A stretch of DNA of 64,000 nucleotides from Macrostomum lignano (Eukaryota), in contig NIVC01002560.1 of NCBI GenBank assembly GCA_002269645.1, forward strand, positions 97,635-161,634. The letters are read 5' to 3'. Below are positions 1 through 64,000 of this stretch, piece by piece (position 1 is the stretch's first letter; each line of letters opens with the position of its first letter). The notes beneath the pieces were generated by a model. That model saw nothing but the letters and a program-made list of their open reading frames with translations. It ran no database searches and was not told the origin of the DNA. The position numbers were made by a program, and so were the translations under genes.

Positions 1-1004
1 ATCCCACCTAAGCAGCTGCATCCGAGTGCAGTGTAGCCGGCTTTGTGACCAGAGCGGGGCCAATAAGCCTGCTGATGCAATTTCTTGCAATGAACCGCGC
101 AGGCCCGCGAGTTTTGCAGTTTAAATTTCTGTTCAGGGACCGCAGATTCTGTCCAGGTGAGCCTGCAGAGTGCAGACAGCTGTAATATCAGTTCCACGGA
201 TTGTAGAGACATGCAATTCACTGTAAAGCTTAAACTAGCAGCCGACACTACTTTTATAGGTAGTAGTCTGTCTGGTGCGAAAAAAACGAATAAAGTAAAG
301 ACGCTATCAGATTCCTATTAAAAATATTGCTCAACATAAGATTGAGTTTCAGGTCCTTGATTCACGAAGGAACAAAACAAAAAGTTCGGCTAATGTGCGT
401 GAGTAGTCAAAACTTTAGGCTTATAAAATAAGAAACAATATGAAAACTAAAACAAAAACGGAGTAACATGCTGTGCATGCTAAATCAAAAGTGGTGTTAT
501 ATTCACTGCCAAAATCAAATGCAATAATCGGTTTTGTTTCCTCCTGTCTTATCGGTGTATTTTTCTCCAGGAAATTAGCCTCTAAAACTTACATATCTCT
601 GGGTTTTACGCCCTTTTATACTACTGTGTGGACCTTTTTAAGGCACCGGAAAAGCACCTTGAAAGCACTGGAAAAGCAACCAGGTGATGGGTAGTTTTTG
701 CACCTGAGCTCATTGAGACCGCAGTTTGGCTGACAAATCGCTAATGCATTTTCACTCAGAGATTCCAGACAACAGCCTGGTACTGATAAATAGGCATTGC
801 GGACACTGAGTTGATCAGTGACCAGATTGGTACGTATTCATGAAATTGCTGTCGAAACTGAGCCACAATTCAATCAGAATTTTCAGATAATTTTGCAAAA
901 CTGTCAAAGTCTACTGCTACCATTGCTCGTCAAAAAATGTTCCTACATAAAAATTGATTTTGGAGCTCACAACACAGCTTGCCTTCAACAAAGGCAGCGA
1001 CCTA

Positions 1005-1075
1005 GGGGGCCGTAGCCCAGCGGTAGCGCAGCTGCTCTGGTGTGCCAGCAACCCAGGCTCGATTCCAAGTGCAGT
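1005..1075 (+). mobile_element. tRNA-derived SINE head (tRNA-like pseudogene)
   Basis: GGGGCCGTAGCCCAGCGGTAG (A-box-like) ... GGCTCGATTCC (B-box-like) at tRNA spacing. No clean cloverleaf or acceptor stem; followed by unrelated body sequence. Confidence 0.45.
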
Positions 1076-1596
1076 AACGGCCTTGAGAGCCAACCCCCCA
1101 AGGCGCAGTGAAGTGTACATGCCTAACGATAATATAAAGTTAGGGCCGCTGTACACTCCTGTGTGAGTGTGTGCCTGCGTACGTATCCGCGCGCTTGAAT
1201 GCCTGCTCAGGGGAGTCGGCGGAATGGGCAGTAATGCCTCTCGCCGGTTGTGTGTCTATGTCGCTTAAAGTGCGCCAGGGTGCACACAACCCCCCTGCCT
1301 CTAATAAAAAAAGGCAGCGACCTTCTCCCGAACAAGACAGCTCGATCAAAGGGGGCCTGCATGGGGTCTGCAGGAATTTTTTTCTTGTAGAAATTCTTAT
1401 CCTCCTGCAGGCTGAGCATTTTGGAATTATCCCAACCCATATTCGGCGGCCGCGAACGGCAGGGGTTCGAATCCTTTTGGCGCTCTTTAACATCCGAGTT
1501 ATGAAGGCCTTGGCACACTGTTTCTTCCGCATATTTTTTTCGTGACTTTGTTGTTGAATATTTGACGGCTATAGAGGTGAAGCAACAACGACACTT

Positions 1597-1747
1597 GGCG
1601 CCAGCATCAAGAGGCGCCAGCATCAAGAGGCGCCAGCATCAAGAGGCGCCAGTATCAAGAGGCGCCAGCATTAAGAGGACCCAGCATTAAGAGGCGCCAG
1701 CATTAAGAGGCGCCAGTATTAAGAGGCGCCAGCATTAAGGGGCGCCA
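1597..1747. repeat. 16-bp minisatellite (GGCGCCAGCATCAAGA), about 9 copies
   Basis: Tandem copies read directly, with C>T variants. Confidence 0.9.
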
Positions 1748-1849
1748 AAGCAGTTGTTGGTCACCTACTAAAATGTAAACGGAAGCCCCAAACCTGTGCA
1801 AGGATCGCCATCATTTTCCCCAGCTCAGTTCGCCACGCCCCTGTCCTCC

Positions 1850-2105
1850 ATCACCATGACATTGCGACTTACCATCGCCATGACATTGCGACTTACCATC
1901 GCCATGACATTGCGACTTACCATCGCCATGACATTGCGACTTACCATCGCCATGACATTGCGACTTACCATCGCCATGACATTGCGACTTACCATCGCCA
2001 TGACATTGCGACTTACCATCGCCATGACATTGCGACTTACCATCGCCATGACATTGCGACTTACCATCGCCATGACATTGCGACTTACCATCGCCATGAC
2101 ATTGC
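1850..2105. repeat. 24-bp minisatellite (CATCGCCATGACATTGCGACTTAC), about 10 near-perfect copies
   Basis: Read directly; explains the MTLRLTIA / NVMAMVSR repeat ORFs. Confidence 0.95.
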
Positions 2106-2369
2106 CATTACCTTGAAATCTTATTTTATTAACTTCCAAGCAAAATGTGGCTTTTCAAGAACGTTGAAGAGCTCACTACTAAATCTAGAATTTCTGTGCT
2201 TTATTATATTCTATATTTCCAAAGCTGCTTGAGTATGTTTGGGGCGAGAGAAATGGATCGTTGGGGATTGAGTACAATTTGCATGCACAGTTGGCTAAGC
2301 GGCATCTCGGGAAGCATATGCACCTGTAGATTTGTATTTGTGTCTCGCATCAGGTCAAGTCGGCAGCTC

Positions 2370-5300
2370 CTACTGCCTGCAGCTGATGGCGGCCAGAGCG
2401 GCAGCTGGAAGCAGCAGCAGCAGCCAGGAGAGGCCGCGCAGGCGCTCACCGGAGTTGCACAGGTTTCCGTCGCAGCAGTACGGAACGTTGCCGAACGAGT
2501 CCGAGGCCTGACTGCACGAGGGAAGGCACGAACGGATGGCCAAACCGGGGTACACGGTCTTCTGCAATTGGAGTTTTGCGTCACGAGTGCAGCTGTTAAT
2601 TAATGTGGAAATTCTGCTTATCAGAGCTGATCAAACAGGGAACGATGACTCACTGCGCAGTAGTTGCAGCCGCTCACTGTGGTCAATTCGCTGCTCATGA
2701 AACTCACTCTGCACCCCGTGCAGGTGTAGCAGCTGATGGCCTCGGCGGTCAGCATGGAGGCTGGGGGATTAAAATGGTCAGCGCATCCGCACCTGTCCGA
2801 ATAGTGCTTGCATCGCAGAATATTTGTTTTAGTAATCCACATGCATTCTACCAAGGCACTATATAAGCTACAAAGCTCTTACAGGCTACGCTACATAAGA
2901 TTAGTACTAAGCTACAAAGGTCTTACTGGCTACACTCACAAGATTTGGATTGAAGAGTAAAGGTTTTGCTTATTTCATTGTACGTCTGTACTATTACTCA
3001 TCATTTGCCTATTTTACCTGCCCCCCTCCGCGCCTCACGCCACCTTTCCCCCATTCTGATTGGTTAACGTACGAGTGCATAGTAATTCATGCACATTTAC
3101 AACCCTCGCTAAAGCCTATGTCAACCCCGCCTTCTACTTACTAAATTGAGAATAAGTATACCTAGCAAGACGAGACTGCACGTGCCCCTTTGATTTTGTT
3201 GTCTGCTACTGTAGAGTGTTCTACCTCCCACAAAAGTAGAATAGAAATTATAGAATACTACTATAAGTAAGCTAATGCAGGCATGCGCACCTAAAAGATA
3301 ATTCGTGTTACTAATTTTAGCAACCTATCAATCATGCGTGACCTACAATTGTCAAGTTAAACCCCATCTGCGATTCATCATTGGCGTGAACTCAGATGAA
3401 CCCATCATCAAAGTATTGATGGGTTTCGACCTTCGGGCTCCTTGTTAGGGAAGCCTTCGGGCCTCAGGCTCAGAAATAAATCAATTAGAGACCTGGCCCC
3501 CCACTCCTGTCAGATGGTCAGCCCCATGGTAGCTTGATCGTGTGGCGAGCAGTCTAGGTCCTATAGCTAAGAGAGGGACAGCGAGAGACGAGCAGGGAGA
3601 ATTTTGAAAGTAGAAATTAGCTAATCCGCAGATCAACTAACTTGCTGCCACCAGCCCGTGCGCCCTGGCTCACCACACCGGGACTCTCGAAATCGGGCTT
3701 CCGACTAGAAGGGGCTTTGCACTTACCTGCCAACTAGTGTCTTTTTGCTGTCAATCTCGAAGTCATAGCCGATGATAAGGGACACTGCTGGGACTAGATC
3801 GCGTTGGCCATGCAGGTACAGAGGGGACTTGTGCAGGGGATTCTTGCGGTGGCGAGTCTATGGGGTAGCTACATGTACTATTACATTGCTAAATACGAAG
3901 ATATGTACTTTTGGCCTTCAACGCGCCAACTAGCCTCTCATAGCGCTGATGATAGACTAACTCGAACTTCAGAGACCGCATGATTCATTTACCCGAGCCG
4001 CTTGGCTACCCTTGAGTGCACAAAGTACATCTCTGGCGCCGATTCTGCACTTCTGGCAGTTTTGCTCACTGATTTGTTAGATTGGTCAACTGAGAACTGC
4101 CTTGCCATTGGTCCACTGTGACCGGCGCCTACTAGCTTAGCTACTCATCTGAGCCATCGGCGAACAAAGAAATAAAACCGACAAAGATAACTGTTAGATT
4201 TAACCTTCCCCTTAATTCACTTCACACTTTAGATTGAATTGGAGTCTTAGACTACTAGCAGTATTATTGAATGATTCCTGCCTCAGCAACAGCACTACTG
4301 AACAAAATGAGCAAAAGTGTGCGCCTAATTCAGCTACTGCAACAGGGGACAGAAAAGGGATCACCCAATCAAGCAAGTCTAGGTAGCCTCTCACCCAACC
4401 AATCAGAAACTCAACAGCCGGAGACCAGGTATTCCACAGTGACCGAATCGGCTCGATGCTCTGCAGCTGTAGACTCGGGATGATGCTGTCACAATCTTCG
4501 CTGTTAGCTAGCAGGTGATGCTCTTAACTGGATGTTCGCTGCTGTCGACCGGGGGACTCGTCCTTGATGATGATGGGGGAAGTTGCAATCCGGGATCAAG
4601 AAACGACGGTCGTGCTCCGGGAACCAGAAGTTGCGCGCTGGGCCCGAGCCAAAGTAAGAAGAAGTAGCGTCCGAGCGGGCCAAAAACTCCGGTTTAAATA
4701 GCCGCCAACTGGACCGCAGTTTGTTATAACGGAACACGTCGATTCTGATTGGCTGAGCCGTTTTGTTAAAATTAGCGCCGAATTTTCTGATTGGCTAAGC
4801 TCGTTGCTACCCAGAATCACGTGACCGAGAGATCCTATCAGTTCCCACAGGGTCGTAAAAAGATGACAGGTGCGGCCATAAATCACTCAAAATCGCAACA
4901 AAATGATTTATCACTTTTCGCGTAGGATTGACAGAAATTAATGAAAAAAATATACATTAGAAAGCTCTTATTAAATAGAAAGTGAAGATAATGAAGAGTA
5001 ATCGCTAATCGCTAATGCCAAGGTACTTTTAGGGGTAAAACGCATAGCTGTCAAAGCTGTCACACGCTTGAGTGAACACGAACAATAGGCTCTGACCTCA
5101 TAAATCTTGATGGCCTGTCAAAATGATGAGAAAAAAGCTACCGCCCGCATCCTCTCAGACCATCTGGCGCCCGCTTCAACACTGAGTGAGGCGCAGGTGG
5201 CTGTCAGATCAGCTTCGAAAGCGATGATTTATGACCCAAAAAGCTGCGCCTATGTTATTATGACTACTAGTATGGCCAGACATTATATCTAGTATAGATT

Positions 5301-6375
5301 CTATGAAAATTCGCAGAAAAAGGATAAAAATGCCCACTGCCCACTGTTAGTAGGCAAGTAAGTTTAGAGCCCATGTGCTAGCGCGGGATTTGGGAAAAAG
5401 TGCGTCCTCATCAGTATCTAAAAATAGCTCAGCTACGGTAATCAATCATGCGCGCTTACACTAGACTAGTTGCTTAACTTTCTACCCTGTCATGCTTGAC
5501 AGCAACCAAAGCGTGACCCTTTGACATTTACGAAAAAGGTGATGAACGACCTCACGAGGGGCCCGTTTCTCTATAAATACAAGCGGCCCAACGCGGCACC
5601 GGAGTTATTCTCCCCACGGAAGAGGAGCGCTCCGAAGAGGTTGTCTTTAGAAAGACATCCTAGTTAACCAGTCAATCGAGACTTGGTTCGGTTGTTGCGG
5701 TAAGCCTTTCTTATTTGCGCCAGTTGTTGTAAGAGACGTCTCGCTCAAGTTTATTGGGACTTGAGTCTGTTTAAGTCTGTTGAGACTTTTGAGTCTGTTG
5801 AGACTCCATTGGCAGTAGTCGCCCGACCGAAGGACTACCCTAGTAGATCTTAGAGGAGCTACTAGAGATATCCGGAGCATTACCTAGAGTGCATCGCGGC
5901 ACTGCTAGAAGAAGAAGGCTTAAGTGAAACCGCTATTTTGGCGCAGGGATCCCATTGTTGACACGAGGCCTCTGATTGGTCCTGACTGCAGATACCGGCC
6001 GGAAGTAACGTTAAGTGCAACTACAAAGGAACCAGGACCAGAGCAACAGAAGAATCAAGGCGCCTGAACTACTGATCCAACAAGACCAGTATCGAGAACA
6101 ACTGTTGCAGAGAACCACTGAAGAGATATCTCCAAGAAGTCAAGGTAAGAAGTACCTTTATTGATAACTGGGTTGCCTGGCTACAAAGCTAGAAGTGATT
6201 GTTCCTTGATTATCAAAAGGACTGATAACCAGGAACACATCACTACGATTGCCAATTGCGAGGCTAGCCGCCAAGTGCTGAAGTCTCGATTCTTTGGATT
6301 CTCTTATCAACAAGATTAGTACTAAGCTACAAAGGCCTCACCTCCGAACACAAGCAGCAGCAGGGCGATGCGCAT
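2370..6375 (-). CDS. Ly6/uPAR (three-finger, LU-domain) GPI-anchored protein, 110 aa, 3 exons
   Basis: Exons 6375-6342, 2760-2654 and 2561-2370 with GT/AG borders and matching phases (1, 0). Protein: signal peptide MRIALLLLVFGASMLTAEA, then ISCYTCTGC...GCNYCAK...RSCLPSC...YCCDGNLCNS (10 Cys, CCxxxxCN motif), then hydrophobic GPI signal LSWLLLLLPAAALAA. Confidence 0.9.
2940..6310. mobile_element. Probable decayed LTR-retroelement fragments filling Ly6 intron 1
   Basis: TATA-like CTATAAATAC near 5572, AATAAA near 3475, several CCAAT boxes (4390-4800) and short stop-riddled frames. No RT, integrase or paired LTRs recognised. Confidence 0.3.
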
Positions 6376-7019
6376 TTTGTGGCAGCAACGGCAAGCGGCG
6401 AAGATGGCTGTGCAATTGAAGGCTGTTTGGCCGGGTGTGCGGCTGCTGGCTGGGTGTGCGGCCCCTCAGCTCGGGGGTATAGTTATACACCACAAACGGT
6501 TGCTATGGAGCTGCAATCGGGGTGGCTGAGAGATTCAAGAGTTTGCTAGTCGGAGTTTGTGCAGAAGCGGGGGCTGGCGGCATTTTCTGCTATGCGTGCT
6601 TCGCCCCTATAGCTGGGCGTTCTGTTTTAAGAAAATTTTTACAGTCAATTGCGAATTACAGCTGGAGCTCGAGTTCATTCGGACTCGCCTACAGAATCTG
6701 CGGGTCTGCTGCGCTCCATCAACCAGAAACGAGGCCGTCTATATTGTGCTCACTCGACAATTAAAAATAAAAATATAAAAATGAATTTCACTATACGAGT
6801 ACTCTCGTAAATCTCGTAAAATTCTCTAGCTATAAAAGCCAAGGCGAAGCTCCTGCTTATTTTGATGTTCGTTCAAAAGGGTTCGTTGGATTCGGAAAGA
6901 TTTATTTCACTCTAGTGTTGCAAATCTGCACAGCAAACGTGCGCTACGCCGAGCCCTTAAGCCAGCCATTGCGCTCATTTTCCATTGTTCAGAGCCATCA
7001 TTTCGTGAGAAACTGTGCA

Positions 7020-7150
7020 GAAGGGATGAAGCAGAGGGAATGAAGCAGAGGGGATGAAGCAGAAGGGTGAACGTGAAGCAGAGCTGGGATGAAGCAGAGG
7101 GGATGAAGCAGCGAGAATGAAGCAGGAAGGTGAAGGAGAGGGAATGAAGC
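7020..7150. repeat. Degenerate purine-rich tandem repeat (GGGATGAAGCAGAG-like)
   Basis: Recurrent GAAGCAGAG/GGATGAAGC units. Confidence 0.7.
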
Positions 7151-9189
7151 TGGAGGGTAATGGAGAGAGGCCTATGGGATGAAGTATACGGAATGGAGAG
7201 AGTAAAGCGGGCAGAGAATGGAGGAGAAGAGGGTAGAGACAGATGGGAAAGCCCAAGCAAACCCGGAGGGTGCGAACGCAGACCGCGCCGCTGACCGAAT
7301 CCGGCGTCAGCCAGCAGGCAGTCAGGGAAACTGCAAGTTTGCGTTGTCCTCGCCTGGGTACAGCGACAGCAACAGCACCTGCACTGTACCGAAGTGTGTT
7401 CTCACCGAGGTGCAGACTCTCCTGAAAGAGCATCTAACTCAATGAAAGATAAAAATACACACCCACTCCAGCGCAGCCGTAAATTAGCGAACTGTCAGTG
7501 AAGCAGTGGACGCCCTGGCTGCGCCCCGCCGGTTCACACCTACACATGCAGCGGGGTTGCTGTCTCGACCAAGGGATGGTGGTCAGAAGCCTCTCATGAT
7601 GTTGAGAGCGGGAGACGGGCAAAAGGGGCTCCAGCACCAGGTGGACGTCGTTATTCGTCGATGTAATTTAAAAGCACGGGTTCGTCAGCAACGTGGGAAA
7701 GGTTGGCCACCGTCGGATTGCTGTGGGATTCAGCAGTTAGTTGAGATTCTGAGATCCGAATTACGAGCCTCACATGCGAGCCTCAAAAGTAGTGACTGCA
7801 TTTAAAATCGAGCCTGGACAGCAGGCACGCAATAGCGCTGTGCTCGACTAGTAGGCTACGACCTCAAGATTCGCCGCAACTTTACTCTTTGTGAGGCCTA
7901 AAAATCCGAAAAAGGAGTTGCCCAGAGAGCGATTAGCCCAGATTTGCCCAATTAAGCTACGTATAGAGCTCCGGAAGGGTGGATGAATCAGATCAATGAG
8001 CCGCCTCCATCTCAGACAGCAAGACCAGAGTCGCTCAACGAATCCGGCATGGCCAAGGCACATTGGGGAATAGCTGCCAGGACAATGGCGAGACAATAAA
8101 GCGAGTCGGAGCGCAGCACGGAACTGCATCGGGCAATCTCTATGGTCGACCGGTGAGGATTTTGGAAGGAGCCGCTGACGGCTCACTTTCTACATGAATT
8201 TCTAATCCTAATGCTGGCTTCCGACACACTGGGCGGCGACCGCACCAGTCAGACCCCAACACGCGTGCACACACTAGCGCTAGCGGCAACCCTCCTGGTG
8301 TCGGGCCAGCCTCGGGGGTTCTTTTGGTCTACTGCTGGGTCAGGTGAAGCGGCCGGGTGGGTACCGCACCTATTGCACCTTCGGGTAGCCCACCAACCTT
8401 TATCATGGCCTTCGAGCCGTCTGGCAACACACTGGGGGACCTCCCTGGGCGGCGCCAACCCTTCGTCCATAGCGGCCATTCAGGGATTAGCGGAATGGGC
8501 GTCCGCGCCTTCCCACTGCGTCTCCTTCGGGACAGCCCTGCAGCTGAGTCAAAGTAAAGTCATATACACGGATATGCAGTGGGTGCAGTGCAGTGTGTCT
8601 TGAAAACTCGTACAATTAAATTTAACACCCCGTCAACTGAATTACAATGCAAAAATGCATTGCAACTTCACCTGGTTGGTCTTTTCTAGCAAATATAGAT
8701 ATGGAAAATACGATTAATAAAAAAGTTCTGCCAAAAAAGCTTGATAATATCTGGAGATCAACATATGATATTTTATTATGAATAGACTAACAAAGAAAAA
8801 TCTGATAAAGCTGATAAAGAATAAACCAAGAAACCATATTGCTTCTATTCTATTAATTTACTGGCTTATGAAGCATTTGTATGTACATACGCTCGTATTA
8901 TATATAAATATGAATATAAATCTCATTTTTACAGAGGGCCTCCTTGCAAAAATCAAGGGTTAGTTGGTTTAGTGAGAAGATTCACGATTTGCAATCATTG
9001 TGAAAAGTGAGCAACAGTTGACAAATATTAAGAGCACCTGTGGTAAAATTCTGGGTTTTTTTGATTGACCATTTCTCTGGCCACTTAGACGAATTTGCAT
9101 AATTCTGCGTGCAATTGTAAGACAGTCTTGCCCGTCAAAGCAAACCCGGAGGGTGCCAATGCAGGCCGCGCCGCTGACCGAACGCGGCG

Positions 9190-10479
9190 TCAGCCAGCAC
9201 ACAGTCGACAAACGTCGAGTTCGCGCTTGTTCTCGCCACCTGGAGTCGCCGGCGGCACAACAGGTCGCTTTGATGGACCAGGGCCGGCGCGGTGATGCAG
9301 TGCCGCGTCGGTGACTCGTTCGTCGTTGATTTGGAAGTTGGCGTGCAGCTCAGGCGAGTCAATGTAAAAATTTATATACATAGCGAAATAGACATCCATG
9401 CATACTACTAATTCATGAAACTACGAGTAGTAATAGAATTCGAAAATTAAATTGCACATTAAAGCCGAAACAAAAAAACCAAACACGGCTATATAATACA
9501 AAAATCGACTAATTTTCGCTTCGCATACGATTGTACTGTACGAGTAATTCTCCAGCTGCATCTGCATATTGCAACAGTCCTCCATGAGAATCTTATGCTG
9601 GATTTTGTACGCGTCGAGCTCCGCAGTTAAATCTTTCAGCTTGCAATTGGCATTTCTGCGGACGTTTTAAGTATGGAGTTAATTTGGAGAGCATGCACTT
9701 GCTTGGTATATGATTGTGACTGGCATGTGTACATTACGGCTGGGGTGGGGTTGTGGCTAGCATGTGTACATTGCGGCTGGGGTGGGGTTGTGGCTAGCGT
9801 GTGTACATTTCTGCGGTTGGGGTGGGGTTGTGGCTAGCGTGTGTACATTGCGGCTGGGGCGGGGTTGTGGCTAGCGTGTGTACATTTCTGCGGTTGGGGT
9901 GGGGTTGTGGCTAGCGTGTGTACATTGTGGCTGGGGTGGGGTTGTGGCTAGCGTGTGTACATTGTGGCTGGGGTGAGGTTGTGGCTAGCGTGTGTACATT
10001 GTGGCTGGGAGGGGTTGTGGCTAGCGTGTGTACATTGTGGCTGACGTGAGGTTGTGGCTAGCGTGTGTACAGATCCCCAGTTGCTGTTCCGCCCTCCCAG
10101 ATCCTGTTTCTGGGCCAGCTCCCCAGATTCCGTTGCTGGGCCAGCCTCCCAGAGTGTCAGTTGTCCGAGAGTCACCATCTGACTGCAGAGGGCAGCAGGC
10201 CGCAGGCACAGAGGGGCAGCAAAAGTCGAATTGAGCTTCACCGCTCTTGCAGCAGTGGAACTCTAGCGAGCAGGGCGCTCCGGAGCTGCTGGCTAGCAAG
10301 TCCTGCCTGCAGGGCACTTTGCCGCCCTCAAATCGATCCTGGCCGCCAGCTTGCTGGCTTGCAACTACATGTAAGGCAGGAGTCGCAACCGCTGCGGCAG
10401 CTTCAACAGCGGACTCAACTAGGACAAAGTCGGACAGAGAACTGCCAAGACTGTCTGGCTGCTGACGCGGCTCCGACAT
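9190..10479 (-). CDS. Uncharacterised protein, about 196 aa (acidic/Ser-rich N-terminus, Cys-rich segment, short coiled coil); tentative 3-exon model
   Basis: Exon 10479-10176 (MSEPRQQPDSLGSSLSDFVLVES...; donor GTGACT, phase 1). Exon 9656-9529 (acceptor CCGCAG, phase matches; ENANCKLKDLTAELDAYKIQHKILMEDCCNMQMQLENY). Tentative last exon 9348-9190 has a weak GAG acceptor. No family recognised. Confidence 0.5.
9722..10068. repeat. 37-40-bp minisatellite (GTGTGTACATTGTGGCTGGGGTGGGGTTGTGGCTAGC)
   Basis: About 9 tandem copies in intron 1 of the 9190-10479 gene model. Confidence 0.9.
10069..10165 (+). repeat. Short degenerate array of the CCCAGATCCTCAGTTGCTGGGCC minisatellite family
   Basis: About 3 diverged copies, opposite orientation to the 10955-11932 array. 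Confidence 0.75.
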
Positions 10480-10954
10480 GTCAGAGTCGGTGTCAGACTG
10501 GACGCTAGATTGTAAACAGGTCATATATAATTAGTTCGTACTTAGAAGCCACGTGAGACTCAAACAGCCGACTAACATGTATAATATATAAAATATTTTT
10601 AAACGCTAAAAAAATAACTCAGGAACGGGCTAAAACTTGTGTCCAAAGTCAATGCAAAAAATAACAGATATATTTCTCATCAAGCAAGAAATAAAGTTCA
10701 AAAACTGTCTACAGCAGTGGGCAGTCGGCAATGTGAATGCAGTTCCGGCAGCTTAGCATGGAACCCGGGGCGACACAGTGCAGCAAACTGCCTTCAGCCA
10801 GCCAAGCGCGCAAATGGAAGAGCAGACAAGGCAAAACAAAGACTAGCGAGTTAACTGCTGCGGCCGATGCAAGACACTGATTTTTTAAGCATGGGCATGC
10901 GTCTGCTTTGGCAGTGGTGTGTACAGAACGTTGATAGTAAGGGAAAATGGCCGC

Positions 10955-11932
10955 TCAGCAACTGGGGATCTGGGAGGCTGGCCCAGCAACTGAGGATCTG
11001 GGAGGCTGGCCTAGCAACTGAGGATCTGGGAGGCTGGCCCAGCAACTGAGGATCTGGGAGGCTGGCCCAGCAACTGACACTCTGGGAGGCTGGCCCAGCA
11101 ACTGATGATCTGAGAGGCTGGCCGTGCAACTGAGGATCTGGGAGGCTGGCCTAGCAACTGATGATCTGGGAGGCTGGCCGTGCAACTGAGGATCTGGGAG
11201 GCTGGCCTAGCAACTGAGGATCTGGGAGGCTGGCCAAGCAACGGAGGATTTGGGAGGCTGGCCCAGCAACTGAGGATCTGGGAGGCTGGCCTAGCAACTG
11301 AGGATCTGGGAGGCTGGCCCAGCAACGGAGGATTTGGGAGGCTGGCCCAGCAACTGAGGATCTGGGAGGCTGGCCCAGCAACTGAGGGTCTGGGAGGCTG
11401 GCCCAGCAACTGAGGATCTGGGAGGCTGGCCCAGCAACTGACACTCTGGCAGGCTGGCCCAGCAACTGAGGATCTGGGAGGGCAGACCAGCAGCTGAGGA
11501 TCTGGGTAGGTGGCCCAGCAACTGAGGATCTGGGAGGCTGGCCCAGCAACTGAGGGTCTGGGAGGGCAGATCAGCAGCTGAGGATCTGGGAGGGCAGATC
11601 AGCAGCTGAGGATCTGGGAGGGCAGATCAGCAGCTGAGGATCTGGGAGGGCAGATCAGCAGCTGAGGATCTGGGAGGGCAGATCAGCAGCTGAGGATCTG
11701 GGAGGGCAGATCAGCAGCTGAGGATCTGGGAGGGCAGATCAGCAGCTGAGGATCTGGAGGGCAGATCAGCAGCTGAGGATCTGGGAGGGCAGATCAGCAG
11801 CTGAGGATCTGGGAGGGCAGATCAGCAGCTGAGGATATGGGAGGGCAGATCAGCAGCTGAGGATCTGGGAGGGCAGATCAGCAGCTGAGGATCTGGGAGG
11901 GCAGATCAGCAGCTGAGGATCTGGGAGGGCAG
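10955..11932 (-). repeat. 28-bp minisatellite of the CCCAGATCCTCAGTTGCTGGGCC family, two sub-arrays
   Basis: Plus-strand units GCCCAGCAACTGAGGATCTGGGAGGCTG (about 10955-11560) and GATCAGCAGCTGAGGATCTGGGAGGGCA (about 11560-11932); lies downstream of the AAMP stop codon. Confidence 0.95.
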
Positions 11933-12111
11933 GGCCCATTTTCATTTCAAAGCACCGAAACCAGCAAGTTAATTAAGCGCTCAGGCCCGCATCGCACTGA
12001 GCACTGCTGATATTCCACAAAGATCAACAGCACAAAACTAGCAGAGTGAAAAATCACCAACAACAGAAAAATCCGCTAGCAAACGCAGGCCTCATAGCCG
12101 CACAGCAGGGC

Positions 12112-15100
12112 TCAGTCGATGCGGTACAATTTAACACTGCAGTCGCACTTGTCAGCGCAGGTGGCCAGCAGCGGCAGCGGACCGGACAGCCAACAGGCGT
12201 CCAGCAGGCCGTCCCGGTGACCAAGCAACTCCAGCAGTGGCTGGCCGGACAGGCCGTCCCAGATCCGCGCCCGGCCGGCCACGTCCGCCGTGGCCAATCG
12301 GAGCGGTCCGGTGGTGGCCGGCCGCGGCAGCCAGAGGACGCGGACGACGCCGGCACCGACGCTGCAGCGCAGGCGAACCCGGAGGCTGTCGGCAGCCTGC
12401 AGGTCGAATACGAAAGCGAATCCGGCTAGGCAGCCGGCGGCCAGCAGTGACTCCTGCTGCGGGCAGAATTGCACCGACTCCACCGACCAGTTGCTGGCGT
12501 CTGGAGTGGCCTCTGAGGCTGAGGCCTGCACCGTGGTGGTGGCCTCAGCCGATACCTGAAGATCGCCGTTAAATAGAGATTAAATGTATATTGCGGCTCA
12601 CCCACCTCGCTCCACTCTCTTACCAAATGTACATTGCGGCTCACCCGCCTCGCTCCACTCTCTTACCAAATGTACATTGCGGCTCACCCGCCTCGCTCCA
12701 CTCTCTTACCAAATGTACATTGCGGCTCACCCGCCTCGCTCCACTCTCTTACCAAATGTACATTTCGGCTCACCCGCCTCGCTCCACTCTCTTACCAAAT
12801 GTACATTGCGGCTCACCCGCCTCGCTCCACTCTCTTACCAAATGTACATTGCGGCTCACCCGCCTCGCTCCACTCTCTTACCAAATGTACATTGCGGCTG
12901 ACCGACCAACAACTCACCTGCGGCAAGCTGCACACGGCCAGAGGCACTCGTGGCGCGGCGGCCCTGAAGCAGACAACATCTCCTGTCTCAGTGCCGCAGG
13001 CGGCCAGACCCGAGCTGGGCGCGGCATCGATGGCCAGCACCGAGGAGTCACATTCGAGAGAGCCGGTCGAGGTGGCCACGGCCTGGCCGGCACGGAGGTC
13101 GAGCAGGCGGACTCGGCCGTTATCGTGAGCAGCCAGGGCGTGGCCAGGGTCGTTGGGAAGCACCAGGCCGCAGGTGGTCTCGCTGTCTACTTGGCCGCCT
13201 GCGATCACCTTGCACTGGCCGGAGGGAATCTGCATAGCCAGGGCCGAAGAGTCGATGATGCGAGATTGAGAGCCGGGTGAAAAGTGATGTAGGCAGTTAT
13301 GAGAAAGTTGGTTATTGATACATGCGATGATGAGAAAGCATTTCAGAGATGATCCTAAGAAATTTTGTTAGGCTTATTTTACGAAAGCGGTTTAGAGCTA
13401 ATTCTGTCTAGGTTTGGGCTGAATCTTAGAAAGCGGGTTACGGTTGTTTCTAAGAAAGTAGGATAAGGCTGATTTTAATAGTGGGTTATGTGCTTTGTTG
13501 CAATAAATTCTCTAGAAAGCTGCATGAGTCAGGATAGCCTGTTTTCACAGACTCAGAACTCAACGAATCGGAAGGCAACGGGCAGCTCACCTGCCACAGC
13601 CAGCAGCTGCCGTCGCCGGTGCCAACCAGCAACGCAGAGGCCACCAGCGGATGCCAGCAGCCCCAGCGCAGCTCGGCGGCCTCCCCAGACCACATTGGCT
13701 GCGCCTCCGCAGACGAGGAGCTGTTGGCGGGGTTCGCGGAAACTTCCTGGCCAAACTGGCTGGTCTCCCAGACGTTCACCTGGCCGGATAAATCACCCGT
13801 GGCTAGCAGGGTGCCTGTCCTGCGGGTTGCGGGCATAGGCGACTAGCTGCTACTGGATAATGCTTGGTTACAGGCTAATTAATGCTCTTCTATTGATTCG
13901 CTAAATTCAGACACACGGCTAATGCCTAGCAAAAGTAGCAACTTAGTGACACATGCCTAGATACCCAGGCCAAGAAGCGTCGCTCCAGACTCGTACGTAA
14001 CACAGGTAAAAAAAGAAAGAAGTGACTCTAGACGACTTCAAAGCGACGAGATTTAATAGTCGCCTAAGAGTTAATTTGAGGCGTTTTAGTGTCTGTGACT
14101 CTTGGGCGTCTCTAAATTTATAATGACTCTGGACCCATAGAGTCGTATCAAAGGCGTGCTGGAGTCGCTGTAGTGAGTTGCGTCTAGCTAACGCTTAGCT
14201 ACTGCCTTGCTATTGTTTAGCTAACGCCTAGCTACTGCCTTGCTATTGTTTAGCTAACGCCTAGCTACTGCCTTGCTATTGACTAGCTAACGCCTAGCTA
14301 CTGCCTTGCTATTGTTTAGCTAACGCTTAGCTACTGCCTTGCTATTGACTAGCTAACGCCTAGCTACTGCCTTGCTATTGACTAGCTAACGCCTAGCTAC
14401 TGCCTTGCTATTGACTAGCTAACGCCTAGCTACTGCCTTGCTATTGACTAGCTAACGCCTAGCTACTGCCTTGCTATTGACTAGCTAACGCCTAGCTACT
14501 GCCTTGCTATTGACTAGCTAACGCCTAGCTACTGCCTTGCTATTGACTAGCTAACGCCTAGCTACTGCCTTGCTATTGACTAGCTAACGCCTAGCTACTG
14601 CCTTGCTATTGACTAGCTAACGCCTAGCTACTGCCTTGCTATTGTTTAGCTAACGCCTAGCTACTGCCTTGCTATTGACTAGCTAACGCCTAGCTACTGC
14701 CTTGCTATTGACTAGCTAACGCCTAGCTACTGCCTTGCTATTGACTAGCTAACGCCTAGCTACTGCCTTGCTATTGACTAGCTAACGCCTAGCTACTGCC
14801 TTGCTATTGACTAGCTAACGCCTAGCTACTGCCTTGCTATTGTTTAGCTAACGCCTAGCTACTGCCTTGCTATTGACTAGCTAACGCCTAGCTACTGCCT
14901 TGCTATTGTTTAGCTAACGCCTAGCTACTGCCTTGCTATTGACTAGCTAACGCCTAGCTACTGCCTTGCTATTGTTTAGCTAACGCTTAGCTACTGCCTT
15001 GCTATTGACTAGCTAACGCCTAGCTACTGCCTTGCTATTGACTAGCTAACGCCTAGCTACTGCCTTGCTATTGACTAGCTAACGCCTAGCTACTGCCTTG

Positions 15101-15711
15101 CTATTGACTAGCTAACGCCTAGCTACTGCCTTGCTATTGACTAGCTAACGCCTAGCTACTGCCTTGCTATTGACTAGCTAACGCCTAGCTACTGCCTTGC
15201 TATTGACTAGCTAACGCCTAGCTACTGCCTTGCTATTGACTAGCTAACGCCTAGCTACTGCCTTGCTATTGACTAGCTAACGCCTAGCTACCCACCTATT
15301 AAAGGAGACGAAGACCACGGAGTCGTCGTGGCCGCCGCAAACCCCAACAAGTTTTGCGTCGACCGCAGTGGCCGCAGCGTGCGGTCCATCGGCGCCAACC
15401 CGCCAAACCAGGGCGCGGTCGTCCTCGCCGCCGCTTGCCAGCAGGCGGCCGTCGGGCGAGGCGGCCAGGCAGAAGACGCTGGACGCGTGGCCGCTCAGTG
15501 TGGCTACTGAGTCGTCGCGCGCGACCTCCAGTGGCTGGCGGACCGGCACCGGCTCAGCTCCCTCGGACTCGTCGCTTTCAAAGCTGTCGTCACCGAGGCA
15601 GCCGTCATTCTCGCCCTCACCGATGTCGACAATTTCCAGATCCTCGAAGTCGAACTCGTCCCCATCGGCCTCCTCAGCCAGGTCATCAGTGTCCGGCTGC
15701 TGCTGCTGCAT
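12112..15711 (-). CDS. AAMP: Angio-associated migratory cell protein / Sqt1-like WD40 protein, 466 aa, 4 exons
   Basis: Exons 15711-15296, 13819-13591, 13229-12918 and 12555-12112 with canonical splice sites and consistent phases (2, 0, 0). Acidic N-terminus, then DDSVATLSGHASSVFC..ASGGEDDRALVW..GHDDSV..LLATGDLSGQVNVW..WHP..LLVGTGDGSCWLWQ..SVESVQFC, recalled as colinear with AAMP. Confidence 0.88.
12582..12900. repeat. 43-bp minisatellite (AAATGTACATTGCGGCTCACCCGCCTCGCTCCACTCTCTTACC), about 7 copies, filling AAMP intron 3
   Basis: Read directly. Confidence 0.95.
14185..15290. repeat. 33-bp minisatellite (GACTAGCTAACGCCTAGCTACTGCCTTGCTATT), about 33 copies, in AAMP intron 1
   Basis: Near-identical copies starting about 5 nt from the GT donor at 15295. 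Confidence 0.97.
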
Positions 15712-16925
15712 GGCCGGCTTTCTCTAGGCGATCGAAATGCTGCGAGTCTGCGGTTTGAGCTGCGTGGCCCCAGCTGCTTGCCCTCCACAGCAGCAGATTG
15801 CATTTAGGACAAGAAACAGTCAACAGTTAAAAAAATTGAGACATGATTTTATAAACAAAAACTATAGCCTTTCGCAAGCTATTTGATAGTACGAGCAAGC
15901 AATTTAAGGGGAGCTTTGCCACTGCAGATGAAGTGCTGGAAGAACAAGATCATGCAGCACATGGCTCCTACAACAAGATGAGCAACAAAAAGTACATATT
16001 GATTGTGGGTACAATTGAAAGGGGTGATAGAGCTGCCCACATCTCACAATGGATGAAGGTGAAGCTGCAAACTGTATGCAAACTGTGGACGGTTTAGGCA
16101 CATGCTCTGTTTCATTGGTGAAGCAATTCTATAGACTACTAATAATTAGCTAATTGGAATGATATTTCATTGACTTGCTTTTGCTAATTTTTTACTCTAC
16201 TATCAGCTATAAATTCAGTTTGCTTAGTACTTAGTTTGCTCTGTTTTTGTTCTCAAACTTTTTGTGCTTTATTGATTTGTCTCCCCTGTTATAATGTTCA
16301 AATGTGAAACTAGTCACATTAGAAATGACTAAATGAGTGCTTAGATTATTAAATTTGTTGCTCTTAGACCCATTATTTAAGTAAAAAACTGAAAAATGTA
16401 TTTTCTAGCACTGGGTTTCCCAATGTGTATGCAATGATTCTACTAGAATTAGGGCCTATATTAAGACAAAATAAGACTAAATTATAGCAGAAGGATTAGC
16501 ATTATTAACAACTTAGATGATATTTTATGGGATCTTTTAAGATAGATCAAACTTAAGACCTTAGTACAACTATGGAAGCATTAGTAAGATATTTTTTTAA
16601 AAGAGAAATATTAACTTTTATATATGTACTTCTCTTTTTTATAACTTTTGAAGACAAGGAAAGCCCTTTTGGCAATAATAGGCCTAATAATTATTAATAC
16701 TGCTTAGGTATTTTATTAGATTAGATATATAAATAAATATGACCACAGAAATAGCACGATATAGTATAGAGTGGAAAGCATATATAGATTGTCTCCCAAA
16801 ATGGCAAAATTAATTCTTTTACCAATATACTTTGTGCTACCTTCTTGATTAACAGTTATATTTTTGGAAATATTTAGGCCTAATGCCTAATTTGAATGAA
16901 TTTAAATATTTAGGAGAGATATGAA

Positions 16926-17474
16926 TAGGGATTGCAAAATCCTGGCTTTTTATGATCCCGGGATCCTGGGATTAAATCCTGGAATTTGGCCAATGCCAGG
17001 ATTGAATCCCGGGATCAGAATAGGCCTAATATAGATTTTTATACTTCTAGGTTGAAATTTTAAGGCAAAATATGCACTAAACACTTTTTGCTTACTTTTT
17101 TGATTGTTATAGAGATAATGATCTATTTGTAGATGAAAAACAGCATTATCTTGTGACCTATTGAAGTAAGTAGTATAATTGTACTAATTAGTAGTAAAGA
17201 AGCAAATCATATCAAAATTTAAATTGAAATTAATTTCATATTTAAATCTGTGATATGGGGTTTAAAAAGGTGCCATACGATGTGAGGCAATTAATGGAAA
17301 TTGGTGCAATATAATAAACTAGTTATGGGCCTAATTATGTTTATATTACAGCACTTTTTGTAAAAATATTAACAAAAATTAGTCCTGGGATTTGGGGTCC
17401 CTAATCCCAGGAATGGAAATCCCAGGATTTAGGCCCAATCCTGGGATTTTGGGATCCCGGGATTGCAATCCCTA
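16926..17474. mobile_element. Non-autonomous hAT-like MITE (549 bp)
   Basis: Termini TAGGGATTGCA...TGCAATCCCTA, GGGATCCC-rich subterminal repeats, flanked by GATATGAA / GATATGAG (7 of 8 match; 8-bp TSD is typical of hAT). Confidence 0.75.
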
Positions 17475-18254
17475 GATATGAGATAGACCCTAAGATATAG
17501 ATATAGGCCTAATATAAAAGATATAGGGCCTAAACATCATTATATTATAATGTTTAACTAAATCAATAACTCTATTAACTGTTTTACTTAAATATATATA
17601 TTTTTGTGAAAATATTATTTACCTAGGGGCCTAACTAAAATAGTTAATCAAATGTAGAGAAAACAGATTTGGGCCTAGCATAAATATAAATGTGAAAATA
17701 AAAATTATGAAATTGAAAAGCATAAAGCTTTGTAGGCCCTAGAACTTAGCTATCATAGGCCTACTAGCAACTTCTCAAAATAGTGCAGCTTTACTAGGAT
17801 TAACTACAACAATACACTTTAAGAACAGAATTTTGTAGAATTTTTCCATGAATTGTGTGATTTATGATTTTTTTATTTCTTATGGACCTATCAATATTCA
17901 ATAGGCCTATCAACCGATTTTTGTTTGTGCACATGGTCTATGATGCTACATCTATCCTGATATATGTCTCTAAAAGCCACTTTAATATATACCATTAGCA
18001 TTAAATTTAGTGCCCAAATGGGATTTTAAACTTTTTATAAATTTTAGATTCTAGGAAAAATGTTTTCTGGAACACAAGAAATAAAGAAAAACTACAATAG
18101 ATCATAGCAACGAATAAATGCTACTAGAATATATGTTTTTAAATAATTTATTTGTTTTAAAATCATTCTTTAATGTTAATTAAAACAGTTTTGGTTTAAA
18201 TAAAATATTTAAAAGTCAAAACTTGCAATGAAACTTCTTCTTGAAGAGTTTAAT

Positions 18255-18995
18255 GGCAGTGACTATTCGTCCGGTACCGGATAAATAAAAGTGAATTTAT
18301 TCGTCCGGTACCGGATAAATAACAGTGAAGTTATTCGTCCGGTACCGGATAAATAACAGTGAAGTTATTCGTCCGGTACCGGCTGAGCTGCGTGAATTGC
18401 CACTCTGCGCATCTTTTCTAGCTAGGTATACTAGCGTGATGTTAGAGTGTCTTCCTGATGATTAGTCAGTACTGAGTTCGAGTCTGTAGTGAAGACTCCA
18501 CTTTTTTATTGTAACAACTCCAAGTGTTATTGTAATTATAACTTTAAGTCCTTACTTTGGCGTTTGTGCTATACAACAGCAAATATCGTTATTAATTTTG
18601 ACTGTACTATGACTACTGTCTACTAAACCAAAACATACCGATATGTATAGAACGAAATATGATAAAGGTAAAAATTGTACAAAACTGCTGGATCGAGCAA
18701 TGACATGTAGACTATGCCCAAGTATTTTTTGCCCAAAGTTCTAGAATTTCTGAGAAACAGCACTATCTAATCACAATGAATATTTTCTGCTTCTAGCCAA
18801 AAAGTGAACTATATACTACTTTTTTGAGTATTCCCTGTATTTTACAAGTTTTTATTATATATCCAAGTCTATACTGTGCCGGACGAATAACTTCACTTTA
18901 TCCAGTACTGGACAAATAACTTCACTTTTATTTATCTAGTACTGGACAAATAACTTCACTTTTATTTGTCCGGTACCAGACAAATAGTCACTGCC
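18255..18995. mobile_element. MITE (741 bp) with about 100-bp TIRs built from three CCGGTACCGG palindrome units and a 4-bp TAAT TSD
   Basis: GGCAGTGACTATT... at 18255 is the reverse complement of ...AATAGTCACTGCC ending at 18995; TAAT at 18251-18254 and 18996-18999. Confidence 0.85.
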
Positions 18996-19270
18996 TAATT
19001 TAATAGGCCTAGCCTCATAGCCTGTTAGTGCAAAAATACTGGTAATAGGCCTAGGCCTATATTAACTTTTTTATTCTGCTTTTTGGATTTTCTCTTTCAT
19101 TGCCTTCTTATATTCTTCAAGTCCAAGAATAGGTCAAAAGAACAAAGCCTAGTCCCTACCTAGTCTAGTCAGAAAGAAGAGTTAGTCCTAAGCTAAGGGC
19201 CTAGGCTTAACAGGTCAGTTGATATTTTGGCCAACATCCAATAACCTGGTTATTGAATCTGGTTAACCTC

Positions 19271-19336
19271 AAAAAAATATAACCTGGTTATTGGATATTA
19301 ATTAACCAATATCCAATAACCAGGTTATATTTTTTT
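19271..19336. repeat. Perfect 29-bp inverted repeat with 8-nt spacer; one arm is repeated again at about 19346-19374
   Basis: AAAAAAATATAACCTGGTTATTGGATATT - AATTAACC - AATATCCAATAACCAGGTTATATTTTTTT. Confidence 0.9.
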
Positions 19337-19679
19337 GACCATACCAATATCCAATAACCAGGTTATATTTTTTTGTAAAACCCCCCCCCCCAAGTGCTTT
19401 TTATTATATAAAAATAAATGGCTAGGACTGCATTAATCTTAAGCTTAACTCCCTATTACATTAATTGCACAATGTGCATATAGGATAAAACTGTGTTTGA
19501 ATCTTTCTATTTATATAAACTGATATTGTTTTTTATTTATCAGTTTATTACCAAGTTATGAGCTTAAGAAATTCAAAAAAGGATGATGAAATTTTTGTAT
19601 GTAGAATGACAAGTATTTTATTAGTTCTTGTAATGATAATTAATAATTGATTACACCTGCCCCAATTTGGCTAGATATG

Positions 19680-19938
19680 CATCTGACAGCTCAGCCACAG
19701 CTATTGTGTGGCGCATCTGAAGGCTGTATATAGCTGTTTAGTCCAAGGACTGGGAGTTGCCACACACCCTCAATTACCCCAGCTACTACTGGCATCCATT
19801 TTACAGCTGGGTGAACTGAAGCAATGCAGAGTTAAGTGTCTTGCTCAAGGGCATAAATTGTCCAAGTGGGATTGAGAATTGGACCCCTGGCCTTCAAGTT
19901 GTGAGTCCAACACTAATAACCATTAGGCTACAGCCCCC
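19680..19938 (-). mobile_element. tRNA-derived SINE with CORE-like central domain
   Basis: Minus strand: GGGGCTGTAGCCTAATGGTTA (A box), degenerate B box, then CCCTTGAGCAAGACACTTAACTCTGCATTGCTTCAGTTCACCCAGCTGTAAAATGG, resembling the recalled MIR/CORE consensus CCTTGGGCAAGTCACTTAACCTCTCTGTGCCTCAGTTTCCTCATCTGTAAAATGG. 3' boundary is approximate. Confidence 0.65.
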
Positions 19939-20102
19939 TTGTAACCCCCCCCCCCTTGTATAACCCCTTCGACAATGGTATCCTAACTAAATTCGATAAC
20001 TCAATATGCAGATGCACTTTTTACTTTAATTCTAGGCATACGATATAACATTATCTGTAACTTCATGTCGAGCTGTTTATTCAGCGGAAATCTGGCCATC
20101 GA

Positions 20103-21099
20103 ATGTCTTCAGTTCGGATTCAAAATCTTAGCGATGAGGAACTTCACCGCGAGCTGAGCAGATTTCTAGTGCCGGAATCTGTGCCTCCGGTCAGCTGGTT
20201 CAACAGGCGGCTCATTGAGCGAAAATTGGCCAGGTGCTTGGATGGCCAGGTGCCTTACTCATCCACTGTTTCCCTGGCTAGCTGGTGAGTTCCAGGCCGA
20301 ATCCCGCTGCGGGACCACCAAGTCTCGAATCCCCAATCCCGCAGCGGCACCACAGAGTTCCGAATCCCCAATCCCACAGCGGCACCAGAGTCCCGAATCC
20401 CCAATCCCACAGCGGCACCACAGAGTCCCGAATCCCCAATCCCACAGCGGCACCAGAGTCCCGAATCCCCAATCCCACAGCGGCACCACAGAGTCCCGAA
20501 TCCCCAATCCCGCAGCGGCACCACAGAGCCCCCGAATTCCCAATCCCGCAGCGGCACCACAGAGCCCCCGAATTCCCAATCCCGCAGCGGCACCACAGAG
20601 CCCCCGAATTCCCAATCTCGCAGCGGCACCACAGAGCCCCCGAATTCCCAATCCCGCAGCGGCACCACAGAGCCCCCGAATTCCCAATCCCGCAGCGGCA
20701 CCACAGAGCCCCCGAATTCCCAATCCCGCAGCGGCACCACAGAGTCCCGAATTCCCAATCCCACAGCGGCACCACAGAGTCCCGAATTCCCAATCCCACA
20801 GCGGCACCAGCTCCACTCGTACCGGTGTCGGCAGTCGCAGAGGCGGCGCTGGCACGCCGATCCCGCCGGAAGCGTCGCCGACTCCAAAGGCCCGCTCCAC
20901 GGCCACGTGGCTGGTGGCGCTGGCGGTCTGCTGCGCGGTGCTCATCCTGCTGCTCAGCCTGGACCCGGCCTTGGAGCGGCCGCCACCGCCACCCATGCCG
21001 CAGTCGTTGAGGGGCGCCGTCGCCGACTCCCAGCAGCTGCTGGCCGATGGCGCCGCTGCCGCGGTGGAATTCGACGCTAGCGGAGAGTTCGTGGGCTGA
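20103..21099 (+). CDS. LEM-domain inner-nuclear-membrane protein (emerin/LEMD1-like), about 155-160 aa, 2 exons
   Basis: Exon 20103-20284 (IQNLSDEELHRELSRFLVPESVPPVSWFNRRLIERKLARCL = LEM-like; donor GTGAGT, phase 2). Exon from 20802 or 20811 (both CAG, phase 2) to 21099, with a single TM helix WLVALAVCCAVLILLLSL. Confidence 0.78.
20320..20810. repeat. About 35-36-bp minisatellite (CCCGAATTCCCAATCCCGCAGCGGCACCACAGAG) filling the LEM-gene intron
   Basis: About 14 copies; the last unit supplies the 3' splice acceptor. Confidence 0.92.
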
Positions 21100-21739
21100 C
21101 TTTGGCGTCGCTGAGACACTCCCGGGACGTCGGCGGTTTAGGGAATGTCGCTGCAAATACCACGACTCACTGGGGGATCAAAATTTGCTTCAAGATTAGC
21201 GAGAGAGCTAATTCGCAACTCTGCAATTTCATCATCCTCTGGGGTGGGGGGCCATAATGGCCAAAGGCTCTCATTTCGTAAAAAGCACACCACAGCTTTT
21301 AGGGAAAATCTAATTTAGGGAACGTCATTCAATTTTACGAGTACTAATTATTTATTGATAGCCAAGTGAATCTGATAAGTGGCTGAAAAAAATCTGAATT
21401 TATCTATTATATCCCATTGGTGTTGTACCAGCGTTTATCAAGTGCTTACTGCCCAGTATTATCCAGTGCTATTAGTTCTGTCAGTCTGCCCTATTCACAT
21501 TGTCAGTATTGTTTTTATTCTATTGATTATTTCCAGCTTTTTTCAACAGTTTTTTTTTCACAAAAGTTCAGCTTCCTGCTTAGCTGCATCTCCGGGGAAT
21601 TTTTACAGACATTTTTAGCAGTTTTTAATATGGCATCACGGCTTCTGATCCCATCAAATATATTCTTTGTGTTTATTTGCACTTTTTCTGTTCTAGAAAT
21701 GGCAAAGTGGCCTGCTTTTTGTCTTAATTTATCTTACTG

Positions 21740-22860
21740 TGTCAGGTGTGCCACTGTCTGCCCCCAGGGCCAGTGTGTCAGGTCAGGTGTGCCACTGTCT
21801 GCCCCAGGGCCAGTGTGTCAGGTCAGGTGTGCCACTGTCTGCCCCAGGGCCAGTGTGTCAGGTCAGGTGTGCCACTGTCTGCCCCCAGGGCCAGTGTGTC
21901 AGGTCAGGTGTACCGCTGTCTGCCCCCAGGGCCAGTGTGTCAGGTCAGGTGTGCCACTGTCTGCCCCCAGGGCCAGTGTGTCAGGTCAGGTGTGCCACTG
22001 TCTGCCCCCAGGGCCAGTGTGTCAGGTCAGGTGTGCCACTGTCTGCCCCCAGGGCCAGTGTGTCAGGTCAGGTGTGCCGCTGTCTGCCCCCAGGGCCAGT
22101 GTGTCAGGTCAGGTGTGCCGCTGTCTGCCCCCAGGGCCAGTGTGTCAGGTCAGGTGTGCCACTGTCTGCCCCCAGGGCCAGTGTGTCAGGTCAGGTGTGC
22201 CGCTGTCTGCCCCCAGGGCCAGTGTGTCAGGTCAGGTGTGCCGCTGTCTGCCCCAGGGCCAGTGTGTCAGGTCAGGTGTGCCGCTGTCTGCCCCCAGGGC
22301 CAGTGTGTCAGGTCAGGTGTGCCACTGTCTGCCCCAGGGCCAGTGTGTCAGGTCAGGTGTGCCGCTGTCTGCCCCCAGGGCCAGTGTGTCAGGTCAGGTG
22401 TGCCGCTGTCTGCCCCCAGGGCCAGTGTGTCAGGTCAGGTGTGCCACTGTCTGCCCCCAGGGCCAGTGTGTCAGGTCAGGTGTGCCGCTGTCTGCCCCCA
22501 GGGCCAGTGTGTCAGGTCAGGTGTACCGCTGTCTGCCCCCAGGGCCAGTGTGTCAGGTCAGGTGTGCCGCTGTCTGCCCCCAGGGCCAGTGTGTCAGGTC
22601 AGGTGTGCCACTGTCTGCCCCAGGGCCAGTGTGTCAGGTCAGGTGTGCCGCTGTCTGCCCCCAGGGCCAGTGTGTCAGGTCAGGTGTGCCACTGTCTGCC
22701 CCAGGGCCAGTGTGTCAGGTCAGGTGTGCCACTGTCTGCCCCCAGGGCCAGTGAGTCAGGTCAGGTGTGCGGCTGTCTGCCCCCAGGGCCAGTGTGTCAG
22801 GTCAGGCGTACCGCTGTCTGCTGTCTGCCCAACCAGGGCCAGTGTGTCAGGTCAGGTGTG
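21740..22860. repeat. 40-41-bp minisatellite (GTGTCAGGTCAGGTGTGCCACTGTCTGCCCCCAGGGCCAGT)
   Basis: About 27 copies; accounts for the 378-445 aa Cys-rich repeat ORFs. Confidence 0.97.
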
Positions 22861-22899
22861 GCATTCCACGTGTCATATATGATGTGCCACTGTTGGCTA

Positions 22900-24846
22900 G
22901 CCCCATTGTGTCAGCCATGCCCATCAGTCTGACCCCATTGTGTCAGCCATGCCCATCAGTCTGACCCCATTGTGTCAGCCATGCCCATCAGTCTGACCCC
23001 ATTGTGTCAGCCATGCCCATCAGTCTGACCCCATTGTGTCAGCCATGCCCATCAGTCTGACCCCATTGTGTCAGCCATGCCCATCAGTCTGACCCCATTG
23101 TGTCAGCGGTGCCCATCAGTCTGACCCCATTGTGTCAGCCATGCCCATCAGTCTGACCCCATTGTGTCAGCGGTGCCCATCAGTCTGACCCCATTGTGTC
23201 AGCGGTGCCCATCAGTCTGACCCCATTGTGTCAGCCATGCCCATCATTCTGATCCCATTGTACCAGCGGTGCCAATCAGTCTGACCCCATTGTGTCAGCC
23301 ATGCCCATCAGTCTGACCTCATTGTGTCAGCGGTGCCCATCAGTCTGACCCCATTGTGTCAGCGGTGCCCATCAGTCTGACCCTATTGTGTCAGCCATGC
23401 CCATCATTCTGATCCCATTGTGCCAGCGGTGCCAATCAGTCTGACCCCATTGTATCAGCCATGCCCATCAGGCTGACCCCATTGTGTCAGCCATGCCCAT
23501 CAGTCTGACCCCATTGTGTCAGCGGTGCCCATCAGTCTGACCCCATTGTGTCAGCCATGCCCATCAGTCTGACCCCATTGTGTCAGCGGTGCCCATCAGT
23601 CTGACCCCATTGTGTCAGCGGTGCCCATCAGTCTGACCCTATTGTGTCAGCCATGCCCATCAGTCTGATCCCATTGTGTCAGCGGTGCCCATCAGTCTGA
23701 CCCCATTGTGTCAGCGGTGCCCATCAGTCTGACCCTATTGTGTCAGCCATGCCCATCATTCTGATCCCATTATGTCAGCCATGCCGATCAGTCTGGCCCC
23801 ATTGTGTCAGCCATGCCCATCAGTCTGATCCCATTGTGTCAGCCATGCCCATCAGTCTGACCCCATTGTGTCAGCGGTGCCCATCAGTCTGACCCCATTG
23901 TGTCAGCGGTGCCCATCAGTCTGACCCCATTGTGTCAGCCATGCCCATCATTCTGATCCCATTGTGCCAGCGGTGCCAATCAGTCTGACCCCTTGTGTCA
24001 GCCATGCCCATCAGTCTGACCCCATTGTGTCAGCGGTGCCCATCAGTCTGACCCCATTGTGTCAGCGGTGCCCATCAGTCTGACCCTATTGTGTCAGCCA
24101 TGCCCATCAGTCTGACCCCATTGTGTCAGCGGTGCCCATCAGTCTGACCCCATTGTGTCAGCGGTGCCCATCAGTCTGACCCTATTGTGTCAGCCATGCC
24201 CATCATTCTGATCCCATTGTGCCAGCGGTGCCAATCAGTCTGACCCCATTGTGTCAGCCATGCCCATCAGGCTGACCCCATTGTGTCAGCCATGCCCATC
24301 AGTCTGACCCCATTGTGTCAGCGGTGCCCATCAGTCTGACCCCATTGTGTCAGCCATGCCCATCAGTCTGACCCCATTGTGCCAGCGGTGCCAATCAGTC
24401 TGACCCCTTGTGTCAGCCATGCCCATCAGTCTGACCCCATTGTGTCAGCGGTGCCCATCAGTCTGACCCCATTGTGTCAGCGGTGCCCATCAGTCTGACC
24501 CTATTGTGTCAGCCATGCCTATCAGTCTGACCCCATTGTGTCAGCGGTGCCCATCAGTCTGACCCCATTGTGTCAGCGGTGCCCATCAGTCTGACCCCAT
24601 TGTGTCAGCGGTGCCCATCAGTCTGACCCTATTGTGTCAGCCATGCCCATCAGTCTGACCCCATTGTGTCAGCGGTGCCCATCAGTCTGACCCCATTGTG
24701 TCAGCCATGCCGATCAGTCTGGCCCCATTGTGTCAGCCATGCCGATCAGTCTGGCCCCATTGTGTCAGCCATGCCCATCAGTCTGATCCCATTGTGTCAG
24801 CCATGCCCATCAGTCTGATCCCATTGTGTCAGCCATGCCCATCAGT
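22900..24846. repeat. 32-bp minisatellite (CCCCATTGTGTCAGCCATGCCCATCAGTCTGA), about 60 copies
   Basis: Read directly; ends about 60 nt before the LAMTOR3 ATG. Confidence 0.97.
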
Positions 24847-24906
24847 CAACACCCTCCTTGCCCACTGCTTCATGCCAGCAGCCACAGCCCGATAGAGAAC
24901 CGCGCA

Positions 24907-27900
24907 ATGGACTCACTCAGGCGCTTCCTAGAGAGCTACCTGTCCCAGGTGGACGGCCTGTCTGCCATTTTGCTGTCGGACCGAGACGGCGTCGGTCTGA
25001 TGAGCGCCGCCCAGCCCGAGTGCCAGTGGGCCGTGGAGGCTGTCGTGAAGCGTGGCCTGGTGCCCGGCTTCTGCCAGGCGGCCGAGCAGGCCGGCAAGCT
25101 GGGGGTCGGCCCGGCCAGCGCCTTCGTCACCAACTATGGCCAAATGACGGTAAGAGTCTTGGGGCTAATTTCCGACTGCTTGTCATTTCCGTGTTGTCAG
25201 CTATTTGTTAGGCTTGTCAGCTACTGTCAATATGCATGTGTCAGGTTTTTTCTGCCACTGTTAGATGCATCTGGGTCAGCAGACTTATAAGCTAGTGTCA
25301 GTCCCTTGTGTCAGACTTGTGAGTCATTATCAGCTCCGTGTGTCAGACTTGTGAGTCATCATCATCAGCTCCGTGTGTCAGACTCCCTCTGGTAAATAAA
25401 CCAGATAACACCACAAGATAATTTGCGAATCTTGTCAGATTCACTACCGATTTCCTTGTTTGAGTTGCGAAACTGGTGAAACCACCAGATTCGTCACCAG
25501 ATAATTTTTTGTTTTCTTGTTTGACTGTTATCTGGTGAGTTATCTGAATTTCACCAGATAACATGGCCCGAATCTTGCTTAGAAATCAGATTACATGACA
25601 AGATTTGCCACCAGATAATTTTTTGTTTTCTTGTTTGACTGTTATCTGGTGAGTTATCTGAATTTCACCAGATAACATGGCCCGAATCTTGCTTAGAAAT
25701 CAGATTACATGACAAGATTTGCCACCAGATAATTTTTTGTTTTCTTGTTTGACTGTTATCTGGTGAGTTATCTGAATTTCACCAGATAACATGGCCCGAA
25801 TCTTGCTTAAAAATCAGATTACATGACAAGATTTGCCACCAGATAATTTTTTGTTTTCTTGTTTGACTGTTATCTGGTGAGTTATCTGAATTTCACCAGA
25901 TAACATGGCCCAAATCTTGCTTAGAAATCAGATTACATGACAAGATTTGCCACCAGATAATTTTTTGTTTTCTTGCTTGATTGAATCTTGTTTGAATCGG
26001 AATTTCACAGGATAACATGGTGCGAATCTTGTTTGAAAATCAGATAACAGTACAAGATTCGCCACCAGGTAATTTTTTGTTTTCTTGTTTGATTGAATCT
26101 TGTTTGAATCGGAATTTCACAGGATAACATGGTGCGAATCTTGTTTGAAAGACAGATAACAGTACAAGATTTAAATCAGGATAACTGTGCATTATCTAGT
26201 CTGTAAGAAACCTGTGTGAATCTGAAATTTACCGGATAACAGGATGCGAATCTGGTTTGCAAACCAGATAATGGAAAAAGATTTCAATCAAGATGCCTTT
26301 GTGTTATCCGGTCTGTAAGAACCCGTTGTACTTTTCACCCATAATTTTTTTCAGAATTTCGTGATCCAGGCCTAATTTAATTGATTTCCAAGTGAAGGCC
26401 CGGATCAGCATTTTTAGCCTGGAATAGCCCCTTTTTTCCGGAAATGTGATCCTGCAAAAGTTCGGGAAAAAGGAAAGCTGTTCCGGCTGCATTTTCCGAA
26501 ATTTTTCACCTTGAACACTGCTAAATTCTAATTGTAGACCCAAATTTCAGGTTTTCCAAATGAAAATGTTCTGGATGAGATTTCAGGAGTTCAGTCGGAA
26601 TTCCTCAGTGATCTAGACCAAGTGATTCGGCAAATCCACAGGGATCAGCTCCCATTGACTCGAATCTCGATGAAGTTATGGATAAGACTGGACTTCGCGT
26701 CTGTTGTGGCTCAAGGCAGCTGCTAAGCTGACCTGCGATGGATAATCAATCCTCGCTTCTGTTGGGACTCAAGGCAGCTGCTAAGCTGACCTGCGATGGA
26801 TAATCAATCCTCGCTTCTGTTGGGACTCAAGGCAGCTGCTAAGCTGACCTGCGATGGATAATCAATCCTCGCTTCTGTTGGGACTCAAGGCAGCTGCTAA
26901 GCTGACCTGCGAGGGGTAAAGTGCCATATATCAGCAAACGCTAGCGCTCGTAATGTGAGGCCGTGCCCACCCTCCCTGCAGGTGATAGCTTTGTTGGCTC
27001 TCCGACAAACTATTGCATTCTTATTGTGCTGGAGAGGTTTGACTCCCAATGGCATGTAGTCTGTCGCGGTTACTTAGTGTATCAGATTACCCTATTATCT
27101 GGTGCAGCTGGGTGTCTAGATGGAGCTGTGGCATGGTTCCAAAAGCTCCTACTGGCCCAGTTCTAAGGTAGCCTTTTTTTAAGACAGACGTTATTCTAGC
27201 TCTTGCTAGAGCATGCTCCATTGGGTTGTCTAAAGCGTCTGCAGTGTTGGTGTATGGCCACCAGTGAGGGATAATTGAACCCCGCTTCAACCGATGAATC
27301 AAAGTTGAGCAGTTGACTGAAAATGCTGACCTACGAGGGGTAATCAAACCTCGCGTCTGTTGTGGCTCAAGGCAGCTGCTAAGAGTAGTCACTTTTATTT
27401 GACTACGCGGGTCAATCTAATCCGAGGGGTAATAAAGCCTCGAAATTGCAAGGTGAATTGATCTGCTTTTCGGAGGCACTGTAGCGTCCGTAATGTGAGG
27501 CTGAGCCCATCCTCCGTACAGGTGACAATTGAAAAATTGTTGCGCCCTGATTGTGTGCGAGAGGTTTGACTACCACTGGCATGTAGTCTATCACAGCTGC
27601 TTAGTGTGTCAACGGGCTGAATGATTCTATCGTCATATTTGACGCTTAGAAGCATGAGTCAGCCAACCATATTGTTTGGCACAGCTGGGTGTCTAGACTG
27701 AGACTGTGGCATAGTTCCAAATAGCTCTAACTGGCCCAGTATGCAAAGCAGCTTTCCTATTAAGATAGACGCTAATCCGATTTTTTTCGGTGCATGCTCC
27801 ATTGGTTTGTCTAAGGCGTTTGCAGTTGCACCAGCCGAGAGCAGATCAAGTCAAGAGAGTAGTCGTTACAGACCATGTCGGTAATCTTGTCGAGATTTAA

Positions 27901-29949
27901 TAAATCCTCGAACAAGTCAAGGGAGTAGTCGTTACAGACCATGAGTGTCGGCAATCTTGTCAGCCACTTTTTCCGGAGGGTGTCACTGCTTCGAACGACG
28001 CAGTTGATGATGCCGTTGGACGATCGTCCATCGCACTAGCGACATCTGCAACGCCAAGTCGGTTGGATATTACCGTTGGCGCACGGGATTGCGAAAACAA
28101 TCAGGTAAGAGTTTCCAGCGTAGTCGGCATTTCGTGGACGCAACGAAGCCAGCGCCGCGCGAGCCGGCGCATCAGATGATACACCATTCACTTTGTCTCC
28201 GGTCTACGAGCAGCCGATCAACGAAAGCCAGTTGTTTCCGGATGACGACTATGCTACGAATGAAACTTCTATCGACACAGCCGACGCTACTTGTGAACGG
28301 TCGTATAATATGGCAATGCCTGTCGGCACACCGTCACTATCTGTTAGAGCTAGACAATCGAGAGTGTATGTACCTTACTGTGTTTTTTATAGCTGTGTAT
28401 ATGTCGGAGAAACTGTCATCCATCGCCATTCAATTTAACTTAATACTACAGAGTCGTTCCATTGCGCCGACATATAATGCAAGCCCCCGTCGGCGGTCTC
28501 ATTAATCGCCGTCCGCGGGCGCGACCCGGTCTTTCAAACGTCTGACTCACGCGTCGACTGCCGCCAGAGTCGCGTCCGAGTACAGCAGGTCCGAGCTCGC
28601 CAGCTGATACACCAGGTCGCAGCAGATCACCAATCCAGTAATATCAATTGGTATCCACAGTATAAGTAGATCTACTTATAACTGGACTCCCGAAACTCAG
28701 ACTTATGCCACACTGTTCTCCAGATGTTTTCGTTCATGTTGAGATGCCGTTTAGTTGACACCCCGCTGTTAAATAGATGCTTCTCACAACATCTTGAAGC
28801 ACCAACTTTTTATACGCTTCTTTACTGCGAAATTTGATTGTCGGTGCCTTCTGCCTTTTATTATCATAAATTACCCGACTGTTATCTGATCAGGAAATCT
28901 TGTTTTTCTGACAAGATAACAAGCAAGATAACATTATGTTTCCCTGCAGGATTCGCGTGAATTACCCGACTGTCACCTGGTCAGCGAATCCTGTTTGCCA
29001 GACAGGATAACAAACAAGATAACAAACAGGATAACACGATATTTCCCTGCAGGATTCACATGAATTACCCGACTGTTACCTGGTCAGCGAATCCTGTTTG
29101 CCAGACAGGATAACAAACAAGATAACAAACAGGATAACACGATATTTCCCTGCAGGATTCGCACGAATTACCCGACTGTTATCTGGTCAGCAAATCCTTT
29201 TTGAATCTTGTTTGAAACAAGGAAACGTAAGATTTCGTCACGCAAACAAGATTCATACAAGATAACATTTTGCATAACCGGAATAGGGCATGTTATCTTG
29301 TTTGAGCGAATGTTATCTTGTGGTGTTATCTGGTTTATTTACCAGAGGGCTTGTGAGTCATCATCATCAGCTCCGTGTGTCAGACTTGTGAGTCATTATC
29401 TGCTCCGTGTGTCAGACTTGTGAGTCATCATCATCAGCTCCGTGTGTCAGACTTGTGAGTCATTATCATCATCTCCGTGTGTCAGACTTGTGAGTCATTA
29501 TCAGCTCCGTGTGTCAGACTTGTGAGTCATCATCATCAGCTCCGTGTGTCAGACTTGTGAGTCATTATCATCATCTCCGTGTGTCAGACTTGTGAGTCAT
29601 TATCATCATCTCCGTGTGTCAGAATTAAGTCACTGTCAGATCTGTGTGTCGGTCATTGTCAGTCTTGTCGGTTACTTTGAGATCCGTGTGCGTCACATCC
29701 ACTGTCAGCCATTGCCAGACCCATGTCAGCTCTGCCTCTACCCCCCCCCCCCACCGTCCCACCCAGATCGTGCTGCTCAGCTGCCAGCCGCTGGTGGTGA
29801 CGCTCATCGGGCAGCCGGATTGCAACATCGGCGCCATGACAGGCCTACTGAAGGACCGCGCCTTCAGCGAGCAGCTGCGCCGCTTGCAGCAGGTTCTGCC
29901 GCAGGAGTCCGGCGATGCGGCCGGAGGCTCCGGGCCAGTTAGAGTCTAA
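24907..29949 (+). CDS. LAMTOR3: Ragulator subunit LAMTOR3 (MP1), 141 aa, 2 exons
   Basis: Exon 24907-25149 MDSLRRFLESYLSQVDGLSAILLSDRDGVGLM...FCQAAEQAGKLGVG...TNYGQMT (donor GTAAGA, phase 0). Exon 29767-29949 IVLLSCQPLVVTLIGQPDCNIG. Matches recalled LAMTOR3 motifs LKRFL..VEGLHAIVVSDRDGVP..ATDQGSKLGL..LPLVVSFIA. Confidence 0.9.
25497..25975. repeat. 114-bp subterminal tandem repeat (about 4 copies) of the EnSpm-like element
   Basis: CCAGATAATT recurs at 25497, 25611, 25725 and 25839. Confidence 0.9.
26710..26911. repeat. 58-bp tandem repeat (about 3.5 copies) inside the EnSpm-like element
   Basis: CTCAAGGCAGCTGCTAAGCTGACCTGCG at 26710, 26768, 26826 and 26884. Confidence 0.9.
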
Positions 29950-30057
29950 TAGCCATCCTGCCGTCTGCGACTCCGGCCTTAATGATGCTGGGACTGCCGG
30001 ATCATCACCTGCGATTATCATGCTGATCCACTGGGAGACTTGCAGTGCCCTCTCACC

Positions 30058-30530
30058 CTCAGTTGCTAGGCCACCACCCTCCCAGATCCTCAATTACTGG
30101 GCCACCACCCTCCCAGATCCTCAGTTGCTGGGCCACCGCCCTACCAGATCCTCAGTTGCTGGGCCACCACCCTCCCAGATCCTCAGTTGCTGGGCCACCG
30201 CCCTACCAGATCCTCAGTTGCTGGGCCACCACCCTCCCAGATCCTCAGTTGCTGGGCCACCGCCCTACCAAATCCTCAATTGCTGGGCCACCACCCTCCC
30301 AGATCCTCAGTTGCTGGGCCACCGCCTTACCAAATCCTCAATTGCTGGGCCACCACCCTCCCAGATCCTCAGTTGCTGGGCCACCGCCCTACCAAATCCT
30401 CAATTGCTGGGCCATCTCCCTACCAGATCCTCAGTTGCTGGGCCACCGCCCTACCAGATCCTCAGTTGCTGGGCCACCGCCACCCTCCCAGATCCTCAGT
30501 TGCTGGGCCACCGCCACCCTCCCAGATCCT
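30058..30530 (+). repeat. About 31-bp minisatellite of the CCCAGATCCTCAGTTGCTGGGCC family, downstream of the LAMTOR3 stop
   Basis: Unit CCACCACCCTCCCAGATCCTCAGTTGCTGGG, about 15 copies. Confidence 0.95.
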
Positions 30531-31084
30531 GATTCTATGTATTAGTTTTTTTGAGCCACTGCTTAACTATAAACTTTCCTTAAACTCGGATATATTTCAA
30601 TAAATGTTGAGTAAATTTCAATACCAGTACAGAGCATGCCAATCCTGGCCAATAGCAGCCAGGTTTTCAAAATCTCGAGACTGAAAACTTCCGAGCTGGC
30701 AAAGTGCTTTCTGTACTGTCTGCCCCAGCCCTGGTTTTTCTGTCCTATTCTCAAGGCGTGTCTGCTGCTAGGCTTGCCATGATCAGCTGTCACTAACCCG
30801 CATTGCTCAATATGTGGCTCCATTGGTCGTTTGCTAAGTTGGTACTCCGGATTTTCAATATACATCGTGAAACTGTCGCTCTTGATATCTGCATCTGCAT
30901 GCGTGACGATTAAGCCTTGCAAGTTCCACAAAACACTGATTAAGTGCTGTTCAATATGCTCTCTGTAATATCTGCTTCACAACAAGTGTTACCATCCATT
31001 TGTAAATGTCATATATACCCGGTTTGAGTCATTTGACTCATTTTGGTTGTGCATATATTGTGTTTATTCATTTCCTGATAGACA

Positions 31085-31955
31085 AGGTGTGGGCAGGGTG
31101 TGAGGCAGAAGTGAGCAGGTGTGAGTCAGAAGTGAGCAGGTGTGAGTCAGAAGTGAGCAGGGTGAGGGGCAGTAGTGAGCAGGGCGAGGACCAGATGTGA
31201 GCAGGGTGAGGGCCAGATGTGAGCAGGGTGAGGGCCAGATGTGAGCAGGGCGAGGGCCAGATGTGAGCAGGGTGACTCGGTGAGGGCCAGATGTGAGCAG
31301 GGTGAGGGCCAGATGTGAGCAGGGTGAGGTGCAGAAGTGAGCAGGGTGAGGGCCAGATGTGAGCAGGTGTGAGTCAGAAGGGAGCAGGGTGAGATGCAGA
31401 AGTGAGCAGGGTGAGGGCCAGATGTGAGCGGGTGAGGGCCAGATGTGAGCAGGGTGAGGGCCAGATGTGAGCAGGTGTGAGTCAGAAGGGAGCAGGGTGA
31501 GGTGCAGAAGTGAGCAGGGTGAGGGCCAGATGTGAGCAGGTGTGAGGCAGAAGTGAGCAGGTGTGAGGCAGAAGGGAGCAGGGTGAGGTGCAGAAGTGAG
31601 CAGGGTGAGGGCCAGATGTGAGCAGGGTGAGGTGCAGAAGTGAGCAGGGTGAGGGCCAGATGTGAGCAGGGTGAGGTGCAGAAGTGAGCAGGGTGAGGGC
31701 CAGATGTGAGCAGGTGTGAGTCAGAAGGGAGCAGGGTGAGGTGCAGAAGTGAGCAGGGTGAGGGCCAGATGTGAGCGGGTGAGGGCCAGATGTGAGCAGG
31801 GTGAGGGCCAGATGTGAGCAGGTGTGAGTCAGAAGGGAGCAGGGTGAGGTGCAGAAGTGAGCAGGGTGAGGGCCAGATGTGAGCAGGTGTGAGGCAGAAG
31901 TGAGCAGGGTGAGGTGCAGAAGTGAGCAGGGTGAGGGCCAGATGTGAGCAGGTGC
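31085..31955. repeat. Mixed 22-bp minisatellite (GAGCAGGGTGAGGGCCAGATGT / GAGCAGGGTGAGGTGCAGAAGT)
   Basis: Read directly; source of the His/Leu-rich ORF 31147-31977. Confidence 0.92.
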
Positions 31956-32181
31956 AAGCTACAGATAAGCATGGCATTTTGGATAATAGCTCAGGTGTTT
32001 GACAGAAGGCACAGGCCTGTGTTGGGCATAATTTTCCAGTTCCCAGGCAAGCGCCTTGGATGAACTGAAGACAAGCACCTGGGCCGTTAGACGTGCAGAC
32101 TTAATTGGTGGGCCGGGCAAAGCCCACGGGCCTCAAATAAGCCTCCAAAACCGCTTAGATCGCAGCCAGCAGAACAGCGCA

Positions 32182-35100
32182 ATGACAGCCGAGGGCAGCC
32201 GCTGCTCGGTGTGCCAGTGCCCGTTCCCGGCCGGCAATCACTACGGTGCCGTGACCTGCCACGCCTGCAAGTCTTTCTTCAAGCGGACGGTGCAGCTCTC
32301 GCTGTCCTACAACTGCATGCGGAGGCCGCGCCACTGCTCGCTCAGCTCTGAGCGCAGCCGATCTTGCGGCTTCTGCCGGTTCAAGAAATGCCTTGAAGTT
32401 GGAATGCGGCCGGCTCTGGTGCGATCGCTTGCCCCGGATACGGGGTTAGTGACTGATTGGAACCTCAGTGGCTGAGAGAATCAGTGCCCGAATAATTCTG
32501 GGCTAGTTCAGAGTGAATGAGGCTAGTATAGGGTGACTGAGGCTGGTTCAGAATGACTGAGGCTAGTTCAGAGTGACTGAGCCTAGTTCTGGGTGACTGA
32601 GGCTTGTTCAGAGTGACTGAGCTTAGTTCAGAATGACTGAGGCTAGTTCAGAGTGACTGAGCCTAGTTCTGGGTGACTGAGGCTAGTTCAGAGTGACTGA
32701 GGCTAGTTCAGAATGACTGAGGCTAGTTCAGAGTGACTGAGCCTAGTTCTGGGTGACTGAGGCTTGTTCAGAGTGACTGAGCTTAGTTCAGAATGACTGA
32801 GGCTAGTTCAGAGTGACTGAGCCTAGTTCTGGGTGACTGAGGCTTGTTCAGAGTGACTGAGCTTAGTTCAGAATGACTGAGGCTAGTTCAGAGTGACTGA
32901 GCCTAGTTCTGGGTGACTGAGGCTAGTTCAGAGTGACTGAGGCTAGTTCAGAATGACTGAGGCTAGTTCAGAGTGACTGAGCCTAGTTCTGGGTGACTGA
33001 GGCTAGTTCAGAGTGACTGAGGCTAGTTCAGAGTGACTGAGGCTAGTTCAGAATGACTGAGGCTAGTTCAGAGTGACTGAGTCTAGTTCTGGGTGACTGA
33101 GGCTAGTTCAAAGTGACTGAGCCTAGTTCGAAGTGACGGAAGCTAATTCAGTGACTGAGCAGCTTAAATAATACGAATTGACAGGATCGGGCACGCCTGC
33201 CGAACTCCTGTGGCCGGAGTTCAGCAACCACCGCTGCCACCTCAACAAGGCTTCCATCAACGCCTGTTGCCAAAGCCATCGGGCTCGGGAATTCCGGCCG
33301 ACCAGCCTGTCCGAGACCAGCCGCAGGCGGAGACAGGAAACGCGGACGACACCCCGGACTTGGAGGCGGTGCAGGTCGATCTGAGCGGCGGGCCCGCCGG
33401 TCAGGACGGCCCAGACATGACCGAGCTGATGTCCAGAGGCATCTGGTTGCTGGTCGAGTCGTACCTGGGCGCGCTGTTGCGCTGGGCAAAGCGACTGCCC
33501 GGCTTTGACGGCATCCTCCTGGATGATCAGGTGGCCCTGCTGCAGCAGCACTGGCTGGATGTCATCGTCCTACAGGTGCGGAGTCCGCTGGCCATAGTGG
33601 GTTCTGTACTCCAGCTTGCTATATATAATACTATACTCATCACACCTGGACCCACTTGGCTATGAGCAGGTGGCCTGGAACTCGCACCCCTACACTGGCT
33701 GGCTGAACTTCTGCTCCGGCTTCAGCCTGCACGAGCGGCAGGAGCCGCTGATCCGCCAGGTGCCCGCGATCAGCCGGCACACCCGTGTGCTGGCGCAGCG
33801 CCTGAGCCTGCTGGACCTTCGCCACGCTGAGCTGCTGCAGCTGCGCGCCATCATCTTCCTGGAGACTGGCTGCTCCGCAGGCTATGCCGACCCCGATCGA
33901 ATCGACACCCCCCGGCGGTAAAAATCACGTCGAAATGACGTCGATATTCGCCTTTCAAAAACTTGCGACAAATGAGTAGTCGTTTGAACCTTCATTTGAC
34001 GTCGAAATTTCGATATGAAATTTTTATCTTCTTTTTTGCAGAAATAATTATTAGTGATATTTGAAAAATATTTTTTCAACGTGATTTTCAGTGTATTGAA
34101 AGGATCAATAAATTCAGTAAAACTGACACAACGTTTTTTTTGTTTCAACGCATCGCGAGATACACCTTTTTAAAAATATCGCCATGCTGAATGTCGATCT
34201 ATTATTTGTCAATTGCAGACTTCCAAATTATTTTACTGCGATTCATACGTAAATCTTTAACGTAAATTTACTGTAACAAACATGGCAATTCATATTCTTT
34301 CATTGCGTTTCATTATTTTTTCGATAATTAATGTAATATACAATTTATGCGTTTAAAGTTCGATGTTTTATAATACTGTTGCTTATAGGACGGATAGGTT
34401 TAACTTTTTATACAGGATAAGTGAATTAATAATAAAGTAGCCATAAATTAGCAACTTTTTACGTTTTAGTACAGCTTATTGGAAATTAATAATAGTGTAA
34501 TATTTAATAAACAATAATAGATTAGCTTTTATAAATGTAATAAAAGCACAATTCTATAGCTAAAAGAATGTTTGTTATGAAAAAATTTTTAGGACATTTA
34601 GGACATAGACGTAATTATAATTTTAGCCTAAATAGTATATATAATTATCCCATTTAAACATTAATTATTTAATTATTCATTCTAATATATGTTTGTTACA
34701 TTCTAAATAAAAGCATAGCCCAACCCATAACTGCTCATGAAATAACTAGAACAGCTATAGCATTTAAGTACCTAATCGCCAGCATCTAGAGCATAAAATA
34801 CTACTCATACTATAATTATCTATTTTTTCTATGTAATGAAAACAGGATATACTATGTAACTATGCTATAAAAACTTTTATAAATGCTCTATATGGCCCAG
34901 GAATATATAGAACATTGTATAGCATTTTACTTGTTTAGTAAAGCCGCTGCTTACTCTACCAAAAATTCCAGCAAATGCCCCTCTGTCAACTCGGCGGCTG
35001 AGGACGTCCTACGTGACCGCACAAGACGCAAAAGCTGAATTTCCGTGTGGAGTAACCGCGCAGACGCCGTTGATTTTCAGTGTTTCCCTTTCACGATTAC

Positions 35101-35926
35101 AATATGTTGAATTACATTTAGTTGCATTTGTTGACATTGTTGTTCCTTATTTTTCCATCGTCTATTTTCTATTCTTGATAGCTTTGATGCTATTTCTATG
35201 ATCGTTTCCAATTGCTGGTGAATTGAATATACACTGTATACTTTTTCATGGTTGCAGGATAATAGGATCTGGTTTGGATAGCAAATGAAACGTCATGCAG
35301 CCTTGCTTGGCATTTTATGCTTAAATATTTCTTTCCTATTTAGGTAGATTAGTGACTTTAGTGTATGGATTAACATTTATGTTTCGTCAGCTTAGTTCGT
35401 TTGTAGATCGTACATGTAGTTCGTCAGTTTATAACTATTGAAAAAAATAACTTTTTATAACTATGAAACTAATGCACTACAGTATATTATTAATATTAAT
35501 TAGTATATGTAGATAAAAATCGTCAATTTGTCGAAAATCGCCATCTACTTGCGGTCATCATGAATATGAACGACGTCGACTTTTCGCCATCAATAGTGGA
35601 AAACGCGACGTCGCACACTCTACATCTGATGGCGAAAATTTCGACGTCGAAATCGTGGTTCAAATCGACATGAAATTTCGACGTCGCTTTTCGACGTCAT
35701 TTCGACGTGATTTTTACCGCCGGGCCTGCAGCGGCGCCACATCTTGGCGCTGGCGCTCGCCTGCCCCTGCCCGGTGCGCCGCGCCAAAATTCTGCAGCTC
35801 AGCGGTGCTGTCACCGCCGGCCGGCTGCACGCCCTCGCCTACTTCGACCGCGTGCTCAACCTGGAAGGCCAGGTGCCGCCCCCGCTGGCTGGGGAGGCTC
35901 TGCGGAACTCGTTTTCCAGTGCTTAG
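32182..35926 (+). CDS. Divergent nuclear hormone receptor (C4 DBD + LBD, loosely ERR/NR3-like); LBD exon interrupted by a transposon (probable truncated allele)
   Basis: Exon 32182-32444 CSVC...NHYGAVTCHACKSFFKRTVQ...C..C...CGFCRFKKCLEVGM. Exon 33185-33575 ...LLRWAKRLPGFDGILLDDQVALLQQHWLDVIVLQ. Exon from 33670 VAWNSHP..LNFCSGF..LAQRLSLLDLRHAELLQLRAIIFL..IDT, resuming at 35727 LQRRHILAL...RRAKILQL... to TAG at 35926. Splice phases 2 and 0 agree. An upstream exon cannot be excluded. Confidence 0.85.
32510..33160. repeat. 20-bp minisatellite (GACTGAGGCTAGTTCAGAGT), about 32 copies, in nuclear-receptor intron 1
   Basis: Read directly. Confidence 0.95.
33911..35724. mobile_element. CMC/EnSpm-like non-autonomous DNA transposon (1814 bp) inserted in a coding exon
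   Basis: 34-bp TIRs CCCGGCGGTAAAAATCACGTCGAAATGACGTCGA; 2-bp TSD CC (33909-10, 35725-26); CGACGTCG subterminal motifs; AT-rich non-coding interior. Confidence 0.9.
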
Positions 35927-36639
35927 GGACTCTGCGCTCTGTAGTGCCTGTAAATTATCCTTTGTTTTCTGTTTTCTTCAATCAGGAAGATATTCTCTAG
36001 TCCAGTGTCGAGACTGACTACTCGTACATTCCTCTGCAATGCCTGCACTCAAATATACTAGCGTTGTCAGAGTTGTGCCACTGCTATTTTATTATAAAAA
36101 TTAGACAGGACTTGAAAACAATAAATTATAGTCTCGACTTCCTGTTCTTAACTCGCCCCAGTTCCACTGAGGCAGCTCATTCGATCCCACAGCCCAACAT
36201 CTTGGTTCATTTGCTCATAACATGGTCATAAAGCTGAAGCATACCGCTAGCTTTTTGTTACCATTGACCGCAGGTTTGATTTGGCAAGTCTGACAGGACA
36301 GGCAATCAGAAGTTAAGTAGTTATTTATTATTAATTAGTCTGATTTCAGTTGTCAACATGAAGACACTTAATACCACGCAGCATATAAATGGATGGAGTC
36401 GGCGTGGCTACAATAACAATAAATTACCAGACGCGCATAATATTATTACAGTCCGCAATGCTTACTATTAGTAGCATAATAAACATCCCGCGTGAAAAGT
36501 GCAAGCAATATCAATTGAAGTTTGCTACGGTGAAATTGGTTAATTATCGATCGATATGAAATCAAATCCTGCAGCTATAGCAATCAGACAGGTAATCAAG
36601 GACATGGATCAGCGCTGGATCTGTCTATCACCACTGAGT

Positions 36640-39600
36640 CTATTTGCCCGGGTCGCAGATGGGCCTGGCGATGAGCTCCTTCATGATCTCGTTGGCCCCG
36701 CCGTAGATTGGCTGCACTCTGGCGTCAACGTAGGCCTTGGCGATTGGGTACTCCCACATGTAGCCCCAGCCTCCGTGCAGCTGCACGCAGTCGTAGGCAA
36801 CTCGGTTCTGCATCTCCGTGCACCACAGCTTGGCCATGGAGGCGGTGAACGAGTCCAGGCGGCCCTCGTTCTGCAACTCGATGCACTGGTCAGCGAATGC
36901 GCGCGCCACGCAGATCTCCGTCTTCAGGTCGGCCAGCTTGTGCTGAATTGTCTGTCAGTGCGGAGCGGGTGGGCGGGGACTCCTGCATGCTCATTCTGCG
37001 CAGCATTTTGAGCACTTTCAACTTCTTATTCATACACTATGTTTAATAAGAACATTAATGAGCGACTCTCAGAGGCTTAGAGAGACTTTTTTGTTCCTTT
37101 TGTTTGATAAAGTAGGCAAAGGGAGGATTTAAGACAGCAGGATTTAATTGGGCACACCTTTTGCCTACTGCCAGTTGCCCATGCAGCTTGCTGCACTGTT
37201 TACGGAAGCAGATTTTGGCTGGAGAAAGGAGTCCTTTGAAATCTCAGCCTTCAGTTGCCGCTCTGAGACTGATCAAAAGCACTGATTAGAGTTGGAACTG
37301 AAATAAGCGCTTATGCGCCTTGTGCCACTCAAATTAGGATAACTCAACTGACTACTAATTGAGAGAGCTCGGAAAATAATGAAAGGCGTGGTACCCAATT
37401 AACGTCTCTTGCTGGAGAACCTAAGCTTAAAAGAAGTGTTATTGTCAGTGTTTTAAAAGCAATAGCTGGCGTTTTTATATTCTAGCGTTTCTGCTTCTTT
37501 CATTACTCCGTGGATATGTGGCTCAAGTATCATGCACACTGCAGCTCACAACTTGTATTCTGCATCTAGTGTCCAAATTCCAATGCCGTGCGACACGCTT
37601 GTGACAATCTGGGCAGTGAGTGCTTGAGTCTAATATCGTCCACTCGCACCTCATGTACACGGCCCGCTGGTCTCACTACGAGCATGTAAATGACTTGCCG
37701 GACCTTCAGCATCACCGCTTTCTATGTCGTGTGGAGGGAGACTCGCTGGGTTCAGCTGCTTCCTGGGACATGTGAGCTGCCGCAGAACAGAGATCGAGTT
37801 TTTTTTCATTTTGTCTTGGAAAACTATGACAAGTTGGAAGAAGCATTTTCTGCAGAAAACTATTTTGATTCACTTCATACCATATGCCAACCATTGCGCA
37901 CCATATGCCAATGTGCGCCAGCATTTTGGGGACGTTTTGAGCTGCTTTGATAAGCTGGACTACCTGAGTGCCAATGCAAATGCATTGTTCCGGACAACCC
38001 TGTAAATTGTTGACTTTGAGCACTGCTCTGTCTCTGACCGTGGCATGTTTGTTGGTGAGAAACCAAGTTTTTGCAAAGAAAAGTCCGCAGCCTGACACTA
38101 CGGAGATACGGTGCCTAAGATTATATACGCTTGTACACTCCATATAATTTAAAAATATCTTTCCAGTACTTGACTTGTTCTTTGGTACTGTGGTACTGTT
38201 ATTTGGATGGAAACTTTGTGGGCTCGGTTTTTTACTCCAGCGTTTTTTTTTAATTTTCCTGTCACACCAACCAGCAGCTTTAAATTGAAGCCAGTTACAT
38301 GAATCAGTAAAAACTAATTCCCTGCATGCGGTGAGACTAGCTGATGAAGGGCAGGCTCAGAACGTAATCTGCAGCCCCTCCCTGTCGATTACACCATTCT
38401 CGTAAGCCCATATTAGGAGTTCTAGCGGCCTAGATCAACGTTTTGCCTACGGTGAAAGGCCGTTTTTCAAATTAATCTTCCATAAAACATTTTCGGTGCT
38501 CCTAGCCGCCATGGATCCTGCAGTCAACAAACTAATCGCTTAGCGCACTGTACCATTTTAACCACGGTCCTTGATGGAGCACCACTCAGAGTACTAGCAC
38601 TCCTACTGTACAACTGCTACTGTATCAAGCAACACGAATATTAAACCTGCTATGACTGCAGTCAAGCAGCAGTCACTCTGGCCTCATCAGCAGACCAATT
38701 TTAAAGCTTGGTTTTATTTTAGATCACAAAGAGAGGGTTTTTCGCAAAAGCATCGCCTCTACTCTCAGTCATTTGTTAATCTTTGGAGGGCGCACAATGG
38801 GAGGCAAACGCCTGGGAGGTGGCAATCGTTTTGGCAACAGCAGCTGCTTGGCCGGCTGCTCGCCACTGTCGGCACCTGGATCGCCAGGGTCATAGCGGAT
38901 CGACTTCCGGCACCACCAGGGGGTCAGCAGCTGCTTCTGCGGCTGCGGCTGCTGCGGCGGCGGCGGTGCGGGTGGAAGCAGTGCACTGGCAGCAGAAAAG
39001 CGCGGAGAAGAACTGGTTGAATTCTCAGCCGACTTGCAGCTGCTATTGCTTGAGCAGGAATCCGAGAGCAGCGTCTTCTGCTCCTGCTCAGAGCCGCTCG
39101 AGCCGGCTACAATTAGAGGACTCTGGTGCTGCCGCATCTGCTATTTCTCTGCAGCTGTTCTTTTTTCTTGAGAATGAGAAACCCGCTGTCTCAGCAGTGA
39201 GTAAAAAACACAGCTCAAGCCCACTTGCTTTTATAAGACAGGAAAGGCGGGATTTCCCGCAAGCCAATCAGAGCTTGAGGACTCTGAGATGGCGAGTGTG
39301 CAGCTGCTTATGCATTAGCAGAGATGCGCAGAGACTGCTCGCCTAAATCGAAGTCGAGAGCTTGCAGGGGAGCAGCGAGCGCTGGCGCAACTTCTGACGA
39401 AATTCAATCCCAGGAAGAGGTTAAGAATGCTCATTTTTACTGACTCCTGAGCTCATCGGTCTTTTTAGCGTCAATCGCGCACGCATCAAACGCGAGTACG
39501 CGGCCCAAACCTACTGACTCCTGAGCTCATCGGTCTTTTTAGCGTCAATCGCGCACGCATCAAACGCGAGTACGCGGCCCAAACCTACTGACTCCTGAGC

Positions 39601-42600
39601 TCATCGGTCTTTTTAGCGTCAATCGCGCACGCATCAAACGCGAGTACGCGGCCCAAACCTACTGACTCCTGAGCTCATCGGTCTTTTTAGCGTCAATCGC
39701 GCACGCATCAAACGCGAGTACGCGGCCCAAACCTACTGACTCCTGAGCTCATCGGTCTTTTTAGCGTCAATCGCGCACGCATCAAACGCGAGTACGCGGC
39801 CCAAACCTACTGACTCCTGAGCTCATCGGTCTTTTTAGCGTCAATCGCGCACGCATCAAACGCGAGTACGCGGCCCAAACCTACTGACTCCTGAGCTCAT
39901 CGGTCTTTTTAGCGTCAATCGCGCACGCATCAAACGCGCGTACGCGGCCCAAACCTGGCCGGAAACTTTGATGCCAGTATTGATCATTCTTTCGACACCA
40001 CAGGAGGCAGCTCGCGAACAATCAAAACCGGAACCGGCTTCACCTCGCAAGCAGCTCAACGTGCCTGTTAAAAACATGAAGGTAAAAATACACGGGACAT
40101 TCTTGGGACCCTGTGATACATGTATAAAGCGCAATTAGAAACATGGCATACGCTACGAAGTTCTTTAAATACCCAAGTGCAGGAGGCTATTGCGCACTAA
40201 TTACGAGAGCCGTCAGACTGTATAATTAGACTGGTCAGTAATTGGACTCCAGACCTCGGAGTGAAGTCGCTCATTACTGCAGCTGCAGACATTCAGCTGA
40301 ACGCGCACTCAACGTGCAAATTTGTGCCGCACTAAACAATGAAGCCGCTAGCTGTCACTTAGAATTGCCCGCAAATGAAGATTAAAGAGGACTATTGCAG
40401 ACTGCCCTTGCGTCTTGTCCGATGCAAGCAACTTATGATCTGGGAGGACGGTGGCCTAGAAACGAAAGATCTGCGAAGTAGGAAGCCCAGCGCTTGAAGC
40501 CCAGGAAGCAACTGAGGATCTGGGAAGTTAAAAGGCCCAGCAACTGGGGATCTGGGAAGTTAAAAGGCCCAGCAACTGAGGATCTAGGAGGTTAAAAGGC
40601 CCAGCAACTGAGGATCTGGGAAGTTAAAAGGCCCAGCAACTGAGGATCTGGGAGGTTAAAAGGCCCAGCAACTGAGGATCTGGGAAGTTAAAAGGCCCAG
40701 CAACTGAGGATCTAGGAGGTTAAAAGGCCCAGCAACTGGGAATCTAGGAGGTTAAAAGGCCCAGCAACTGAGGATCTAGGAGGTTAAAAGGCCCAGCAAC
40801 TGAGGATCTGGGAAGTTAAAAGGCCCAGCAACTGAGGATCTAGGAGGTTAAAAGGCCCAGCAACTGAGGATCTGGGAAGTTAAAAGGCCCAGCAACTGAG
40901 GATCTGGGAGGTTAAAAGGCCCAGCAACTGAGGATCTGGGAAGTTAAAAGGCCCAGCAACTGAGGATCTGGGAAGTTAAAAGGCCCAGCAACTGAGGATC
41001 TGGGAAGTTAAAAGGCCCAGCAACTGAGGATCTAGGAGGTTAAAAGGCCCAGCAACTGGGAATCTAGGAGGTTAAAAGGCCCAGCAACTGAGGATCTAGG
41101 AGGTTAAAAGGCCCAGCAACTGAGGATCTGGGAAGTTAAAAGGCCCAGCAACTGAGGATCTAGGAGGTTAAAAGGCCCAGCAACTGAGGATCTAGGAGGT
41201 TAAAAGGCCCAGCAACTGAGGATCTAGGAGGTTAAAAGGCCCAGCAACTGAGGATCTGGGAAGTTAAAAGGCCCAGCAACTGAGGATCTGGGAAGTTAAA
41301 AGGCCCAGCAACTGAGGATCTGGGAAGTTAAAAGGCCCAGCAACTGAGGATCGCGATCTCAACCTACCACCTACCTGCAAAGCCGAGAGCGTGCGGCCGA
41401 AGGCGCGTCGTTCGCGGACGTGGCTGCGAGCCTCCTCGAACATCCACTCGGAGCTGGCCTGGCCAATGTCAGCGATAAGCATCCGCTCCCTGGGCAGCTC
41501 GCTCATGAGGTAGGCAAAGCCGCGGTTCTCCTGGCCCAGGAGGGCCAAGGCAGGCAGCCGCACGTCCTCAAAGAACAGCTCGGCGGTGTCCTGCGCCTTC
41601 AGGCCCATTTTGTCCAGCTTGCGGCCCTTGCGGAAGCCGGCGTACTCCGAGTCCACCAGGAACAGGCTGATGCCGCGGGCGGGCGTCTTGGCGCTCGGGT
41701 CGGTGACGGCCACCACAATGCAGAGGTCACAGTTCCAGCCGTTAGTGATGAAGGTCTTGCTGCCATTGAGAATGTAGTCGCCGCCGGAGGACTTCACCGC
41801 CCGCGTCTTGACGCCCTGCAGGTCGCTGCCGGCCCCGGGCTCCGTCATGGCGATGGCGCCAATGACTTCGCCGGAGGTCATGCGGGGCAGGTAGCGCTCC
41901 TTCTGCTCAGGCGAGCCGTATTTGGACAGGTATGGCATCACAATGTCCGAGTGCAGGCTGAAGCCCGGACCCGACAGGTTGGCGTAGAACCTGGCGAGTT
42001 ACAGGTAAGAGGGACTCAGCCATTAAGTCTACTAACAGTAGCCAGCGTAGAGCAAAAATTTAAGTGCACAAAGTGAGTTACAGGTAAGAGGGACTCAGCC
42101 ATTAAGTCTACTAACAGTAGCCAGCGTAGAGCAAAAATTTAAGTGCACAAAGTTAAGGGACTGACCAATTGCATGATTCCTTCGATCTTAAATACAGGTA
42201 GTTTAGGAAAAAGCATATTTAGATTCAGAAGACCGAGAGAACAAAGCATCAGCGGTCAGATCACAGTTATATATCTGACATGCAGCGATACCATGCTTCT
42301 CAATGGTAAGTGGCTAATATTATTTTTCATTTTATTAAAGAATCAAAGCATCTGTTTTAAGACACCGCAAATCATATTCAGCCAATCTTCTCGTACTTTC
42401 GTCTATAGCCAAAAAACCGTCTATGGCACAAGCAGAGCATTGAATTTGAAAGACTAAAAGTGGTTAAATTCAGACAAATCATGCGCGCCCATGCAAATGG
42501 AGCTGAAGAGTCCATTAGACGAAATCAATCGATAGGACTGGCGTTCCATGGTACAGCAAAGAACCGCAAAGTCAGTCGTGGATATCACGGTTGCCAAGGG

Positions 42601-45600
42601 TTCAGCCTGTCTGGTATGCTCACACGTTGCGCTTCCCACACCGCTGCTTGGCCTGTAAAAACATCTGATTGAGCACACGTGGTCTGACAGTTAATTCAGT
42701 TGCAGTTTGACTCGTTCGATATGTGCATCACAAAATGCTACGTAATTCACTAATTCTTAACCTACAGATATGACGGTTCACACTAAATTCCTAGGCTCCT
42801 TTTTTGTAGAGGAACGATAGTCTATGGCCAAACCTCACTAAAAACGAAGCCTGAGAACTCAAAACGAGGCCTGTTAACCGGTTAACAGGCCTAAGAACAA
42901 GGCCTGAGAACATTTTAGAACGACTATAATTTGTCAGTTAGTCCATTAGAAGTATAAAACTATCAACAGCAGTAAAGACCGATTCATTCTTGCCGATTTA
43001 CTCGAACATGATTTCTACGCTGTTGGTGTCACCGTGGACAGTCATACGCATCTTCTTGGTAGTACCCTCAGACACGACATCTTGCTCATTGGTCCGCCCA
43101 TTGGACTCCACGGCTCCTCCGGCGTGTAGAGCGTAGGTCATACGCGAATGGTCCTGGACGTCTAGCCGTATGTACCTCTCAATTGCGTTGGACGAATGTC
43201 CAGTGACGCGGGCTATATCGTCCCTAGCCAGTCCAGCCCGATGCAACCTGCTGGCACAAGTCTTCCTTAGAGACTGGTTTGAGAATTTACCATCCGTAGA
43301 CACGGGCTTGGTGATATTCGCCACAATGGAGTCGAGAGTATGCCGGCCGATAGGTCCATTCTGGTACCATCTGACGCTCTTAATGGCAGACTCACTTCGA
43401 AACCAAGTCAGAAAGAGGTTCTCGTGCTTACATTGCCCAAACCTTTCCTTTCTCGCTTTTAATTTAAGCATTGAATCTTTTACTTTAATTTTTTTTGTCT
43501 ATGGTTAAATGTGGGGGCTGCGCCCCCCACACCCTGCTTTTGACGAATACCTCACTCCCACTCCCAGTCGCTTCCAAAATCTATAGATTAAGTACGATCT
43601 TTGTCTGTTCTTTTGGTGTCTATGGCAGAGAAAGGCCGAGGAGACACCAAAAGAACAGACAAAGATTATATACATCACTTGTTTGCTTTGTCACAAAATA
43701 CACAATTTTTGTCTAATAATGGTTTTGATTCTAAAGTCTGAATTCAACTGTTTGATGGCTTTAATTCAATGCTCCCATACACTGTTTTGGCCATAGACAA
43801 TTGTCAAAGCACGGGTTGAATATGGCTGGCCGTGTCTTGAATTGAATGCTCAATCTCTTAAATAAAATTAAAAATGCTGTACCGATATCGTGAGATTCAG
43901 TAGATAAAGAATGATAGCGTCAACGCAAGCTTTACAGGGTTTACAGAATAAATACCAAATTTACAGGGTTCTTCTGATCTTTGTTCTATTATTTTAAAAG
44001 TAGCAATATCCCAGTTACTTATTGCGAGGTGTTTATCTTTACAAGATAGATATCGATCTTTTAAAAACGCTCGATCAAAACTTGGCAGACAGCAACCCGA
44101 CAAAAGAGACACTGTCGTCTTGCCTGCCGGACTACAAGGACACGCTGCAGCCAGGCAACTGGATCATGCTGACCGGCCCCTGGGTGTTCCTGACTGTGGC
44201 CGCATTCGGTCTGGGAGCCAACAGCCTGTCTATGGCGGTGTTCATCCGAGAACGCAAGCTGATCAGCAGCAACCCCCGCCTGCTAATCATCAGCCAAGCC
44301 AGCGTAGACCTTATCGGCTGCGTGCTGGCCGCCATCAAGTGGCTGACGATTTACGCGCCAATCCGCGTGCCGGCCAACTTTATTGGCACAATTGTGTGCC
44401 ACCTGTGGTTCAGCGAATACGTTATCTGGCTAACCGTTCTATGCAGTACGGTAGGTACTGCATCCTCTGAGCATGCACCACTTTTTACCCTCTGGAATAC
44501 TTGCTACTTATATCAATCACTATCTTAACTAAGTTCTTGGCAATTTTACCCTCCCAACACTGCAGTTGAACCTTCAATTCATTACCCTGGAGCGCTTTGT
44601 GGCCCTCGTGTTTCCACTGGTGACCAGAAGCGCCACCAAGCTCAAAGCCGGAATTGCTGGAATCTGGATCTACACCGCCCTGCACATGTGGCGCGTCTTC
44701 ATCGACCTGAGCCGCGGAGACGGCAGCCATAGCAACTGCTGCGTCTACAATCGCGCAATTCCAGCGTGGGTGTCGCGCTCATTCGGGCTCGTGAACTTCA
44801 GTATGCTGTACGCCTTGCCGGTGGTGAACATGAGCATCTGCTACTCCGCCATGATCATCACGCTGCGAAGGAACCGCAGCTGCATCTCGGAGGAGAGCCA
44901 GAAAAAGAAGCTGGCAGCGTCCAGCAAACTCATCAAGACTTTCCTAGTGGCTGGAGTGGCTTACGTGCTCTGCTTCACGGCTAATCAGATCAGCTACCTG
45001 CTGCACATGTTCGACGTCTTCTACTTCGACCAGAAGGGGCTGTTCTACAATGCGACACTGCTGCTGGTGAACGCGAACATGATCGTGAACCCCGTCATCT
45101 ACTTCGTGTTCATGCCGTCTTTCCGAGCTGCTCTGCTTAAACTGTGCCGAGCAGGGACCGAGGGCAAGCTCAACCAGGCCGCGACCGGCAGCACAGGTGC
45201 TCAGCAGCCGCAAGCACAGCCGCAAACAACAAGGCTTTAGCACCTCAACCAAGCGCTGATCCATGAAAATTCGTCTTCACTAATTTGCAGTAAACCATTG
45301 GCTCATTAATAAAAGATTTGCTAATTGGAACGATCGCCGTTTCGCCAAGCTTTCATAAATTTTCAGAGATTAAGATATATTTTAGGAAACAAAATTAGCT
45401 ACAGAAAGCTCCCACAAAAAGTTTCAATTTCACATTCAGTGTGGTTCTCTATAAACAGCATCCGTATGCACCAGTTTAATCCAATTTAAACACAACCGCA
45501 CACAACTGCACATGTCAAGTATAAGCAAATATATTAATAAATGTTTACTATATATTTGGTTACCTGTTGTAGCTTGAACTATTCTTTTTTCCAGCTAAGC

Positions 45601-48600
45601 GGCTAGCAGGTACGCCTAGTCTGTATTGAAAATTAGCAGTCAAACAAGCAATATATAATATTATTCAAACAAAAACCAGCTACGGTTACTAGCAGTTCCC
45701 CCTGCTGCATGCCTTCAACAATAAATTACTGCAGGCTTCGCTAGGATCCGACTGCAATCATTGCATATGTCTTAGAGAGATTCAAGCAGTCTCGCACTTT
45801 GCTTAAAATGCTGGGGATCTTCTTTCTGGGCGTCCTTGTTCTATCAAATGCCTGGTACTGAAGTACTCAATGTAGTATTAGCAAGTGCTCAAGCGGATCT
45901 AGACGGAATAATGGCAGATTGCTGACTCGATTCCCAGTGATTGATGAGTTTCTATCGGGACTCGACATTTCCTGTTGTTATAAACTCTCACTGCAAACGG
46001 TCCACTCGATTGATTCCATGCCAGAAAGTTCACGAAAACCGTGGCAAAACCCACATGGCCTAACAGGTGACTGACTTTGCGTGCCCTTAAATCCATCTCG
46101 CAACCTGGAAGAGCAACAGAGCCAGCAGCATCTCATGGCGTATGGCAGCCCACGCCCAGCTTCCTCCTTTCCAGCGATCGACTGATTGAGAACCCGGGTT
46201 GCTGTAATTGCGGTCTGACAGAGGCCTCTGCTGTGGGCAAATTCTTAATTCTTGCACGAAGGGAACCCTAACCCGGAAGCTTTTTTTCCCATTACCGTAC
46301 GAGCGTTATTGAGCGAGAATCATAGAAAGAAGAGAGAAAATACGTGAGAAGCGTAAAAATCGACTCACTGAAAACCAAAGGCATTACAGGTGAAAAATGA
46401 AAGTCTAGGGTATTACACGTGGTATTTCTAAATGCCTTGGATGTTAGAAGGATTGTATTAAAATTCGCCAGTTGCCAAATCAAATTAAAGTTATAGCTCG
46501 CTGTGATTGCTAAGTACTACCTGTCCCACCCGATCGTCTGATTAAAGGGCAGCTAATGTACCTGTGATCAGCTATGCCTTCTATAGATCACCGCTGACAA
46601 TAAAGCAGTTAGGAAACGCGCCTATTCACTGGTCCAATCGATGACCAAGTCTGATAATGGCGATGGAAATAGCAAAGTGGTACCGCTTTATTTTATGCCA
46701 GAATCAGATCCATCACGCTTTATGTCCTCTGAGAGCTGTCAATCTGGTTGCCCGTGGAAATTATAATTAATTAACCATCATTTTAGGCAACTTCGCAGCT
46801 GAAATCTACTAGAACCCCCATTTTTTTATTATTGGTGGATTTTTTAATTCTAATACCAGGCCATAGACAAACATGGTACCAATATTATTTGTCTGCAGAG
46901 TGTTGAAGCAAGTTGTCCACTGATTTTGCATAAGAACAGTTGGTATGCATACATCTGTCCACTGTTGGTATGCATACATCTGTCCACTGTTGGTATGCAT
47001 ACATCTGTCCTCTGTTGGTATGCATACATCTGTCCACTGTTGGTATGCATACATCTGTCCTCTGTTGGTATGCATACATCTGTCCTCTGTTGGTATGCAT
47101 ACATCTGTCCTCTGTTGGTATGCATACATCTGTCCTCTGTTGGTATGCATACATCTGTCCTCTGTTGGTATGCATACATCTGTCCTCTGTTGGTATGCAT
47201 ACATCTGTCCTCTGTTGGTATGCATACATCTGTCCACTGTTGGTATGCATACATCTGTCCTCTGTTGGTATGCATACATCTGTCCTCTGTTGGTATGCAT
47301 ACATCTGTCCACTGTTGGTATGCATACATCTGTCCTCTGTTGGTATGCATACATCTGTCCTCTGTTGGTATGCATACATCTGTCCACTGTTGGTATGCAT
47401 ACATCTGTCCTCTGTTGGTATGCATACATCTGTCCTCTGTTGGTATGCATACATCTGTCCACTGTTGGTATGCATACATCTGTCCACTGTTGGTATGCAT
47501 ACATCTGTCCGCTGGTTTTGCCTATGGCATTTATTGTTCGCAAAATTAACAGGATGGATGGATGTCAGAGCGAACAGGAATGGACTCCGTGGCGGCTACT
47601 TTCGTCTATGCTTTAAAGAGGAGAAACAGAGATACTCTGCATCGGTGTTTTGGTCAAAAAATGTTTCAACACAAGACCATAAACTAATCTGACCGGGAGA
47701 AGTGGTGCGGGATAAAATCAGTGTGCTGAATTCTCCTCCCTCGGAGGGCCTGCAGCCCAGTGGGAGGACTGTCAGTGACATAAGAATAGTATAAGTTGTA
47801 TAACTGAATATAGCTTTTGGCTATCTAAATGGCTGGTTGCAAACAGCACTCAATAGAAACGGCTGGTTGCAAGCAGCAGCACTCAATAGAAACGGCTGGT
47901 TGCAAGCAGCAGCACTCACTGCTCCTCAGTGACAATCATGGATGACTTGAAGTCCAGCCCGACGCCGAAGTTCTCCTCCGAAGTGCTGACGCCCAGCAGG
48001 CCCAGCTTGCCGGCCTGCAGCCAGACCTCCTTGGGCACGTGGCCCTGCTTCTCGTACCTGGCAAAAAAGCAGAGCGAATATGCGAGTTTGGGTATCTCAG
48101 AACTCCGACAAAACAGGGAGTCCCTACAGAATCTGGGCGGTGAGGTCACATGGTTTCTCTACAGCTTCAGGTCATTGAAATTTGCCTATCCATTCTTAAC
48201 CGATTTCTCAATAGATTTCACACCTGTGCATTTCATTTGTAAAATTCTTTTTTAAATAGAAAATTTCTTGTGGCCAAACGCTAATAGAATGCCTGTAGTT
48301 TCCTACCCAGATCTCTAACTCGAGTAGTCCATGGAAACAAACAGAAAGTGGAATTCGCGAGATGCCAGACCTACAAAGGTAGAATGGAGGATTAAAGGTG
48401 GGCAGCGTTGAGCTGCATGAGCGGAATAGAAACTGAATACTCCAACGGAATTGAAAAAACACTGCTAAACTAAAACAGAATGAGGCAATTTCTAATTTCA
48501 CGCAGCTAATAAACTTTTTAAACATCCTGCATGAGCACAGCGAAACTTGGTAGGAAATCTGAAATTTTGTTTATTCCAGTGCGGGTCACACAGGTACAAT

Positions 48601-49009
48601 TTTTTAAACAAAACTGTCGCTAAGAATGCACAAACCAACAATACTACTGAGAATATTTATCTCAGTAGCGAGTAACGAAACAAATTTCAGCAGCCACTCA
48701 CTCGCCATGATTTGGAGCCACATCGTCGCGAAAGAACTTCCGGCAGGTGTCCCTGAGCAGGTCGTGCTCCTCGGTGAAGATGCGCCTGGTGCCAATGTCC
48801 AGCAGGCTGCCGGCCTGCCCGATCTCCGGCCGCTGACCAGCTGCGGAGCAGAGGCTCCTGGGGCGGTGGCAGTGTTCAGCTGTGGCTCTTGCTGTACAAT
48901 AAGATTCTAGCTCACAGTTGTAATGAATGGGCCGTACTGATCTCTTACATTCACCAATATCTACTGACGCTATTGGAATACGTTTGAAAATGTATTTTGC
49001 ATGTGGCAT
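36640..49009 (-). CDS. ACADL: Mitochondrial long-chain acyl-CoA dehydrogenase
   Basis: Exons 48891-48702 (LLDIGTRRIFTEEHDLLRDTCRKFFRDDVAP), 48057-47920, 41990-41375 (SGPGFSLHSDIVMPYL..GAIAMTEPGAGSDLQG..GSKTFITNG..KMGLKAQDTAELFF..LPRER) and 36951-36640 (TIQHKLA..CVQLHGGWGYMWEYPIAKAYVDARVQPIYGGANEIMKELIAR). All phases agree. First coding exon 49009-48955 (phase 1, 63-nt intron) is less certain. Confidence 0.93.
38769..39137 (-). CDS. Uncharacterised intronless 122-aa Ser/Pro/Gln-rich protein nested in the last ACADL intron
   Basis: True ATG at 39137, GC-rich open frame, TATA/CCAAT cluster upstream, AATAAA at 38718-38713 downstream. C-terminus KRLPPPRRLPPIVRPPKINK. Confidence 0.55.
   Translation of the reverse strand: MRQHQSPLIVAGSSGSEQEQKTLLSDSCSSNSSCKSAENSTSSSPRFSAASALLPPAPPPPQQPQPQKQLLTPWWCRKSIRYDPGDPGADSGEQPAKQLLLPKRLPPPRRLPPIVRPPKINK
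39196..39270 (-). promoter_or_regulatory. Pol II core-promoter-like cluster for the nested ORF
   Basis: TATAAAAG (39235-39228), GGGAAATCCC kB-like site (39258-39249), CCAAT (39264-39268), Inr-like TCACT about 33-37 nt downstream of the TATA. Confidence 0.5.
39439..39957. repeat. 74-bp tandem repeat, 7 essentially identical copies
   Basis: ACTGACTCCTGAGCTCATCGG...GGCCCAAACCT recurs every 74 nt. Confidence 0.97.
40435..41352 (-). repeat. 32-bp minisatellite of the CCCAGATCCTCAGTTGCTGGGCC family, adjacent to an ACADL splice donor
   Basis: Plus-strand unit GGCCCAGCAACTGAGGATCTGGGAAGTTAAAA, about 27 copies, degenerating toward 40435. Confidence 0.95.
41996..42153. repeat. 79-bp perfect tandem duplication next to an ACADL splice acceptor
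   Basis: GAGTTACAGGTAAGAGGG...GCACAAAGT at 41996 and 42075. Confidence 0.9.
42293..45240 (+). CDS. Class A (rhodopsin-like) orphan/peptide-type GPCR, 349 aa, 3 exons, antisense inside an ACADL intron
   Basis: Exons 42293-42305 (ATGCTTCTCAATG|GTAAGT, phase 1, creating an N-D-S sequon), 44089-44450 and 44566-45240. Seven hydrophobic segments: TM1 GLGAN, TM2 SVDL, TM3 Cys + ITLERF, TM5 YALP, TM7 NPVIY, helix 8 FRAALL. Confidence 0.88.
42867..42892. other. Perfect 26-bp palindrome AGGCCTGTTAACCGGTTAACAGGCCT
   Basis: Read directly; about 105 nt beyond the stop of the tyrosine-recombinase ORF, flanked by GCCTGAGAAC direct repeats. Confidence 0.9.
42998..43471 (-). mobile_element. Crypton-type tyrosine recombinase (DUF3504-like) C-terminal ORF fragment
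   Basis: WYQNGPIGRHTLDSIV...KFSNQSLRKTCASRLHRAGLARDDIARVTGHSSNAIERY matches the recalled WY..P.G.N.L / TNHS.R.T..T.L / I...TGH.S..A...Y signature. N-terminal part (first catalytic Arg) is absent. Confidence 0.8.
46938..47510. repeat. 25-bp minisatellite (TGTTGGTATGCATACATCTGTCCTC), about 23 copies
   Basis: Read directly; source of six repeat ORFs. Confidence 0.97.
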
Positions 49010-49064
49010 TCAGCGGAAGCAAAGCTGACTGCTGTAATGTTTGCCAGTGATTCAGGATAGGCTT

Positions 49065-49340
49065 AATGGTAGGTTAGGGTTGGGTTAGGGTTTATGGTAG
49101 GTTAAGGTTAACAGTAGGTTAGGGTGTTTAGTGGTTAAGGGTTGGGTTAGGGTTAACATTAGGCTAGGGTTTATGGTAGATTAGGGTTTATGGTAGGTTA
49201 AGGTTAACAGTAGGTTAGGGTGTTTAGTAGGTTAAGGGTTGGGTTAGGGTTAACAGTAGGTTAAGGTTTATGGTAGGTTAGGGTTTATGGTAGGTTAAGG
49301 TTTATGGTAGGTTAGGGTTAACACTTAACAGTAGGGTTTA
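49065..49340. repeat. Degenerate interstitial (TTAGGG)-like tract
   Basis: GGTTAGGG/GGTTAAGG variants in a repeated higher-order pattern. Confidence 0.8.
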
Positions 49341-49604
49341 GCATATCACATAACATCACATTCAGCATATCCAGACATAAATTCAGAAAAGTGTAGGTAT
49401 GGGACAAGGAGCATAGGGGTGTTCAAAGAGAGGCCAAGTATTTATATATAGAGGGCAACTAGCAATCTTCGCCCCCGTTGGGGGACATCTGGATAGAATC
49501 TCTGTTCTCTACAAGTAACAAAAAGACAGCCAAATAAAGCCTTCACAAAGACGACAGACAAACTGCTCAAATAAAGTGTAATGCAAGAAGAAATCATCCC
49601 AAGA

Positions 49605-49945
49605 CAGCAAGCATCCCCCAGATAGCAAGTACCCCCCAGATAGCAAGCATCCCCCAGATAGCAAGCATCCCCCAGATAGCAAGCATCCCCCAGATAGCAA
49701 GCATCCCCCAGATAGCAAGCATCCCCCAGATAGCAAGCATCCCCCAGATAGCAAGTACCCCCAGATAGCAAGCATCCCCCAGATAGCAAGCATCCCCCAG
49801 ATAGCAAGTACCCCCCAGATAGCAAGCATCCCCCAGATAGCAAGCATCCCCCAGATAGCAAGCATCCCCCAGATAGCAAGCATCCCCAGATAGCAAGCAT
49901 CCCCAGATAGCAAGCATCCCCAGATAGCAAGCATCCCCAAATAGT
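49605..49945. repeat. 17-18-bp minisatellite (GATAGCAAGCATCCCCCA), about 18 copies
   Basis: Read directly. Confidence 0.95.
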
Positions 49946-50054
49946 AAGCATCCACCATACAATAAGTAGCTAGTGCTACAATTTCCTTAGCTCTATAGTG
50001 GCTCCTTTAAAATTAGTATGACGCTTACTTTTACGTTTGAAATTGTGTAAATTT

Positions 50055-52620
50055 TATGTTTGACATGGTGGCTTTTTAATGTTTGATTCGGGTTTTTTTA
50101 TTGTCTGACATGGTGTCTGTTTATTGTTTGACATAGTGGCTCTTTTATGTTTGACATGGTGGCTCTTTTATGTTCGACATGGTGGCTCTTTTATGCTTGA
50201 CATGGTGGCTCTTTACTGTTTGACATGGAGTCACATATATGTTTGACATGGTGGCTCTTTTATGTTTGACATGGGGGCTCTTAACTGTTTGACATGGAGT
50301 CACATATATGTTTGACATGGTGGCTCTTTTATGTTTGACATGGTGGCTCTTTAATGTTTGACATGGTAGGTCTTTATTGTTTGACATGGTAGCTCTTTTA
50401 TGTTTGACTTGGTGGCTCTTTAATGTTCGATATGGTGGCTCTTTAATGTTCGACATGGTGGCTATTTTATGTTTGGCATGGTGGCTCTTTTATGTTCGAC
50501 ATGGTGGCTCTTTAATGTTTTACGTGGTGGCTCTTGAATGTTTGATATGGTGGCTCTTGAATGTTTGACATGGTGGCTCTTGAATGTTTGACATGGGTGG
50601 CTCTTGAATGTTTGACATGATGCCTCTTGAATGTTTGACATGGTAGGTCTTTAATGTTTGACATGGTAGCTCTTTAATGTTTGACTTGGTGGCTCTTTAA
50701 TGTTCGATATGGTGGCTCTTTAATGTTTGACATGGTGGTTCTTTAATGTTCGACATGGTGGCTCTTTTATGTTTGGCATGGTGACTCTTTAATGTTCGAC
50801 ATGGTGGCTCTATAACATTTGACATGGTGGCTCTTTAATGTTTGACATGGTGGCTCTTTAAAATTTGACATGGAGTCACCTATATGTTTTACATGGTGGC
50901 TCTTTTATGTTCGACATGGTGGCTCTTTAATGTTCGCCACGTTTGTCATCAGGTTTTTCATGTTTGAGTCACGTATATGTTTGACATGGTGGCTCTTTAA
51001 TGTTTGGCATGGTGGCTCTTTTATGTTTGACATGGTGGCTCTTTTATGTTTGAAATGATGGCTCTTTAATGTTTGACATGATAGCTCTTTTATGTTTGAC
51101 ATGGTGGCTCTTTAATGTTTGACATGGTGGCCCTTGAATGTTCGACATGGAGTCATGTATATGTTTGACATGGTGGCTCTTTGATGTTTGACATGGTGGC
51201 TCTTTAATTTTCGACATGCCGGCTCATTAATGTTTTACATTGTGATTCTTTAATGTTTGACATAGTGGCTCTTTAAAGTTCGACATGGTGGCTCTTTAAT
51301 GTCCGACATGGTGGCTCTTTTATGTTTGACATGGTGGCTCTTTTATGTTTGACATGATGGCTCTTTTATGTTTGATATGGTGGCTCTTTAATGTTTTACG
51401 TGGTGGCTCTTTAATGTTCTTCATGGTAGCTCTTTTATGTTTGACATGGAGTCACATATATGTTGGACATGGTGGCTCTTTAATGTTCGACATGGTGGCT
51501 CTTTAATGTTTGACATGCTGGCTCTATAATGTTTGACATGGAGTCACATATATGTTGGACATGGTGGCTCTTTAATGTTCGACATGGTGGCTCTTTAATG
51601 TTTGACATGGTGGCTCTTTAATGTTTGACATGGTGGCTCTTTTTTGTTCGACATGGTGGTTCTTTAATGTTCGACATGGTGGCTCTTTTATGCTTGATAT
51701 GGTGGCTCTTTAATGTTAGACATGGTGGCTCTCTATGTTAGACATGGTGGCTCTTTAATGTTAGACATGATTTCTCTTCAATGTTTGACATTGCGGCTCT
51801 TTAATTTTTGACATGGTGGCTCTTTTATGTTTGACATGGTGGCTCCTTTATGTTTGACATGATGGCTCTTTAATGTTCGCCACGTTTGTCATCAGGTTTT
51901 TCATGTTTGAGTCACGTATATGTTTGACATGGTGGCTCTTTAATGTTTGGCATAGTGGCTCTTTTATGTTTGACATGGTGGCTCTTTTATGTTTGACATG
52001 ATGGCTCTTTAATGTTTGACATGATAGCTCTTTTATGTTTGACATGGTGGCTCTTTAATGTTTGACATGGTGGCCCTTGAATGTTCGACATGGAGTCATG
52101 TATATGTTTGACATGGTGGCTCTTTGATGTTTGACATGGTGGCTCTTTAATTTTCGACATGCCGGCTCATTAATGTTTTACATTGTGATTTTTTAATGTT
52201 TGACATAGTGGCTCTTTAAAGTTCGACATAGTGGCTCTTTAATGTTCGACATGGTGGCTCTTGAATGTCTGACATGGAGTCATGTATATGTTTGACATGG
52301 CGGCTCTTTAATGTTCGACATGGTGGCTCTTTAATGTTTGACATGGTGGCTTATTTATGTTTAACCTGGCCTGGCTCTTTAATGTCTTACATGGAGTCAT
52401 GTATATGTTTGACATGGAGTCACGTATATGTTTTACATGGTGGCTCTTTTATGTTTGACATGGTGGCTCTTTAATGTTCGAATGGTGGCTCTTTAATGTT
52501 CGACAAGGTGGCTCTTTAAAGTCTGACATGGAGTCACGCATATGTTTGACATTGAGTCATGTATATGTTTGACATGGTGGCTCTTTAATGTTTTAGATGG
52601 TTGGCTCTTCTATGTTTGAC
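50055..52620. repeat. 23-bp diverged minisatellite (TTGACATGGTGGCTCTTTTATGT), about 110 copies
   Basis: Read directly; contains an internal segmental duplication (markers near 50933 and 51876). Confidence 0.95.
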
Positions 52621-52688
52621 ATTGCGCTTCTTTGATGTTTAGCAGTTTTGTTGTGTTTTTAAGGTGTTTTAATAAAAAAAATCTTTTT

Positions 52689-52755
52689 GCACTACTGAGA
52701 TTCGAACCCAGGTCGCTACATTAGCATTCCAGTCTGTTCGCATCAGGGCTATCTC
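52689..52755 (-). mobile_element. tRNA-like pseudogene / SINE head
   Basis: Minus strand GAGATAGCCCTGATG...GGGTTCGAATCTCAGTAGTGC; clear B box, degenerate A box, no intact cloverleaf. Confidence 0.45.
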
Positions 52756-53299
52756 TTTTCAATTGGAGAACATGAATTGTGGCCCTTATAATTCAATTCT
52801 TACAGCAAGTCAATTGGAGTAAAAAGTTATGACATAATCAATTTCTCAGTCAGCCAGTATCAGTCTCAATTTAAGTTAGCAATATGGTTACGCAATTTCA
52901 ATCAAGTCGTGTGTGCATTTCTTCGGCACTGTTTTCAACTTGTTGTGATGCAATCTTTAGCACAATCGGAATTCAGTCAGTCAGTTTTTTCTCTAGCATT
53001 TTTACAATGCATTTCAAGTCGAAAATTTGGTTTGACCTTTGCAAAAAAGCATGTTTTTCGAATATTTAATCCCTTTAACATTGAGCAATTTCTTAGCCAG
53101 GATGCATGTACCGTGCCAGGAAAATTTCTGATCAAATGGTGCAAGTTTGAAGAAAATCGGTTGAGCCAATTTTTCTGAAATCTATCGCATACCGACAGAC
53201 AACTCATTTTTAGTATATACGAGGCCAACTCCTCCTCTGGAGGAGAAAGGGGAAGAATTCCCATCACCGGTACTCCATTCCCTGAAATGCCATTCCCTG

Positions 53300-53763
53300 A
53301 ATCCCATCATCCAACTTCTCTCCGCGAAACTGAACATCATCGAAATCTTCTCCGTAAAAGAGAACTCCATCAAACACCTCTCCGTGAAACTGACATTCAT
53401 CAAAATCCCCTCCGAGAAATAGAAATCCTCTCCGTGAAACTGGACTCCATGGAAATCCTCTCCGTGAAACTGACATTCATCAAAATCCCCTCCGAGAAAC
53501 AGAAATCCTCTCCGTGAAACTGGACTCCATGGAAATCCTCTCCGTGAAACTGACATTCATCAAAATCCCCTCCGAGAAACAGAAATCCTCTCCGTGAAAC
53601 TGGACTCCATGGAAATCCTCTCCGTGAAACTGACATCCATCAAAATCGTCTCCGCGAAACAGAAATTCTCTCCATTAAACTGGACTGAATCGAAATTTTC
53701 TCCGTAAAAAAGAATCAACTCTCAGGATTTAGTGGTTAGGGTTAGGGTTAGGGTTAGGGTTAG
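53300..53763. repeat. 80-bp higher-order repeat (core AAATCCTCTCCGTGAAAC) ending in four perfect TTAGGG units
   Basis: TCCGTGAAACTGAC at 53381, 53461, 53541 and 53621; (TTAGGG)4 at 53736-53759. Confidence 0.88.
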
Positions 53764-55309
53764 AGCTACAACGCAGCAGCGTGTTGAACCAATTGAATTA
53801 ATTGAATGCGCAACCGATTTCACAGTCAGTCAGTATCAGTCTCGGTAAAAGTTAACAAAAAGATTGCGCAAACTAAATCAACCCTCCAATACACAGCGAC
53901 TGACCCCCTTCCAATACGCAGTGGCAATTAAAAGTTGAACCCCCCTCCCACCAACTTTTGGGGGGTTGGTCGAACCCCCATTGAACTCCAAAATGAGTAC
54001 ACTGCCGAAAGTTAAAAGTATGGAAATCGTTTTTTAAATGCTGTGCTTTTTGTTTTCACATTTAAAGCAAACAACTTATATCCCCGAACTCAGTATTGCA
54101 AGATCTTTCCAGTAATATAAGTCTCTCTTCTGAAAGTTTAAAACTCGAGGAACAGTTAGCGCTTGAAATTTCCTGATTTAAAGCATTAAAGTATCGAGTG
54201 TACGTTCACAGCCTGCTAAAGAGGCTCGCAAGTTTATTCATTAAATTTTACTGCCCAGCAAATACACATGGCTGCCTATTGAATGCCGCCGATAATAAAA
54301 CCAATTAAATCTCGACACAGTCCTAGCTATCTCCTTACACTGTACAACTGCTATGTACACTCAGCCCAAGCCCAACCCCCTCCTATTCCGGGGGAATCGT
54401 TAAATTTAATTGAACCCCCCAACACGCGGGGGGGTTATTTGCATTGAACGCGGAACACGCGCACCCACCACCCCTCAATACACAGCGGCCCGCGGGCGGA
54501 GGTTGGGGTGGCTATTTTTACAAACTGGCTGCAGCCCCAGGCAGAGTGGCCAAAGAAGGTTATTGAGGGTTAAAAAAACAGTTTTCTGCTTTTCTAGGGA
54601 TCTTAAAATGTAAAAATGAAAGATTAAAATTGCTATAAACCCAATCCGGAAAATTTGCAGTTTTCCCATATAAGTTTCAACGCTGACTTGCCAGTAGTCT
54701 AGGAGAAAAATTGCAACACACAAACAAACAACGCACCACTTTTAGTATTAATAAGAAGAGGAGAAGAAGGAAAGGAAGTTCACAGTAGGGGATTAGGTTA
54801 AAAGACCAAAAAAGAATGAGAAAAATAAGGAAAGTGATAAAAAGGAAAATTTAATTAAATATTAGGAAATTCGAAGCATAAACAAAAGCTCAAGGTCTTT
54901 TTGACAATTTCAAGGCAACATGAATAGACTAAATCATTGTTAGAATGAAGGCTTATTCAACACAATCAAATAAGATCAATTTTGTGTGACCATACGAGGT
55001 ATGACTTTTACAGTGTACATAAATTTTTATTTCTTTGAACATTGGTTGTATGATTTGCTGGCTTTTTTATAGCAAGTCAAATCAGCCATAATATTACTAT
55101 CATAAGCCAAGGTTTTCAAAAGATATTTTGATAAATATCATAAAATTTTTATAATTTCACTCTACAGTTTTGGACTAAGGACAAGGAAAATATTCAATTA
55201 TATTTTTTAATCAAATTAAAATAAAAGAAGAGTCATGTCAAACATAAAAGCATTACACCAGACATAGAATATATAACATAGAAGGCATTAAAGGCACAAA
55301 AGAGGGTAT

Positions 55310-55480
55310 TGCTAAGAAGTCAAAGCTTTGAAAGGGAATTGCTAAGATATCAAGGCTCATAGGGCGAATTGCTAGCTAAGATATAAGGGCTTACAGGTGA
55401 GATTACTAAGATGTCAAGACTCATGGGGGATTGCCGAGATGTCAAGGCTTAAGGGGAGAATTGCTAAGATATTCAAGGAT
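55310..55480. repeat. About 30-bp degenerate tandem repeat (GCTAAGATATCAAGGCTCATAGGGCGAATT-like)
   Basis: About 6 diverged copies. Confidence 0.7.
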
Positions 55481-56483
55481 GAGCTCAGAAGCTACATGTA
55501 ATTTATTTAAAAAATATATGATGTAACTGCCCTTGTCGCCTGTCTGCTTCGGGGGAGGCGAATGCATGACCTGATGGGGCAATGACCGTAGGCTGCCTAT
55601 AACCGGGCAATGACCTGACGGACCTCCAGCACCAGACTGTCCCGCCCACATGATTGATAGTTTTGGTAGCGCTTTCGTGACAAGAGGGCCAAGGACCCAC
55701 ATGGACCCCACCTGTAGCCAAGGTGCAATAGTTGGTCACTCGGACACAGCATGACCGAGTGGCTGCCACCACTCTATGTGACCTGGCGCACCTGGATCTT
55801 ACTACCAGACCTCTCGAGGCTAGAGCCCCGCCTGGGATGGTTACTAGGAGATTTAGGCTAACAGGGGAGACACATGCAGCCGAGTACAGGGACTCTGCTT
55901 GGGGCATGATCGGGAACTCTGGGCTCAATCTGGAGGATTTCTCAGCAGGGGATCCTTTGTGGCTGTGAGCGAGGCTGACTTGCGACTTTGATTACTAAGA
56001 GTAGTGTGAGATTAACATGTACTAGCTATAGTTTAGATTGCTCAGGGCGAAGGGACGCGTCAGCATGGGGTTGCAACCTTTCTACTGCCATTCTGTGCCA
56101 AGACTCGCTAATGCCCTCTACTGCACACACACTCGGACCTGCAGCACGCACACACAGGCGGGCTTTGCACGGGGAGAGGCCATTAGCTTACCCAAACTTC
56201 CTTATGCTTTGCCACCCAGGGAGAAGGCTTAGCAAGCCATGAATGAAATGATGGTGAAAGTGTGAATAATGAGGAGTTTAGTAATAGTTAACGATTAGGC
56301 CCTTAGGCAAAATAATCAGGCAATTAGGCAGCTTCACTATTGAATAAATACAGCAAAAGATACGGTATCACAATTGGCTCAGCTCTCTAATCAAGCAATG
56401 GGAAATAAGCAAACCCCGGATAAGCAAAGGCAATTAGAGCACAAATTAGTAATAGGAACTTACCGGCGGCTGCACACACACAC

Positions 56484-56583
<100 letters not shown>

Positions 56584-56874
56584 TGACCATGGGCGGCTGC
56601 TGGCTGCAGACAGGCAGACTGTGAGGCGGTGATGCGCTGAAGCGATGAGGCGCTGATGTTGTTCAGGCGATGCTGAAGATGCTGGGCGGTAACAAACCGC
56701 AGGCCGGCAGATGAGCTCACTTGGGGAGCTGAGGTAACTTGGCGGTAACAGACCGCGGGCCGGCAGAGGTTTGTCCTATAGACGAATAGGTCAGATCAAG
56801 GTCTGACAGCGAGTCCAAAGAAGGACCAGAGGAGAGCCGAAGAGGTTAAACGATTCTCATGCCGAAAACCACTT

Positions 56875-56967
56875 CCTTATATAGCCTTCCCGCCCGCCGC
56901 TCCAAAGTTGTTTCCATGACTCCCTCTCTCTGATTGGCTGCCAGCAAAATGACGTCAGAATGAGTCA
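56875..56967 (-). promoter_or_regulatory. Compact promoter-like cluster (AP-1, CRE, CCAAT, GC box, TATA) oriented to the minus strand
   Basis: TGAGTCA 56961-67, TGACGTCA 56950-57, CCAAT on the minus strand near 56933-37, CCCGCCC near 56890, TATATAAGG at 56883-56875. Confidence 0.5.
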
Positions 56968-58530
56968 TGATGAGAAGCATGAGAACGGCATAGCAACATG
57001 AGAAATGGGAAAATTGCACAATCCGGAGGTGGGGTGGGGGATAATTGGCACAGCGGGAGGTCGCTAGTGTTGCGCAAGCAAACATTGAGAACAATGGGGC
57101 TGGGGTCGAGAACAGAGGAAATGGAAATCGGGATAATTGGGGAGAATCGATAACAATAGAAAAGTGAACATTGGAGAAAAGGTGCTAATTGGTTGCGAGA
57201 ACAAACGAGAACAAAAAAGAGAAAATCGGAGAAAATTTGATAATTGTGTGCGAAGAGGAGAACAAAAGAATAAAAAACGAGACCAATAGAAGCAGAGGTG
57301 GGGTGGGTATCGCATGAGAAATTTGGGGAGGAGAACAATGGCATGAGAAAAGGTTGCGCAAGAGAGGGTGGTGAGTCATCGATGAGTCATCGAGGGGAAA
57401 GAGGGGTTGCAAGACTTGCGTCACCATTTGGGAGTTTTAGTAAGGGATGGGGTGATGGTGAGCGCACAAAGTACTGTCAGTAGGTACTAGAAGAGGGGGA
57501 CAGTGCAGGAAAACAGTGCAAAAAGAGACAAAAGATGGGAAGTGGGAAAAGTACATGATAGATAGGGCACAACGCCTGGGAAATAGGGTAGCGGTTAGGT
57601 ACAGAGAGGGATAGGGGCTCCGGAAAGGCATGCATGGTGGCATGGGAGACAGAGCCAAGGTAGCAGGGGGTGCAGCAGAGTGGGAGTCAGCAGGCCTGGT
57701 CAGAGACCTGGCCCAGTCTCTATGGCTTTGCTCCAGAAGTGCACGGAGATCAAAGGTACTTTTGAAAAATTTCCCTTGCCATATCTTGCGACCAGAGCAT
57801 GGTTACATCTTATAGTCTATTTTTGTTGGCTTCCCAAAGGGAGATATTGATTGCTAGTTATAATTTTAAGATTCTTAGGATTTTAAGACAAATAGTCAAT
57901 TTGAAGCTATAAGACATAGAGTTTATATGCTTCTGCAACTTCTGTGCCTTATTATATTACATAACATAGTGAGATGCATCCATATACTAAAAATGGTTTG
58001 TTGGTAGGTATGTAGGAAGATTAATATACTGTAGCCAAAGTTATTTTGTAACCAAACTATTGAATAACTAATTAAAAATGATTCTTTTTACTAGAATATT
58101 ATTAAAAATAGGATAATATTCTTATTTTTTATAAGGCACAATTTTTATAAATATATATTGTAAGCTAATCTGTCCAATAAAAAGGTAGCCAAAAAAGAAA
58201 TTTTGCAAGACAAATCAACCAAGTATCAAATTTACTAATTTAAACCTATTCCTAGTTTTTATCTTTCTAAAGCTTTATTTTTTTATGATCTTAAGATATA
58301 TTTTAAATTTTTTTTATATCAGTAAAAAAATAAACAGAGCTCAGAAAATATTAAAATAAAAAAAATAACTATATTGAATATATAAAATATTATTATATTG
58401 AATATATAAAAGTTACAATTATTTATTGTTTTACTTAGGGTGTATTGCTAAAAAACAAAGTTACTCACTTTATTATTTTATTCTAATGTTTAAATGTTTG
58501 TAAAGTAAGCTTTTTGGACTTCTTAAATGC

Positions 58531-59121
58531 CCACACTCAGGAAGGTGTACATTATGGCGAAAAATTCCGGCACACATCAACGAAAAATGTGCGCGAAATG
58601 GCGCATACGGCGCATAACAAAGGCTTAGCAGAAGTTTTTAGTGCACATTGGCGCACAGCAAAACCTGATCAGAAAAATTTAGCTCACAATGAGTCACCTA
58701 AATATATAATCTGCATATGCAGTGCGTAAAATATGCTTTAAGATTACGTTTTTTCCAAGCATATCAATAAAAAAATTGTTTCTTGGTAAGTGAAATGAAT
58801 AATAAAATTCAAAATGGGATTTTACCATAAAGATAAAGCAATTTCTTTTGACAATTTTCTACGTGAGCTAAAATAAAGCAAAAGTTTTGAGTTGAAAAAA
58901 GCCTATATAAGGTTCAAAAATTTAACCGTGTTTTTAGTTTTGTTTTAATTGGACTTTTACCGAGTTTTTGGTGCTACGGCGTATTAGTACTCTAGCGATG
59001 TATTTGTCAACGAATGTAGACCTCGGCGCACAAATTCATATTTTAGCTTCGCGCACAGCGCACACTCTAAAAATACGCTGAAATATATTCCCGCGCACAC
59101 GTGACACCTTCCTGAGTATGG
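58531..59121. mobile_element. MITE (591 bp) with 18-bp TIRs and a perfect 8-bp TSD
   Basis: CCACACTCAGGAAGGTGT...ACACCTTCCTGAGTATGG (17 of 18 match); TTAAATGC at 58523-58530 and 59122-59129. Confidence 0.85.
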
Positions 59122-60281
59122 TTAAATGCTAGCTAATAATCACTATCCTTTGGCCTTTGACACTGACAATGAGAAAATAATTAAATAATAGATTTTTTAT
59201 TAAGCTATAGGATAGCCTAAAATATTAGGCAACTTGCCATAGCTCTATTATAGTGTCTATTGTTATAATTATAAAAAACAATTAATTTTAATGTCAATGT
59301 CAATGATAGATAAACATATATAGCCATCCAGTTTAAATGAACCATGTGCAGCTATAAATGAATTGCTAAATTAAATTACCTCATGCTGGTAAAGAATCGT
59401 AAACCAGAGCTAAGTCGCAACAAAGACATTTTATTTTCTTCTAGTACTTTATTACTTTATTCTTAGTAATCTGTTTATAAAATATAATGATCGTATCTTA
59501 GAAACTAGAAAAAGTGCAATTTTGTCTTGGGTTAACTTATGACTGATATATTGGCGTAGCTAATCGTTGTAGCTTATGGCAAAAAGGTAATTTTCTTCAA
59601 AGCAAAGTTGAACACGCAATACTATTTACTGCCACAATCTGGCAATGACCATGGGGCACCGAACAGATAACAGGCACAGCACAATGGTCCCCCAGCTTGA
59701 AAGGTGTCTAAGAAAGTTAACATTTTAAAAATATTAATGCAGTAAAATAAACTTTAAATTCTTAAAATCTGTAAAGTTAAAAACGTACCGTATATAAACT
59801 ATTCTTATAAATTTAACTGTTTCTCTCTTGAAGCAAAAGCACTATTTATAGAGTCCTACTTGTGATTGTTTACTTGCGCGCTAGTTTGATAAAAACAACT
59901 TTATTCTTTTTAAAATCATTTCTTGTTAACAATGCAATCAAGAAATCAAATAAAAGTCTGCTCTTCTACACGCCACTTACTCTGCATAAAAATAATAAGT
60001 TAAGACAAAATCTTATTAATATAAAATCTTAGAGAACAGCCCTTTAAGTTTTTTTGTCGGGCATTTATATATATTATTATTATTATATTTAGTTGATAAA
60101 ATATCAATCACTGACGTCGAGCTCGAGGATAAAAGATTGGGAAACTGAAAAGGTTAGGGCCTAAAATACTATTTTGCGTTGATTTTATGTATATTTAGTT
60201 TCCTGTCTTTCATAGTTGGACTATTTTTAAAATTGACACACTGTCACTATTTAAAATTTATATAAAACTTAGTAAAGTTTC

Positions 60282-61397
60282 TAGGGTATTGAGTATATAA
60301 AATTCCGAGTTTTGCCAGTCCCAGGATTCTTGGGATCGGGATATGCCGGACTTTGCCAATTCCATGATCCTGGGAACTAATCTTTATTAGCGAAAATTTG
60401 GTTTACAAAGCCATCTAATCTGATCTAATCTAATCTGAAAAGGCTAAATGAAAGTATAACAAAATATGCCTAAACTATTTTGCAAACATGAAACTGACAG
60501 TGAACTCTGAAGTGGAGTGTGATGTAAGGGCTAGAATAATAGATTTGCTTTTTATGTGCTAGTATCCACTCAGGAAAATCACACTGATTATAATATAGCC
60601 TGGGGAATTAATTACAGCTTATAGCAGAGCTATGGCATGATTATTAATATCAAGGTAGAAGAGGATCAGACCTCTCTCACCCTAGATAGAGAATTGGTAG
60701 CTTAGATTTTTGTCTAATAACAATTTTCTATTGTTCTAACCCCAATTATAGCCAAGGAGTTTAAAAAAAGATAATTATTGCTTAAAGTAGTTCTATTAAT
60801 CTAAAGGGTGCTAAAAATGAGGTCTTTTGCAAAGGGGGCTTTTGATCTGCATAAGATTGAGACCATTGATTTTAGCTAGTTTTGAATCAATTAAAATAAA
60901 AGAAGAGTTCAAATTAATAATGATTTTAGTCTTGATTGGTAATAATGAGAGATTGGCTATAATTTCTTAATTGTCTGTGCTCATTGCACAGTTTTTAGAA
61001 TAATATTTTTTTAGTTTGCTGGTATCATATTTAATATGGTACCATATATCATACTATAAAAACCATACATTAGCATACATTAATTTATAACACATATATC
61101 ATTACAACATTATATTTTATATCTTATAATCTGCTAATTATAGCTTTTGTTTTGTAGTCTTGCAGCCCTAGTTTCTACTCACTAGCCTGCAATCTGCATG
61201 CTTAAAAGATAAATAAATCAAAAAAGGAGAAGAGTGTTATTATTTTCACCTAATAAGTACCTTAGCTGCAAATACTACTACTTGAAAATGAATTATTGAA
61301 TTATTAAAAGACAGGATTGGGATCCCAATGGTCAATCCTAGGATTTCGAATCCTAAGATTTTGGCTTAATTCCAGGATCCTAGAATTGTATTCCCTA
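60282..61397. mobile_element. Old, decayed hAT-like element related to 16926-17474
   Basis: TAGGG...CCCTA ends with GGGATCC-like subterminal motifs at both ends; no TSD recognisable. Confidence 0.4.
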
Positions 61398-61860
61398 GTT
61401 TGTATAGGTAGCTTTATTATCTTTAGGTGCTTTTTAATTGTCATGAGTTACCTATAACTAGCTATTTTTTTATTAAATTATTGTGAATTTCTAAAAATAT
61501 ATGATACCTATGCCTCTGGCAACATAGATTAGTAGCTTAATAAATGCAAAGAAGTTATTAGTTTGCTTATTGTATATTAGAAAAAATTATAGAGGAATAT
61601 TAAGTACATTTAAGTGTCTGAAACTTTTCTAGATGGCTTAGTTCTTGTAAGTTATCCTATCAGAGATGTAACTTATATTTCCTTTACCAAGCTAATAATT
61701 AAACCCTTGAACAATTTCCATTTTTAATAGGATATTATCTATTTAGGAATACATACATTAATGCTAAAAAGCAAAATTCATATAAACTTCAGGATGTTAT
61801 ACTGCACCTTCAGAATCTTTAGAGCTGCCGATAGCTGATATTAACAAGCAGATAGTTTCA

Positions 61861-64000
61861 ATGACATCTGTGTCAGAAGGCTCGCAGCAGGTCACTCAGC
61901 CAAAATTTGGCAAGAACTTGTTTAAAAGCCGCATCATCGGCTCTGGGGCGCAGGTGGAGGCACCCAGGAAACTCGCCCAGCCTCCGGCCTGTCTCCGGAG
62001 GACTATGACTACAACCCCTTCTACATTGGCAATCAGGCCGCGGGCAGCGAGCAGCCGCCGCCTCAGCCGCCTTCGCCATCGTCTGCGACGACTTCAACCC
62101 GTTCTACACACCGCCCGCGGCCATGGCCAGGCCAAGCCGGCCATTGACAAGGCCAGTCGCCGGAGCATGATCAACGAGATGCTTGAGGAGATGCAGCGCC
62201 TGTCCGCATCACGAGTGCGCCACCAACTTCTTCAGCTGCGTTCGGCTGAGCTGACCACGGCGGGCGCGTCCTTTGGCTGCGGTGGCAGCGGCGGCGCTGG
62301 CGAGAGTCGCTCACACGAGCCCGACTTCGCCACCTTTTCTGTGAAGGTCGGCAACGACAGCGGCGGCGCAGCAGCGTCAGCAGCGCGTCAGCGCGGCCTC
62401 AGTGCGCACCGCCTGCGGCAGCGACAAGCCAATGAACTACGGGATTGACTCGGTCTCCTCTGGTGGCGCGCGTTGGCGGCACCGCCTGCGGCAGCGACGA
62501 GCCAATGAACATGGCTGCTGGGTCTCCGTCGGCGGAGGCTGCCAGCGTCGGTGGCGACTTTCAAGACAATGACGCCGGATTTGCGACCTTCTCTGTAAAG
62601 GCCGGTGACGACGCTGGCAGCAGGAACGCCGTCAGCGGCACCTCCTGTGACAGCGACGAGCCAATGTCGAAGGCGGTGTCAAGCGCGGCATGCGGCGGTG
62701 ACGAACCCATCGGCAGCGCGACGTCGGCGGGCGGGGTTTGGCAGCCAAGCGAGCGAAGCTGCCATCCGGGTGGAGACGAAGCTTCTGAAGTTCCTGAATG
62801 ACCGATGGTGACCGAATTTCGCTTCGAGGGCCGGATGCAGCCAGCCGACCGTCGGGCAGTGCGGTGGTTCGCCAAGGAGCGCGGCCTGTTCTTCAAGGAG
62901 GTCGCCTTGCGGAGCCACGAGCGCGCCTACGTTGTCAGGAAGCCCTACGCCATGGCGAAGGAGCAGCAGCGCCAGGTGAGTTGCCGCGCCTCTCCTGCCT
63001 TCTGTACCTGCCTGACCCATGAGCTGCTGTCTGATCCATCTGTGCTGCCTGATCCTTCTGCCCCTGCCTGATCCATCTGTGCTGCTGCCTGATCCTTCTG
63101 CCCCTGCCTGATCCATCTGTGCTGCCTGACCCATCTGTGCTGCCTGACCCATCTGCCCCTGCCTGACCCATCTGTGCTGCCTGACCCATCCATCTGTCCT
63201 GCCTGACCCATCTGCCCCTGCCTGACCCATCTGTGCTGCCTGACCCATCTGCCCCTGCCTGACCCATCTGTGCTGCCTGACCCATCTGCCCCTGCCTGAC
63301 CCATCTGCCCCTGCCTGACCCATCTGTGCTGCCTGACCCATCTGTGCTGTTGCTGCCTGACCCATCTGTGCTGCCTGACCCATCTGCCCCTGCCTGACCC
63401 ATCTGTGCTGCCTGACCCATCTGTGCTGCCTGACCCATCTGTGCTGCTGACCCATCTGTGCTGCGCCTGACCCATCTGCCCCTGCCTGACCCATCTGTGC
63501 TGCCTGACCCATCTGCCCCTGCCTGACCCATCTGTGCTGCCTGACCCATCTGTGCTGCCTGACCATCTGTGCTGCCTGACCCATCTGCCCCTGCCTGACC
63601 CATCTGTGCTGCCTGACCCATCTGTGCTGCCTGACCCATCTGTGCTGCCTGACCCATCTGCCCCTGCCTGACCCATCTGTGCTGCCTGACCCATCTGTGC
63701 TGCCTGATCCATCTGCCCCTGCCTGATCCATCTGCCCCAACCTGCTAAACTGCCTCTACAGCTAAAATACCTACTCAATCAATCTGCCTTTGTCTGCTCC
63801 TCGAAGGCACCGGGAGGCGCAGCGTGCCGAAGCCCGCCGACTCATCCAGGAGGCCTCTGAGCAGTCGAAGAAGGCGGCCGAGCAGCCGAGCAGCGGCAGT
63901 GACTCGGCGACCGGCGGAGGCGGCGTCAGCTGCAGCGGCTGCGCCTCCTTCGGCATAAAAGTCGGCGGCGATGGCGACTATGATGCGGCGTGGGGAGTGG
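61861..64000 (+). pseudogene. R3H-like domain gene with multiple frameshifts (pseudogene or consensus errors); continues past the window
   Basis: GC-rich coding-like sequence broken into ORFs 61861-62448, 62445-62801 and 62805 onward. Joined reading IRVETKLLKFLND-PMVTEFRFEGRMQPADRRAVRWFAKERGLFFKEVALRSHERAYVVRK resembles R3H. Repeated ATFSVK(V/A)G motif, recurring as ASFGIKVG in exon 63807-64000. Donor GTGAGT at 62976. Confidence 0.55.
62995..63740. repeat. 18/19-bp minisatellite (CTGACCCATCTGTGCTGC / CTGACCCATCTGCCCCTGC) filling the intron
   Basis: Read directly; source of the GSGSTD/MGQAAQ repeat ORFs. Confidence 0.95.

What the first reader, a model, noticed from the sequence alone, without database searches (positions are those of the whole stretch)
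33901..35926. Young EnSpm-like transposon splits the nuclear-receptor LBD exon; precise removal restores the frame
Seen: a 1814-bp element with 34-bp TIRs and a CC TSD sits after ...ATC GAC ACC C. Deleting it plus one TSD gives IDTLQRRHILAL..., which continues open to the stop at 35926. The left TIR supplies an in-frame TAA (33919-21). Splicing from the TIR's GTAAAA (33918) to the CAG at 35731 would shift the frame by +2, so simple splicing-out does not rescue it. Established: LBD helices 9-12 carry dimerisation and AF-2 functions. Inference: this allele is null or makes a DBD-intact, AF-2-less protein that could act dominant-negatively; an intact allele or homeolog may exist elsewhere.
Basis: partly seen in the sequence, partly recalled or inferred. 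Interest (0 to 1): 0.75.

Follow-up and report, generated by a model that had tools for sequence, protein, structure and literature searches.

The report
Transposon-broken copy of a flatworm nuclear receptor
A 1.8-kb non-coding DNA transposon has recently landed in the last exon of one of the three genomic copies of a nuclear-receptor gene (MlUn4) in the flatworm Macrostomum lignano, cutting off the end of the protein; the other two copies lack the insertion, so this is an ordinary loss of one copy.

Summary
Window 33911-35724 is a 1814-bp, AT-rich, ORF-less element with perfect 34-bp terminal inverted repeats. It is flanked by CC/CC and sits in the last exon of a nuclear-receptor gene of Macrostomum lignano: MlUn4, a divergent receptor with P-box CHACKSFFKR. 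Deleting the element plus one CC gives a 364-aa protein identical to GenBank PAA59703.1. The sequence as it stands gives the 301-aa truncated product already deposited as PAA56901.1. Two syntenic copies in the same assembly carry the empty site, so the insertion is real, recent and private to one of the three copies of the locus that the assembly holds. The "intact homeolog" prediction is met. "EnSpm-like" is not supported. The ends are 5'-CCC..GGG-3', not CAC..GTG, and there is no transposase. The 2-bp duplication also fits other groups. A second non-autonomous element in the window (25385-29349) has a CT duplication and shares the terminal motif CCCNNNGGTAAA. One oddity remains: both empty sites read T where both duplicated copies read C. 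A null or dominant-negative effect is untested, and redundancy makes a phenotype unlikely. This is an ordinary insertion allele carried by an unclassified transposon.

The parts
32182..32444 (+). MlUn4 exon 1: start codon and the C4 zinc-finger DNA-binding domain (P-box CHACKSFFKR)
   Evidence: Translation. Pfam zf-C4 on residues 7-76, E=3.5e-18. The DBD is identical to MlUn4 in PMC8363021, supplementary files 3 and 6.
32445..33184 (+). Intron 1 (GT..AG), mostly filled by a 20-bp minisatellite (32501-33159)
   Evidence: Splice sites read. The spliced protein matches PAA59703.1 exactly. TRF result.
33185..33575 (+). Exon 2: hinge and the N-terminal part of the ligand-binding domain
33670..33910 (+). 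Exon 3, part upstream of the insertion. It ends in ...GAT CGA ATC GAC ACC C (residue T298).
   Evidence: 99.95% identical to L001 over 31900-33909.
33909..33910 (.). Left copy of the 2-bp target-site duplication (CC)
   Evidence: Comparison with the empty sites in L001 and L002. The inserted 1816 bp can slide by only 0-2 bp, so the duplication is at most 2 bp.
33911..35724 (.). Element E1: a 1814-bp non-autonomous TIR transposon. GC is 32% and the longest open stretch is 92 codons.
   Evidence: Absent from the syntenic loci L001 and L002. No Rfam match. No protein homologues of its ORFs.
33911..33944 (+). Left TIR, 34 bp, perfect: CCCGGCGGTAAAAATCACGTCGAAATGACGTCGA. GACGTC subterminal motifs follow, out to about 34005.
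33919..33921 (+). In-frame TAA supplied by the left TIR. The product ends ...IDTPRR (301 aa).
   Evidence: Identical to GenBank PAA56901.1 minus its 4-residue 5' extension. UniProt A0A1I8HFC2 also ends in IDTPRR.
35691..35724 (-). Right TIR, 34 bp, perfect. Preceded by clustered GACGTC/TTTCGACGTCG subterminal repeats at 35571-35703.
35725..35726 (.). Right copy of the 2-bp target-site duplication (CC)
35727..35926 (+). Exon 3, part downstream of the insertion. It encodes helices 9-12 (LQRRHILAL...PPLAGEALRNSFSSA) and the stop TAG at 35924-35926.
   Evidence: Identical in L001. L002 differs only by a 1-bp deletion at 35879.
25385..29349 (.). Related element E2 (not part of the finding). 3965 bp, non-autonomous, 37-bp TIR beginning CCCTCTGGTAAA, 2-bp duplication CT. 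It lies in a 35-bp minisatellite within an intron of the upstream LAMTOR3-like gene.
   Evidence: Present in L001. Absent from L002, whose array reads GACTTGTG uninterrupted.

Best explanation
The window is a Macrostomum lignano contig (NIVC01002560.1, assembly Mlig_3_7). It carries one of the three assembled copies of the divergent nuclear-receptor gene MlUn4.

A non-autonomous cut-and-paste (class II, TIR-bearing) transposon of 1814 bp inserted into the last coding exon, at the start of LBD helix 9, and duplicated 2 bp of target. The left TIR provides a TAA three codons into the element. The allele therefore encodes a 301-aa protein with the DNA-binding domain and LBD helices 1-8. It lacks most of helix 9, helices 10/11 (the usual dimer interface) and helix 12 (AF-2).

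The insertion is recent:
- The TIRs are identical.
- The rest of the ORF is unblemished.
- Both other copies have the empty site.

The most likely consequence is loss of function of this one copy, buffered by the two copies that lack the insertion. That would be an early step of duplicate-gene loss in a neopolyploid.

**Shown:** the insertion, its boundaries, the empty sites, the truncated and restored reading frames, and the existence of copies without the insertion.
**Inferred:** the cut-and-paste mechanism (no transposase was seen), loss of function, and the lack of a phenotype.
For: **The element**
- TIRs and their statistics.
- Composition break.
- No long ORFs.

**The gene**
- zf-C4 plus Hormone_recep.
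- Alignments to RAR-beta and RXR-alpha LBDs run across the restored junction in register.
- Species and gene identity.

**The three copies**
- Restored protein equals PAA59703.1, and as-is protein equals PAA56901.1.
- Three syntenic loci, each with a LAMTOR3-like gene upstream and an acyl-CoA dehydrogenase gene downstream.
- L003 is 100% the window. L001 and L002 join the two exon halves directly.
- Three subgenome haplovariants (S, L1, L2) are represented in Mlig_3_7: PMC10733133.
- Assembly redundancy: PMC5730564.

**Support for a 2-bp-duplicating transposon type**
- A second element in the window has a 2-bp duplication, a shared terminal motif and presence/absence polymorphism among the copies.
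Against: - No transposase and no other copy of E1 was found, so mobility is inferred from structure and the empty sites only.
- Both empty sites have T where both duplicated copies have C. Window-specific substitutions are otherwise about 0.25% per site. The simple 'insert plus 2-bp duplication' account therefore needs either a private SNP exactly at the target or some insertion-associated change.
- The contig's nearest relative switches from L001 to L002 about 300 bp downstream of the element. Zadesenets et al. report that chimeric scaffolds make up 36% of this assembly's length. Which subgenome carries the insertion is therefore uncertain.
- No RNA or protein evidence was available here.
Confidence: 0.85

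Rival explanations
1. The element belongs to the EnSpm/CACTA (CMC) superfamily.
For: - A 2-bp duplication lies within the 2-5 bp range of the CACTA/Mirage/Chapaev/Transib clade (PMC12730594).
- Clustered subterminal repeats (GACGTC-containing) resemble the subterminal motif arrays of En/Spm (own knowledge).
Against: - The termini are 5'-CCCGG..CCGGG-3'. [quoted passage not shown]
- No transposase or remnant is present.
- 2-bp duplications also occur in PHIS relatives and in Tc1/mariner.
Confidence: 0.1
2. The insertion is an assembly artefact (chimera or misjoin) and no such allele exists in the animal.
For: - Chimeric scaffolds make up 36% of Mlig_3_7 by length.
- The nearest relative of this contig switches shortly after the element.
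Against: - A misjoin would not create a complete element with perfect 34-bp TIRs placed between two bases that are adjacent in the paralogous loci, with a 2-bp duplication.
- The same truncated product (…IDTPRR) appears in predictions from a second protein source, UniProt A0A1I8HFC2. That this entry derives from the separately built ML2 assembly is my recollection, not a tool result. ML2 and Mlig_3_7 used the same PacBio reads.
- The switch point lies between 35927 and 36038, not at the element.
Confidence: 0.03
3. The allele is still functional because the element is removed from the mRNA, in effect as a new intron.
For: - The left TIR offers a GT at 33918 (CG|GTAAAA).
- AG sites exist at 35731, 35797 and 35802.
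Against: - 33918 joined to 35731 shifts the frame by +2.
- The only in-frame GT/AG pair found (33918 to 35802) deletes 23 residues of helices 9-10 and adds PRR.
- The deposited gene model, from a transcript-guided pipeline, stops at the TIR's TAA.
Confidence: 0.05
4. The truncated receptor is made and acts as a dominant negative on the intact copies.
For: - The DNA-binding domain is intact.
- The stop is in the last exon, so nonsense-mediated decay may not apply (general knowledge).
- Helix-12-deleted receptors are classic dominant negatives (own knowledge).
Against: - Truncation at helix 9 also removes the helix 10/11 dimer interface and about a quarter of the LBD core. Misfolding and instability are more likely than a stable AF-2-less receptor.
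- There are no expression data.
- The allele sits in an inbred laboratory line alongside two copies that lack the insertion.
Confidence: 0.08
5. The insertion is ancestral, and L001 and L002 are excision revertants rather than original empty sites.
For: Both empty sites differ from the window's flanks by one base exactly at the junction, which could be read as a footprint.
Against: - It needs two independent excisions that left the same in-frame, length-neutral, synonymous change.
- Cut-and-paste footprints normally add or delete bases (own knowledge).
- The TIRs are still identical and the host ORF is undamaged.
Confidence: 0.03

Closest known systems
CMC (CACTA/EnSpm-Mirage-Chapaev) DNA transposons
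   Same: Short (2-bp) target-site duplication, TIRs, and arrays of short subterminal repeats.
   Different: The ends are CCC..GGG, not CA(C)..(G)TG. No transposase is present, so the defining DDE/C(2)C/H(3-4)H signature cannot be checked. The duplicated sequence is CC (E2: CT).
piggyBac / IS1380
   Same: 5'-CC(C)..(G)GG-3' termini. E2 even has CCCT..AGGG. Precise removal restores the host sequence, although excision has not been shown here.
   Different: piggyBac makes 4-bp TTAA duplications (PMC10045372). Here the duplication is 2 bp (CC, CT) and neither empty site contains TTAA.
PHIS superfamily (PIF/Harbinger, ISL2EU, Spy, Pangu, Nuwa)
   Same: The superfamily includes lineages with 0-4 bp duplications, 2 bp among them.
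   Different: ISL2EU duplicates AT within AATT, and its TIRs start with GG. Harbinger-type TIRs start with G or A (PMC4482050). E1 and E2 start with CCC and duplicate CY.
Transposon-insertion loss-of-function alleles and duplicate-gene loss after polyploidy
   Same: A mobile element in a coding exon truncates one redundant copy while the homeologs stay intact.
   Different: Nothing essential. The host is a neopolyploid flatworm with three haplovariants (S, L1, L2). The copy affected cannot be assigned to a subgenome here.
C-terminally truncated nuclear receptors (helix-12/AF-2 deletions acting as dominant negatives)
   Same: The DNA-binding domain is retained and AF-2 is lost.
   Different: The truncation is much deeper, from helix 9. 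It removes the dimerisation helices too, so the classic dominant-negative mechanism is doubtful. Nothing was tested.

Membership tests
Class II TIR (cut-and-paste) transposon, non-autonomous | Terminal inverted repeats | tested here: met
   34/34 perfect, 49 nt at 86%. 0 of 100 shuffles gave a match.
Class II TIR (cut-and-paste) transposon, non-autonomous | Target-site duplication, with an empty site at a homologous locus | tested here: met
   L001 and L002 join the flanks directly. The insert plus duplication is 1816 bp and the duplication is 2 bp. Caveat: the empty sites have T where both duplicated copies have C.
Class II TIR (cut-and-paste) transposon, non-autonomous | Multiple copies in the genome, and an autonomous partner encoding a transposase | not testable with these tools
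   There is no access to the whole M. lignano assembly. No second E1 copy was found in the window or the fetched loci. The ORF search was empty and the metagenome scan was empty. Only a related element, E2, was seen.
EnSpm/CACTA (CMC) | Termini 5'-CAC(TA)..(TA)GTG-3' | tested here: not met
   The termini are CCCGGCGG..CCGCCGGG. The criterion comes from PMC12730594.
EnSpm/CACTA (CMC) | 2-4 bp target-site duplication (3 bp for canonical EnSpm) | tested here: inconclusive
   2 bp. This is within the clade's range but is not specific to it.
EnSpm/CACTA (CMC) | CMC-type DDE transposase | tested here: not met
   No ORF exceeds 92 codons. The ORFs have no homologues. As the element is non-autonomous, this says nothing about its partner.
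piggyBac | TTAA target and 4-bp duplication | tested here: not met
   The empty sites read ACCTTGCAG (E1) and GACTTGTG (E2), with 2-bp duplications.
piggyBac | 5'-CC..GG-3' termini | tested here: met
   E1 has CCCGG..CCGGG and E2 has CCCT..AGGG. The criterion comes from PMC10045372.
ISL2EU (PHIS) | AT duplication within the A|AT|T target; TIRs starting with GG | tested here: not met
   The duplication is CC (E2: CT) and the TIRs start with CCC. The criterion comes from PMC4482050.
Tc1/mariner | TA duplication | tested here: not met
   The duplication is CC.
Nuclear receptor superfamily (host gene) | C4 double zinc-finger DBD followed by a helical LBD | tested here: met
   Pfam zf-C4 at 3.5e-18 and Hormone_recep at 2.2e-9. 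PDB hits to NR4A2, RAR, RXR and others. Listed as MlUn4, with an atypical P-box, in PMC8363021.

The most novel reading that the evidence does not exclude
E1 and E2 may represent an undescribed, currently active lineage of cut-and-paste transposons in Macrostomum. It would combine piggyBac/IS1380-like 5'-CCC..GGG-3' ends with 2-bp (CY) target duplications.

The C-for-T change seen in both duplicated copies could then be a mark of its chemistry. For example, the element might carry 2-nt donor-flank overhangs into the new site. Such a lineage would be contributing to the loss of duplicate genes in this neopolyploid.
Probability: 0.15. Interest if true: 0.5.

Novelty: new member of a known kind. 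Interest (0 to 1): 0.25.

Why it matters
**For Macrostomum genetics.** GenBank PAA56901.1 and UniProt A0A1I8HFC2 are not a short isoform. They are the product of a transposon-broken copy of MlUn4, a gene that two published receptor inventories counted (PMC8363021).

**For genome evolution.** This is a datable, single-lesion example of one of three young copies being knocked out by a mobile element.

**For transposon biology.** The combination of end sequence and duplication length does not fit the superfamily descriptions I could consult. The family is evidently recent, so it may be worth a proper genome-wide look. None of this is surprising in kind.

Tried and rejected
- **Alternative boundaries.** A 4-bp palindromic CCGG duplication, with TIRs starting CGGTAAAA, gives a frameshifted C-terminus and is excluded by the empty sites. 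Duplications of 3, 5 and 8 bp do not match the flanks.
- **Looking for more copies or an autonomous partner.**
  - TIR search of the window and loci found only the two ends.
  - BLAST of the whole element against the window, L001 and L002 found nothing else.
  - A 483-aa concatenate of all long E1 reading frames against the 5.8-billion protein set gave no hit.
  - An exact TIR scan of JGI metagenome contigs gave no hit.
  - Pfam on ten long window ORFs found no transposase.
  - E2 in W and L001 has no transposase ORF.
- **Rfam** on 32000-36500 found nothing.
- **AlphaFold2** of the restored protein from a 4-sequence alignment gave mean pLDDT 39. I used only the helix positions, no 3D inference and no fold search.
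- **A third CCCNNNGGTAAA site** at 17618-17629 has no inverted partner. I treat it as chance.
- **Yuan & Wessler 2011** (superfamily duplication table) is not held in the library.
Full report
**1. The observation**

- The region contains an inverted repeat with arms 33911-33959 and 35676-35724 (49 nt, 86% complementary). The outer 34 nt are perfect.
- A 31-nt core of the repeat occurs exactly twice in the 64-kb window, in opposite orientation. It occurred 0 times in 100 shuffles.
- The 1814 bp between the outer ends have 32% GC, against 68-70% in the coding sequence on either side.
- No open stretch is longer than 92 codons.
- Short GACGTC-containing repeats cluster near both ends. Eight of the window's 16 GACGTC sites lie in the element, seven of them within about 155 bp of an end.
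- The flanks read ...ATCGACACCC|CCCGGCGG...CCGCCGGG|CCTGCAG.
- Read as it stands, the frame runs ...I D T P R R and stops at TAA 33919-33921.
- After deleting 33911-35726, it continues ...IDTLQRRHILAL... to TAG 35924-35926.
- Joining GT 33918 to AG 35731 adds 7 nt and drops 5, a net +2, so the frame is lost. The only in-frame GT/AG pair nearby (33918 to 35802) would delete 23 residues.

**2. The host gene**

- The spliced gene is 32182-32444, 33185-33575, 33670-33910 and 35727-35926. It encodes 364 aa with a C4 zinc-finger DBD (Pfam zf-C4, 3.5e-18) and a nuclear-receptor LBD (Hormone_recep, 2.2e-9).
- Alignments to RAR-beta and RXR-alpha run across the restored junction in register. DPDRIDT|LQRRHILALALAC aligns with [20 protein letters not shown] (helix 9). 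The C-terminal PPLAGEALRNS aligns with the RAR-beta helix-12 motif PPLIQEMLENS.
- The AlphaFold model is poor (pLDDT 39). It places helices at 293-310, 314-343 and 353-363.
- The insertion after T298 therefore removes most of helix 9, helices 10/11 and helix 12, 66 residues in all.
- The homologue search identifies the organism as Macrostomum lignano.
- The DBD is the one named MlUn4 by Wu & LoVerde. It is a divergent receptor with the atypical P-box CHACKSFFKR. Their comparison table (supplementary file 6) places it in the NR3 (ERR) block. That table lists PAA86206.1, PAA59703.1 and PAA56901.1 as the same gene (PMC8363021, supplementary files 3 and 6).

**3. Three copies, one broken**

- PAA59703.1 equals the restored protein residue for residue, apart from a 4-residue 5' extension.
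- PAA56901.1 equals the truncated 301-aa product.
- UniProt A0A1I8HFC2 also ends in IDTPRR. From memory, this entry comes from the other assembly, ML2.
- The three GenBank proteins map to three contigs of GCA_002269645.1. All have the same neighbours: a LAMTOR3-like gene upstream and an acyl-CoA dehydrogenase gene downstream.
- L003 is the window itself, 100% identical over 5.1 kb.
- L001 and L002 align up to 33909 and again from 35727, with the two points adjacent. Both read ...ATCGACACCTTGCAGCGG.
- This matches what is published for the DV1 line. It has three haplovariants (S, L1, L2), all represented in Mlig_3_7, with about 2% SNP divergence between them (PMC10733133). The assembly also has 180 Mb of duplicated blocks at 95% identity or more (PMC5730564).
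- PAA86206.1 (L002) has a frameshifted tail caused by a C5-to-C4 run at the position of 35879. UniProt A0A1I8J483 carries the same diagnostic substitutions but has the normal tail. This is probably a homopolymer error, so that copy is probably intact. If so, two copies are intact and one is disrupted.

**4. Age**

- The TIRs are 34/34 identical.
- The host ORF has no other defect.
- L001 differs from the window at one position in the 2010 bp upstream, yet it lacks the element.

The insertion is younger than the very small divergence between those two sequences, or gene conversion has since homogenised the upstream part. 'Young' is supported.

**5. The duplication and an oddity**

- Against the empty sites, the inserted block can slide by only 0-2 bp. 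The duplication is therefore at most 2 bp, and with symmetric TIRs it is CC.
- Both empty sites have T (TTG Leu) at the position where both duplicated copies have C (CTG Leu).
- Window-specific substitutions are otherwise rare. There is one in 2010 bp upstream (33572) and nine in about 2040 bp downstream, the nearest at 36191. A private SNP falling exactly in the 2-bp target has a prior of roughly 0.5-1%.
- The simplest account is still a pre-existing synonymous SNP. Both duplicated copies carry C, so the change predates or accompanied the insertion.
- Target preference or carry-over of donor-flank nucleotides are alternatives I cannot test with one site.

**6. What kind of element**

- The window holds a second, unrelated-in-body element, E2 (25385-29349). 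Its 37-bp TIRs begin CCCTCTGGTAAA, and it lies in a 35-bp minisatellite.
- Every intact minisatellite unit reads GACTTGTG. The filled site reads GACT|E2|CTTGTG, which is a 2-bp CT duplication.
- E2 is present in L001 and absent from L002.
- E1 and E2 share the terminal pattern CCCNNNGGTAAA. It occurs 5 times in the window against 0.5 expected, but the pattern was chosen after seeing the ends.
- Neither element encodes a transposase.
- Comparison with published descriptions:
  - The CACTA/Mirage/Chapaev/Transib clade has 5'-CA..TG-3' ends and 2-5 bp duplications (PMC12730594).
  - ISL2EU duplicates AT and starts with GG. Harbinger-type TIRs start with G or A (PMC4482050).
  - piggyBac/IS1380 has CC..GG ends but 4-bp duplications (PMC10045372).
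  - Tc1/mariner duplicates TA.
- E1 fits none of these. By Repbase's rule for non-autonomous elements (same duplication length plus an 11-nt terminal match with at most 1 mismatch; PMC4455052), E1 and E2 would not even be formally co-classified, because they have 3 mismatches.

I therefore call E1 an unclassified class II TIR element. 'EnSpm-like' is not supported.

**7. Artefact?**

- The contig's closest relative switches from L001 (99.95% upstream) to L002 (97.7-98% downstream, against about 95% for L001). The switch lies between 35927 and 36038.
- Chimeric scaffolds make up 36% of this assembly by length. The contig may be a haplotype mosaic, or L1 and L2 may have recombined.
- This does not make the insertion artefactual. 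A complete element with perfect TIRs and a duplication, sitting between two bases that are adjacent in both paralogues, is not what a misjoin produces.
- The truncated product is also predicted from a second protein source. However, ML2 and Mlig_3_7 share the same PacBio reads.

**8. Consequence**

- **Shown:** the allele encodes DBD plus LBD helices 1-8, then PRR and a stop.
- **Inferred:**
  - The stop is in the last exon, so the transcript may be stable and end at one of the AATAAA signals inside E1 (34107 onward).
  - The GenBank model comes from a transcript-guided pipeline, which hints at expression but does not prove it.
  - A protein lacking helices 9-12 has lost the dimer interface and AF-2, and probably its fold, so loss of function is the likeliest outcome.
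  - A dominant-negative effect through DNA-site competition is possible but unsupported.
  - With two copies lacking the insertion, no phenotype is expected.

**9. Verdict**

It is an ordinary recent transposon knock-out of one redundant copy of a known gene. The truncated product is already in the databases, but I saw no indication that it has been recognised as an insertion allele. The only mildly unusual aspects are the unclassifiable combination of end sequence and duplication length in the element, and the C/T discrepancy at the target.

Noticed in passing
window 25385-29349; L001 1093-7148; absent from L002 (array around 6113-6906): A second non-autonomous TIR element (E2). It has a 37-bp TIR CCCTCTGGTAAATAAACCAGATAACACCACAAGATAA, a 2-bp CT duplication and internal 103-114-bp tandem arrays. 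It sits in a 35-bp minisatellite within an intron of the LAMTOR3-like gene and is polymorphic among the three copies.
   Followed up: yes
window 31900-33909 versus 36038 onward (L001, L002): The three copies show mosaic relatedness. The window is 99.95% identical to L001 upstream of the insertion. From about 36038 it is closer to L002 (97.7-98%) than to L001 (about 95%). This could be an assembly haplotype switch or recombination between the two large-chromosome variants.
   Followed up: partly
window 33910 and 35726 versus L001 11741 and L002 11298: Both copies of the target-site duplication carry C where both empty sites carry T. It is the only window-specific difference within about 300 bp of the element.
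   Followed up: partly
L002, at the position of window 35875-35879: A C5-to-C4 run causes the frameshifted C-terminus of PAA86206.1. UniProt A0A1I8J483 is of the same haplotype but has the normal C-terminus, so this is probably a homopolymer error in Mlig_3_7.
   Followed up: partly
window 24000-24847, 29350-29623, 30057-30530, 31089-31954, 32501-33159: There is a dense set of minisatellites (periods 32, 35, 31, 22 and 20 bp) around and inside the gene. The 20-bp array fills most of receptor intron 1. The 22-bp array has a very strong G skew.
   Followed up: partly
window 33576-33596 (start of intron 2): UniProt predictions A0A1I8ISA6 and A0A1I8J483 include seven extra in-frame residues (VRSPLAI, or VRSPLAV in A0A1I8J483) read from the start of intron 2. 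This suggests an alternative donor site or a prediction artefact.
   Followed up: no
window 17618-17629 (- strand): A solitary CCCCTAGGTAAA matches the shared terminal motif of E1 and E2. It has no inverted partner within the window and is probably chance.
   Followed up: yes
window 44566-45240 (+) and about 36.6-46 kb (-): The neighbouring genes are a rhodopsin-family GPCR ORF (7tm_1, 1.4e-17) and a multi-exon acyl-CoA dehydrogenase gene on the minus strand. Both are syntenic in all three copies.
   Followed up: partly
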